The notes under the pieces: model-generated
Database searches by the model: none
What the model saw: the letters and a program-made list of their open reading frames with translations, nothing else
Told to the model about the DNA's origin: nothing
Part shown: positions 1 to 32,000 of the stretch, piece by piece
Layout: every line of letters starts with the position of its first letter
Position numbering within the stretch: the stretch's first letter is position 1
Made by a program: the position numbers and the translations under genes
DNA from: Formosa sp. Hel1_33_131
GTDB lineage: Bacteria; Bacteroidota; Bacteroidia; Flavobacteriales; Flavobacteriaceae
NCBI RefSeq assembly: GCF_001735745.1
Contig: NZ_CP017260.1
Span: forward strand, 660,001 to 692,000
Reading direction: 5' to 3'
Length of the DNA stretch: 32,000 nt

Positions 1-161
1 TCCCCGTCATAAACACCTATACATTCATAATTCTGAGATACCATTTCCTTAAAACGTTCTAAAAGCAGGGCTTCGGTAATCGATTCTTTAGACATTTTTT
101 TGACTAATGGCACTACGATCTCAATGGAGTCGGCGAGGATAATTTTGAATTGAAATTGCAT
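1..161 (-). CDS. 5' end of an ORF running off the left edge (53 codons visible). Possibly a GNAT-type acetyltransferase, but the product is not secure
   Basis: ATG at 161 on the minus strand, open to position 1. Hand translation: MQFQFKIILADSIEIVVPLVKKMSKESITEALLLERFKEMVSQNYECIGVYDG. Absent from the ORF track because no stop lies in the window. Confidence 0.35.
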   Translation of the reverse strand, partial: MQFQFKIILADSIEIVVPLVKKMSKESITEALLLERFKEMVSQNYECIGVYDG

Positions 162-245
162 TTAAAAAGGTTTAATAATTCAAAAATACAACTATTTATT
201 AGCATCTAAATCCAACATCTCATCTGAATTTTATTTTAATCTTCT

Positions 246-253
246 TATCTTTG
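246..253 (+). promoter_or_regulatory. Candidate Bacteroidota -7 promoter box (TATCTTTG, fits TAnnTTTG) upstream of gpmI
   Basis: TATCTTTG lies 23 nt upstream of the ATG at 276. No convincing -33 TTTG was seen. Confidence 0.3.
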
Positions 254-275
254 AGCACGTTTTAACAGCGAGATT

Positions 276-1793
276 ATGAACAAGAAAGTTATTTTAATGA
301 TTTTAGATGGATGGGGAAAATCTCCTGATCCAAAAGTATCTGCAATTGATAATGCAAATACCCAATTTATTGATTCTTTATATACAAAGTATGGACATGC
401 GAGCCTCCGAACCGATGGATTGCACGTAGGGCTTCCAGAAGGTCAAATGGGCAATAGTGAAGTTGGACACATGAATTTGGGTGCAGGGCGTATTGTATAT
501 CAGGATCTTGCTAAAATCAATTTGGCTGTGACTAACGACACATTGAAAGATGAGACTGTTTTAAAGGACGCTTTACTGTATGCAAATAAAAACAATAAAG
601 CGGTGCATCTTTTGGGATTGGTGAGTGATGGAGGTGTGCACTCTCATTTGAATCATTTATATGGACTCTTGGATGTCATTGAAGATCATGGCGTTGAAAA
701 GTCTTTTATTCATGCGTTTACAGACGGTAGAGATGTGGATCCTAAATCGGGCTATGGATTTATTTCTGAACTCGAAACACGTTTAGAGTCTTCTTCTGCA
801 AAACTGGCAACCATTACGGGACGCTATTACGCGATGGATCGTGATAACCGTTGGGAACGTGTGAAAATCGCCTATGATGCCTTGGTTAATAGTGAAGGTG
901 TGCATTCTAACAATGCGACTGAAACCATTGAATCTAATTATAACGATGGACTGACTGATGAATTCTTAAAACCAATTATCATGACGGATACCAACAGTGA
1001 ACCGGTTGCCAAAATTGAAGAAGGTGATGTGGTGTTATTCTTTAATTTTAGAACCGATCGTGGAAGAGAATTAACGGAAGTTCTCAGTCAAAATGACAAG
1101 CATGAATACAATATGCACAAGCTCAACTTGCATTATGTGACCATGACAAATTACGATGATAATTTTAAAAATATTCAAGTTATCTTTAACAAAGACAACG
1201 TTACAAACACGCTTGGAGAAGTGCTTGAAACGCATGGAAAAACACAGCTTAGAATGGCTGAAACGGAGAAATATCCACATGTCACTTTTTTCTTTTCTGG
1301 AGGGCGTGAAGCCCCTTTTGAAGGTGAAAGTCGTATTATGAAAAATTCGCCTAAAGTTGCGACTTATGATCTTAAGCCTGAAATGAGTGCTTTTGAACTT
1401 AAAGATGCTCTTGTTACAGAACTCAAAAAAGAAACACTTGATTTTGTGTGTTTAAATTTCGCCAATGGCGATATGGTTGGACATACAGGTGTAATGGAAG
1501 CTGCTATTAAAGCCTGTGAAGCGGTTGACACTTGTGTGGAAGCTGTGGTCACAACGGCTTTGGAACACAACTATACGACCTTGCTGATTGCGGATCATGG
1601 GAATTGCGAAACGATGATTAACCCTGATGGATCGCCCAATACAGCACATACCACCAATCCGGTTCCAATCATTTTAATTGACAAAGAACTCACCTCTATA
1701 AAGGACGGTGTTCTTGGTGATATTGCACCTACTATTTTAAAACTCATAGGAGTTGAAAAACCTGATGTGATGACTCAAAGTAGCTTAATCTAA
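276..1793 (+). CDS. gpmI: 2,3-bisphosphoglycerate-independent phosphoglycerate mutase
   Basis: 505 aa. Family-typical motifs: ILDGWG near the N-terminus, NSEVGHMNLGAGR (catalytic Ser region), GDMVGHTG, ADHGN. Confidence 0.95.
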   Translation: MNKKVILMILDGWGKSPDPKVSAIDNANTQFIDSLYTKYGHASLRTDGLHVGLPEGQMGNSEVGHMNLGAGRIVYQDLAKINLAVTNDTLKDETVLKDALLYANKNNKAVHLLGLVSDGGVHSHLNHLYGLLDVIEDHGVEKSFIHAFTDGRDVDPKSGYGFISELETRLESSSAKLATITGRYYAMDRDNRWERVKIAYDALVNSEGVHSNNATETIESNYNDGLTDEFLKPIIMTDTNSEPVAKIEEGDVVLFFNFRTDRGRELTEVLSQNDKHEYNMHKLNLHYVTMTNYDDNFKNIQVIFNKDNVTNTLGEVLETHGKTQLRMAETEKYPHVTFFFSGGREAPFEGESRIMKNSPKVATYDLKPEMSAFELKDALVTELKKETLDFVCLNFANGDMVGHTGVMEAAIKACEAVDTCVEAVVTTALEHNYTTLLIADHGNCETMINPDGSPNTAHTTNPVPIILIDKELTSIKDGVLGDIAPTILKLIGVEKPDVMTQSSLI

Positions 1794-1803
1794 ATTCATA
1801 CGA

Positions 1804-2214
1804 ATGGACTTAACCAAAACCTTCACCCTAGCAATTGATTTTGACGGAACGATCGTGGAAGATGCGTATCCAAAAGTTGGAAAGGCAAAAATATTTGCTT
1901 TTGAAACCTTAAAAAAACTACAACAAGATGGCCATCGGTTGATTCTTTGGACCTATCGCTATGGAGAAACGTTGCAGGAAGCTGTCGATTTTTGTAAAGA
2001 AAATGGACTTGAATTTTATGCTGTGAACTGTAGTTTTCCGAACGAAGTGTACGACCCTAAAAAAAGCAGAAAAATAAATGCAGACCTTTTTATCGATGAT
2101 AGAAACGTTGGGGGCTTTTATGGATGGGGCGAAATTTATCAATTCCTAACAGACAGCGACAACCCTTTATCACTTCCAAAGAAAAAAGGATTTTTGGGGC
2201 TATTCAAGTCTTAA
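1804..2214 (+). CDS. Small HAD-superfamily-like protein of unknown specific function
   Basis: 136 aa. The N-terminal DFDGT matches the HAD DxDxT nucleophile motif. It follows gpmI after a 10 nt gap. Confidence 0.5.
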   Translation: MDLTKTFTLAIDFDGTIVEDAYPKVGKAKIFAFETLKKLQQDGHRLILWTYRYGETLQEAVDFCKENGLEFYAVNCSFPNEVYDPKKSRKINADLFIDDRNVGGFYGWGEIYQFLTDSDNPLSLPKKKGFLGLFKS

Positions 2215-2277
2215 AACTTTAAGACAACGCTAACAAAATCAAGGCTGTAAAACCTACTGAAAAATGCTTTAATTAAG

Positions 2278-2285
2278 TATCTTTG
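2278..2285 (+). promoter_or_regulatory. Candidate Bacteroidota -7 promoter box (TATCTTTG) upstream of map
   Basis: The same octamer as upstream of gpmI, ending 17 nt before the ATG at 2303. Confidence 0.3.
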
Positions 2286-2302
2286 GGCATAATTTTTTTA
2301 CT

Positions 2303-3121
2303 ATGCTCACGCTTAAATCAAAAGAAGAAATAGAACTCATTCGCGAAAGCGCACTCATTGTTTCCAAAACATTAGGGATGCTTGCTGCCGAGGTGAAACC
2401 CGGCGTTACCACCTTACATTTGGACGCTCTTGCAGAAACATTTATTAGAGATCACGGGGCAATTCCTGGGTTTTTGGGGATGTACGGATTTCCAAACACA
2501 TTGTGCATGAGTCCAAACGATCAAGTCGTTCATGGAATTCCTAACGATACACCGCTTGTGGAAGGCGATATTATTTCGATTGATTGTGGTGCTTTAAAAA
2601 ATGAATTTTATGGCGATCATGCTTACACCTTTTCAGTAGGTGAAATTGATGATGAAACTCAAAAATTATTAGACGTTTCTAAGGCATCGCTTTATGAAGG
2701 CATTCGCGCCTTTAAACACAACAATCGTGTAGGAGATGTTGGTTATGCAATTCAAAATTACTGTGAATCCCATGGCTATGGCGTGGTGAGAGAACTCATC
2801 GGACACGGAATTGGACGCATCATGCATGAAGAACCCGAAATGCCAAATTATGGAAAACGAGGCCGTGGAAAAAAATTCCAAGAAGGCATGGTGGTGGCTA
2901 TCGAGCCTATGATTAATATGGGAACGCATAAAATCAAACATCACAACGATGGATGGACCATCACTACAAAAGACAATAAACCAAGTGCCCATTTTGAACA
3001 CAATGTCGCGCTTGTAGATGGGCAACCAGAATTATTATCAACCTTCGCTTATGTTTATGAAGCGTTAGGCATAAAAAGCAATGAAGAAGACGGATTACGA
3101 ATCAATCCTTTAACACTATAA
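2303..3121 (+). CDS. map: Type I methionine aminopeptidase
   Basis: 272 aa. Typical MetAP-I blocks are present: VVHGIP, DIISIDCG, GHGIG, VVAIEPM and HFEHNV, which include the metal ligands. Confidence 0.95.
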   Translation: MLTLKSKEEIELIRESALIVSKTLGMLAAEVKPGVTTLHLDALAETFIRDHGAIPGFLGMYGFPNTLCMSPNDQVVHGIPNDTPLVEGDIISIDCGALKNEFYGDHAYTFSVGEIDDETQKLLDVSKASLYEGIRAFKHNNRVGDVGYAIQNYCESHGYGVVRELIGHGIGRIMHEEPEMPNYGKRGRGKKFQEGMVVAIEPMINMGTHKIKHHNDGWTITTKDNKPSAHFEHNVALVDGQPELLSTFAYVYEALGIKSNEEDGLRINPLTL

Positions 3122-3132
3122 TTAACCAATAG

Positions 3133-3930
3133 ATGAGTCGCTTAAAAGCAATTGAATTACAACTAGAACCCCTTCGTGAACAACTAAAATCACATCCTTT
3201 ATACAGCACACTTTCCAACATGAGTGATGTGGCTGTGTTTATGGAAAAACATGTGTTTGCCGTATGGGATTTTATGTCCTTATTAAAATCACTTCAAAAT
3301 CATTTAACCAATGTGAATGTTCCTTGGACGCCAAAAGGTGGCGGAGGAACGGCACGGTTTATCAATGAAATTGTGATGGCCGAAGAAAGCGACCTCAACG
3401 AACTGGGAGTGCCGATGAGTCACTACGAAATGTATATAGACGCCATGGATCAAGTGAACGCAGATACAAGTGCCATAGGCTTGTTTGTAAACGCGATTCA
3501 AAACGGAGATTCCCTTGAAACGGCTGCCAAACGCATTGATTTAGAGACCCCTATTTTAGAGTTTATACAATTCACTATGGAAGTGGTGAATTCTAACAAA
3601 CCGCACTGTATTGCTTCGGCTTTTACGTTTGGGAGAGAAGATGTGATTCCAGATATGTTTTTAGAAATTGTGAGCCAATCGCAAACTCAAGACAATGATA
3701 AAACCTATGGTAAATTACTTTACTATTTGAACCGTCATATCGAATTAGATGGCGATGAACACGGCCCAATTTCATTGAAAATGGTGGCTGAACTTTGTGG
3801 CGAAGACACTACTAAATGGGACGAAGTTTTGGAGACAGCAAAAGAGGCTTTGAAATTTCGTCTTAAATTGTGGGATCATATTACAGAAGCTATTTTAAAA
3901 CTTAATACATTAGAGGTTCAAAACACTTAA
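3133..3930 (+). CDS. DUF3050-like (heme-oxygenase-like fold) protein of unknown function
   Basis: 265 aa. The block HVFAVWDFMSLLKSLQ ... PW ... RFINEIV..EESD matches my recollection of the DUF3050 family. No search was run. Confidence 0.55.
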   Translation: MSRLKAIELQLEPLREQLKSHPLYSTLSNMSDVAVFMEKHVFAVWDFMSLLKSLQNHLTNVNVPWTPKGGGGTARFINEIVMAEESDLNELGVPMSHYEMYIDAMDQVNADTSAIGLFVNAIQNGDSLETAAKRIDLETPILEFIQFTMEVVNSNKPHCIASAFTFGREDVIPDMFLEIVSQSQTQDNDKTYGKLLYYLNRHIELDGDEHGPISLKMVAELCGEDTTKWDEVLETAKEALKFRLKLWDHITEAILKLNTLEVQNT

Positions 3931-3933
3931 ATT

Positions 3934-4701
3934 TTGAAAACACTTTTTAAGTTTATTTTAAATTTAATACCACGGCCGATACTCATTAAATTGAGCTATG
4001 TCGCCCAACCCTTTCTCGTTTTATTTTTAAAAGGCACCACCTACACAGACCCAATTGATGGCAAGAGTTTCCGAAAGTTCTTACCTTATGGGTATGGGAA
4101 ACAACGTGAGAATGTCCTCTCACCTTCTACCCTTTCACTGGAACGCCACCGTTTATTGTGGTTGTATCTGAAAAATGAAACCGACTTTTTTAGCACCCCA
4201 AAAAAAGTATTGCATTTTGCTCCCGAGCAAGCGTTTCATAAACAGTTCAAAAAAATAAACCATTTTGATTATGTGACTACCGATCTGAATTCTCCCATTG
4301 CAATGGTGAAAGCCGATATTTGTAAGCTCCCATTTGAGTCTGACAGTTTTGATGTTATTTTGTGTAATCATGTGCTTGAGCATATTTTGGACGATACCAC
4401 AGCCATGCAAGAGCTTTACCGGGTGATGCGTCCGGGAGGAATGGGGATCTTTCAAATTCCACAAGATTTAAATCGCGAGACTACTTTTGAGAATCATAGT
4501 ATTACTGATAAAAAAGAGCGTACCAAAATTTTTGGACAGTATGACCACGTGCGGATTTATGGACGTGATTACTTTGACACGCTAAGATCGGTTGGTTTTA
4601 AAGTGGATGAAGTGGATTATACAGCTACATTATCTGATCAAGAAATTGACAAATACAGATTGGCTAAAGGCGAAATTATTCCTGTGGTTTATAAAATGTA
4701 A
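3934..4701 (+). CDS. Class I SAM-dependent methyltransferase
   Basis: 255 aa with a TTG start. Methyltransferase-type-11-like blocks are present: VLHFAPE, DVILCNHVLEHI, LYRVMRPGGMGIF. Confidence 0.75.
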   Translation: MKTLFKFILNLIPRPILIKLSYVAQPFLVLFLKGTTYTDPIDGKSFRKFLPYGYGKQRENVLSPSTLSLERHRLLWLYLKNETDFFSTPKKVLHFAPEQAFHKQFKKINHFDYVTTDLNSPIAMVKADICKLPFESDSFDVILCNHVLEHILDDTTAMQELYRVMRPGGMGIFQIPQDLNRETTFENHSITDKKERTKIFGQYDHVRIYGRDYFDTLRSVGFKVDEVDYTATLSDQEIDKYRLAKGEIIPVVYKM

Positions 4702-4724
4702 TTCAACGACATTATATCTAAAAA

Positions 4725-5240
4725 CTAAGCTTTATCACTATCAAAATTATGATTGGCAAAATTATGGCATTCTACAATATCATTTATCTTTTCAAGTCCG
4801 TTCGGACCTAGCCATCTTGTATTGAATGACTTCAGCACTTTTTGTTGCCCATTCTCATCAACAACACTTAGTATAATAGATTTTTTTAAAGAAAAAAAAC
4901 TTAGTTGTTTTTTTTTCTTTAGTTTATGATTACTATATACTTTTAAAATTTTTATGTTTTGTTTTCTAAAAACTACATTTTTTTTAAAATTTGGAAAAAA
5001 TGTTTCAATAACAAGCCCATTTTTATCATTTGATATTCTTAAGAAAAAGGGGGACTCAAAAACTTCAAAAAAAAGCGTAAACAAAATCAAAAAAATAGAT
5101 AAATTTTGTAATACTTTAAAACCATAATTCAACTCTATAACAAGTCTAAAAATAGAAGTAACAATTAGTACTATCAATGAAATAAAAATAACGTATTTCC
5201 TTAGACTAAGATACTTTACAAAAATATTTCTGTTTGTCAT
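4725..5240 (-). CDS. Uncharacterised membrane protein (two N-terminal TM helices plus a Lys-rich soluble domain). Last gene of the peptide-toxin operon
   Basis: 171 aa. Hydrophobic segments are YVIFISLIVLIVTSIFRLVI and LSIFLILFTLFFEVF. It lies 25 nt downstream of the PCAT gene on the same strand. The coding sequence is very AT-rich with many homopolymer runs. Confidence 0.5.
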   Translation of the reverse strand: MTNRNIFVKYLSLRKYVIFISLIVLIVTSIFRLVIELNYGFKVLQNLSIFLILFTLFFEVFESPFFLRISNDKNGLVIETFFPNFKKNVVFRKQNIKILKVYSNHKLKKKKQLSFFSLKKSIILSVVDENGQQKVLKSFNTRWLGPNGLEKINDIVECHNFANHNFDSDKA

Positions 5241-5265
5241 TCGATTTAATGATTTGGGGTGGCTG

Positions 5266-7440
5266 TTAAACCAATATTTCTTTCCAAAATAAACTGTAAA
5301 AATTATTGGTTTTCATTAATTCATCATGCGTTCCAAAGTTAGATATAATTCCGTTTTCCAAAACATAAATTCGGTTAGCAATTTTCGGTAATGAATGCAA
5401 TCTATGAGATATGAAAATAATAGTCAATTCAGATTTTAGTTTATTTAATAAATCTAAAACAAACTTCTCTGTTTTTCTGTCCATTGCCGAGGTAAACTCA
5501 TCCAATAATAAAACCTTTGGTTTTTTGTATAAAGCACGCATTAAAGCAATCAATTGTTTTTGTCCACCAGAAAGATTAATGCCTTCTTCACCCAAAATGG
5601 TGGCATAACTTTGCGGTAAAGTGTTTATAAAAATTTCAAAACCGTAATCTTGACAAAATTTTACAATATTTTCAGGTGTATCTTCTTTGCCTAAAAGAAT
5701 ATTGGTAATAACATTACCGCCAAATATAGTGACGTCTTGAGGTACAACACCCAAAATAGTACGCCAACTTTTTGTGTCTATATCAAAAAAATTAATTTTA
5801 TTGTTGATGATTATTGCTCCGTTTTCAAAAGCATAGAATTTTTGTAAGACTTGACCTAACGTGCTTTTACCGCTACCACTTTCGCCAACTATGGCAATAC
5901 ACTCGTTTTTATTTACTCTGATGTTTATGTCTTTCAATAATTGACTTCTACCAGCAAATCGGAAAGACAAGTTTTTAATTTCAAGCGAATTGAAGTCTGA
6001 AATTTCCATATTCCCTTTTTGCTCTTTTTCCATAGAAGCAAACTCATACATTCTGTTAAAGGCCACTTTTGCTTCATTGATTGGAATGGTTATTAAAGCC
6101 AAACTAGCCACAGATGGCAATAAACTACCTGCAACGCCTAAAACTGCCATTAATTCTCCCAATTGCATAACTTCATTATAGACTTGAATAGAAGTGTAAC
6201 CCAAAATACTCATTAAGAAAAGCACACTAAATACACCTGAAAAAACAGATAAACGTACATTTATTTTACCGAGGTTAAAGGATTTCTCTTGAAAACTCCC
6301 ATAGATGAGTTGGTTTATCTTTTGAAAGATTGTTTGCCTATTATTATTTTTTACGGCGGCTATACCTTGCATTGATGTAATATAATTGCTCTCACTAAAA
6401 GCGTAGCCTTGCATCACTTCTTTTTGAGCAGTTATGATGCGTTTGTTAAAACTATAAATGAGGATAAAATAAAAAGGTAAACTAATAGAAGCGATTAAGC
6501 CTGTTTGCCAAGAATAGTAAAATAGAAAACCTAATGAAACAATAGTAACTAACGCATTAATAACCACATTACCCACAATCTGACTAATAACACGCTGCAC
6601 ACGTTGCGTATCGTTCAAACGGGCAACGAGCTCACCAATTTTACGCGTATCAAAAAAGGGCTTTGGTAAATTTAACAGCGAAGAATAAAAACGATCTACA
6701 ATACGGTTGTTAAAATCTTTGGTTTGGCGAATGAGAAAATAATCTCGTAAAGCAGTAAACAAAACTCTAATCAATAACAAAAAGGCAACGAGAGCAATGC
6801 CTGTAATAAGTTTTGTGAAATCTTTTGAGGGTAAAATATCATCAATTAATTTTTGCGAAAATATAGCCATTGCCATACCCAAAATAGCAATAGCTAAACC
6901 CAACAACACACTAAAAGAGATTAAACGATAATCTTCCTTGAGCAATTTTAAAAACCATTTTTTTTTGTTTTTGCTTTGGGTTTCGGTTTTTATAAAATTT
7001 TTGTTTGGCGTAAGTGTAAGGCAGGTTTTTGATTTCCAAATGCTTTCTAATTCCTCTTTGGTGTAAGTCGTGATTCCTTTTGCTGGGTCACCAATGATAA
7101 ATTTGTCATTTATATATCCATAACAAACCACATAATGCTGTAAACGTTCTTCAATGACCACATGTAAAATTAATGGCTCTTTGTGGTCTATGATAGCTTG
7201 TAAGTCCGCTTCGTTTCCTTTCGCTGAAAACCCTATTTGATTAGCTGCTTGAAACAATCCTAAAAGCGTAGTCCCTTGTTTTGTTGTTCCACTTAATTCA
7301 CGAAGTTTCTCTAAATGGTTTGAGCCTCCATAATATTGAATTAATGATAGCAAACAAGCAACTCCACAATCGGACTGGTCGTGTTGTAATGTAAAAGTCT
7401 GTTGTAATTCTTTTTGAGAGAGTTTGATAGTTTTACTCAT
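5266..7440 (-). CDS. Peptidase-C39-domain ABC transporter (PCAT), a double-glycine leader processing and export ATPase
   Basis: 724 aa. The N-terminal C39 domain has a catalytic Cys (QSDCGVACL), His (LQHYVVCYG) and DPAKG. A six-helix ABC membrane domain follows. The NBD carries Walker A GESGSGKST, Q-loop VPQD, signature LSGGQKQ, Walker B VLLLDEFTSAMD and H-loop ISHRL. Confidence 0.9.
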   Translation of the reverse strand: MSKTIKLSQKELQQTFTLQHDQSDCGVACLLSLIQYYGGSNHLEKLRELSGTTKQGTTLLGLFQAANQIGFSAKGNEADLQAIIDHKEPLILHVVIEERLQHYVVCYGYINDKFIIGDPAKGITTYTKEELESIWKSKTCLTLTPNKNFIKTETQSKNKKKWFLKLLKEDYRLISFSVLLGLAIAILGMAMAIFSQKLIDDILPSKDFTKLITGIALVAFLLLIRVLFTALRDYFLIRQTKDFNNRIVDRFYSSLLNLPKPFFDTRKIGELVARLNDTQRVQRVISQIVGNVVINALVTIVSLGFLFYYSWQTGLIASISLPFYFILIYSFNKRIITAQKEVMQGYAFSESNYITSMQGIAAVKNNNRQTIFQKINQLIYGSFQEKSFNLGKINVRLSVFSGVFSVLFLMSILGYTSIQVYNEVMQLGELMAVLGVAGSLLPSVASLALITIPINEAKVAFNRMYEFASMEKEQKGNMEISDFNSLEIKNLSFRFAGRSQLLKDINIRVNKNECIAIVGESGSGKSTLGQVLQKFYAFENGAIIINNKINFFDIDTKSWRTILGVVPQDVTIFGGNVITNILLGKEDTPENIVKFCQDYGFEIFINTLPQSYATILGEEGINLSGGQKQLIALMRALYKKPKVLLLDEFTSAMDRKTEKFVLDLLNKLKSELTIIFISHRLHSLPKIANRIYVLENGIISNFGTHDELMKTNNFYSLFWKEILV

Positions 7441-7960
7441 TTTGTTGTAAAGCTCTTAAAACACCTTTGACATTGAGTTGACCTTTATGTTTTTTTATGA
7501 GCTCTTGGTTTTTATCGTAGATTAATACATAAGGAATAGATGTAGCATCAAATTGACTAGAAAAAAGGCTATTGTTATCATATAAAAATGTGATGTTTTG
7601 TTGATTGTAAAAATTGTATTGTTTTGAAAAATTTTGAATGACTTCAATCGATTCTGTAGATACAAAAACGAATTGTACATTTTTAAAGCTATCTAAATTA
7701 TCGCTAATGTTTTGCGCCTCATAGTGGCAAAAATCGCAGTCACTATTAAAGTAAATAAAAATAGCATTTAAGTTTGGTTTTAGGTCCGCTTTTGTAAACG
7801 GTTGTTGCTCTAGGGTAAAGAATTCAAACTCCGGTATGGTTTGAAGTTGTTCCGCTATTGCCTTTTTTTCTTTAGCTTTAATTATGATGTTATAACCTAG
7901 GTAGGATAACAAACCTAAAACACCAATTACAACTATAAAGAAGATTAATTTTTTAAACAT
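7433..7960 (-). CDS. Membrane-anchored thioredoxin-fold (TlpA/redoxin-like) thiol:disulfide oxidoreductase
   Basis: 175 aa. It has an N-terminal TM anchor (LIFFIVVIGVLGLLSYLGY), a CxxC motif (NSDCDFCHYE) and redoxin-like downstream blocks (VQFVFVS, IPYVLIYD). Its stop overlaps the PCAT start by 8 nt (AAATGAGTAA). Confidence 0.7.
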   Translation of the reverse strand: MFKKLIFFIVVIGVLGLLSYLGYNIIIKAKEKKAIAEQLQTIPEFEFFTLEQQPFTKADLKPNLNAIFIYFNSDCDFCHYEAQNISDNLDSFKNVQFVFVSTESIEVIQNFSKQYNFYNQQNITFLYDNNSLFSSQFDATSIPYVLIYDKNQELIKKHKGQLNVKGVLRALQQNE

Positions 7961-7962
7961 AA

Positions 7963-8631
7963 TTAACTCATATTAAGTGTGAAGAACATTACTCCAACGA
8001 CCCAAATAAGTAGAGCAACCCCATAACTACTTGCAACAATAGAAAAACCTTTAGAGGTAGTGGTTTTAAGTTCTTTACTAATTAGGGAAGCTAAAATAAA
8101 CCAATAAGCGAATTCAAATAGATTGATGACTTGAAACGGATAGATGAACCACGTTTGTAATCCCTCATAGCCTACAATATTAAGTGCCGATAATGGATAG
8201 AAATATTGTAAGTTTTCTAAAGTATAGTCTTGTTGGAAAACATAAAACCATATTGTTTTTAAAATCATTACCCCTAAAAAAACAAAATCGGCCTTTGTTA
8301 CTATATTAAAAAGTTTTTTATACTTAATTTCTTTATCAAAAAAGAAACAACCTACATCTAATATTAAGGCAATGATAGAAATTTTAATTATAAGTAATAG
8401 AGGCAATAACAAATAAGCAATCCATTCCCATTTTTGTTGAAAATTTAGTGCTTTTTCTATTTGTTTTGTAGTAAGCTGCTCAGCTAAAGAATTAATTACT
8501 AATTCCTCTGTGTTAAGTAACTCTTTAGAAATAAACCCTAAAAAAAAACTAAAAGCAGTAAGAAAAAATAGTTTTTCATTTACAAAGTGAAAATATAAAA
8601 GGGTAAATATATTGTTGATACATTTACCCAT
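7963..8631 (-). CDS. Multipass integral membrane protein of unknown function (candidate immunity or accessory protein)
   Basis: 222 aa with an ATG start and about 5 hydrophobic helices. It has only 2 Cys and no CxxC, so it is not VKOR-like. The EExxxR and His motifs of CPBP/Abi proteases are absent. A 2 nt gap separates it from the thioredoxin-fold gene. Confidence 0.6.
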   Translation of the reverse strand: MGKCINNIFTLLYFHFVNEKLFFLTAFSFFLGFISKELLNTEELVINSLAEQLTTKQIEKALNFQQKWEWIAYLLLPLLLIIKISIIALILDVGCFFFDKEIKYKKLFNIVTKADFVFLGVMILKTIWFYVFQQDYTLENLQYFYPLSALNIVGYEGLQTWFIYPFQVINLFEFAYWFILASLISKELKTTTSKGFSIVASSYGVALLIWVVGVMFFTLNMS

Positions 8632-8646
8632 ATTAATAACTAAAGT

Positions 8647-8814
8647 TTATTTAGTCTTATTTTTATTAATAAAAAATAAATTAACTAAAGAAATAACTAA
8701 TGCTAATATTGACCATATATTATCAATAATTTTTTCTTCATTGATTATCAAATACACAAATATTAATATTATAATAATACAGTTGAGAAAAATCAGTTTT
8801 TTTATATTAGTCAT
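8647..8814 (-). CDS. Small two-TM-helix protein, 55 aa, not in the supplied ORF track. Candidate bacteriocin immunity protein
   Basis: Hand translation of the minus strand: MTNIKKLIFLNCIIIILIFVYLIINEEKIIDNIWSILALVISLVNLFFINKNKTK*. The ATG lies 11 nt after the precursor stop, and the ORF's stop lies 15 nt before the next gene's ATG, so it fills the gap exactly. Both ends are Lys-rich and there are two hydrophobic helices. Confidence 0.5.
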   Translation of the reverse strand: MTNIKKLIFLNCIIIILIFVYLIINEEKIIDNIWSILALVISLVNLFFINKNKTK

Positions 8815-8825
8815 AATACAAAGTA

Positions 8826-9011
8826 TTAGTTAGCAATACAACCATCCACAACTCCAACTGATGCAACTGCAACAGAAGCAATAAAAGCCCAACCAATGGG
8901 ACCAGCTAGTGCGCCTATTATTATAGTAGCAGCATAAGATCCAACTGCTATACCACAAGAAACATCACCACCTTGTAAATTTTCCATTTGATTTAATTTT
9001 AATGTTTTCAT
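8826..9011 (-). CDS. Double-glycine-leader bacteriocin precursor peptide (class II-like, unmodified apart from a probable disulfide)
   Basis: 61 aa. The leader MKTLKLNQMENLQGG has hydrophobic residues at -4, -7, -12 and -15. The core is DVSCGIAVGSYAATIIIGALAGPIGWAFIASVAVASVGVVDGCIAN, 46 aa, with Cys4 and Cys43 and several GxxxG motifs. It is the first gene of an operon that contains a C39 PCAT. Confidence 0.8.
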   Translation of the reverse strand: MKTLKLNQMENLQGGDVSCGIAVGSYAATIIIGALAGPIGWAFIASVAVASVGVVDGCIAN

Positions 9012-9079
9012 AATATATAAATTAAGTTATAAAATGTTGCCTTCATGATTTGGGGCAACTATCCAACTATTAGACGTAC

Positions 9080-9110
9080 CAAATCTATAAACTAAAATTT
9101 AAAAAACAAA
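9080..9110 (-). promoter_or_regulatory. Candidate Bacteroidota sigma-A-type promoter for the peptide-toxin operon
   Basis: On the minus strand, TTTG (9110-9107) is followed by 19 nt and then TAGATTTG (9087-9080), which fits -33 TTTG / -7 TAnnTTTG. It sits about 70 nt upstream of the precursor ATG. Confidence 0.35.
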
Positions 9111-9481
9111 AAATTAACACATAAAAACCTGTATATCAATATATTGTGAATTTATTTTTATTAATTTGGTTCAATTATTGTGAAAATTGTTTAAACAAAA
9201 TAAATAGTGTGTATTTTATATTTTTTACCCAGCTAGTCAATTGAATATTAGTGTGAAAAATAAATTTAAAATAGTAACTATTTTTGGATTTTTTGTTTAA
9301 TAATTGTAGGAACTGTTTATTCAAAAAAATAGTTGTTTTAAGAAGATATAAGCTGTTATCCTAGTAACTAACACTGTTTAAAACAGGCAAAGGACAGAAG
9401 AATTGTAAAATTTATATATTATAGTTGGTTTGAAAGAAGTAAAACCAAGCAGTATTAAAACTTAACGTTTTTAAAATTATA

Positions 9482-10456
9482 CTAATTTTCTGGAAACCCA
9501 TTAAACACCTCTGTTTCGAGTTGATTATCTTCGGTAACAAAAGCAATAAAGACTTTTAATTCCGTGTGCATCTTAAGAAATACGCTGATTTCTTCTACTT
9601 CCATGGCTTGAATTGCAGTAGCATAGGCATCTGCAATCATACAAGATTGAGCAATGACCGATACGGTCAATATATTAGAACGGATTGGATAGCCTGTTTG
9701 GGTATCAATTATATGTGTATAGCGATTGCCTTCTGCATCAAATTTAATTTTACGATAAGTTCCAGAGGTTGCCATGGATTCATTTTCGAGGGCTAAAGTC
9801 GTTATATAGCGTTTATCGCTCTCTAGATTGGGGTGTTGAACGCCAACTTTCCATTGTGTATTCTTAACGGAGTTAATGCCTTTGGTACGAATTTCACCCC
9901 CTATTTCAATTAAATAATTTTGAATGTTTTTAGCTTCTAAATAGCGTCCGATTACATCGACGCCGTATCCTTTGGCAATGGCATTAAAATCTAATCGAGT
10001 TGCTTTTGGTTTCGAAATAACGCCCTTACTAAGCGTAACTTTATCCATTCCTACAGACAGCATGAGTTCGTGGATTTTAAGACTGTCTAAGGCTTCTATT
10101 TTTCCTTCAGGTCCAAAATCCCATGCATTGACTACAGCGCCAATCGTAGGATCAAATTTGCCTCGTGTCGCGGTGTGAATTTCTTTTGATGTATTGAAAA
10201 CTTTCTCAAAATGATGGTCGATAACCACCGGGTCATTTGCATTTACTTTTGAAATATCAGAACTAGAAATGTATGTAGACATAGAACGATTAACTTCAAA
10301 AAACAGACTGTCAAATGCAGTTTCATGATTTTCGCTACTCTCATAAAGAATTGAGTAGGTCGTTCCAAAAACAGAACCAGCCGCCCGTAATTGTTCTGAT
10401 TGATTCGAACAAGATACAAGTGCTAAAAAAATAAATAATAAATAATTTTTAATCAT
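9482..10456 (-). CDS. apbE: FAD:protein FMN transferase (ApbE family) lipoprotein
   Basis: 324 aa. Lipoprotein signal with lipobox LVSC. ApbE-type blocks include FDPTIGAVVNAW, NAIAKGYGVD and MATSGTYRK. It lies downstream of the nqr operon, whose NqrB and NqrC subunits it would flavinylate. Confidence 0.9.
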   Translation of the reverse strand: MIKNYLLFIFLALVSCSNQSEQLRAAGSVFGTTYSILYESSENHETAFDSLFFEVNRSMSTYISSSDISKVNANDPVVIDHHFEKVFNTSKEIHTATRGKFDPTIGAVVNAWDFGPEGKIEALDSLKIHELMLSVGMDKVTLSKGVISKPKATRLDFNAIAKGYGVDVIGRYLEAKNIQNYLIEIGGEIRTKGINSVKNTQWKVGVQHPNLESDKRYITTLALENESMATSGTYRKIKFDAEGNRYTHIIDTQTGYPIRSNILTVSVIAQSCMIADAYATAIQAMEVEEISVFLKMHTELKVFIAFVTEDNQLETEVFNGFPEN

Positions 10457-10463
10457 TTTATAT

Positions 10464-10841
10464 CTAATTAAAATTCGTTTCGATCACCTGAATGCCATTG
10501 TATTCAATAAGGTATTCTTCATTAAGATAGACGGGGAGTTCATCGCCTTTAGGATTTCCAATTCCAACCCCAGCATACAAGACTTTGGCATCTTTATCTT
10601 GCGCGTGATTTTTAAAGGTTTCCATCCAAACGACATCGTAATTATTAGGATTGTCTGGCAATTTTACCACACGTACGATCACAAAAAAGTACTGACTGTT
10701 TTTATCAATACACACAAATTGCGGGTGTTTTTTGAGTTTGCTATTGATGGCTACAAATTCAAACCCACGGGACTCTAAATCCTTCCCGACATGGTTCATT
10801 GCCAAATTGTGCATCTCTTGTTTTGAAAGTGGTTGACTCAT
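10464..10841 (-). CDS. Conserved-looking hypothetical protein (125 aa, soluble) between nqrF and apbE
   Basis: The track ORF starts at a TTG (10889). I prefer the ATG at 10841 (MSQPLSKQEMHNLAMNHVGKDLESRGFEF...). No TM helix or Cys cluster was seen, and I recognised no family. Confidence 0.55.
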   Translation of the reverse strand: MSQPLSKQEMHNLAMNHVGKDLESRGFEFVAINSKLKKHPQFVCIDKNSQYFFVIVRVVKLPDNPNNYDVVWMETFKNHAQDKDAKVLYAGVGIGNPKGDELPVYLNEEYLIEYNGIQVIETNFN

Positions 10842-10888
10842 ACTACAAAAATACAAAAGAGGTTGTCTGAAAAGTTTTTTTCTTGTCA

Positions 10889-10963
10889 AGCTGAATTTAT
10901 TTCAGCTTCTCATAATTATTGGTTTTCAACATTTGAAGATTCTGAAATAAATTCAGAATGACA
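10889..10963. repeat. Two inverted copies of a 15-nt palindromic hairpin unit (CTGAATTTATTTCAG and CTGAAATAAATTCAG). The second carries the TTCAGAATGACA core
   Basis: AGCTGAA-TTTAT-TTCAGCT at 10889-10907 and TTCTGAA-ATAAA-TTCAGAA at 10940-10958, followed by TGACA at 10959-10963. The location is intergenic, between nqrF and the next ORF. Confidence 0.6.
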
Positions 10964-11012
10964 GGTTTCCTACTTTTTAGACGACCTCAGATTATAAAAA
11001 ATTTAGAAGTGA

Positions 11013-12323
11013 TTACCCTCCAAAGTCATCAAATCGAATGTGCTCATCTGCAATTCCAAAATCTTCACCCATTTTCTGAACCGCTTGGTTCATTAATGGT
11101 GGGCCACAGAAATAGAGTTCGATATCTTCTGGAGATTCGTGATGATTTAAATAATTATCGATCACACAGTTGTGGATAAATCCAACAAAACCATCGCCTT
11201 CGGCATCAATATTTTCTTTTACTTTCCAGTTGTCTTCTTCCATTGGTTCAGAGAGTGCTAAATGGAATTTGAAGTTAGGAAAATCTCTTTCTAAGGCTTC
11301 AAAATGTTCTAAGTAAAACAACTCACGCTTAGAACGTCCTCCGTACCAGTAAGATACTTTACGACCTGTTTTAAGGGTTCTGAATAGATGGTATAAATGC
11401 GAACGCATGGGCGCCATTCCAGCTCCTCCACCAACATATAACATTTCTGACTCACTCTCATTGATAAAGAACTCTCCATAAGGTCCGGAAATGGTTACTT
11501 TATCACCTGGTTTTTGAGCAAAGATATACGAAGATGCAATCCCTGGATTTACGTCCATCCAACCGTTCTTAGCACGGTCCCATGGTGGCGTAGCAATACG
11601 CACATTTAACATGATTTCGCGACCTTCTGCAGGATAGGATGCCATTGAATAAGCACGTTCTACAGTTTCATTGTTTTTCATGGTAAGTGGCCAGAGACCA
11701 AACTTATCCCATTCCGCTTGAAACTTATCTGGAGTTTCGTGTTCTTCTGGATGCGCTGTGATGTCGATATCCTTAAAATTGATTTCACATTCTGGAATCT
11801 CAATCTGGATATATCCACCTGCTTTATACCCCATATCTTCTGGGATTTCCACTACGAATTCTTTAATAAAAGAGGCGACGTTGTAGTTACGCACAACGGT
11901 TGCTTCCCATTTTTTAATTCCAAAGACTTCTTCTGGAATGGTGATTTCCATGTCTTGTTTTACCTTTACTTGACAGGATAAACGGGCACCATGTTTCAAC
12001 TCTTTTCTTGAGAAGTGAGGTGTTTCTGTTGGCAAGGCTTCACCTCCACCAGACAGCACGTGACACTCGCATTGAATACACGTTCCACCACCACCACAAG
12101 CAGATGGTAAAAATATTTTATTCCCACTTAAAGTGGATAACAAAGTAGCGCCTGAGGCTACTTCAATTTCGCGTTCACCATTGATCAGAATCTTTACAGG
12201 TCCTGAGGGTGATAGTTTTTGTTTTACAAAAAGGAGCACACTAATTAATAGTAACGAAGTCACTAAAAATGCTACGACGGTAGCTAAAATGGTTCCGGTT
12301 GTTCCAGCGGCTAAAATCATCAT
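11013..12323 (-). CDS. nqrF: Na+-translocating NADH:quinone oxidoreductase subunit F
   Basis: 436 aa. It has an N-terminal TM helix, a 2Fe-2S ferredoxin motif (CGGGGTCIQCEC) and an FAD/NADH-binding domain (RAYSMAS, GGGAGMAP). Confidence 0.95.
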   Translation of the reverse strand: MMILAAGTTGTILATVVAFLVTSLLLISVLLFVKQKLSPSGPVKILINGEREIEVASGATLLSTLSGNKIFLPSACGGGGTCIQCECHVLSGGGEALPTETPHFSRKELKHGARLSCQVKVKQDMEITIPEEVFGIKKWEATVVRNYNVASFIKEFVVEIPEDMGYKAGGYIQIEIPECEINFKDIDITAHPEEHETPDKFQAEWDKFGLWPLTMKNNETVERAYSMASYPAEGREIMLNVRIATPPWDRAKNGWMDVNPGIASSYIFAQKPGDKVTISGPYGEFFINESESEMLYVGGGAGMAPMRSHLYHLFRTLKTGRKVSYWYGGRSKRELFYLEHFEALERDFPNFKFHLALSEPMEEDNWKVKENIDAEGDGFVGFIHNCVIDNYLNHHESPEDIELYFCGPPLMNQAVQKMGEDFGIADEHIRFDDFGG

Positions 12324-12324
12324 A

Positions 12325-13038
12325 TTAGTTAACTATTTTTAATTGGTTTAGTACTTCTTTTTCGATCTCTGTAGCTTCTACAACTACTTCTTTTGGTGCT
12401 TCTTCTACTTCTTCATCACCACCTGTTAGCATCCCTCCAAAGCTCAAAAACCCAATACCCATGAGTCCAGTGACAATGAATGTAATTCCTAAACCTCTTA
12501 GCGGTGCAGGGACATTTGAATATCTAATTTTTTCACGAATAGCGGCAATGGCTAAAATAGCCAAGAACCAACCGATTCCAGAGGATATTCCGTAATTGAC
12601 TGCCAATCCTAAAGTTTCTATTTCACGGGCTTGCATGAATAAAGAGCCTCCTAATATCGCACAGTTTACCGCAATTAAGGGTAAGAAAATTCCAAGTGAA
12701 TTGTAGAGTGAAGGTGAAAATTTTTCAACTACAATTTCTACGAGCTGAACCATGGTTGCGATCGTTGCAATAAACATAATAAACGAAAGGAAACTAAGGT
12801 CGTAGTCTGCAAATTCTGGACCTAGCCAAACGAGTGCACCGGGTTGTAATAAATATTGGTCTAACAACCAGTTTAAAGGCACTGTGATGGCGAGTACAAA
12901 AATGACTGCGGCACCAAGTCCAACGGCAGTTGCTACTTTTTTAGAGACGGCTAAATATGAGCACATGCCCAAGAAAACCGCAAACACCATATTATCAATA
13001 AAAATTGATTTGAAAAATAATTCGATGTGTTCTATCAT
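12325..13038 (-). CDS. nqrE: Na+-translocating NADH:quinone oxidoreductase subunit E, with an acidic C-terminal tail
   Basis: 237 aa polytopic membrane protein in the nqrD-nqrE-nqrF order. NqrE/RnfA-like blocks are present (LPLIAVNCAILG). Confidence 0.92.
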   Translation of the reverse strand: MIEHIELFFKSIFIDNMVFAVFLGMCSYLAVSKKVATAVGLGAAVIFVLAITVPLNWLLDQYLLQPGALVWLGPEFADYDLSFLSFIMFIATIATMVQLVEIVVEKFSPSLYNSLGIFLPLIAVNCAILGGSLFMQAREIETLGLAVNYGISSGIGWFLAILAIAAIREKIRYSNVPAPLRGLGITFIVTGLMGIGFLSFGGMLTGGDEEVEEAPKEVVVEATEIEKEVLNQLKIVN

Positions 13039-13068
13039 TGTCTTTTATTTAAATTCTTACTAAAGAAA

Positions 13069-13713
13069 TTAATCTTCAATTAATGTTGTGTTTCTGCTAC
13101 GTTGTACCCATATAATAAGACCTACAATAATCAAGGCCATTGGAGGCATGAGCATGAATCCATTGTTTTCATAACCTATGGAATAGAGTCCTGTTTTCTC
13201 AATTGGGTCTCCTAATACAGGAACTCCGAAAAGGGTTCCAGATCCTAAGAGCTCTCTAAAAAATCCTACGGCTATAAGTATCACAGCGTATCCAAGTGCA
13301 TTTCCAATCCCGTCTAAAAAGGATTTCCAAGGACCATTTCCAAGCGCAAAGGCTTCAAAACGCCCCATAATAATACAGTTGGTAATAATCAATCCTACAA
13401 ATACAGAGAGCGTTTTACTGAGTTCATAAGCATAGGCTTTAAGTACCTGATCGACAATAATTACTAAGGACGCCACAACGATGAGTTGGACGATAATTCT
13501 AATTTTAGAAGGAATGATGTTACGCATCAGCGAAATGACAACGTTTCCTATTCCTAAAACAAACAGTACTGCAATTCCCATCACTAGAGAGGCTTTGAGT
13601 TCTGCCGTAATTGCTAAAGCGGAACAAATCCCTAAGACTTGAATCGTAATTGGGTTGTTATCTGCTAACGGATCCGTTATTAATTTGGCATCTTTTTTTG
13701 AAAGTAGTCCCAT
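13069..13713 (-). CDS. nqrD: Na+-translocating NADH:quinone oxidoreductase subunit D
   Basis: 214 aa polytopic membrane protein with NqrD/RnfE-like blocks (LGICSALA, GLIITNCIIMGR). Operon position agrees. Confidence 0.93.
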   Translation of the reverse strand: MGLLSKKDAKLITDPLADNNPITIQVLGICSALAITAELKASLVMGIAVLFVLGIGNVVISLMRNIIPSKIRIIVQLIVVASLVIIVDQVLKAYAYELSKTLSVFVGLIITNCIIMGRFEAFALGNGPWKSFLDGIGNALGYAVILIAVGFFRELLGSGTLFGVPVLGDPIEKTGLYSIGYENNGFMLMPPMALIIVGLIIWVQRSRNTTLIED

Positions 13714-13714
13714 G

Positions 13715-14473
13715 TTAGTTCAATTGATTTTTTAAATTTTTAAAGTATGGTAAATACAATTTTAAATCCTTTTTTATCATTGCAGATACACCATCTCCTG
13801 TAATTGTTGCTCCTGCTAAAGCGTCCACTTCATAGTCGTCTTTAGTCAAGTTTTTAGGGTCGTTATTTCCTTTCGCTACCGTAATGCCTTTAAAAGCCCC
13901 ACTTTCTGAAAGTAATTTTTCTCCAACAAAATCGTCCATAAAATAGCGTTGTTTGATGTTGGCTCCTAAACCTGGTGTTTCCGCAGCGTGATCAAAAAAT
14001 GCGCCTTGAACAACCATGTCTTCATCCAATGCCACATAACCCCAGATGGCATCCCACAATCCTTTTCCTCTAATAGGAATAATGTAAAATGACGCTCCAT
14101 CTTTTTTACCTAAAAATAAAGGCAATAATCGAGTGCCTCCGTTTTTGGCTTTGGCTTGTTCTTTTTTGACATTAATAAGGTAAGCTTTATTGTTTTCTTC
14201 AGCTGTACCATCTGCATTAATTGTCAATTGTTTGGAGATGTATTTTGAAAATTCTCCTGCAACTTTATCGGTTCCAATAAATTTGATGTCTGTGGCACCA
14301 TTTTCATTGATTCCCATTGCATACAGGATGTTTTGCTGTGTTTCCATACGCTGGTTCTCTTGAATGTTTGGTTTCAATGAAGAGGCTGTAAATGCAAGCA
14401 AGGATCCTACGATCACCACCATTGCGATGGCAAATAAGATCGTGTATTTGTTTGTGTCTGTATTAGTACTCAT
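13715..14473 (-). CDS. nqrC: Na+-translocating NADH:quinone oxidoreductase subunit C
   Basis: 252 aa. It has an N-terminal anchor, an FMN-binding domain and a flavinylation motif, DALAGATITG. Operon position agrees. Confidence 0.93.
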   Translation of the reverse strand: MSTNTDTNKYTILFAIAMVVIVGSLLAFTASSLKPNIQENQRMETQQNILYAMGINENGATDIKFIGTDKVAGEFSKYISKQLTINADGTAEENNKAYLINVKKEQAKAKNGGTRLLPLFLGKKDGASFYIIPIRGKGLWDAIWGYVALDEDMVVQGAFFDHAAETPGLGANIKQRYFMDDFVGEKLLSESGAFKGITVAKGNNDPKNLTKDDYEVDALAGATITGDGVSAMIKKDLKLYLPYFKNLKNQLN

Positions 14474-14475
14474 AA

Positions 14476-15681
14476 TTATGCAGTTTTAACTTTAAGACGT
14501 TTCATTCGTTTTTTGACATTTCCTTGAACCACATAATGATCAATGGTTGGTGCAAATACATTCATCAGAAGAATCGCTAAAAAGACCCCTTCTGGATAGG
14601 CTGGATTAAACACACGAATCATGATGGAGATGAATCCAATTAAAAATCCGTAAATCCATTTTCCTTTGTTGGTTTGTGCAGCTGTTACAGGATCTGTTGC
14701 CATAAACACAGCTCCAAATAAGATACTTCCGATAATTAAATGTTGCCAGAAAGGCACATTCATTAGTCCATAAAATTTGCTTGAAGAACCAATCCAACCC
14801 GCATCCACGACACCGTTAAATATAAGTCCCATTGAAAGCGCTCCAATAAGCGTACTTACGATGATTCTCCAACTTCCAATTTTTGTAAATATCAAGAATA
14901 GTGCGCCAAGAATAATCAATAATTTAGACGTTTCTCCGACAGAGCCCGGAATGATTCCCCAGAACATATCCCAATAATCATAGATTACCGTGTTGTTTTG
15001 AGCATAGCTTCCTAAGATGGTTTCTCCTGAAATGGCATCTGCTGTACCAGAACGTTCAACAGCGCCGTGTACCCAAACTTTATCACCACTCATCCAAGTT
15101 GGATAAGCAAAGAATAAAAAGGCACGAATGGTCAGTGCAGGATTCAGAATATTCATTCCTGTTCCTCCAAAGACTTCTTTTCCAATGACCACACCAAAAG
15201 CGACAGCAACGGCAAGCATCCAAAGTGGTAAATCAATAGGGACAATAAGTGGCACTAACATACCTGTAACTAGGTAGCCTTCTTCCACTTCATGTCCTTT
15301 AACAATGGCAAACACGAATTCAATAGCCAATCCAACGCCGTAAGACACGACCACTAAAGGCAATACTTTCCACATTCCAATGACTAAATTGCTCCAAGTC
15401 CAAAACGATCCGCCTAAAAACCCTTGAGCGGACTCAATAGTTCCCAACGCCAAATGGTGTTGGTAGCCTGCGTTGAACATTCCGAAAATCAAACAAGGCA
15501 CCATGGCCATAATAACGGTATTCATGGTACGCTTTAAATCATCGGCAGCTTTAATGTGTGTTCCGTTGTGCGTGGTTTCGTTTGGTAAATATAAAAAAGT
15601 ATGCAAGGCATTAAAGGCGGGAGCCATTTTTGTGCCTCTATACTTTTCTTTAATAGTGTGTAATTTATTTTTAAAACTCAT
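14476..15681 (-). CDS. nqrB: Na+-translocating NADH:quinone oxidoreductase subunit B
   Basis: 401 aa polytopic membrane protein of the NqrB/RnfD family. The candidate flavinylation site reads DAISGET. Operon position agrees. Confidence 0.93.
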   Translation of the reverse strand: MSFKNKLHTIKEKYRGTKMAPAFNALHTFLYLPNETTHNGTHIKAADDLKRTMNTVIMAMVPCLIFGMFNAGYQHHLALGTIESAQGFLGGSFWTWSNLVIGMWKVLPLVVVSYGVGLAIEFVFAIVKGHEVEEGYLVTGMLVPLIVPIDLPLWMLAVAVAFGVVIGKEVFGGTGMNILNPALTIRAFLFFAYPTWMSGDKVWVHGAVERSGTADAISGETILGSYAQNNTVIYDYWDMFWGIIPGSVGETSKLLIILGALFLIFTKIGSWRIIVSTLIGALSMGLIFNGVVDAGWIGSSSKFYGLMNVPFWQHLIIGSILFGAVFMATDPVTAAQTNKGKWIYGFLIGFISIMIRVFNPAYPEGVFLAILLMNVFAPTIDHYVVQGNVKKRMKRLKVKTA

Positions 15682-15683
15682 CT

Positions 15684-17039
15684 TTATCCTATTTCTTTAA
15701 GCATTAAGTCCAATCCTTCTCTAATAATTTTTTGATGTGGTTGTTTAGACACACATACAAATTCAGTCAACGCAAAATCTTCCGGAGCGACTTCATACAT
15801 TCCAAGGGCTTCCATTTCGTCTAGATCTTGGTACATACACGCTTTTAAAATTTGCATTGGAAAAATATCTAACGGGAATACTTCTTCATAAGTTCCTGTC
15901 AGAACAAAAGCCCTGTGCTCTCCGTTGGTATTGGTATTTAAATCGAATTTTTTATTTGGAGTCATCCATGAAAAGGTCAAAGCTCTTGATGTAGATACTT
16001 TGTCAAATACAGGCTTGTTCCATCCAAAAAACTCATAATCATCTCCTTCAGGAATGACGGTCACTACGTTTGAGTAGTATCCTAAATAACCATCTGGTTT
16101 TATTTCTTTTCCACTTAAAACGTTGCCCGATATAATTCGAACATTCGCATCTTTTTCAATCCCACGGTCATAAACCATCGTTGCAATTTCACTCCCGATT
16201 TTGGTGACTAAATAGCGAGGCTCTTTGATGCCCGATCCAGCAAGTGCCACAATACGTTCGGCATTAAATTTACCTGTTAAAAGCAATTCGCCAATAATAA
16301 CTAAATCTTGAGGTGTCACGGTCCAAACCACTTCTCCTTTATTAATAGGATCAATTTTATTGATAAGCGTTCCGACATTTCCAGAAGGATGTGGCCCAGA
16401 AACATTGTGTGTCACAACATCTTCTAAATTCGTGAACGGTGAATGTGAATCTTTTGAAACACTGACATGAATACTGCCAGTTGTTAATTTTGATAACGCA
16501 GTAACCGCCGCTTGTAATTCTGCTTGCTTGCCCGTTAATACAAAATCATAATCCGCTGCTAAAGGCGCAGAGGCATAAGCAGAAACAAAAATTCCTTTCG
16601 GTGTGTTCTCTGGATTTGCAATCACGTCATAGGGACGTTGCATGATAAATGGCCAGCATCCAGAAGCCAATAATTTAGCCTTGACCTCATCAGCCTTGGC
16701 ACTTTCAACTTCTAGTTTTTGGTGGTCCAAAAACGTTTGGGCTTTATCTGCTTGTATTTTGATTTCTAAAATACGACGTTTTTCTCCTCTTAATATCTCA
16801 ACAATTTCTCCTGAAACAGGCGAAACAAATTGAATAGACTCGTTGGATTTGTCATAAAAAATAGGCTCACCAGCTTGGACTTTAGCGCCCGCTTTTACTA
16901 ATAATTTAGGTGTGAGTCCGTGAAAATCTTCAGGTTTGATACTGTAAAAGTTACTTTTGATGGCGTCACTTTTTGTCAAGGCTGCCTCCCCTACTAACTT
17001 AATATCTAACCCTTTTTTAATTCGGATGTCGTTTGACAT
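15684..17039 (-). CDS. nqrA: Na+-translocating NADH:quinone oxidoreductase subunit A
   Basis: 451 aa soluble subunit and first gene of the nqrABCDEF order. The N-terminus IKKGLDIKLVGEA is typical of NqrA. Confidence 0.93.
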   Translation of the reverse strand: MSNDIRIKKGLDIKLVGEAALTKSDAIKSNFYSIKPEDFHGLTPKLLVKAGAKVQAGEPIFYDKSNESIQFVSPVSGEIVEILRGEKRRILEIKIQADKAQTFLDHQKLEVESAKADEVKAKLLASGCWPFIMQRPYDVIANPENTPKGIFVSAYASAPLAADYDFVLTGKQAELQAAVTALSKLTTGSIHVSVSKDSHSPFTNLEDVVTHNVSGPHPSGNVGTLINKIDPINKGEVVWTVTPQDLVIIGELLLTGKFNAERIVALAGSGIKEPRYLVTKIGSEIATMVYDRGIEKDANVRIISGNVLSGKEIKPDGYLGYYSNVVTVIPEGDDYEFFGWNKPVFDKVSTSRALTFSWMTPNKKFDLNTNTNGEHRAFVLTGTYEEVFPLDIFPMQILKACMYQDLDEMEALGMYEVAPEDFALTEFVCVSKQPHQKIIREGLDLMLKEIG

Positions 17040-17076
17040 AGGTATTTTCTGTTGAATTATTATCTAAAAAACGCTG

Positions 17077-17092
17077 CAAAATTACAAATTTA
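17077..17092 (-). promoter_or_regulatory. Two adjacent candidate -7 boxes (TAATTTTG and TAAATTTG on the minus strand) upstream of nqrA
   Basis: Plus-strand CAAAATTA (17077-17084) and CAAATTTA (17085-17092) are reverse complements of TAnnTTTG. They lie 38-53 nt upstream of the nqrA ATG. No -33 match was seen. Confidence 0.3.
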
Positions 17093-17197
17093 ATGCGCAG
17101 TTTCCATAATATTTACTGACATTTTTTTAATAAAAGTCTGCAATTTATTTTAGGCATAAAATTTGTTTATATTTACCTACTATTTTATAAAATTCAC

Positions 17198-18439
17198 ATG
17201 CTTAAACATCTATACATTCCATTTATTTTACTAGTATCATTTACTGGCTTTTCTCAAGTAGAAGAAGTTGAGCCTGATGACCTTATCAAAACGATTACTT
17301 TTAAAAGCAATACGAATCAATCGGAGTTGCCGATTTTGACCCTTAATGAGCGTCTGTATTTAGAATTTGACGTGCTTAGCCCAGATGAGGACGATTATTA
17401 TTATGTCATTGAACATTATAATTACGATTGGACTAAATCCAACCTAATGAAGTCCGAGTATCTTAAGGGTCTCGATAATTTACGGATTGTCAATTATGAA
17501 AATTCTTTTAATACCTATCAGATTTATTCTAATTACTGGCTCCAAATTCCCAACAAACAAACGCGACTCAAAGTAACCGGAAATTATTTGATTAAAATTT
17601 TTGATGAAGATGATGAAATTGTTTTTAGTCGTAAGTTTATGGTTTATGAAAATCTGGCCAATGTGGGCGTACAGCTTAAACGCTCTCGAGATGTTAGGGA
17701 CGTAAATACGAAACAATCGGTTGATTTTGTGATAAATACGACCAACTTCAGTTTTAACAACCCCAAACAAACCGTCAACACCGTCATACTTCAAAACAAC
17801 AATTTAAAAACAGCAATTTCAGGTCTGAAACCTCAATATATTCTAGGCAATGAATTGATATACCGCTACACGACTGAATCCTCTTTTTGGGGCGGAAATG
17901 AGTATTTATATTTTGAAACTAAAGATGTCAGAGGGACTAATTTAGGCGTGCAGTTTACCGATTTGGAAGACTTATATCACAGTTTTTTATATTTAGACGG
18001 CAATCGTTATAACAGAGGTTATACCTACAATCCTGACATCAATGGAAATTTTCAAATTACTATTTTAGATCGTGACAACCCATCTATTGAGGCCGATTAT
18101 ACGGTGGTTCATTTTTCGCTGCTAAATCCAGAATTGTCAAATGAATCCATCTACGTGTATGGAGCCTATAACAATTATACCATAAACGCCTCAAATGAGA
18201 TGGTTTTCAACCCAGACAGCGGGGTTTATGAAATCGATATAAAACTCAAACAAGGATTTTATAACTATAAATACGTTCTTGTAAATGCGCAAGGAGAATT
18301 AGAGGAAGGCGTGATTAGCGGTGATTTTTATGAAACCGAAAACAATTATAAAGTACTCGTTTATTATAGAGATTTGGGCGCACGTTACGACCGCATTGTA
18401 GGTTTTGGAGAAGGCAGCTCCACACAAATTGGCAACTAG
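17198..18439 (+). CDS. DUF5103-type protein (family linked to the type IX secretion 'plug' protein), secreted
   Basis: 413 aa with an N-terminal signal peptide. The block DDYYYVIEHYNYDWTKSNLMKSEYLKG ... YSNYWLQIPN ... VTGNYLIKIF matches my recollection of DUF5103. No search was run. Confidence 0.5.
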   Translation: MLKHLYIPFILLVSFTGFSQVEEVEPDDLIKTITFKSNTNQSELPILTLNERLYLEFDVLSPDEDDYYYVIEHYNYDWTKSNLMKSEYLKGLDNLRIVNYENSFNTYQIYSNYWLQIPNKQTRLKVTGNYLIKIFDEDDEIVFSRKFMVYENLANVGVQLKRSRDVRDVNTKQSVDFVINTTNFSFNNPKQTVNTVILQNNNLKTAISGLKPQYILGNELIYRYTTESSFWGGNEYLYFETKDVRGTNLGVQFTDLEDLYHSFLYLDGNRYNRGYTYNPDINGNFQITILDRDNPSIEADYTVVHFSLLNPELSNESIYVYGAYNNYTINASNEMVFNPDSGVYEIDIKLKQGFYNYKYVLVNAQGELEEGVISGDFYETENNYKVLVYYRDLGARYDRIVGFGEGSSTQIGN

Positions 18440-18456
18440 GGCGTTTTTAACTTTTA

Positions 18457-18478
18457 TAAGTTGACATCAACTTTTATC
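18457..18478 (+). terminator. Weak candidate intrinsic terminator after the DUF5103 gene
   Basis: AAGTTG-ACAT-CAACTT hairpin (18459-18474) running into TTTTAT. The stem is short and AT-rich. Confidence 0.3.
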
Positions 18479-18552
18479 GGGCTTAGAAAATATATCACAG
18501 CTTTTGATGAAATAATTTTTTAGTTTGACTAAATTTAGTATTTTTATACGCT

Positions 18553-18939
18553 ATGATAGAACAAATCACCAAAGGCATAAAAATTTCGATTGAAACTGAG
18601 TTTGAAGGAACCTTCTACAAAGAGGAATGTATTCATTATGCGTTTAGCTATGAAATCATGATTGAAAATCAGAGTCATGAGATCGCCCAACTGATCGCAA
18701 GAAAATGGACTATCATGGAAGCCCTGAATGAAAATGAAGTCGTCACCGGCGAAGGCGTTGTTGGCGAAAAACCCATTCTTCTTCCTGGCGATCGCCATAA
18801 CTACACTTCTGGATGTGTTTTAAAATCGCCCTTTGGTGCTATGAAAGGCAGCTATTTAATGGTGAACCCTTCCAACTCAAAACAGTTCAAAGTGACCATT
18901 CCAACTTTTAAATTAAGTGCCTCATTTGCACAAAATTAA
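18553..18939 (+). CDS. apaG: ApaG (DUF525) protein
   Basis: 128 aa with the ApaG-typical pattern: I.I.V...F......Y.F.Y.I.I.N, W.I......V.GEGVVGE.P.L.PG..H.YTSG, G.M.G.Y.M. Confidence 0.85.
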   Translation: MIEQITKGIKISIETEFEGTFYKEECIHYAFSYEIMIENQSHEIAQLIARKWTIMEALNENEVVTGEGVVGEKPILLPGDRHNYTSGCVLKSPFGAMKGSYLMVNPSNSKQFKVTIPTFKLSASFAQN

Positions 18940-18967
18940 ACTGTATTTAAAACTCAAACACCGACTA

Positions 18968-18989
18968 TAAAGTGTAGTTTTACACTTTA
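18968..18989 (+). promoter_or_regulatory. Hairpin between apaG and pruA (possible terminator or regulatory stem)
   Basis: TAAAGTGTA-GTTT-TACACTTTA forms a 9-bp stem. It is not followed by a T-run. Confidence 0.25.
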
Positions 18990-19028
18990 AATACACACAA
19001 GAAAACACACACTAAAAAAACAAACATC

Positions 19029-20657
19029 ATGGGAAAAGGATTTTTTAAGGCTCCAGTTGCAATAAACGAACCCGTCAAATCATACAAACCAGGTTCTCCT
19101 GAACGTGAAGAAGTACTCGCAACTTATAAAGCAATGCTAAAGGAAACTTTAGAAGTGCCTATGTATATAAACGGGAAAGATGTCAAATCTGGAAATACCC
19201 AGACCATGAGTCCTCCACACGATCACCAACACATTTTAGGGTCGTATCATACTGCTGAAAAAGCACATGTAGAAACAGCAATCGCGACCGCTTTGGAAGC
19301 GCGAAAGTCTTGGTCGCAATTGCCTTGGGAACAACGTGCAGGGATTTTTCTTCGTGCTGCTGAATTGATTGCAGGGCCTTACCGAGCAAAAATCAACGCG
19401 TCCACAATGATTGGGCAGTCGAAAACAGTTTTTCAAGCAGAGATTGATGCCGCTTGTGAATTTATCGATTTTTTAAGATTCAACGTTCAGTTTATGATCG
19501 ATATTTATAAGGACCAACCACAAAGTACAAGTGACGCATGGAACCGCATCGAGTACCGTCCTTTAGAAGGATTTACGTATGCTGTATCGCCATTTAACTT
19601 TACATCCATCGCAGGGAATCTTCCAGCGTGTATGGCTCTGATGGGGAATGTAGTGGTTTGGAAACCGAGTGATAGCCAAGCCTATTCTGCAAAGGTTATT
19701 ATGGATGTTTTTGAAGAAGCTGGTGTGCCTCCAGGAGTTATTAATGTGGTTTTTGGAGATCCGGTTATGATTACTGATACTGTTTTGGCAAGTCCTGATT
19801 TTTCTGGACTTCACTTTACGGGTTCGACTCATATATTTAAAGAACTTTGGAAACAAATTGGGAATAATATTAATAATTATAAAACCTATCCGCGTATTGT
19901 TGGGGAAACAGGTGGTAAAGATTTTATCGTTGCCCACCCTTCGGCGAATGCTAAGCAGGTTGCCACTGGAATGCTGCGAGGCGCTTTTGAATTTCAAGGG
20001 CAAAAATGCAGTGCTGCTTCTAGATCTTATATTCCACAGAGTTTGTGGCCGGAAATTAAAGCCTTTATGATTGCCGAAATGAAAACCTTTAAAATGGGAT
20101 CTCCTGATGATTTAAGCAATTTTATTACGGCGGTGATTCACGAAGGTTCATTTGACAAACTTGCAGGTTTTATTGACCGTGCAAAAGAAGATTCTGATGC
20201 CACTATAATTGCTGGAGGAAACTACGACAAGAGTAAAGGGTACTTTATTGAACCAACGCTTATTGAAACGACCAACCCTAAGTATGCCACCATGAGTACC
20301 GAATTATTTGGTCCTGTAATGACGGTTTATGTGTATGAAGACGACGCTTTTGAAGCGACTTTAAAATTAGTGGATGAAACTAGCGAATATGCCCTCACCG
20401 GTGCGATCTTTTCAACTGACCGATACGCAGCTACTTTAGCAACTAAGCTGCTAGAAAATGCCGCAGGAAACTTTTATATAAATGACAAGCCTTCGGGTGC
20501 TGTTGTTGGACAACAACCTTTTGGAGGCGCTCGTGCTTCTGGAACCAACGACAAAGCAGGATCTGCTCAGAATTTATTACGTTGGATTTCACCACGAATG
20601 ATCAAAGAAACATTTGTGACACCAACCGACTATCGTTATCCTTTTTTAGGAGAATAA
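19029..20657 (+). CDS. pruA: L-glutamate gamma-semialdehyde (1-pyrroline-5-carboxylate) dehydrogenase
   Basis: 542 aa aldehyde dehydrogenase family protein. It carries the VGETGGKD Glu motif, the catalytic Cys in FQGQKCSAASR, and a PruA-type length and termini. Confidence 0.9.
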   Translation: MGKGFFKAPVAINEPVKSYKPGSPEREEVLATYKAMLKETLEVPMYINGKDVKSGNTQTMSPPHDHQHILGSYHTAEKAHVETAIATALEARKSWSQLPWEQRAGIFLRAAELIAGPYRAKINASTMIGQSKTVFQAEIDAACEFIDFLRFNVQFMIDIYKDQPQSTSDAWNRIEYRPLEGFTYAVSPFNFTSIAGNLPACMALMGNVVVWKPSDSQAYSAKVIMDVFEEAGVPPGVINVVFGDPVMITDTVLASPDFSGLHFTGSTHIFKELWKQIGNNINNYKTYPRIVGETGGKDFIVAHPSANAKQVATGMLRGAFEFQGQKCSAASRSYIPQSLWPEIKAFMIAEMKTFKMGSPDDLSNFITAVIHEGSFDKLAGFIDRAKEDSDATIIAGGNYDKSKGYFIEPTLIETTNPKYATMSTELFGPVMTVYVYEDDAFEATLKLVDETSEYALTGAIFSTDRYAATLATKLLENAAGNFYINDKPSGAVVGQQPFGGARASGTNDKAGSAQNLLRWISPRMIKETFVTPTDYRYPFLGE

Positions 20658-20701
20658 TTAATTAATTTCAATTAAAGAGGCTGTCTAAAAAGACGTTGCT
20701 T

Positions 20702-20781
20702 TGTCAATCTGAACCTGACTACCGTCTGGAAGTCCTGCCTCTCGGCAGACCAGCCTACCGTCAGGCAGGTTCAGAATGACA
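20702..20781. repeat. About 80-bp palindromic intergenic element (REP/MITE-like) with 16-bp terminal inverted repeats
   Basis: TGTCAATCTGAACCTG (20702-20717) against CAGGTTCAGAATGACA (20766-20781) pairs at 15 of 16 positions. They flank a 48-bp GC-rich core containing a CTGCC-TCTC-GGCAG hairpin. The right end carries the TTCAGAATGACA core seen at two other sites. Confidence 0.65.
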
Positions 20782-20806
20782 GAAATTGTACTTTAAAATA
20801 AAACAT

Positions 20807-20840
20807 AAAAAGGGGCTGTCTTTTAAGACAGCCCCTTTTT
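20807..20840. terminator. Bidirectional rho-independent terminator between convergent pruA and the lipoprotein gene
   Basis: AAAAA-GGGGCTGTCTT-TT-AAGACAGCCCC-TTTTT forms a GC-rich stem of about 10-11 bp. It is flanked by an A-run and a T-run, so it can function on both strands. Confidence 0.85.
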
Positions 20841-20874
20841 AGCATTTAATACTTTTAGATTTTGATTGCACTAA

Positions 20875-22251
20875 TTAATCAAAAGCTTGAGTTCCTCCTA
20901 CATGTACTTCTTGCACGTTGTAAATATCGTAGTGTGGAGAATCTGTATGGGTTGCCCCAAAGTAATCAGTAAAGGTTTTAGTGTAGGTGTTTCTTACATA
21001 CACAATAACCTTGAGTTCATTGGTATCATCTATATTAGTTGGCAAATCAAGTCCTGTAATGGTTCGTGTAAAAACGCCGCCTGCTGTTGTGCTAGAACTC
21101 ACAATAACGTCTCCTAATTGACCCGTAAAAACTTCTCGTAAAACATCTCTGTGCACATAGTTAGCTCCATCAGAAGAACCCTCTTGCGGAGTAGAAGTTG
21201 TGACGTTGTCTTCCGCTAAATAGATCATTAATTTAATTTCTTCAGAGGGAGTCGATTTGAACCCAACTTTGACCTCTAAATCTAATCTACCTCCTACAAT
21301 AACTGCCTGCACTGCCAAACCAACAGTTGCATCCTCCGCCAATTCTGCATTGACTTGTGCCATATTTGGGAAATTCCATCTCGTATCCGGCCCATTAACA
21401 TAAAGCGTTGGAAATCCAGTGACATTATAGTAGTCTGACCAGTAAGCTGTTTCTGGAATTTCCATGGGTTCTTGAGTACTTGAACTACTTGCGTGATAGC
21501 CAACTCCGAATATATTTGAATTTCCATTTACAGCGTTTGTGACTGCCGCACCCGCAGGTGGACATTGTGAACACCATGTTCCTGTAAAATCTTCTAAAAG
21601 TGCTTTTTTAGTAAATGTAGTAGGAGCTCCGGTAGCAGAAAAAGAATTCGTATCACTATAAGGAGATGAAGGTTGAATAACAAAACTTACCGCATTAGAC
21701 GTTAACCCTTCAAAAGTTGCTATAAAATCGTATGTACCGTTTACCGTAAATGGGTACGGATTGGTGGTCGTAACCGTTCCATTTACTGTCACTTCTGCCT
21801 CTGATGTAACTGTATTATTAAAGTTGTCTTTGACCACAAAAGTTGCTGATTCTCCGTTAAGATAATAGTTCTGATCAAAACTTAGAACAATACTCGTCGG
21901 AGCTTCATCCACCACTGTAACTGTTATTTCATTAGAAGTTAAGTCTTTATAATTAGCTACCACTTTGAACGTTCCTTCTGAACTAAGTAAGATAGGATTC
22001 GTAGCAGCAACGCCGTCTAGTTTAAAAGTGGATTGACTGGACAAATCTTCATCTGAATTGCCTTTAACGACAAATACGACCTGAGAGCCCGTGTTGACAT
22101 CGGTAACAACCGTTGATAAAGTGATGGAAGTTACTGGATCGACACCAGTTCCGCCGCCGCCGCCATTGTCGCCGCCCTTATCATCGCTTTTAGAACAACT
22201 AAATACTAAAAATCCGATGAGGATAAATTTTAAAAAAATAAGTTTTTTCAT
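20875..22251 (-). CDS. Surface or periplasmic lipoprotein with two tandem Ig-like repeats and a C-terminal Omp28-related, thioredoxin-like domain carrying CxxC
   Basis: 458 aa. It has a lipobox (LVFSC) and a Gly-rich linker. Two repeats of about 80 aa are related (PVTSITLS...TFKVVANYKDLTSNEITVTV against APTSIVLS...TYDFIATFEGLTSNAVSFVI). The redox motif is EDFTGTWCSQCPP. Confidence 0.6.
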   Translation of the reverse strand: MKKLIFLKFILIGFLVFSCSKSDDKGGDNGGGGGTGVDPVTSITLSTVVTDVNTGSQVVFVVKGNSDEDLSSQSTFKLDGVAATNPILLSSEGTFKVVANYKDLTSNEITVTVVDEAPTSIVLSFDQNYYLNGESATFVVKDNFNNTVTSEAEVTVNGTVTTTNPYPFTVNGTYDFIATFEGLTSNAVSFVIQPSSPYSDTNSFSATGAPTTFTKKALLEDFTGTWCSQCPPAGAAVTNAVNGNSNIFGVGYHASSSSTQEPMEIPETAYWSDYYNVTGFPTLYVNGPDTRWNFPNMAQVNAELAEDATVGLAVQAVIVGGRLDLEVKVGFKSTPSEEIKLMIYLAEDNVTTSTPQEGSSDGANYVHRDVLREVFTGQLGDVIVSSSTTAGGVFTRTITGLDLPTNIDDTNELKVIVYVRNTYTKTFTDYFGATHTDSPHYDIYNVQEVHVGGTQAFD

Positions 22252-22376
22252 AACGTTATGTTAAATTAATAATTAAATAGATTTTTTTGTTAACACAATA
22301 TTATGAAAAAAATCATTAAAACTAAGGAGTTTTAACAAAATAATGATAAGTTTGTGCTGAATATAAAAAAATTGTT

Positions 22377-22859
22377 ATGAAAAAAATTATATATATTTTA
22401 GTATTTAGTTTAAACTTCGCTCTTTTCGCACAAGAACAATTACCCAACACAACTCTTAAAACACTTTCAGGCTCCAACACAACCCTCACTGAAATTGCAG
22501 AAGACAATGACCTTATCGTTGTTTCTCTATGGGCCACATGGTGTGTTCCCTGTAAAAACGAATTAGATGCCGTTGCAGATGTTTATGATGATTGGGTTTC
22601 AGAAACAGGCGTAAAATACTACGCAGTTTCTATTGACGATTCCAGAACTGCCAAACGGGTAAAACCAATGATTAATGGTAAAGGTTGGGAGTTTGAAATT
22701 TTACTTGATGAAAACAGTGATTTAAAACGTGCCTTTGGAGTCAGTACAGTTCCTTACACAATTATCGTTAAGTCAGGTGAAATTGTTTACAAACACACTG
22801 GTTATACCCCAGGCTATGAAGATGAACTTTACGATCAAATCGTAGCTTTTAAAAATTAA
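22377..22859 (+). CDS. TlpA-family periplasmic thiol:disulfide oxidoreductase (thioredoxin fold)
   Basis: 160 aa with a signal peptide (ALFA/QEQ), the WATWCVPCKNEL active site, and VPYTIIV containing the cis-Pro. Confidence 0.85.
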   Translation: MKKIIYILVFSLNFALFAQEQLPNTTLKTLSGSNTTLTEIAEDNDLIVVSLWATWCVPCKNELDAVADVYDDWVSETGVKYYAVSIDDSRTAKRVKPMINGKGWEFEILLDENSDLKRAFGVSTVPYTIIVKSGEIVYKHTGYTPGYEDELYDQIVAFKN

Positions 22860-22959
22860 TTTTTAGAATTTACCCGAATACGCTACAAAACGAAAAAATG
22901 CTTTGATAGCCTTTCAAAATTAATATCATATTCTATCTAAATTTATAAAACGTATTAAA

Positions 22960-24744
22960 ATGAATAAACATATATACACAATCCTTGTTTTTTTTATTTC
23001 AGTAGCGATCCACTCACAGGAAACGGAAGAAAAAAGTAGGTTTGATGAAATTAGTGAACGTCTCAATGTTAGCATAGAGTCTAATGGGCAATGGTATTTG
23101 AATGATGAAAAGTTTGAAGATTTTGATGAAGAGGAAAGATTAAGGGCTAATAGTTATTTAAGAATCGATTATCAAATTTCAGATCGTTTTTCTAGTGGAT
23201 TTCAATTAGAAAGTTATGTTCCAGAACCTTTACTGAATTACAGTAAAATATTTGATAAAGAGATAGGCTTAGGAACCTTCTATCTAAATTACAGTACGAA
23301 AAAATTGGACATTACGCTTGGACATTATTATGTCCAGTTTGGAAGTGGACTTATTTTACGTACTTGGGAAGACCGCGCTCTGGGAGTCAATAATGCACTG
23401 AGAGGTGGGAAGATTGTTTATGACCCAACGAATTCCTTACGATTAACAGCACTTTATGGCAAACAACGAAAAGGATTTGACGTCTCGGACTCTGAAGTTT
23501 TTGGATTTGAGACTCAATTTGACATTGCGGATGCTTTTCAGCTAGAAAACCTTAACAGCCTCAAACTAGGACTAAGTTATGTAGGAAAACAAGAACGCTA
23601 TAATAAAGAGAGTCTTATTGGAGGTTCTCAACCCACAATTGAGATACCCGAACTTGTGAATGCATTTGGAGCGTATCTAGATTTAGAATACAAAAATTTA
23701 TACTCCAACTTTGAATATATATATAAAAGTAAAGATGCGCGTCTTAATAACGTGATTCCAAATATAGTATCATTTTCAGAAGAAGCCTTATTTGATGGGA
23801 ATGCAATTACATGGAATGCTGGCTATTCTCAAAAAGGTTTTGGAATTGGTTATACCTTTAGACGACTTGAAAATATGCGCTTCTTTTCCGAGAGAAGTGC
23901 TCTAAATCTTAACAACAATCCAACAACTCAGCTGAGTATGAACTACTTACCTGCATTGACCAAACAACATGATTATACACTTGCAAACATCTATATATAT
24001 CAAGCCCAACCAGGGTTAGTTATTGAAAATTATGGCACTCCATTAATCAAATCTGGGGAAATTGGACATTCCGTAGATGTGTTTTATAAAATAAAAAAAG
24101 GAACTCTTTTAGGAGGTAAATACGGTACAAAACTGAATGTAAATTGGTCTTATTGGGCAAATCTCACAACGAGTTATTCCGATCCTTCTGGAACACTTTA
24201 TTTTACTGGAGATGATTTAACTTATGAAACAGAACTATTGAATTTTGATGACAAGCTGTATTCAGAAATCAATGCAGAAATACGCAAGAAATGGTCTCCA
24301 AAATTAAAATCCATTTTCACCTATATAAACCTCAATTACAACAAAGGGTTTTTAGAATCTAAAGGAGCTGATGATTTTGTAAATGCTTGGATTGGAATTG
24401 CAGAAAGCACCTATAAATTTCAAGGAGGTAAATCCGTTCGATTGGAGTTACAACACCTTTCTACAAACGATGATGCCCGAAACTGGGCAGGAGGCACAAT
24501 AGAGTATTTTTTTAATTCAAAGTTTGGAATCTATTTAAATGATTCTTATAACTATGAGGAGAGTAAGATTACCGAAAACACTGAAATTCATTTCTTTAAT
24601 TTTGGAGGAAGTTTCACGAAAGGCTCCACCCGTGTGGGGATCAACTACGGACGGCAACGAGGGGGATTACTTTGCGTAGGTGGTGTCTGTAGACCGGTTA
24701 GTAAAAACACAGGGGTAACTCTTAATTTTGTGACTACTTTTTAA
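22960..24744 (+). CDS. Putative outer-membrane beta-barrel protein (DUF6029-like)
   Basis: 594 aa with a signal peptide. It is rich in alternating aromatic/polar beta-strand patterns and ends in an aromatic residue (VTTF). It has a C-terminal CVGGVC pair. The family assignment is from memory only. Confidence 0.5.
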   Translation: MNKHIYTILVFFISVAIHSQETEEKSRFDEISERLNVSIESNGQWYLNDEKFEDFDEEERLRANSYLRIDYQISDRFSSGFQLESYVPEPLLNYSKIFDKEIGLGTFYLNYSTKKLDITLGHYYVQFGSGLILRTWEDRALGVNNALRGGKIVYDPTNSLRLTALYGKQRKGFDVSDSEVFGFETQFDIADAFQLENLNSLKLGLSYVGKQERYNKESLIGGSQPTIEIPELVNAFGAYLDLEYKNLYSNFEYIYKSKDARLNNVIPNIVSFSEEALFDGNAITWNAGYSQKGFGIGYTFRRLENMRFFSERSALNLNNNPTTQLSMNYLPALTKQHDYTLANIYIYQAQPGLVIENYGTPLIKSGEIGHSVDVFYKIKKGTLLGGKYGTKLNVNWSYWANLTTSYSDPSGTLYFTGDDLTYETELLNFDDKLYSEINAEIRKKWSPKLKSIFTYINLNYNKGFLESKGADDFVNAWIGIAESTYKFQGGKSVRLELQHLSTNDDARNWAGGTIEYFFNSKFGIYLNDSYNYEESKITENTEIHFFNFGGSFTKGSTRVGINYGRQRGGLLCVGGVCRPVSKNTGVTLNFVTTF

Positions 24745-24746
24745 TC

Positions 24747-25376
24747 TTAACCTTTATACTTAAGTGGGAGATGCACTATTTTTTTAGTTTCAAAAAAATC
24801 TTCTTCAAAATAAGCATTTAAATCGTAGAGTGTGGCTTTGGCATAGAGCTTAAGCTCTTCGGTTAAATCGCCACCTTTAAGATACAGAATACCATTCTTA
24901 ATAGGGTGTACACTTTTTTTGGCAACTCTATTTTTGATCCAGCCTACAAAATCAGGCATGGTGGTGACGGCACGGCTAATGATAAAATCATACTGCCCTT
25001 GAATCGATTCGGCACGGGCATGAGTGGTGTAGATATTTTCAAGACCTAAACTTTCTGCAACGCCATTTACCACCTTTAACTTTTTATTGATACTGTCCAC
25101 CAAATGAAATTTAACATCTGGGAACAAGATTGCCAATGGTACTCCAGGAAATCCACCACCGGTACCAATGTCTAAAATTTTAGTGCCCGCTTTGAACTGG
25201 ATTAACTTAGCAATCGATAGAGAATGAAGGACATGACGCAGATACAAGGCTTCAATATCTTTCCTTGAGATAACATTAATTTGTGAATTCCAATCTTCAT
25301 AAAGCCCTTGCAATGCTTCAAACTGCTTGAGTTGAATATCGGAGAGATTGGGGAAATATTTCTGAATTAAAAGCAT
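24747..25376 (-). CDS. rsmG: 16S rRNA (guanine527-N7)-methyltransferase
   Basis: 209 aa from the ATG at 25376 (MLLIQKYFPNLS...). The track's 25397 start is a TTG. It has the SAM motif DIGTGGGFPGVPLAI and RsmG-typical RAV/ARA blocks. Confidence 0.9.
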   Translation of the reverse strand: MLLIQKYFPNLSDIQLKQFEALQGLYEDWNSQINVISRKDIEALYLRHVLHSLSIAKLIQFKAGTKILDIGTGGGFPGVPLAILFPDVKFHLVDSINKKLKVVNGVAESLGLENIYTTHARAESIQGQYDFIISRAVTTMPDFVGWIKNRVAKKSVHPIKNGILYLKGGDLTEELKLYAKATLYDLNAYFEEDFFETKKIVHLPLKYKG

Positions 25377-25499
25377 GACTTGGTATATTTTCAGCAAAAA
25401 TAGCCATTAATCTGTTAAATATTGTAAAACCTCACGTTCTAAACTTTTTTATTATTTATATTTGAAAAATATTTTCATCAGAGACAACAAATACAACTC

Positions 25500-26600
25500 A
25501 TGACAAAATCAACAATCACATTTTCAAGAACAGATTCTGCTAAGTTTTTTAAGACTTTGAACAGTAGAGTCAATAATTATTTTAAAGAAAATAAAATTAA
25601 TCGCTCAGGCAATTGGAAACTTTGGATTAAAACGATCGTTATGTTTTCGATTTTTTTAGTGCCTTATTTTTTGATACTTACAATCGATATGCCGGGATGG
25701 TTACAAATCTTGTTTACGGTTGTGATGGGCGTTGGCATGGCTGGCGTTGGCATGAATGTGATGCATGATGGGAATCATGGTTCGTTTTCAAATAAATCAT
25801 GGATTAACAACATTATGGGAGGTAGTATTTATATCCTTGCAGGAAATGTTTACAATTGGAAAGTGCAACACAATGTACTGCACCATACTTATACCAACAT
25901 TCCTGGACATGACGAAGATTTAGATGCGGGTCGTGTACTGCGATTTACCAAAAGCACCGAGTGGAAACGCCACCATAAATTTCAACATATTTACTCTGTT
26001 TTGCTCTACGGTTTATTAACCATCAACTGGGCAATCACCACTGATTTTTTACAGATGAAACGCTATATGAAACGCAAACTTTCTTATGGTAAATTTCCAA
26101 ACCCATTCTTAAACTGGAGTACCTTAGTGGTTTCTAAAGTGATTTATTTAAGTTTATGGATTGTACTTCCAATGCTGATTTTAGACATGGCTTGGTACAA
26201 GGTTTTATTAGGATTCTTCGTCATGCATTACACGGCTGGACTGATTCTTAGTATGGTTTTCCAACTGGCACATATTATGGACGAGGCAGAAATGCCAATG
26301 CCAGAAACGAATGGTACAATGAAAAACACTTGGGCGATTCATCAGCTAAAAACGACAGTGAATTTTTCACCAAAAAACAAATTGGTAAACTGGTTTACAG
26401 GCGGATTAAATCACCAAGTTGAGCACCATATTTTTCCAAATATCTCACATGTTCATTATGGTAAAATCGCTGAAATTGTAAAGAAAACAGCAAAAGAATT
26501 TAATTTACCCTACAACGAGTTTGAAACAACTAGAAAAGCAATCATAGCTCATTTTAAATATTTAAAAGAAATGGGTGTAAAACCCGTATTACAAGCATAA
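25500..26600 (+). CDS. Membrane fatty-acid desaturase (front-end, Delta6-like histidine-box pattern)
   Basis: 366 aa with TM helices and three His boxes: HDGNH, HNVLHH and QVEHH. The Q in the third box is typical of front-end desaturases. There is no cytochrome b5 domain. Confidence 0.8.
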   Translation: MTKSTITFSRTDSAKFFKTLNSRVNNYFKENKINRSGNWKLWIKTIVMFSIFLVPYFLILTIDMPGWLQILFTVVMGVGMAGVGMNVMHDGNHGSFSNKSWINNIMGGSIYILAGNVYNWKVQHNVLHHTYTNIPGHDEDLDAGRVLRFTKSTEWKRHHKFQHIYSVLLYGLLTINWAITTDFLQMKRYMKRKLSYGKFPNPFLNWSTLVVSKVIYLSLWIVLPMLILDMAWYKVLLGFFVMHYTAGLILSMVFQLAHIMDEAEMPMPETNGTMKNTWAIHQLKTTVNFSPKNKLVNWFTGGLNHQVEHHIFPNISHVHYGKIAEIVKKTAKEFNLPYNEFETTRKAIIAHFKYLKEMGVKPVLQA

Positions 26601-26610
26601 TAGAATCACA

Positions 26611-27798
26611 ATGAACCAATTACTTTCTGAAAGAATTTTAAACATGGCCACGTCTGCGACCCTAGCGATGGCGGCCAAAGCAAGAGAACTAAAAGCCGAA
26701 GGCAAAGACATTATAGGATTAAGTTTGGGAGAACCCGACTTTAATACGCCAGAATTCATTAAAGACGCTGCCAAAACAGCGATTGATGAAGACTATAACT
26801 CCTACACGCCTGTAGATGGATATGCGGAATTGAAGCAAGCCATTATCACCAAGTTCAAGCGTGACAATAATATTAGTTACCAACCTTCTCAAATCGTGGT
26901 TTCAACGGGGGCAAAACAATGTTTGGCCAATGTAGCATTGGTCATGCTCAACGAAGGAGACGAGGTGATTTTACCCTGCCCTTACTGGGTAAGCTATGCG
27001 GATATCGTGAAATTATCCGATGGGGTGCCCGTAGAAGTTGTAACCTCTATTGAGAACGACTTTAAAATGACACCTCAACAATTAGAAGCTGCCATTACGC
27101 CAAAAACAAAAATGATTTGGTTTAGTTCCCCTTGCAATCCTAGTGGATCTGTTTACAGCAAATCTGAATTGCGAGCACTGGCAGATGTGTTGAAAAATTA
27201 TCCAAATATTTACATCGTTTCAGATGAAATATATGAGCATATCAATTTTGTTGGAGGCCATGCAAGTATGGCTGAATTTGAAGATATGTACGACAGAACT
27301 ATTACCATTAACGGGGTTTCAAAAGCCTTTGCAATGACGGGATGGCGTATTGGATTTCTTGGAGCTCCAGAAGCAATTGCACGTGCGTGTAACAAAATGC
27401 AAGGACAAATTACAAGTGGTGCCAATTGTATTGCACAACGTGCCGTAATTACGGCCTTAGAAGCATCGCCTACGAAAGTTCAGTATATGATTGACGAATT
27501 TAAAGTACGTCGTGATTTAATTCTTGGATTATTAAAAGATATTGATGGGTTTACATGCAACACACCAGAAGGTGCTTTTTATGTATTTCCAGATGTAACT
27601 GCCTTTTTTGGTAAAACATTTAATGGTACGCTTATTAAAAATGCCACTGACTTTTCATTGTATTTATTAGAAGCTGCCTTGGTTGCGACCGTCACAGGAG
27701 ATGCATTTGGAAACCCAAACTGTATCCGTATTTCGTATGCTGCGTCTCAAGATCAAATTATTGAAGCGGTCAATCGTATTAAAAAAGCAGTGAGCTAA
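26611..27798 (+). CDS. PLP-dependent aspartate aminotransferase (class I)
   Basis: 395 aa. The PLP lysine lies in NGVSKAFAMTGWRIG, and SPCNPSG and Y..Y blocks are present. The length is typical of the AspB/AspC type. Confidence 0.88.
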   Translation: MNQLLSERILNMATSATLAMAAKARELKAEGKDIIGLSLGEPDFNTPEFIKDAAKTAIDEDYNSYTPVDGYAELKQAIITKFKRDNNISYQPSQIVVSTGAKQCLANVALVMLNEGDEVILPCPYWVSYADIVKLSDGVPVEVVTSIENDFKMTPQQLEAAITPKTKMIWFSSPCNPSGSVYSKSELRALADVLKNYPNIYIVSDEIYEHINFVGGHASMAEFEDMYDRTITINGVSKAFAMTGWRIGFLGAPEAIARACNKMQGQITSGANCIAQRAVITALEASPTKVQYMIDEFKVRRDLILGLLKDIDGFTCNTPEGAFYVFPDVTAFFGKTFNGTLIKNATDFSLYLLEAALVATVTGDAFGNPNCIRISYAASQDQIIEAVNRIKKAVS

Positions 27799-27925
27799 AT
27801 TTATTATTGAGTTAAGGATTAAATCGCTGCTATTTTATTGTTGATATACTAATTTGGACATTACCTTTTTTACTGACCTAGCCATACCGTGATCCGATAC
27901 GTCCATCATCGTTACCTATTGTATA

Positions 27926-27951
27926 GATTCTGAATCAAGTTCAGAATGACA
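27926..27951. repeat. Short palindromic intergenic repeat, third copy of the TTCAGAATGACA family
   Basis: GATTCTGAA-TCAAG-TTCAGAATGACA, a 7-bp stem with a 5-nt loop. It lies between the convergent aminotransferase and trkH genes. It has the same AGATTCTGAA-N5-TTCAGAATGACA architecture as 10937-10963. Confidence 0.6.
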
Positions 27952-27965
27952 AGGTGGTGTTAGTT

Positions 27966-29462
27966 TTATCTGTTTCTCCAGAAGAAAGGGGTGAATAGAA
28001 TAAGGACTGTAAATAATTCCAATCGACCTATAAGCATTAAGAAAGCAGCCCACCATTTTCCAGCAGCAGGCATTTCAAAAAAGTTATGAGATGGGCCAAA
28101 CTCTCCGAGAGCGGGTCCAACGTTCCCTAAACTGGAGGCAGCAACACCAATAGCGGATTGAAAGTCGAGACCCAAAAGCGCAAACCCTAAAGATCCCACA
28201 ATAAAGGATAACATATAGAGTATAAAAAACCCAAGCACATTAAACACGATTTCTCCTGAAACAGATTTGTTATTGTAGCGAACAGGCAAAATTGCACTTG
28301 GATGCAGAGAGCGTTTAAACTCTAAAAAACCATTTTTCAGAAGAATAAGGTGTCGAACTAATTTTACCCCCCCAGAAGTACTTCCGGCGGAACCTCCTAA
28401 AAACATCAAACCAAAGAAGAATACAAGCAAAAACGGTGCCCATAAGGTGTAATCTGCTGTTACAAATCCCGTAGTGGTGACAATCGCTACCACTTGAAAA
28501 AGTGCGTGTCTAAAAGAGCCTTCACCAATGCCCCAAACCATGGGATGGTCGAATACTGAAGTGCTATCTAAGAAAGAATTGTAATAAATAATTCCACCAA
28601 CAATTAGTGTGAAAATTACTATAAATTTAAAATATAATTTGAATTCTTCGTCCCTTACAACTTTGCTTACATTTCCTTTGAATGCGAAATAACTCAGCAC
28701 GAAATTGGTTCCCGCCAAAAACATGAATAGGATAATGATATACTGTATCATCGGCGAATCATTCCAATACGCCATACTTGCATTTTTGGTTGAAAACCCT
28801 CCTGTAGAGAGCGTACTCATAGAATGGTTAAGCGCATCAAAAAAGGACATGCCTGCTAGCGACAGAAACAAGGTTTCGGCGGCTGTATATCCAAAATAAA
28901 TAAGCCACAATCGTTTGGCAGTATCCGTGATTCTAGGGTGCAATTTATCGGCACTCGGCCCAGGAGCTTCTGCTGCAAAAAGCTGCATCCCTCCGATTCC
29001 TAAAAGTGGTAAAATTGCAATGGCTAATACAATAATTCCCATCCCCCCGATCCAATGGGTTAAACTTCTCCAGAACAACACGCCTTTTGGAAGTGATTCT
29101 ATATCATTTAATATGGTAGAACCCGTAGTGGTATACCCCGAAATCGTTTCGAAAATAGCATTTGTGAAATCTGGAATTGCGCCTGTAAACAGGTATGGAA
29201 GTGTTCCGGACAAGGTCATCACAATCCATCCGAAAGCGACTACCAAATACCCCTCACGTTTGTTCATTTCTTTGGTGTGATTCTTAGTACAAAGCATGGA
29301 TAATACTCCAAACAGCAACACAGAAATACCTGCTAGAAATAAATTAAAAGTTGCACCATCTTTGTAACAAAAACTTAAGAGCGCTGCTAACAACATAAAG
29401 CCACCATTGAACAATAACAAGAGTCCAAAGAAGTGAAATATAATTTTATAATTGAGTTTCAT
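27966..29462 (-). CDS. trkH: TrkH-family potassium uptake membrane protein
   Basis: 498 aa polytopic protein. It has repeated selectivity-filter-like GxTTTG/STGGF/TTTGF motifs (SGYTTTGST, LSTGGFS, VTTTGFV) and lies downstream of trkA. Confidence 0.9.
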   Translation of the reverse strand: MKLNYKIIFHFFGLLLLFNGGFMLLAALLSFCYKDGATFNLFLAGISVLLFGVLSMLCTKNHTKEMNKREGYLVVAFGWIVMTLSGTLPYLFTGAIPDFTNAIFETISGYTTTGSTILNDIESLPKGVLFWRSLTHWIGGMGIIVLAIAILPLLGIGGMQLFAAEAPGPSADKLHPRITDTAKRLWLIYFGYTAAETLFLSLAGMSFFDALNHSMSTLSTGGFSTKNASMAYWNDSPMIQYIIILFMFLAGTNFVLSYFAFKGNVSKVVRDEEFKLYFKFIVIFTLIVGGIIYYNSFLDSTSVFDHPMVWGIGEGSFRHALFQVVAIVTTTGFVTADYTLWAPFLLVFFFGLMFLGGSAGSTSGGVKLVRHLILLKNGFLEFKRSLHPSAILPVRYNNKSVSGEIVFNVLGFFILYMLSFIVGSLGFALLGLDFQSAIGVAASSLGNVGPALGEFGPSHNFFEMPAAGKWWAAFLMLIGRLELFTVLILFTPFFWRNR

Positions 29463-29471
29463 CAGTGCAGG

Positions 29472-30818
29472 TTAATAAAAGTAACTCTCTATTTTTTTAA
29501 TAGACTGAGGCAAGCAACAGACCACAACGCGGTCGCCAGAAACGATTTTGAAATCTCCTAAGGCGATAAACCCTTCTTCATTTCGGATCACGCCACCAAT
29601 AATAGCGGATAAAGGAAATTCGATTTCTTTAATATATTTATCACATATTTTTGACGTTGGATTCACAACAAATTCGAGCAGCTCGGCTTCCATATTGCTC
29701 AATTTGGTCATCGCAACCACTTCGCCCCGACGGATATATCTAAAAATACTATTCGCTGCAAGGAGTTTTTTATTAATCAAGGTATCGACTCCAATAGAGT
29801 GCGAAAGCTCATAATAGTCCATATTCTCAACCAATGCAATGGTTTTTTTGATGCCCTTAGATTTGGCAACCAAACACGACATGATATTGGTCTCAGAATT
29901 TCCAGTCACGGAAATAAAAGCATCCATATCTTTAATGTTTTCTTCCTCTAAAAGCGCAACATTGCGTCCATCGCCATTAATCACTAAGGTATTTGGAAGC
30001 TGTTCCGCCAAATCAAAAGCCCTGTCTTTTAGTTTTTCAACGAGTTTAATATTGAAATTTTTAGAGAGATCACAAGCCGTTTTAAAGCCAATCTTACCCC
30101 CTCCTAAAATCATTATATCTTTAATTTCTGTTTTTTTCTTTCCTGTCAGTTTACACAACTCTTCATCTCCTCCTTTTGAGGTGATAAAAACAACACGATC
30201 TCCATCCTTAAAAACAGTATCTCCTCTAGGAATAATAGTTGAATGAGATCCAAATCGCTGAATGGCGATGGGTATAAAATGGATATCTGAAAGCAATTGT
30301 GCTGCAACCTTAACTGATTTATTTATGATTTTGGCATCTTTTGAAAGAGACAACCCAAGCATGGTCAAAGCCCCTTTTTCAAACTCATAGGTGTCATTAA
30401 ACACAGACTGACTTAACAATAACTCAATTTCAGCAGCTGCGAGAGATTCAGGAGAAATAAGCTCGTCAATACCAAATTTGGTAAAACCAACCTCATCCTT
30501 ATGGTTTATAAATTCTGGATTCGAAATTCGTGCAATGGTCCGTTTGGCACCCAACTGTTTTGCCAATACACAAGCTGTGATATTAGACGTTTCGGAAGAA
30601 GTTACGGATATAAATAAATCTGAATTTAGAATTCGAGCATCTTTCAATACAGAAATTGAAGTTGCATCGCCTTTAATTACTTTTATATCCAAATGAGTGT
30701 CTGCATAAGCGAGACTGTCTTTATTCAGATCTATAAGCGTGATTTCTTGTGATTCGTAAGATAAAAGCTTCGCTAAATGAAACCCGACTTCACCTGCGCC
30801 GGCTATAATAATTTTCAT
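29472..30818 (-). CDS. trkA: Trk system potassium uptake protein TrkA (tandem RCK/NAD-binding domains)
   Basis: 448 aa with two Rossmann motifs (IIIAGAGEVG and IMILGGGKIG) and TrkA-C domains. Confidence 0.92.
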   Translation of the reverse strand: MKIIIAGAGEVGFHLAKLLSYESQEITLIDLNKDSLAYADTHLDIKVIKGDATSISVLKDARILNSDLFISVTSSETSNITACVLAKQLGAKRTIARISNPEFINHKDEVGFTKFGIDELISPESLAAAEIELLLSQSVFNDTYEFEKGALTMLGLSLSKDAKIINKSVKVAAQLLSDIHFIPIAIQRFGSHSTIIPRGDTVFKDGDRVVFITSKGGDEELCKLTGKKKTEIKDIMILGGGKIGFKTACDLSKNFNIKLVEKLKDRAFDLAEQLPNTLVINGDGRNVALLEEENIKDMDAFISVTGNSETNIMSCLVAKSKGIKKTIALVENMDYYELSHSIGVDTLINKKLLAANSIFRYIRRGEVVAMTKLSNMEAELLEFVVNPTSKICDKYIKEIEFPLSAIIGGVIRNEEGFIALGDFKIVSGDRVVVCCLPQSIKKIESYFY

Positions 30819-30921
30819 TAATTATCAATTAAAAAGATGCGCAAATATACGTTATTTTTAGGGATTTGTTTATGAATTGTATTTCTTTGCAGTGAAATTA
30901 TTAAGAAAGGTCTCACCACAT

Positions 30922-31653
30922 ATGTCTGAAAAAATTACTCCTTATAAAGATAGCGCACTTGGCAAAAAACAGCAAATCGCTAAAATGTTTGACACAATTT
31001 CTAACGAATATGATGGCTTAAATAGGGTCATCTCTTTTGGAATTGATATTAAATGGCGAAATAAAGTGGTTCAACTTGTTGCTGAAACCCAGCCAAAAAA
31101 TATTCTTGATATTGCAACGGGCACAGGGGATTTAGCGATTAATTTAACCAGAACAAATGCAACTCAAATTATCGGGTTGGATATTAGTGAAGGCATGCTA
31201 GACGTGGGTCGAAAAAAAATATTAAACAAAAAACTTCATAAAACCATTGATATGGTGGTTGGCGATTCTGAAAATCTACCTTTTGACGACAGCTCTTTTG
31301 ACGCCATTACTGTTGCCTTTGGTGTTCGGAATTTTGAAAACTTAGAAATTGGATTGGCTGAAATTTTGAGGGTTTTGAAACCTGGTGGCATCTTTGTAGT
31401 TTTAGAAACATCCGTTCCTACAAAGTTTCCTTTTAAACAAGGCTACTATTTGCATTCAAACGTTTTGTTGCCACTTGTTGGGAAACTTTTTTCTAAGGAC
31501 AAATCGGCCTATACTTACTTGAGTAAATCAGCTTCTAAATTTCCTTATGGAACTGCTTTTAACAATATTTTGAAGAAAACAGGGTTTATAAACTCGAAAG
31601 CCCTCCCACAAACATTTGGAGTTGCTACCATTTATACTGCAACAAAACAATAA
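30922..31653 (+). CDS. ubiE: Demethylmenaquinone / ubiquinone-menaquinone biosynthesis C-methyltransferase
   Basis: 243 aa from the ATG at 30922 (MSEKITPYK...). The track's 30877 start is a TTG. UbiE/MenG blocks are present: MFDTISNEYDGLNRVISFGID..WR, LDIATGTGD, VAFGVRNF, LKPGG. Confidence 0.9.
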   Translation: MSEKITPYKDSALGKKQQIAKMFDTISNEYDGLNRVISFGIDIKWRNKVVQLVAETQPKNILDIATGTGDLAINLTRTNATQIIGLDISEGMLDVGRKKILNKKLHKTIDMVVGDSENLPFDDSSFDAITVAFGVRNFENLEIGLAEILRVLKPGGIFVVLETSVPTKFPFKQGYYLHSNVLLPLVGKLFSKDKSAYTYLSKSASKFPYGTAFNNILKKTGFINSKALPQTFGVATIYTATKQ

Positions 31654-31655
31654 GC

Positions 31656-32000
31656 ATGAAGCACGTTTTATCACTCTTCTTTATTTTATGTTCAATTCAA
31701 TTTGCAAACGCTCAACTTTTTAGTAAAGAACGTGTTCTGAATAACGAGAATTTTGACAAAGCCCGCTTGTCTTATGGTTACTATTTAGGGTTTAATGTGT
31801 ATGATTATAATTTTGATTACCACACAGATGTCAAAGATATTCAAGTGCTTAAATCGACAGGATTTAATGTGGGACTTGTTGGAAACGTCCGAATCAATGA
31901 TTATATCGACATTCGACTTGAACCGGGATTGGTGATTTCGAGGCGCGAATTAAACTACAGCCAAACCTATTTTACTGGGATTGCATTCGAAGATAAAGAC
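31656..32000 (+). CDS. PorT-family outer-membrane beta-barrel protein (T9SS-associated), 5' part running off the right edge
   Basis: Hand translation from the ATG at 31656: MKHVLSLFFILCSIQFANAQ... (signal peptide), then SYGYYLGFNVYDYNF...GFNVGLVGNVRINDYIDIRLEPGL. The gene sits immediately after ubiE. The family call is from memory. Confidence 0.55.
   Translation, partial: MKHVLSLFFILCSIQFANAQLFSKERVLNNENFDKARLSYGYYLGFNVYDYNFDYHTDVKDIQVLKSTGFNVGLVGNVRINDYIDIRLEPGLVISRRELNYSQTYFTGIAFEDKD

Follow-up and report, generated by a model that had tools for sequence, protein, structure and literature searches.

A probable bacteroidetocin-type bacteriocin locus with variable peptide cassettes on an inserted chromosomal island of Formosa sp. 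Hel1_33_131

Results

Gene content of the locus

The window analyzed here, a stretch of 32,000 nucleotides from the marine flavobacterium Formosa sp. Hel1_33_131, contains a compact series of six minus-strand ORFs at 9011-8826, 8814-8647, 8631-7963, 7960-7433, 7440-5266 and 5240-4725, coding in that order for proteins of 61, 55, 222, 175, 724 and 171 aa according to the ORF list. These positions agree with the original prediction, as do the intervals between the ORFs: gaps of 11, 15 and 2 nt, an overlap of 8 nt and a gap of 25 nt. The region comprises the following features.

4702..9481, minus: inserted AT-rich island, from the methyltransferase stop to the apbE stop (empty site in L007, DNA alignment, GC content)
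4725..5240, minus: 171-aa protein (two TM helices at the N-terminus, beta-rich domain at the C-terminus); probably an orphan immunity gene
5266..7440, minus: peptidase-containing ABC transporter (PCAT), 724 aa (Pfam domains, homology to the bacteroidetocin A counterpart)
7433..7960, minus: membrane-anchored thioredoxin-fold thiol oxidoreductase, C75-D-F-C78 (AhpC-TSA, E 6e-12)
7963..8631, minus: multipass membrane protein homologous to the "5-TM" protein of bacteroidetocin loci; 222-aa ORF in the present sequence
8448..8964, minus: variable cassette of precursor core, 55-aa gene and codons 1 to about 60 of the multipass-protein gene
8540..8548, minus (T's on the minus strand): homopolymer T9 early in the multipass-protein gene, setting its reading frame
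8591..8629, minus: terminator-like hairpin, 12-bp stem and 5-nt loop, plus UUUUAUAUUUU (folding versus shuffles)
8647..8814, minus: 55-aa protein with two hydrophobic segments (7-25, 32-50); candidate cognate immunity protein
8826..9011, minus: precursor peptide, 61 aa (ORF list; four close homologues, 82-93% identity)
8966-8829, minus: core, 46 aa, DVSC to GCIAN
9011-8967, minus: leader MKTLKLNQMENLQGG, 15 residues, GG-ending
9036..9059, minus: small 5'-UTR hairpin GTTGCC-N12-GGCAAC, then ATTTTAT
9080..9087, minus: candidate -7 promoter box TAGATTTG, 76 nt 5' of the precursor ATG

The proposed part list (GG-leader peptide, PCAT, thiol oxidoreductase and small membrane proteins) was upheld by domain matches and homology. 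The PCAT matches Peptidase_C39 (E 1.5e-33), ABC_membrane (1.2e-30) and ABC_tran (3.1e-26), and scores 397 bits against TIGR01193, under the 524-bit cutoff; the 175-aa oxidoreductase, which matches AhpC-TSA, has one N-terminal hydrophobic segment (residues 5-23). As anticipated, the ORF list and family-profile searches gave no integrase, transposase, regulator or modification enzyme inside the island. The description of the block as a six-gene operon gives the sixth gene too much weight: it is no core member, being missing in L002-L006, whose islands are otherwise 96-97% identical to that of the window.

An inserted, AT-rich island

The AT-rich character ascribed to the block was borne out, the island having 29.0% GC versus 37.5% in the rest of the window (mean 37.5%, sd 1.0%, minimum 34.8% over 178 segments of island length), and the spot counts of G+C that had been offered for it, 6/60 at 8641-8700 and 30/60 at 11401-11460, were exact. 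Its accessory nature was confirmed by comparing the methyltransferase-apbE junction in relatives. The site is empty in L007, an uncultured Formosa MAG that is the closest species-representative genome, with 8 bp from the methyltransferase stop to the apbE stop, and at the same spot close relatives have either no insert or a toxin/immunity cassette of another type. The two flanking genes are adjacent in other genera too, and among 79 other Flavobacteriaceae loci the distance between them is below 40 bp in about one quarter and below 500 bp in about half. The island PCAT is 86-89% identical in three other genera, versus 76-79% for the neighbouring methyltransferase; this better conservation between genera suggests lateral spread.

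Homology to the bacteroidetocin A locus

The suspected likeness to bacteroidetocin loci proved well founded, as all three accessory proteins are homologous to those of the bacteroidetocin A (Bd-A) locus, for which L088, from gut metagenomes, served as reference. The PCAT aligns over its full length with 36% identity (E 4e-148), and its Cys25, His102 and Asp118 with the catalytic residues of the Bd-A C39 domain; the oxidoreductases are 27% identical (E 1e-9) and have the NSDCDFC motif in common. The multipass protein matches the Bd-A TM protein at a pairwise E of 1e-4 and, by hhalign, over 172 columns (E 5.7e-5). The Bd-A TM protein scores 83 bits against a profile built from the window protein and 136 family representatives; 500 shuffles reach 2.1 bits at most, and unrelated membrane proteins score below zero. 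The multipass family has 1157 representatives at E<=0.001, and the AlphaFold model of the window protein (pLDDT 93.8, very confident from residue ~20) had no PDB neighbour in a structure search.

The implied novelty of an occurrence in Flavobacteriia did not stand, since the bacteroidetocin family was already known to span four Bacteroidota classes, Flavobacteriia included, and Suppl. Data 2 of Coyne et al. 2019 lists Flavobacterium, Tenacibaculum, Elizabethkingia, Chryseobacterium and a Flavobacteriaceae bacterium (PMC6671954). The family is defined there by a GG leader of 15-16 aa, at least two Cys, a TM protein, an oxidoreductase and a PCAT.

The precursor and its upstream region

The window leader is common to precursors of Mesoflavibacter, Winogradskyella and Gaetbulibacter, and 10 flavobacterial relatives have a 15-residue leader of the type MKTLELNQMENxxGG, some with one or two substitutions. 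The same 10 have two core Cys, which in all except L101 flank a Gly/Ala-rich hydrophobic core. The window core is hydrophobic (GRAVY +1.51) and anionic (charge -2.3), is devoid of Lys and Arg, and has Cys at positions 4 and 43; its character is thus opposite to that of the cationic Bd-A/B, to which it has no significant similarity (17% identity in alignment). Matches of the precursor to PF17508 (14.2 bits, cutoff 27) and TIGR03949 (13.8 bits, cutoff 21.5) are both sub-threshold.

The candidate promoter box, which we take to be a match to the Bacteroidota -7 consensus TAnnTTTG, is kept as TAGnTTTG at 76 nt upstream in 4/5 Formosa-type islands examined and at 80 nt in L106. The 5'-UTR hairpin is likewise kept across Formosa-type islands, L102 having a G-U substitution, and its fold is no better than that of shuffles (z -0.96).

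The 55-aa gene and the multipass-protein start

The 55-aa gene invariably accompanies the type I core (window, L001-L006), and its slot in L098 and L100 is occupied by small two-helix ORFs of 27-33% identity. The terminator-like hairpin separates it from the canonical start of the multipass-protein gene (ATG 8579-8577) and has an MFE of -13.5 kcal/mol (z -3.8) that 0/200 shuffles equal.

The predicted 222-aa multipass ORF is identical to FORMB_06090 of Formosa sp. Hel1_33_131. Its coordinates were correct, yet over the first ~30 residues its frame differs from that of the canonical protein (205 aa) in relatives, owing to the T9 run where relatives have T10. The T10 form, which keeps the canonical protein in frame in L002, L003, L005 and L006, is present on 27 contigs (P0006), and L001 and L004 have T11. 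With T9 the canonical frame ends after 13 codons, and since the canonical start is thereby out of frame, peptide production in this strain may be absent or changed; a full 222-aa ORF is nevertheless available from an in-frame ATG further upstream (8631).

Cassette versions and the sixth gene

Homology to L101 and L102 ends at about 8441-8447 and restarts at 8965-8968, within the leader-coding part. Three versions of the intervening cassette were found: a type I core with the 55-aa gene (7 loci), a type II core with a homologue of the 171-aa protein (5 loci), and a type III core with an ABC ATPase and a 370-aa membrane protein (1 locus).

The 171-aa protein has only 10 homologues. In L102-L106 its homologue (63-82% identical) lies directly 3' of a different precursor, in place of the 55-aa gene, and L102 has two diverged copies (81% mutually identical), one per position. 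Absence from the sister haplotype, together with this location behind another precursor, makes the sixth gene probably an orphan immunity gene. That it codes instead for an optional accessory factor, for example in export or regulation, might be suggested by its position 25 nt behind the co-directional PCAT and by the protein itself, which has no family match and an AlphaFold model (pLDDT 72) with no significant PDB match. This alternative is rather improbable, given that the complete locus manages without the gene in L002-L006, that five loci have the homologue in the post-precursor slot, co-varying with the type II core, and that L102 has a copy in each position.

Discussion

The gene content, homology, insertion and cassette structure described above make it probable that the block is a chromosomal, horizontally inserted bacteriocin locus of the bacteroidetocin type (proposed class IIf). 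From them we infer the following course of expression, processing and killing. The promoter ~76 nt upstream would drive the precursor and the 55-aa two-helix membrane protein, and the terminator-like hairpin behind these two genes would probably reduce read-through into the machinery genes. The C39 domain of the PCAT would cut the 15-residue leader after Gly-Gly and the transporter would export the 46-residue core through the inner membrane, whereupon the membrane-anchored CxxC oxidoreductase would link Cys4 and Cys43 in the periplasm. This bond may clamp the ends of a Gly/Ala-rich hydrophobic peptide with a central Gly-Pro, predicted to fold as a helical hairpin. The multipass protein, by analogy with its homologue for bacteroidetocin B, would be an obligatory production helper; in the published deletions, the peptide, TM and oxidoreductase genes were each required for full toxin activity, and one of the transposon insertions that abolished activity lay in the ABC transporter gene (PMC6671954). 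The released peptide would kill related Flavobacteriia, with the 55-aa protein as putative cognate immunity protein and the 171-aa gene as putative orphan immunity against the second peptide type from co-occurring strains.

Several points weigh against this explanation. In the Formosa B proteomes (PMC6246565 supplements) the C39 protein FORMB_06070, equated with the island PCAT from tag order only, has zeros in all nine columns, and FORMB_06060/80/90/100 were not found in the supplement text; the adjacent ApbE (FORMB_06110) is detected. The T9 run leaves the canonical multipass start out of frame, the locus encodes no outer-membrane export component, and the core has no significant similarity to Bd-A/B. 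The 55-aa gene has 14.9% GC and its product no match in family-profile searches. Moreover, the Bd-A/B loci are devoid of an immunity gene and their producers are self-sensitive (PMC6671954), so that immunity is no family trait.

A locus of the same type could also make a peptide that acts as Bd-A does, binding an exposed BamA loop with no membrane insertion. The homology of the accessory machinery to the Bd-A locus fits such a reading, as does the mapping of Bd-A resistance to BamA, with resistant mutants also resisting other bacteroidetocins (PMC8546649). The peptides themselves differ, however: GRAVY is +1.5 for the window core versus -0.6 to -0.9 for Bd-A/B, charge is -2.3 versus +5.8 and +1.7, and there are two Cys versus four. 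Bd-A sensitivity needs a BamA aspartate (PMC8546649), fitting a cationic ligand, and a cassette-linked, immunity-like membrane gene better suits a membrane target. Given a core that is hydrophobic and anionic, we favour insertion into a membrane over BamA binding, the mode shown for cationic Bd-A, and regard BamA as an unlikely target here.

Somewhat less likely still is a locus that is off or decaying and retained mainly for immunity, the strain being an immune non-producer whose helper is disabled by the T9 frameshift. The loss of the canonical frame after 13 codons where four relatives have an in-frame T10, the T11 of L001 and L004, and the failure to find any locus protein in the published proteome supplements (PMC6246565) would agree with it. 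Yet ATG 8631 restores an ORF whose model is very confident from residue ~20, the remaining genes are all intact, PCAT catalytic residues included, and homopolymer length differences may be sequencing errors.

Gram-positive PCATs also export GG-leader pheromones, but a signal or other non-toxic role for this peptide is very unlikely, as ORFs and family-profile searches gave neither a sensor kinase nor a response regulator within the island or next to it, and the combination of a very hydrophobic, disulfide-bracketed 46-residue core and a membrane protein that co-varies with it is the usual picture for toxin/immunity pairs. Proven toxins, furthermore, are made by homologous loci (PMC6671954).

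The bacteriocin locus favoured here resembles those of Bd-A/B/C/D in its 15-residue GG leader, in a core of 46 residues with a Cys towards each end, in the homologous 5-TM protein, CxxC oxidoreductase (NSDCDFC) and PCAT, in its lack of modification enzymes and in its horizontal acquisition. It differs in its core, an anionic and hydrophobic peptide rich in Gly/Ala that has two Cys, as against the soluble, aromatic and cationic Bd-A/B with their four; in gene order, with the peptide first rather than the TM protein; in the immunity-like genes after the precursor (small, membrane) and after the PCAT, where the Bd-A/B loci have none; and in its setting, a chromosomal hotspot with no mobile-element genes, where cassettes appear to be exchanged by recombination.

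With class II microcins such as microcin V (MccV) and class IIb Gly-rich bacteriocins (lactobin A/cerein 7B, TIGR03949) the locus shares the GG leader, Gly-rich hydrophobic core, PCAT export and adjacent small membrane immunity-like gene; MccV also has a disulfide, as proposed for the window core. Unlike those systems, it has only sub-threshold profile matches and no CvaA-type membrane fusion protein, and it possesses a dedicated oxidoreductase and a 5-TM helper, both of which they lack. Orphan immunity genes and swappable toxin/immunity cassettes are familiar from streptococcal blp loci and CDI/Rhs orphan modules. There, as here, a conserved 5' leader-coding part and machinery surround a variable toxin-immunity segment, with extra immunity-like genes that have no cognate toxin; in the window, by contrast, the swapped segment with its candidate immunity gene includes ~60 5' codons of the helper membrane-protein gene.

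As a kind of cluster, the bacteroidetocin locus is already described. New are the hydrophobic, anionic character of the core and the three cassette versions that, judging from sequence comparison, are exchanged among relatives. Diversification would proceed by homologous recombination, exchanging the core together with the putative immunity gene and the 5' part of the gene for the membrane protein; the conserved leader-coding sequence would be the anchor on one side and the conserved remainder of the membrane-protein gene the anchor on the other.

An inserted island between core genes

The six open reading frames named in the original prediction were recovered on the minus strand at exactly its coordinates, with the same spacing (gaps of 11, 15 and 2 nt, an overlap of 8 nt and a last gap of 25 nt). 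The features are as follows.

4702-9481, minus: AT-rich island, delimited by DNA alignment
9011-8826, minus: precursor peptide
8814-8647, minus: 55-aa protein
8631-7963, minus: 222-aa multipass membrane protein (the "5-TM" helper)
7960-7433, minus: 175-aa oxidoreductase
7440-5266, minus: 724-aa C39-peptidase ABC exporter (PCAT)
5240-4725, minus: 171-aa protein

The island has a G+C content of 29.0%, versus 37.5% in the remaining window, and the lowest value among windows of the same length outside it is 34.8%. The low G+C claimed from two 60-nt samples is thus borne out over the entire block, and the two counts themselves (6 and 30) are exact.

The block had also been proposed to be accessory, and a comparison of the junction in relatives confirms this. 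The flanking methyltransferase served as query in a scan of one genome per species, and the island and flank proteins were mapped on the 86 loci obtained. In the nearest genome, an uncultured Formosa MAG (L007) whose methyltransferase and NqrF are 95% and 100% identical to those of the window, the site is empty: 8 bp separate the methyltransferase stop from the apbE stop. Among the other 79 Flavobacteriaceae loci, the distance between methyltransferase and apbE is below 40 bp in about a quarter and below 500 bp in about half. No PCAT closely related to that of the island occurs in any of these 79 loci; the sole PCAT matches are 22-28% identical and lie several kb off, on the opposite side of the methyltransferase. 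No integrase, transposase, att site or target-site duplication was found in the island or at its ends. In one relative (L002), the island includes the final ~24-37 nt of an apbE of the window type, which points to homologous recombination in the flanking core genes as the way the island spread.

The apbE gene of the window (9482-10456) is itself divergent, with ~52% protein and ~60% DNA identity to ApbE of L002-L007, amid flanking genes that are 93-100% identical; either recombination appears to have replaced it, or the gene is unusually diverse in this population. A third allele, encoding 329 aa and with 71% DNA identity, occurs in the island-bearing relative L101. ENA contig L001 is 99% identical to the window across 19 kb. 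In long contigs of one ENA study (L001, 10365-11586, and L102), a number of island and flank genes appear split, the PCAT into three pieces and a Peptidase_M24 gene into two; these splits are probably long-read indel errors and were therefore left out as evidence of decay.

Assignment to the bacteroidetocin family

Bacteroidetocins have been defined (Coyne 2019, PMC6671954) as small peptides with a 15-16 residue GG leader and a core of ~35-50 residues containing at least two Cys; the genes adjoining that of the peptide encode a multipass TM protein and a PCAT, in most cases along with a thiol oxidoreductase. The authors assembled the original family by iterative tblastn, their deletions showed that the peptide, TM and oxidoreductase genes are needed for full activity, and the transposon insertions that abolished activity included the ABC transporter gene. 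For comparison, the sequence of bacteroidetocin A (Bd-A) was taken from the supplement of the same work, Bd-A loci were obtained from gut metagenomes, and the four genes were read in one of them (L088); searches for Bd-A in plasmids (by tblastn) and in viral contigs gave no match.

The 724-aa protein contains Peptidase_C39, ABC_membrane and ABC_tran domains, each above the Pfam threshold, and is 36% identical to the Bd-A PCAT over 722 residues (E 4e-148), with its catalytic Cys25, His102 and Asp118 in register. It aligns with TIGR01193 along positions 1-704 of 708 at 396.8 bits, which falls short of that subfamily's cutoff (523.85). The 175-aa protein has an AhpC-TSA/thioredoxin fold (AhpC-TSA E 6e-12), a single N-terminal hydrophobic segment and a C75-D-F-C78 motif; it is 27% identical to the Bd-A enzyme (E 1e-9), and the NSDCDFC motif is the same in both. 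The multipass protein matches its Bd-A counterpart weakly in pairwise alignment (26% identity over 146 residues, E 1e-4), and the family was therefore widened by a profile search of 1.84 billion representatives, which returned 1157 relatives at E<=0.001. Against a profile of 136 of these relatives and the window protein, the Bd-A TM protein reached 83.3 bits along its entire length, while the best of 500 shuffles reached 2.1 bits and unrelated membrane proteins fell below 0; hhalign gave E 5.7e-5 over 172 columns.

Leader, core size and cysteines, PCAT, multipass protein and oxidoreductase are thus all present, as the resemblance to bacteroidetocin loci had implied, and on its sequence the island is a member of this locus family by every locus-level criterion. 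The original prediction was right in kind, and the system that it singled out is real. The flavobacterial host, which it had set apart from the Bacteroidales loci, is not new, since Supplementary Data 2 of PMC6671954 already lists members from Flavobacterium, Tenacibaculum, Elizabethkingia, Chryseobacterium and a Flavobacteriaceae bacterium. Formosa does not appear in that list, and a literature search on strain Hel1_33_131 found no work linking it with the term "bacteriocin".

The trio of multipass protein, oxidoreductase and PCAT recurs in Mesoflavibacter (with an adjoining integrase), Winogradskyella and Gaetbulibacter, where the identities to the window are ~70%, 66-74% and 86-89%, respectively. 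The PCAT is more conserved across these genera than the housekeeping methyltransferase that adjoins the island (76-79% identical; loci L098, L099 and L100), which suggests that the machinery genes spread laterally, and recently. The same trio is found in Cytophagia, on the Flammeovirga pectinis plasmid NZ_CP034564 (L107, 43934-47455), together with a polar 51-aa GG peptide with two Cys, one at each end of the core; transposases adjoin it and a LanC-family gene lies nearby. The Hel1_33_131 genome encodes a second C39 protein, FORMB_08090, outside the window.

A hydrophobic, anionic core peptide

The precursor leader, MKTLKLNQMENLQGG, has 15 residues and ends in Gly-Gly; it aligns with the leaders of Bd-A and Bd-B (bacteroidetocin B), and M1, K2 and G14-G15 are invariant in the alignment. 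The core, DVSCGIAVGSYAATIIIGALAGPIGWAFIASVAVASVGVVDGCIAN, comprises 46 residues with two Cys, and its chemistry is set against that of the two bacteroidetocins below.

Table. Properties of the core peptides (window; Bd-A; Bd-B)
GRAVY: +1.51; -0.64; -0.85
Charge at pH 7: -2.3; +5.8; +1.7
Lys + Arg: 0; 7; 6
Gly + Ala: 37%; 17%; 17%
Cys: 2 (positions 4 and 43); 4; 4

The core had been described as unrecognised. This stands in that it has no similarity to the cores of Bd-A and Bd-B, the two peptides compared (17% identity in the alignment, mostly from the leader), yet the kind of locus that encodes it is known. The precursor had no sequence match in the PDB and no curated family above threshold in Pfam or NCBIfam; the nearest models, PF17508 (class II microcin/microcin V; 14.2 bits, cutoff 27, E 0.067) and TIGR03949 (class IIb, lactobin A/cerein 7B; 13.8 bits, cutoff 21.5, E 0.037), both remained below their cutoffs. 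The leader models TIGR04149 (GG-leader RiPPs of Bacteroidota with rSAM modification) and TIGR01847 gave no match to the window precursor at E<=1, and sub-threshold matches only for one relative and for Bd-A. A search of the ORFs and their domains found no radical-SAM gene, the partner expected for TIGR04149, in the island.

In the loci of Mesoflavibacter, Winogradskyella and Gaetbulibacter, the precursor leaders follow the pattern MKTLELNQMENxxGG, from which some depart at one or two positions. The cores of these precursors are hypervariable; they are hydrophobic, non-cationic and rich in Gly and Ala, and a single Cys lies near either end.

Exchangeable cassettes and immunity-like genes

Among relatives, the island is found at the same junction in several forms.

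Table. Forms of the locus in the window and in relatives (form; loci; core; gene after the precursor; 171-aa gene after the PCAT)
Empty; L007; none; none; none
Type I; window, L001; DVSCGIAVGSYAATIIIGALAGPIGWAFIASVAVASVGVVDGCIAN type; 55-aa gene; present
Type I; L002-L006; same core type; 55-aa gene; absent in L002-L005, L006 ends at the PCAT
Type II; L102-L106; EPNAWGC...DKYC or VVSWWGC...DKYC; 171-aa homologue; present in L102, the other contigs end short of that point
Type III; L101; SWWGLVGC...PTPAY; ABC ATPase and 370-aa membrane protein; present

DNA homology between the window and L101 or L102 is lost at ~8441-8447, some 60 codons into the multipass gene, and returns at 8965-8968, where the leader-coding sequence ends. 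These breakpoints delimit an exchanged unit that comprises the core, whichever gene or genes follow it, and the 5' part of the helper gene. This cassette organisation, as read from the aligned loci, is a new finding of the present analysis. In Gaetbulibacter jejuensis (L100, 1600-7000), the region upstream of a single multipass/oxidoreductase/PCAT set holds three precursors with GG leaders and no fewer than four partial helper-gene copies, consistent with accumulated or remnant cassettes and thus with cassette turnover.

Every core type has its own downstream gene, and the genes that follow the precursors may thus be read as cognate immunity determinants. By the same pairing reasoning, the 171-aa gene of the window would be an orphan immunity gene. 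Its product has only 10 homologues, every one of them in this island type; the gene is missing from the L002-type island, which is otherwise 96-97% identical, and L102 carries two 171-aa-type copies, one in each position, that are 81% identical to each other. The AlphaFold model (pLDDT 72) has two TM helices, a beta-rich domain and a C-terminal helix. A Foldseek search of the PDB with it gave nothing significant (best E 0.08), and scattered FERM/PTB/PH-like matches were not relied on. Neither the 55-aa nor the 171-aa protein matched a curated family in Pfam, NCBIfam or PADLOC.

The window thus differs from the Bd-A and Bd-B systems in cargo chemistry, immunity-like genes and cassette organisation. 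Antibacterial action against Bacteroidota, with BamA as target, is a further trait by which the bacteroidetocin family is characterised; the function and target of the island itself, as well as both immunity roles, are inferences.

The multipass helper and its poly-T tract

The 222-aa protein has the same sequence as FORMB_06090 of Formosa sp. Hel1_33_131 and matches no curated family in Pfam or NCBIfam. Yip1 (PF04893; E 0.52) and YknW (E 0.01, 15 bits, cutoff 110) both fell short for the window protein, and Yip1 was matched by 5 of 53 family members (best E 4.4e-4), so that any relationship to Yip1 or YknW would be distant at most. A DsbB/VKOR-like role was dropped: the family alignment has no invariant Cys, and the sole conserved one (C95, in A1) is missing from the Bd-A homologue. 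In the structural model, residues 1-20 have low confidence and the remainder pLDDT >95; Foldseek against the PDB found nothing significant (best E 2.7).

The canonical helper protein of relatives has 205 aa and starts MKNYFFLLLLVFF (P0006, on 27 contigs). Its frame depends on a T-run at 8548-8540, which is T9 in the window, T10 in L002, L003, L005 and L006, and T11 in L001 and L004; among these seven loci, T10 alone keeps the 205-aa frame. Because the run is T9 in the window, translation from the canonical ATG (8579-8577) meets a stop after 13 codons, and the 222-aa ORF owes its existence solely to an ATG further upstream, at 8631, that lies in the shifted frame. The variation in tract length is either slipped-strand phase variation of a helper gene required for production or homopolymer sequencing error.

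Expression signals and proteome

The following signals were found around the precursor and helper genes.

9087-9080, minus: TAnnTTTG box TAGATTTG, a candidate Bacteroidota -7 promoter box, 76 nt 5' of the precursor ATG
8629-8591, minus: hairpin with U-rich tail, between the 55-aa gene and the canonical helper start

Each of the five Formosa-type islands examined has kept the TAnnTTTG box; its distance from the ATG is 80 nt in L106 and 76 nt in the other four. A sigma-70 promoter scan returned 27 sites, with 27.5 expected from shuffles, and hence no enrichment. The hairpin (MFE -13.5 kcal/mol, z -3.8; none of 200 shuffles as stable) overlaps the ATG of the 222-aa ORF and may act as a leaky terminator, whose partial termination would favour precursor and immunity transcripts. 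The fold of a 5'-UTR hairpin was not significant, and Rfam gave no match in the whole window.

A TTCACA(A/C)TA-like motif occurs three times at 9142-9259, in the 470-bp AT-rich region 5' of the precursor, and its copies are partly conserved in L002 and L101; in L098 and L100, ACCACTTATTACATC-like direct repeats lie 5' of the precursors instead. Such elements could be regulator binding sites; the island itself contains no regulator gene.

In the Formosa B proteomes (Unfried et al. 2018, PMC6246565), the C39 protein FORMB_06070, which we take from tag order to be the island PCAT, has zeros in all nine columns. FORMB_06060, FORMB_06080, FORMB_06090 and FORMB_06100 were not found in the text of the supplementary files, and the neighbouring ApbE (FORMB_06110) was detected, so that the locus was silent or below detection under those conditions. 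FORMB_06090 and FORMB_06110 are separated by just one locus tag (FORMB_06100), and the window has two small genes at 8647-9011; one of them, the precursor or the 55-aa ORF, is thus probably unannotated in the public genome.

Implications

The Hel1_33_131 clade recurs in North Sea spring blooms and, to our knowledge, has been studied almost solely for its use of polysaccharides. It is a tentative proposal, and as a whole a rather doubtful one, that those peptides of marine Flavobacteriaceae which are hydrophobic and anionic and have two Cys might form a mechanistically separate bacteroidetocin branch, in which disulfide-clamped helical hairpins attack the membrane and, in contrast to Bd-A and Bd-B, are accompanied by dedicated immunity proteins, and that recombination-swappable toxin/immunity cassettes, orphan immunity genes and a poly-T phase-variable helper switch might jointly drive strain-level interference competition in bloom-associated Formosa.

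For the biology of bacteriocins, the locus joins the machinery that exports and oxidises bacteroidetocins to a cargo of opposite chemistry. The N-terminus of the 5-TM helper co-varies with the cargo cassette, and the fold of the helper, a very confident prediction, has no significant Foldseek match among solved structures; the natural toxin/immunity pairs offer a route to the role of this still unexplained protein. At a single chromosomal site, some strains have an empty allele and others one of three toxin/immunity cassettes, and an orphan immunity-like gene occurs there too; such a strain-variable peptide-toxin locus could help account for strain-level turnover and coexistence in bloom populations.

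Follow-up and report, generated by a model that had tools for sequence, protein, structure and literature searches.

The type of gene cluster considered here has already been published as the bacteroidetocin system (Coyne 2019, PMC6671954). In that system four genes, encoding a protein with five transmembrane (TM) segments, the peptide, a thiol oxidoreductase and a C39 peptidase-containing ABC transporter (PCAT), are necessary and sufficient for the toxin (PMC6671954). The criteria by which bacteroidetocin-like loci are recognised include a double-glycine (GG) leader of 15-16 aa and a mature part carrying at least two Cys; HGW-Bacteroidetes-13 is listed among such loci, and its TM protein shows 36.6-50.3% similarity to the Bacteroides TM proteins in the published matrix (PMC6671954). 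Bacteroidetocins A and B are cationic (+2 and +6) and water-soluble, with 12-13 hydrophobic residues and four Cys, and BamA at the cell surface is the target of bacteroidetocins A, B and D (PMC6671954, PMC8546649). The loci of bacteroidetocins A and B have no immunity gene (PMC6671954).

We analysed the small gene FORMB_06100 of Formosa sp. Hel1_33_131 and its surroundings within a window, that is, the whole 32-kb stretch of DNA under study. We propose, with a probability of roughly two in three, that this gene encodes the precursor of a ribosomal peptide modified only by a disulfide, of the class II bacteriocin/microcin kind, and that it belongs to a bacteroidetocin-type operon on a low-GC island. 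The best reading of the peptide is that of a GG-leader, disulfide-stapled helical-hairpin toxin, for which a neighbouring 55-aa ORF is the candidate immunity gene.

The precursor gene and its neighbours

An initial annotation of this DNA, made from the sequence, had placed a precursor peptide at 8826-9011. Its coordinates and the protein that it quoted are exact, the strand being left unstated; the plus-strand translation of this interval is a frame full of stops and the reverse complement reads MKTLKLNQMENLQGGDVSCGIAVGSYAATIIIGALAGPIGWAFIASVAVASVGVVDGCIAN*, so that the coordinates are right and the gene lies on the minus strand. The features of the cluster, from upstream to downstream, are the following.

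9080..9110, minus strand: candidate Bacteroidetes-type promoter, TTTG-N19-TAGATTTG, about 69 nt upstream of the precursor ATG
9011 to 8826, minus strand: precursor ORF FORMB_06100, 61 aa, reverse-complement translation MKTLKLNQMENLQGGDVSCGIAVGSYAATIIIGALAGPIGWAFIASVAVASVGVVDGCIAN*
8967..9011, minus strand: leader peptide of the double-glycine type, 15 aa, translation MKTLKLNQMENLQGG
8829..8966, minus strand: 46-aa core, DVSC...DGCIAN, followed by the stop codon at 8826-8828
8647..8814, minus strand: 55-aa ORF with two predicted TM helices, candidate immunity gene, starting 11 nt after the precursor stop
7963..8631, minus strand: multi-pass membrane protein, 222 aa as ORF, 100% identical to FORMB_06090
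7433..7960, minus strand: membrane-anchored thioredoxin-fold thiol:disulfide oxidoreductase FORMB_06080, 175 aa, with C75-D-F-C78
5266..7440, minus strand: PCAT FORMB_06070, 724 aa, its start overlapping the upstream gene by 8 nt
4725..5240, minus strand: 171-aa ORF FORMB_06060, N-terminal TM helices and a soluble tail, 25 nt downstream of the PCAT gene

Public records already contain the precursor (FORMB_06100, AOR27663.1), annotated as "hypothetical protein". The exact protein is present on 11 contigs, and four close alleles retain the GG and both Cys. Together with the family-wide bracket of Cys described below, the public gene call, the 11 contigs and the close alleles place the ORF beyond chance, and FORMB_06100 is a real small gene. 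It is the sole small ORF with a GG-leader-like start in the 32-kb window.

The Bacteroidetes promoter consensus, searched as TTTG-N18-22-TAnnTTTG, has a single match in the window (9080..9110); since chance alone would give 2.4 matches in 32 kb, it is only the position of this match that is suggestive. A scan for sigma-70 promoters and terminators, a method ill-suited to Bacteroidota, stayed at shuffle level, and a hairpin in the 5'-UTR at 9036-9059 is not significant (z=-1.6).

Leader and core of the Formosa peptide

The leader is of the canonical GG type that had been claimed, 15 aa long, and relatives throughout the family share its hydrophobic positions. The residues listed for it before the GG, L(-4), M(-7), L(-12) and M(-15), are all present, and L(-10) has to be added to them. 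The 46-aa core likewise bears out its first description: it contains exactly two Cys, at core positions 4 and 43, Asp1 and Asp41 as sole charges (net -2), the GxxxG motifs GIAVG, GALAG and GVVDG, and the central GPIGW. Gly, Ala, Val and Ile account for 67% of the core, whose GRAVY is 1.51 and whose computed monoisotopic mass is 4316.2 Da when oxidised and 4318.2 Da when reduced.

An AlphaFold2 model, computed for the core alone from its single sequence, predicts a helix at 2-20, a break at 21-22 before Pro23 and a second helix at 23-45, with a mean pLDDT of 84. This helix-break-helix arrangement fits the helical hairpin for which the initial annotation had suggested a structure prediction. When the model was compared with the PDB by Foldseek, the single match was non-significant (the two-helix PSII subunit PsbZ, E=9.6).

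None of the Pfam or NCBIfam bacteriocin models is matched above threshold by the Formosa peptide, which we count against our reading. The best of them, TIGR03949 (class IIb, lactobin A/cerein 7B family), gives 13.8 bits and E=0.037 with a cut-off of 21.5; PF10439 (Bacteriocin_IIc, gathering threshold 27.1 bits) gives no match at E<=0.01, and the microcin V model PF17508 (gathering threshold 27 bits) gives none. On direct reading of the sequence, the pediocin box YGNGV(X)C is also missing from the core.

A large family with a hypervariable core

The Formosa peptide is a member of a large family of flavobacterial peptides, nearly all without annotation. We collected 84 unique precursors in 58 loci, mostly from Flavobacteriaceae and lying next to homologous membrane-protein genes. 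Their leader consensus is MK[KT]LELNQMENLxGG, with M at -15, L/I/M at -12, M/L at -7 and L/I/V at -4, a hydrophobic pattern that was in part imposed by the leader search expression; the GG is invariant in the 72 leaders of 15 aa, the selecting pattern having required G[GA]. Identity across the family is 58% in the leader and 25% in the core, shuffled cores giving 22%; the cores are as diverged as shuffled sequence. Membership of such a family had escaped the initial annotation.

The two Cys are the exception to this divergence. Exactly two are found in 76 of the 84 unique cores, one near each end, with median places at core position 5 and at the 4th residue from the C-terminus. Both lie at most 12 residues from the ends in 65 of these 76 cores, while random placement would give 10.9 and reached at most 21 in 2000 permutations; an independent profile search found two Cys in 72 of 80 further matches. 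The stretch between them contains 41% Gly+Ala and 0.7% Lys+Arg, and the anionic or neutral character claimed for the Formosa core holds throughout the family, where net charge ranges from -5 to +2 and is mostly 0 or below. Loss of the GG and of the two Cys among homologues had been named beforehand as a finding that would speak against the peptide; in the family both are conserved. The disulfide first postulated from the Formosa sequence gains support from the bracketing Cys, the most conserved feature of the hypervariable core, and from the CxxC oxidoreductase encoded in the operon, and we conclude that the two ends of the Formosa peptide are probably tied in this way.

Some relatives come closer than the Formosa peptide to known bacteriocin profiles. 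PF10439 is matched by 12 of 54 relatives, and two Aquimarina members exceed its cut-off (28.0 and 30.0 versus 27.1 bits). Matches to the microcin V model are weak, all of them under its cut-off, and concern 5 of the 54; the two relatives scored singly reached 21.3 and 17.6 bits, below 27. The number of precursors per locus ranges from one to three, and in many loci two or three divergent precursors stand in tandem and are followed by small TM ORFs.

The operon and its partner genes

The operon is ordered as precursor, 55-aa ORF, membrane protein of about 210 aa, CxxC thioredoxin-like protein and C39 ABC exporter. These genes are tightly packed on the same strand, with an 11-nt gap, a 2-nt gap and an 8-nt overlap; the operon is conserved in 10 close loci, and all six ORFs are intact in the window.

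The 55-aa ORF is missing from the NCBI annotation. Its sequence, identical or nearly so in all 10 close loci, is lineage-specific, and the same position is occupied by one or more hydrophobic ORFs (at least one predicted TM helix) in 33 of 47 other loci, about 20 of which have there an ORF of 50-75 aa with two predicted TM helices. The 171-aa ORF at the other end of the cluster matches no family and is confined to the closest lineage; it is missing in the lineage of locus L002, where the PCAT gene abuts a methyltransferase gene, and its being part of the system is uncertain. Searches by phmmer with these two ORFs returned no relatives outside the Formosa lineage, so that only their position links them to the system.

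FORMB_06090 has an uncertain start, since its relatives are called at 205-210 aa. Its family comprises 927 clusters of 50% identity at E<=1e-3, and no Pfam family covers it. A role as a DsbB/VKOR-like re-oxidase was considered for this protein and rejected, because no Cys is found among its invariant or nearly invariant columns. On plasmids, tblastn with the same protein found only one distant match, from Flammeovirga.

FORMB_06080, a gene that the text of the initial annotation did not mention, is matched by Pfam AhpC-TSA (E=6e-12) and weakly by a ResA-like model; it has no sequence-detectable solved relative at E<=1e-4. Its CxxC is invariant among homologues (83/83), nearly all of which carry an N-terminal hydrophobic anchor (81/83), and the gene adjoins the membrane-protein gene in 90 of 94 loci.

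The leader had been read as a substrate of C39 peptidases, and a full-length PCAT with an intact Cys/His/Asp site is in fact encoded in the same operon. FORMB_06070 contains Peptidase_C39 (Pfam, 1.5e-33), ABC_membrane and ABC_tran domains, matches TIGR01193 (2e-118) and aligns over its full length with PCAT1 (4RY2, E=4e-112), ComA being also among the PCAT-like solved structures matched. The motifs DCG, HYVV and GDPA are found at C25, H102 and D118, Walker A at 519, LSGGQ at 623 and Walker B at 644.

The trio of membrane-protein, thioredoxin-like and PCAT genes is very widespread in Flavobacteriaceae, and these accessory proteins stay 50-70% identical. Neither the cluster nor the rest of the window encodes a membrane-fusion protein or an outer-membrane channel that would provide a route across the outer membrane, and we count this against the best reading.

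Genomic setting and expression

The GC content of the cluster is 27-33%, versus 36-40% in its flanks, and in Mesoflavibacter its neighbours include an integrase and a TrwB-like gene. Many marine metagenome contigs, independent of one another, carry the same operon intact; the close relative L001 lacks intact calls for the membrane-protein and thioredoxin-like genes. Next to the cluster, at 3934-4701, there is a gene for a SAM methyltransferase. It was rejected as a tailoring enzyme, being convergent and part of the conserved flank; in the annotated loci of other genera, L011, L013 and L014, no copy adjoins the cluster.

In the published proteomes of Formosa sp. Hel1_33_131 all nine columns give an abundance of zero for the PCAT FORMB_06070, the lists do not contain FORMB_06080, FORMB_06090 or FORMB_06100, and the neighbouring ApbE protein FORMB_06110 is detected (PMC6246565). 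The zero for the exporter was also counted against the best reading.

Comparison with bacteroidetocins and other bacteriocins

The Formosa locus shares with the bacteroidetocin-like ones a GG leader of 15-16 aa (15 in Formosa), Cys-containing mature peptides of 42-48 aa (with Cys4 and Cys43 in Formosa), and adjacent genes for a multi-pass TM protein, a thiol oxidoreductase and a PCAT; Bacteroidota, Flavobacteriia among them, harbour both kinds of locus, which lie on acquired DNA. With the TM protein encoded at the HGW-Bacteroidetes-13 locus the Formosa membrane protein shares 58% identity (E=8e-77), and the thioredoxin-like protein is 40% identical to its counterpart there. Through HGW-Bacteroidetes-13, and only transitively, the Formosa membrane protein appears to be tied to the Bacteroides TM proteins. 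The published cluster type (PMC6671954) had not been noticed in the initial annotation.

The peptides themselves, compared by their described properties, are different. The Formosa core has a net charge of -2, a composition dominated by Gly, Ala, Val and Ile, two Cys at its ends and a predicted TM-like hairpin, and its being anionic and extremely hydrophobic means that the target and activity of bacteroidetocins cannot be carried over to it. The gene order also differs, the peptide being first in Formosa, and the 55-aa two-TM ORF that follows the peptide is extra with respect to the bacteroidetocin A and B loci; as those loci lack an immunity gene, it is position and topology only that suggest an immunity role for this ORF.

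Class II GG bacteriocins (PF10439; TIGR03949) resemble the Formosa peptide in a GG leader of the kind that a PCAT cuts, in hydrophobic, Gly-rich cores containing GxxxG motifs and in the lack of enzymatic modification, but they are Gram-positive, typically cationic, and come without a dedicated thiol oxidoreductase or a Yip1-like TM partner. A strict bracket of two Cys is not known to be a defining feature of the PF10439 and TIGR03949 families. Pediocin-like class IIa bacteriocins share the GG leader and PCAT export, and some have a C-terminal hairpin stabilised by a disulfide, whereas the Formosa core has no YGNGV and is not cationic, and the accessory genes are different. Microcin V (PF17508) resembles the Formosa peptide in several respects: it comes from Gram-negative bacteria, has a 15-aa GG leader and a PCAT as exporter, is rich in Gly/Ala and anionic to neutral, and has a single disulfide as sole modification (predicted for Formosa) and a small membrane immunity protein, for which Formosa has a candidate (PMC12219008). 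However, microcin V is 88 aa long, and all that its disulfide encloses is a short loop at the C-terminus; microcins are exported through a membrane-fusion protein and TolC, neither of which is encoded in the Formosa cluster, and microcin loci are without the thioredoxin-like gene that the Formosa cluster has.

Alternative explanations

The peptide might stay in the envelope of the producer, in a structural or regulatory role (for example with the Yip1-like membrane protein) and without antagonism. The resemblance of the core to a two-TM hairpin, with PsbZ as sole and non-significant Foldseek match, would agree with this, as would a hydrophobicity that makes the peptide poorly soluble once released, the lack of an outer-membrane export component in cluster and window, and the wide occurrence of the accessory trio in Flavobacteriaceae. 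Cores diverged to the shuffled level beside accessory proteins of 50-70% identity point, however, to arms-race effectors and not to a structural partner; the precursor copy number varies, the low-GC island has mobile-element genes alongside in other genera, and the homologous system of Bacteroides makes a secreted toxin (PMC6671954), so we regard this explanation as unlikely. It is quite improbable that the island, once acquired, is silent or decaying in the Formosa strain, the gene being real and unexpressed under relevant conditions: the zero abundance of the exporter (PMC6246565), the low GC and the two L001 genes not called intact would be as expected, but all six ORFs are intact in the window, the same operon is found in many independent marine contigs, and proteomes of monocultures rarely pick up bacteriocin systems or low-abundance membrane proteins.

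Still less probable is a modified RiPP, in which enzymes encoded elsewhere would add Cys-derived thioether or other crosslinks to the core. Bacteroidota do encode GG-leader RiPPs targeted by radical-SAM enzymes, one relative has a weak TIGR04149 match and a SAM methyltransferase gene adjoins the cluster; but that gene belongs to the flank, as described above, neither the cluster nor the related loci examined encode a radical-SAM enzyme, lanthipeptide synthetase, cyclodehydratase or similar, and the CxxC oxidoreductase is the only enzyme to accompany the precursors throughout. To an exported signal of the ComC/BlpC kind, a pheromone or quorum-sensing peptide processed by the PCAT and sensed elsewhere, we give the least credit of all. 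Gram-positive peptide pheromones also use GG leaders and PCATs, with ComA among the structures matched, and the toxicity of the Formosa peptide is a property that we infer. Against a signal stand the lack of a histidine kinase or response regulator in or beside the cluster, in the window and in related loci, a core that is a 46-aa membrane-like hairpin and not a short soluble peptide, the tandem divergent precursors with small TM ORFs behind them, as is typical of toxin and immunity genes, and the relatives that pass the Pfam Bacteriocin_IIc threshold.

Proposed mechanism and significance

If FORMB_06100 encodes, as we prefer to read it, the precursor of a disulfide-stapled toxin, its GG leader would dock in the C39 domain of the PCAT, which would cut after Gly15 and export the 46-aa core through the inner membrane. 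Once in the periplasm, Cys4 and Cys43 would be oxidised by the membrane-anchored CxxC protein (7433-7960), and the resulting staple would close the helix-turn-helix hairpin, with its Gly/Ala zipper, into a macrocycle of 40 residues; the membrane protein of about 210 aa (7963-8631) would be a required accessory, by analogy with bacteroidetocins. Having passed the outer membrane and been released, the peptide, uncharged to anionic and of the length of a membrane-spanning hairpin, would most likely insert in the membranes of related Flavobacteriia, and the co-transcribed 55-aa two-helix protein (8647-8814) may be the immunity factor of the producer.

More tentatively, and as a reading that seems to us possible rather than probable, about 160 distinct cores (84 taken from genome loci and 80 found by protein search, with 'hypothetical protein' as the annotation of nearly all) may form a large unnamed toxin class of Bacteroidota. 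Its members would combine the conserved leader MKxLELNQMENLxGG with a hypervariable, uncharged Gly/Ala-zipper TM hairpin and a disulfide joining the termini into a near-cyclic peptide, would act by membrane insertion or on an inner-membrane target, not on BamA, and would each have their own fast-evolving two-helix immunity protein. Strains that are otherwise near-identical show an apparent hot spot of amino-acid changes at codons 5-25, close to the cleavage site and the first Cys, which, if such a class exists, would represent diversifying selection on specificity.

The practical value of these observations is moderate, since this kind of system has already been published and its function here is what we infer. 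They provide nevertheless a signature for mining genes now called 'hypothetical': a conserved leader, a free-running hydrophobic core, a Cys at each end and a CxxC oxidoreductase. The predicted disulfide-closed helical hairpin would also be a natural scaffold for studying the specificity of small membrane-active peptides. Formosa sp. Hel1_33_131 is a model for flavobacterial succession in North Sea algal blooms, and work on it has centred on polysaccharide use and hardly on interference competition. If the toxin is active, it would carry the bacteroidetocin system beyond gut Bacteroidales into the marine plankton and would be a concrete, testable weapon in bloom succession.

The precursor peptide and its operon

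Translation of the plus strand of 8826-9011 meets many stops; its reverse complement is a 61-aa ORF that runs from an ATG at 9011 to a stop at 8826-8828 and matches exactly the peptide quoted in the initial annotation. The leader, MKTLKLNQMENLQGG, carries the hydrophobic residues claimed at -4, -7, -12 and -15 and a further one at -10. In the 46-aa core, as had been described, Cys occurs at positions 4 and 43 and nowhere else, and Asp1 and Asp41 are the sole charged residues. Gly, Ala, Val and Ile make up 67% of the core, whose GRAVY is 1.51. A scan of the 32 kb found this precursor as the only GG-leader-like small ORF. GenBank already holds it as a "hypothetical protein" (FORMB_06100 / AOR27663.1), and it is not recognised by Pfam and NCBIfam models, the best match being TIGR03949 with 13.8 bits against a cut-off of 21.5.

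AlphaFold2 models the core alone as two helices (2-20 and 23-45; mean pLDDT 84) with a break at Ala21-Gly22, directly ahead of Pro23. This predicted helix-break-helix arrangement is compatible with the helical hairpin that had been proposed. A Foldseek search of the core model against the PDB gave no significant match.

The precursor opens a compact operon on the minus strand:

Features of the peptide operon of Formosa sp. Hel1_33_131
9110-9080, minus: candidate promoter; its position fits, and it is statistically not distinctive
9011-8826, minus: precursor (FORMB_06100)
8814-8647, minus: 55-aa ORF with two hydrophobic helices; starts 11 nt past the precursor stop
8631-7963, minus: transmembrane (TM) protein, a multi-pass 222-aa ORF without Pfam family; 100% identical to FORMB_06090
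7960-7433, minus: thioredoxin-fold protein (Trx), 175 aa, with N-terminal anchor and C75-D-F-C78; Pfam AhpC-TSA, 6e-12
7440-5266, minus: C39 peptidase-containing ABC transporter (PCAT), 724 aa; its start overlaps the preceding gene by 8 nt
5240-4725, minus: 171-aa membrane ORF of uncertain membership

The PCAT aligns over its full length with the solved PCAT1 (4RY2; E=4e-112), and it keeps the motifs DCG, HxVV and DP at C25, H102 and D118 as well as Walker A, the ABC signature and Walker B. The alignment and the intact DCG/HxVV/DP motifs rule out a degenerate C39-like domain and, together with the ABC motifs, mark the protein, as far as sequence tells, as an active-type C39 transporter.

Housekeeping genes border the cluster: apbE and nqrA-F at one end, and at the other those for a methyltransferase, an M24 peptidase and iPGM. 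Its GC content (window ~4700-9500) is 27-33%, against 36-40% in the nqr/apbE and methyltransferase flanks, and this low-GC island is consistent with horizontal acquisition. In Mesoflavibacter (locus L011), the homologous cluster adjoins integrase, TrwB-like, RadC and DNA-methyltransferase genes. The presumed 5' UTR contains an inverted repeat, GTTGCC…GGCAAC (9036-9059, minus), 25-48 nt ahead of the precursor ATG; the repeat is kept in close strains, and its folding energy is like that of shuffles (z=-1.6). A second AhpC/TSA-redoxin gene (22377-22859), between Omp28-domain and DUF6029 genes (20875-24744), has as far as seen no relation to the peptide cluster.

Relationship to the bacteroidetocins

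Production of the secreted toxins bacteroidetocin A and B needs four Bacteroides genes, for a five-TM protein, a GG-leader peptide, a thiol oxidoreductase and a PCAT, and in E. coli these four suffice; many fragments of the two toxins start right after the GG, leader-derived fragments were undetected, and gel migration is redox-dependent (PMC6671954). Iterative tblastn, with the requirement that the peptide have two or more Cys and a GG leader of 15-16 aa and that ancillary genes lie nearby, extended the bacteroidetocins to 19 peptides from four Bacteroidetes classes, including Flavobacterium, Tenacibaculum, Elizabethkingia and a Flavobacteriaceae MAG (PMC6671954). HGW-Bacteroidetes-13, a genome listed in that study, is also in our locus scan (L049). 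Its gene order (precursors, 69-aa ORF, TM protein, Trx, PCAT) is that of the window, and identity to the Formosa proteins is 58% for its TM protein (E=8e-77) and 40% for its Trx (E=1e-43). L049 encodes two precursors (791-979 and 996-1142): the shorter, ending in CWNT, is presumably the published bacteroidetocin-like ORF2, and the one immediately upstream (ORF1), whose leader ends in AG, resembles the window peptide in type, being hydrophobic with two Cys. Shared gene content and accessory-protein homology thus identify the Formosa operon, at the sequence level, as a bacteroidetocin-type system, the link to the Bacteroides TM protein being transitive.

The peptide itself differs from bacteroidetocins A and B, which are cationic (+2, +6), with 12-13 hydrophobic residues and four Cys (PMC6671954). 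A recent survey states that its own class II microcin pipeline misses bacteroidetocins (PMC12219008), and our literature searches found nothing on hydrophobic flavobacterial peptides of this type or on the Formosa locus.

Conservation of the accessory proteins

The TM protein is far more conserved than the peptide. Its family comprises 927 clusters at 50% identity (E<=1e-3), with members 50-74% identical in Winogradskyella, Gaetbulibacter, Mesoflavibacter, Aquimarina, Kordia, Tenacibaculum and Flavobacterium, and others in Chitinophagaceae, Saprospiraceae and Paludibacter assemblies. The CxxC protein accompanies it in 90 of 94 fetched loci and, where genes are listed, follows it directly or after one extra ORF. 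Among 83 unique Trx sequences the CxxC is invariant, as C-[DE]-[FY]-C, and 81 have the N-terminal anchor. Of 47 other loci, 33 have one or more hydrophobic ORFs with at least one predicted TM segment in the interval from the last precursor to the TM gene; in about 20 cases this is an ORF of 50-75 aa with two predicted helices.

An extra ORF of ~145 aa, without family and absent from the Formosa operon, lies between TM protein and Trx in Mesoflavibacter (L011, 6627-7067) and Gaetbulibacter (L014, 6773-7201). Moreover, three Flavobacterium loci (L051 255-428, L065 4570-4746, L067 4684-4857) contain a small gene, MGRLG(T/S)TEI…FGGK(K/R)IP(E/D)LMKGLG…, which we take to be TatA-like; in L065 and L067 it separates the precursor(s) from the TM gene.

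Diversity of the precursors

Close homologues of the precursor number only four among 5.8 billion proteins (82-93% identity); GG and both Cys are present in all four, and the segment from GG to the first Cys varies (DVSC, DC or GC). The same operon occupies the same genomic position in 10 metagenomic contigs, all of which keep the 55-aa ORF; among close loci, the 171-aa ORF is absent from one lineage. Shared cluster DNA of close strains is 96-100% identical over most of its length. In a comparison of four alleles (the window, L001, L002 and L007), differences in the precursor gene cluster in codons 5-25 (8937-9000, minus), the leader end and first ~10 core residues; they are mainly non-synonymous, plus an in-frame 6-nt indel, and the other core codons are identical except for one synonymous change. 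Four alleles being too few for a formal test, this pattern is an observation that could reflect diversifying selection or local recombination. In the closest relative, L001, a 327-kb metagenomic contig whose precursor is 93% identical, TM protein and Trx are not called intact: 8366-9585 has one called 84-aa fragment and then a gap, which points to either frameshift errors in the assembly or accessory-gene decay.

A leader-pattern DNA scan of the TM loci recovered 84 unique GG-leader precursors in 58 loci, usually 1-3 in tandem just upstream of the TM gene. Leaders are pairwise 58% identical (consensus MK[KT]LELNQMENLxGG), a figure that is partly circular because the scan demanded a leader-like pattern; core identity is 25%, and shuffling at equal composition gives 22%. 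The Cys statistics are free of this circularity. Exactly two Cys occur in 76 of the 84 cores, at the median the first at position 5 and the second fourth from the C-terminus, 37 residues apart; in 65 of these 76 neither Cys is more than 12 residues from its terminus, where random placement would give 10.9 (2000 trials, maximum 21). The stretch between them is 21% Gly, 20% Ala, 28% Leu/Val/Ile and 0.7% Lys+Arg, and core net charge ranges from -5 to +2.

A profile search of the protein database gave 84 matches, 80 of them new relative to the first search and 72 of these with exactly two Cys; the named ones are almost all "hypothetical protein". One (P0320), 69% identical to the window peptide, keeps SC..., GP[IF]GW and VVDGCIA. 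Bacteriocin_IIc is matched by 12 of 54 relatives, two above cut-off, and MccV weakly by five. GG and Cys are therefore conserved in the four close homologues and, mostly, in the wider family, so the lack of conservation that would have spoken against the proposed peptide was not found.

A second subfamily has 33-41-aa cores ending in C-W-N/D or alike (…ECWNG, …CWNS, …CWNT), often in tandem with a long Gly/Ala-rich precursor (L049, L057, L064, L068, L069, L078, L079, L082). In a Winogradskyella MAG (L029), an ordinary two-Cys precursor is preceded by two neighbouring GG-leader peptides that lack Cys (2191-2349 and 2386-2550; their 37-aa cores have net charges of -4 and -5); these two may form a class IIb-like two-peptide pair that uses the common exporter. 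An identical 67-aa precursor occurs in a Paludibacter sp. MAG (L074, 1131-1334) and in Flavobacterium frigoris (L076, 4513-4716), records assigned to different orders whose Trx ORFs have equal length and equal phmmer E-value; this suggests that the locus was recently transferred horizontally or that a contig was mis-binned.

Proposed function

The PCAT would cut after Gly15 and export the core; in the periplasm the anchored CxxC protein would oxidise Cys4 and Cys43 and so staple the two ends of a Gly/Ala-zipper hairpin. The conserved TM protein would be an essential accessory; its invariant and nearly invariant columns include no Cys, and a role as a DsbB-like re-oxidase is therefore unlikely. 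The released peptide would attack membranes of relatives, whereas bacteroidetocins A, B and D act via an aspartate in an external BamA loop (PMC8546649). Immunity may come from the 55-aa ORF, an idea based on its topology, its lineage-specific sequence, its position, which hydrophobic ORFs also take in the 33 other loci, and its 11-nt spacing from the precursor, which suggests coupled expression; the loci of bacteroidetocins A and B have no immunity gene (PMC6671954). Cleavage, export, oxidation, membrane attack and immunity all go beyond the presence and intactness of the genes, from which we infer them.

Some observations stand against this. In published proteomes of this strain the PCAT (FORMB_06070) is zero in all nine columns and other cluster genes are omitted, with the neighbouring ApbE detected (PMC6246565). 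How the peptide would cross the outer membrane is not explained by the genes of the window, none of which encodes a membrane-fusion protein or an outer-membrane channel. A second C39 peptidase gene outside the window, FORMB_08090, is found at low abundance in two of the nine columns (PMC6246565), and therefore the genome may hold another GG-leader export system.

On balance, the original observation is borne out and its interpretation supported, and we give the overall explanation of the operon a probability of about two in three. A PCAT-processed, exported peptide with a disulfide is held with greater confidence than this, and an antibacterial toxin with the 55-aa ORF as immunity with less. 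The kind of system is already known from the published bacteroidetocins; what is new is the class of core, an anionic or neutral Gly/Ala hairpin bracketed by two Cys, the breadth of this class, which is almost wholly unannotated, and the small two-TM ORF that accompanies the precursor.
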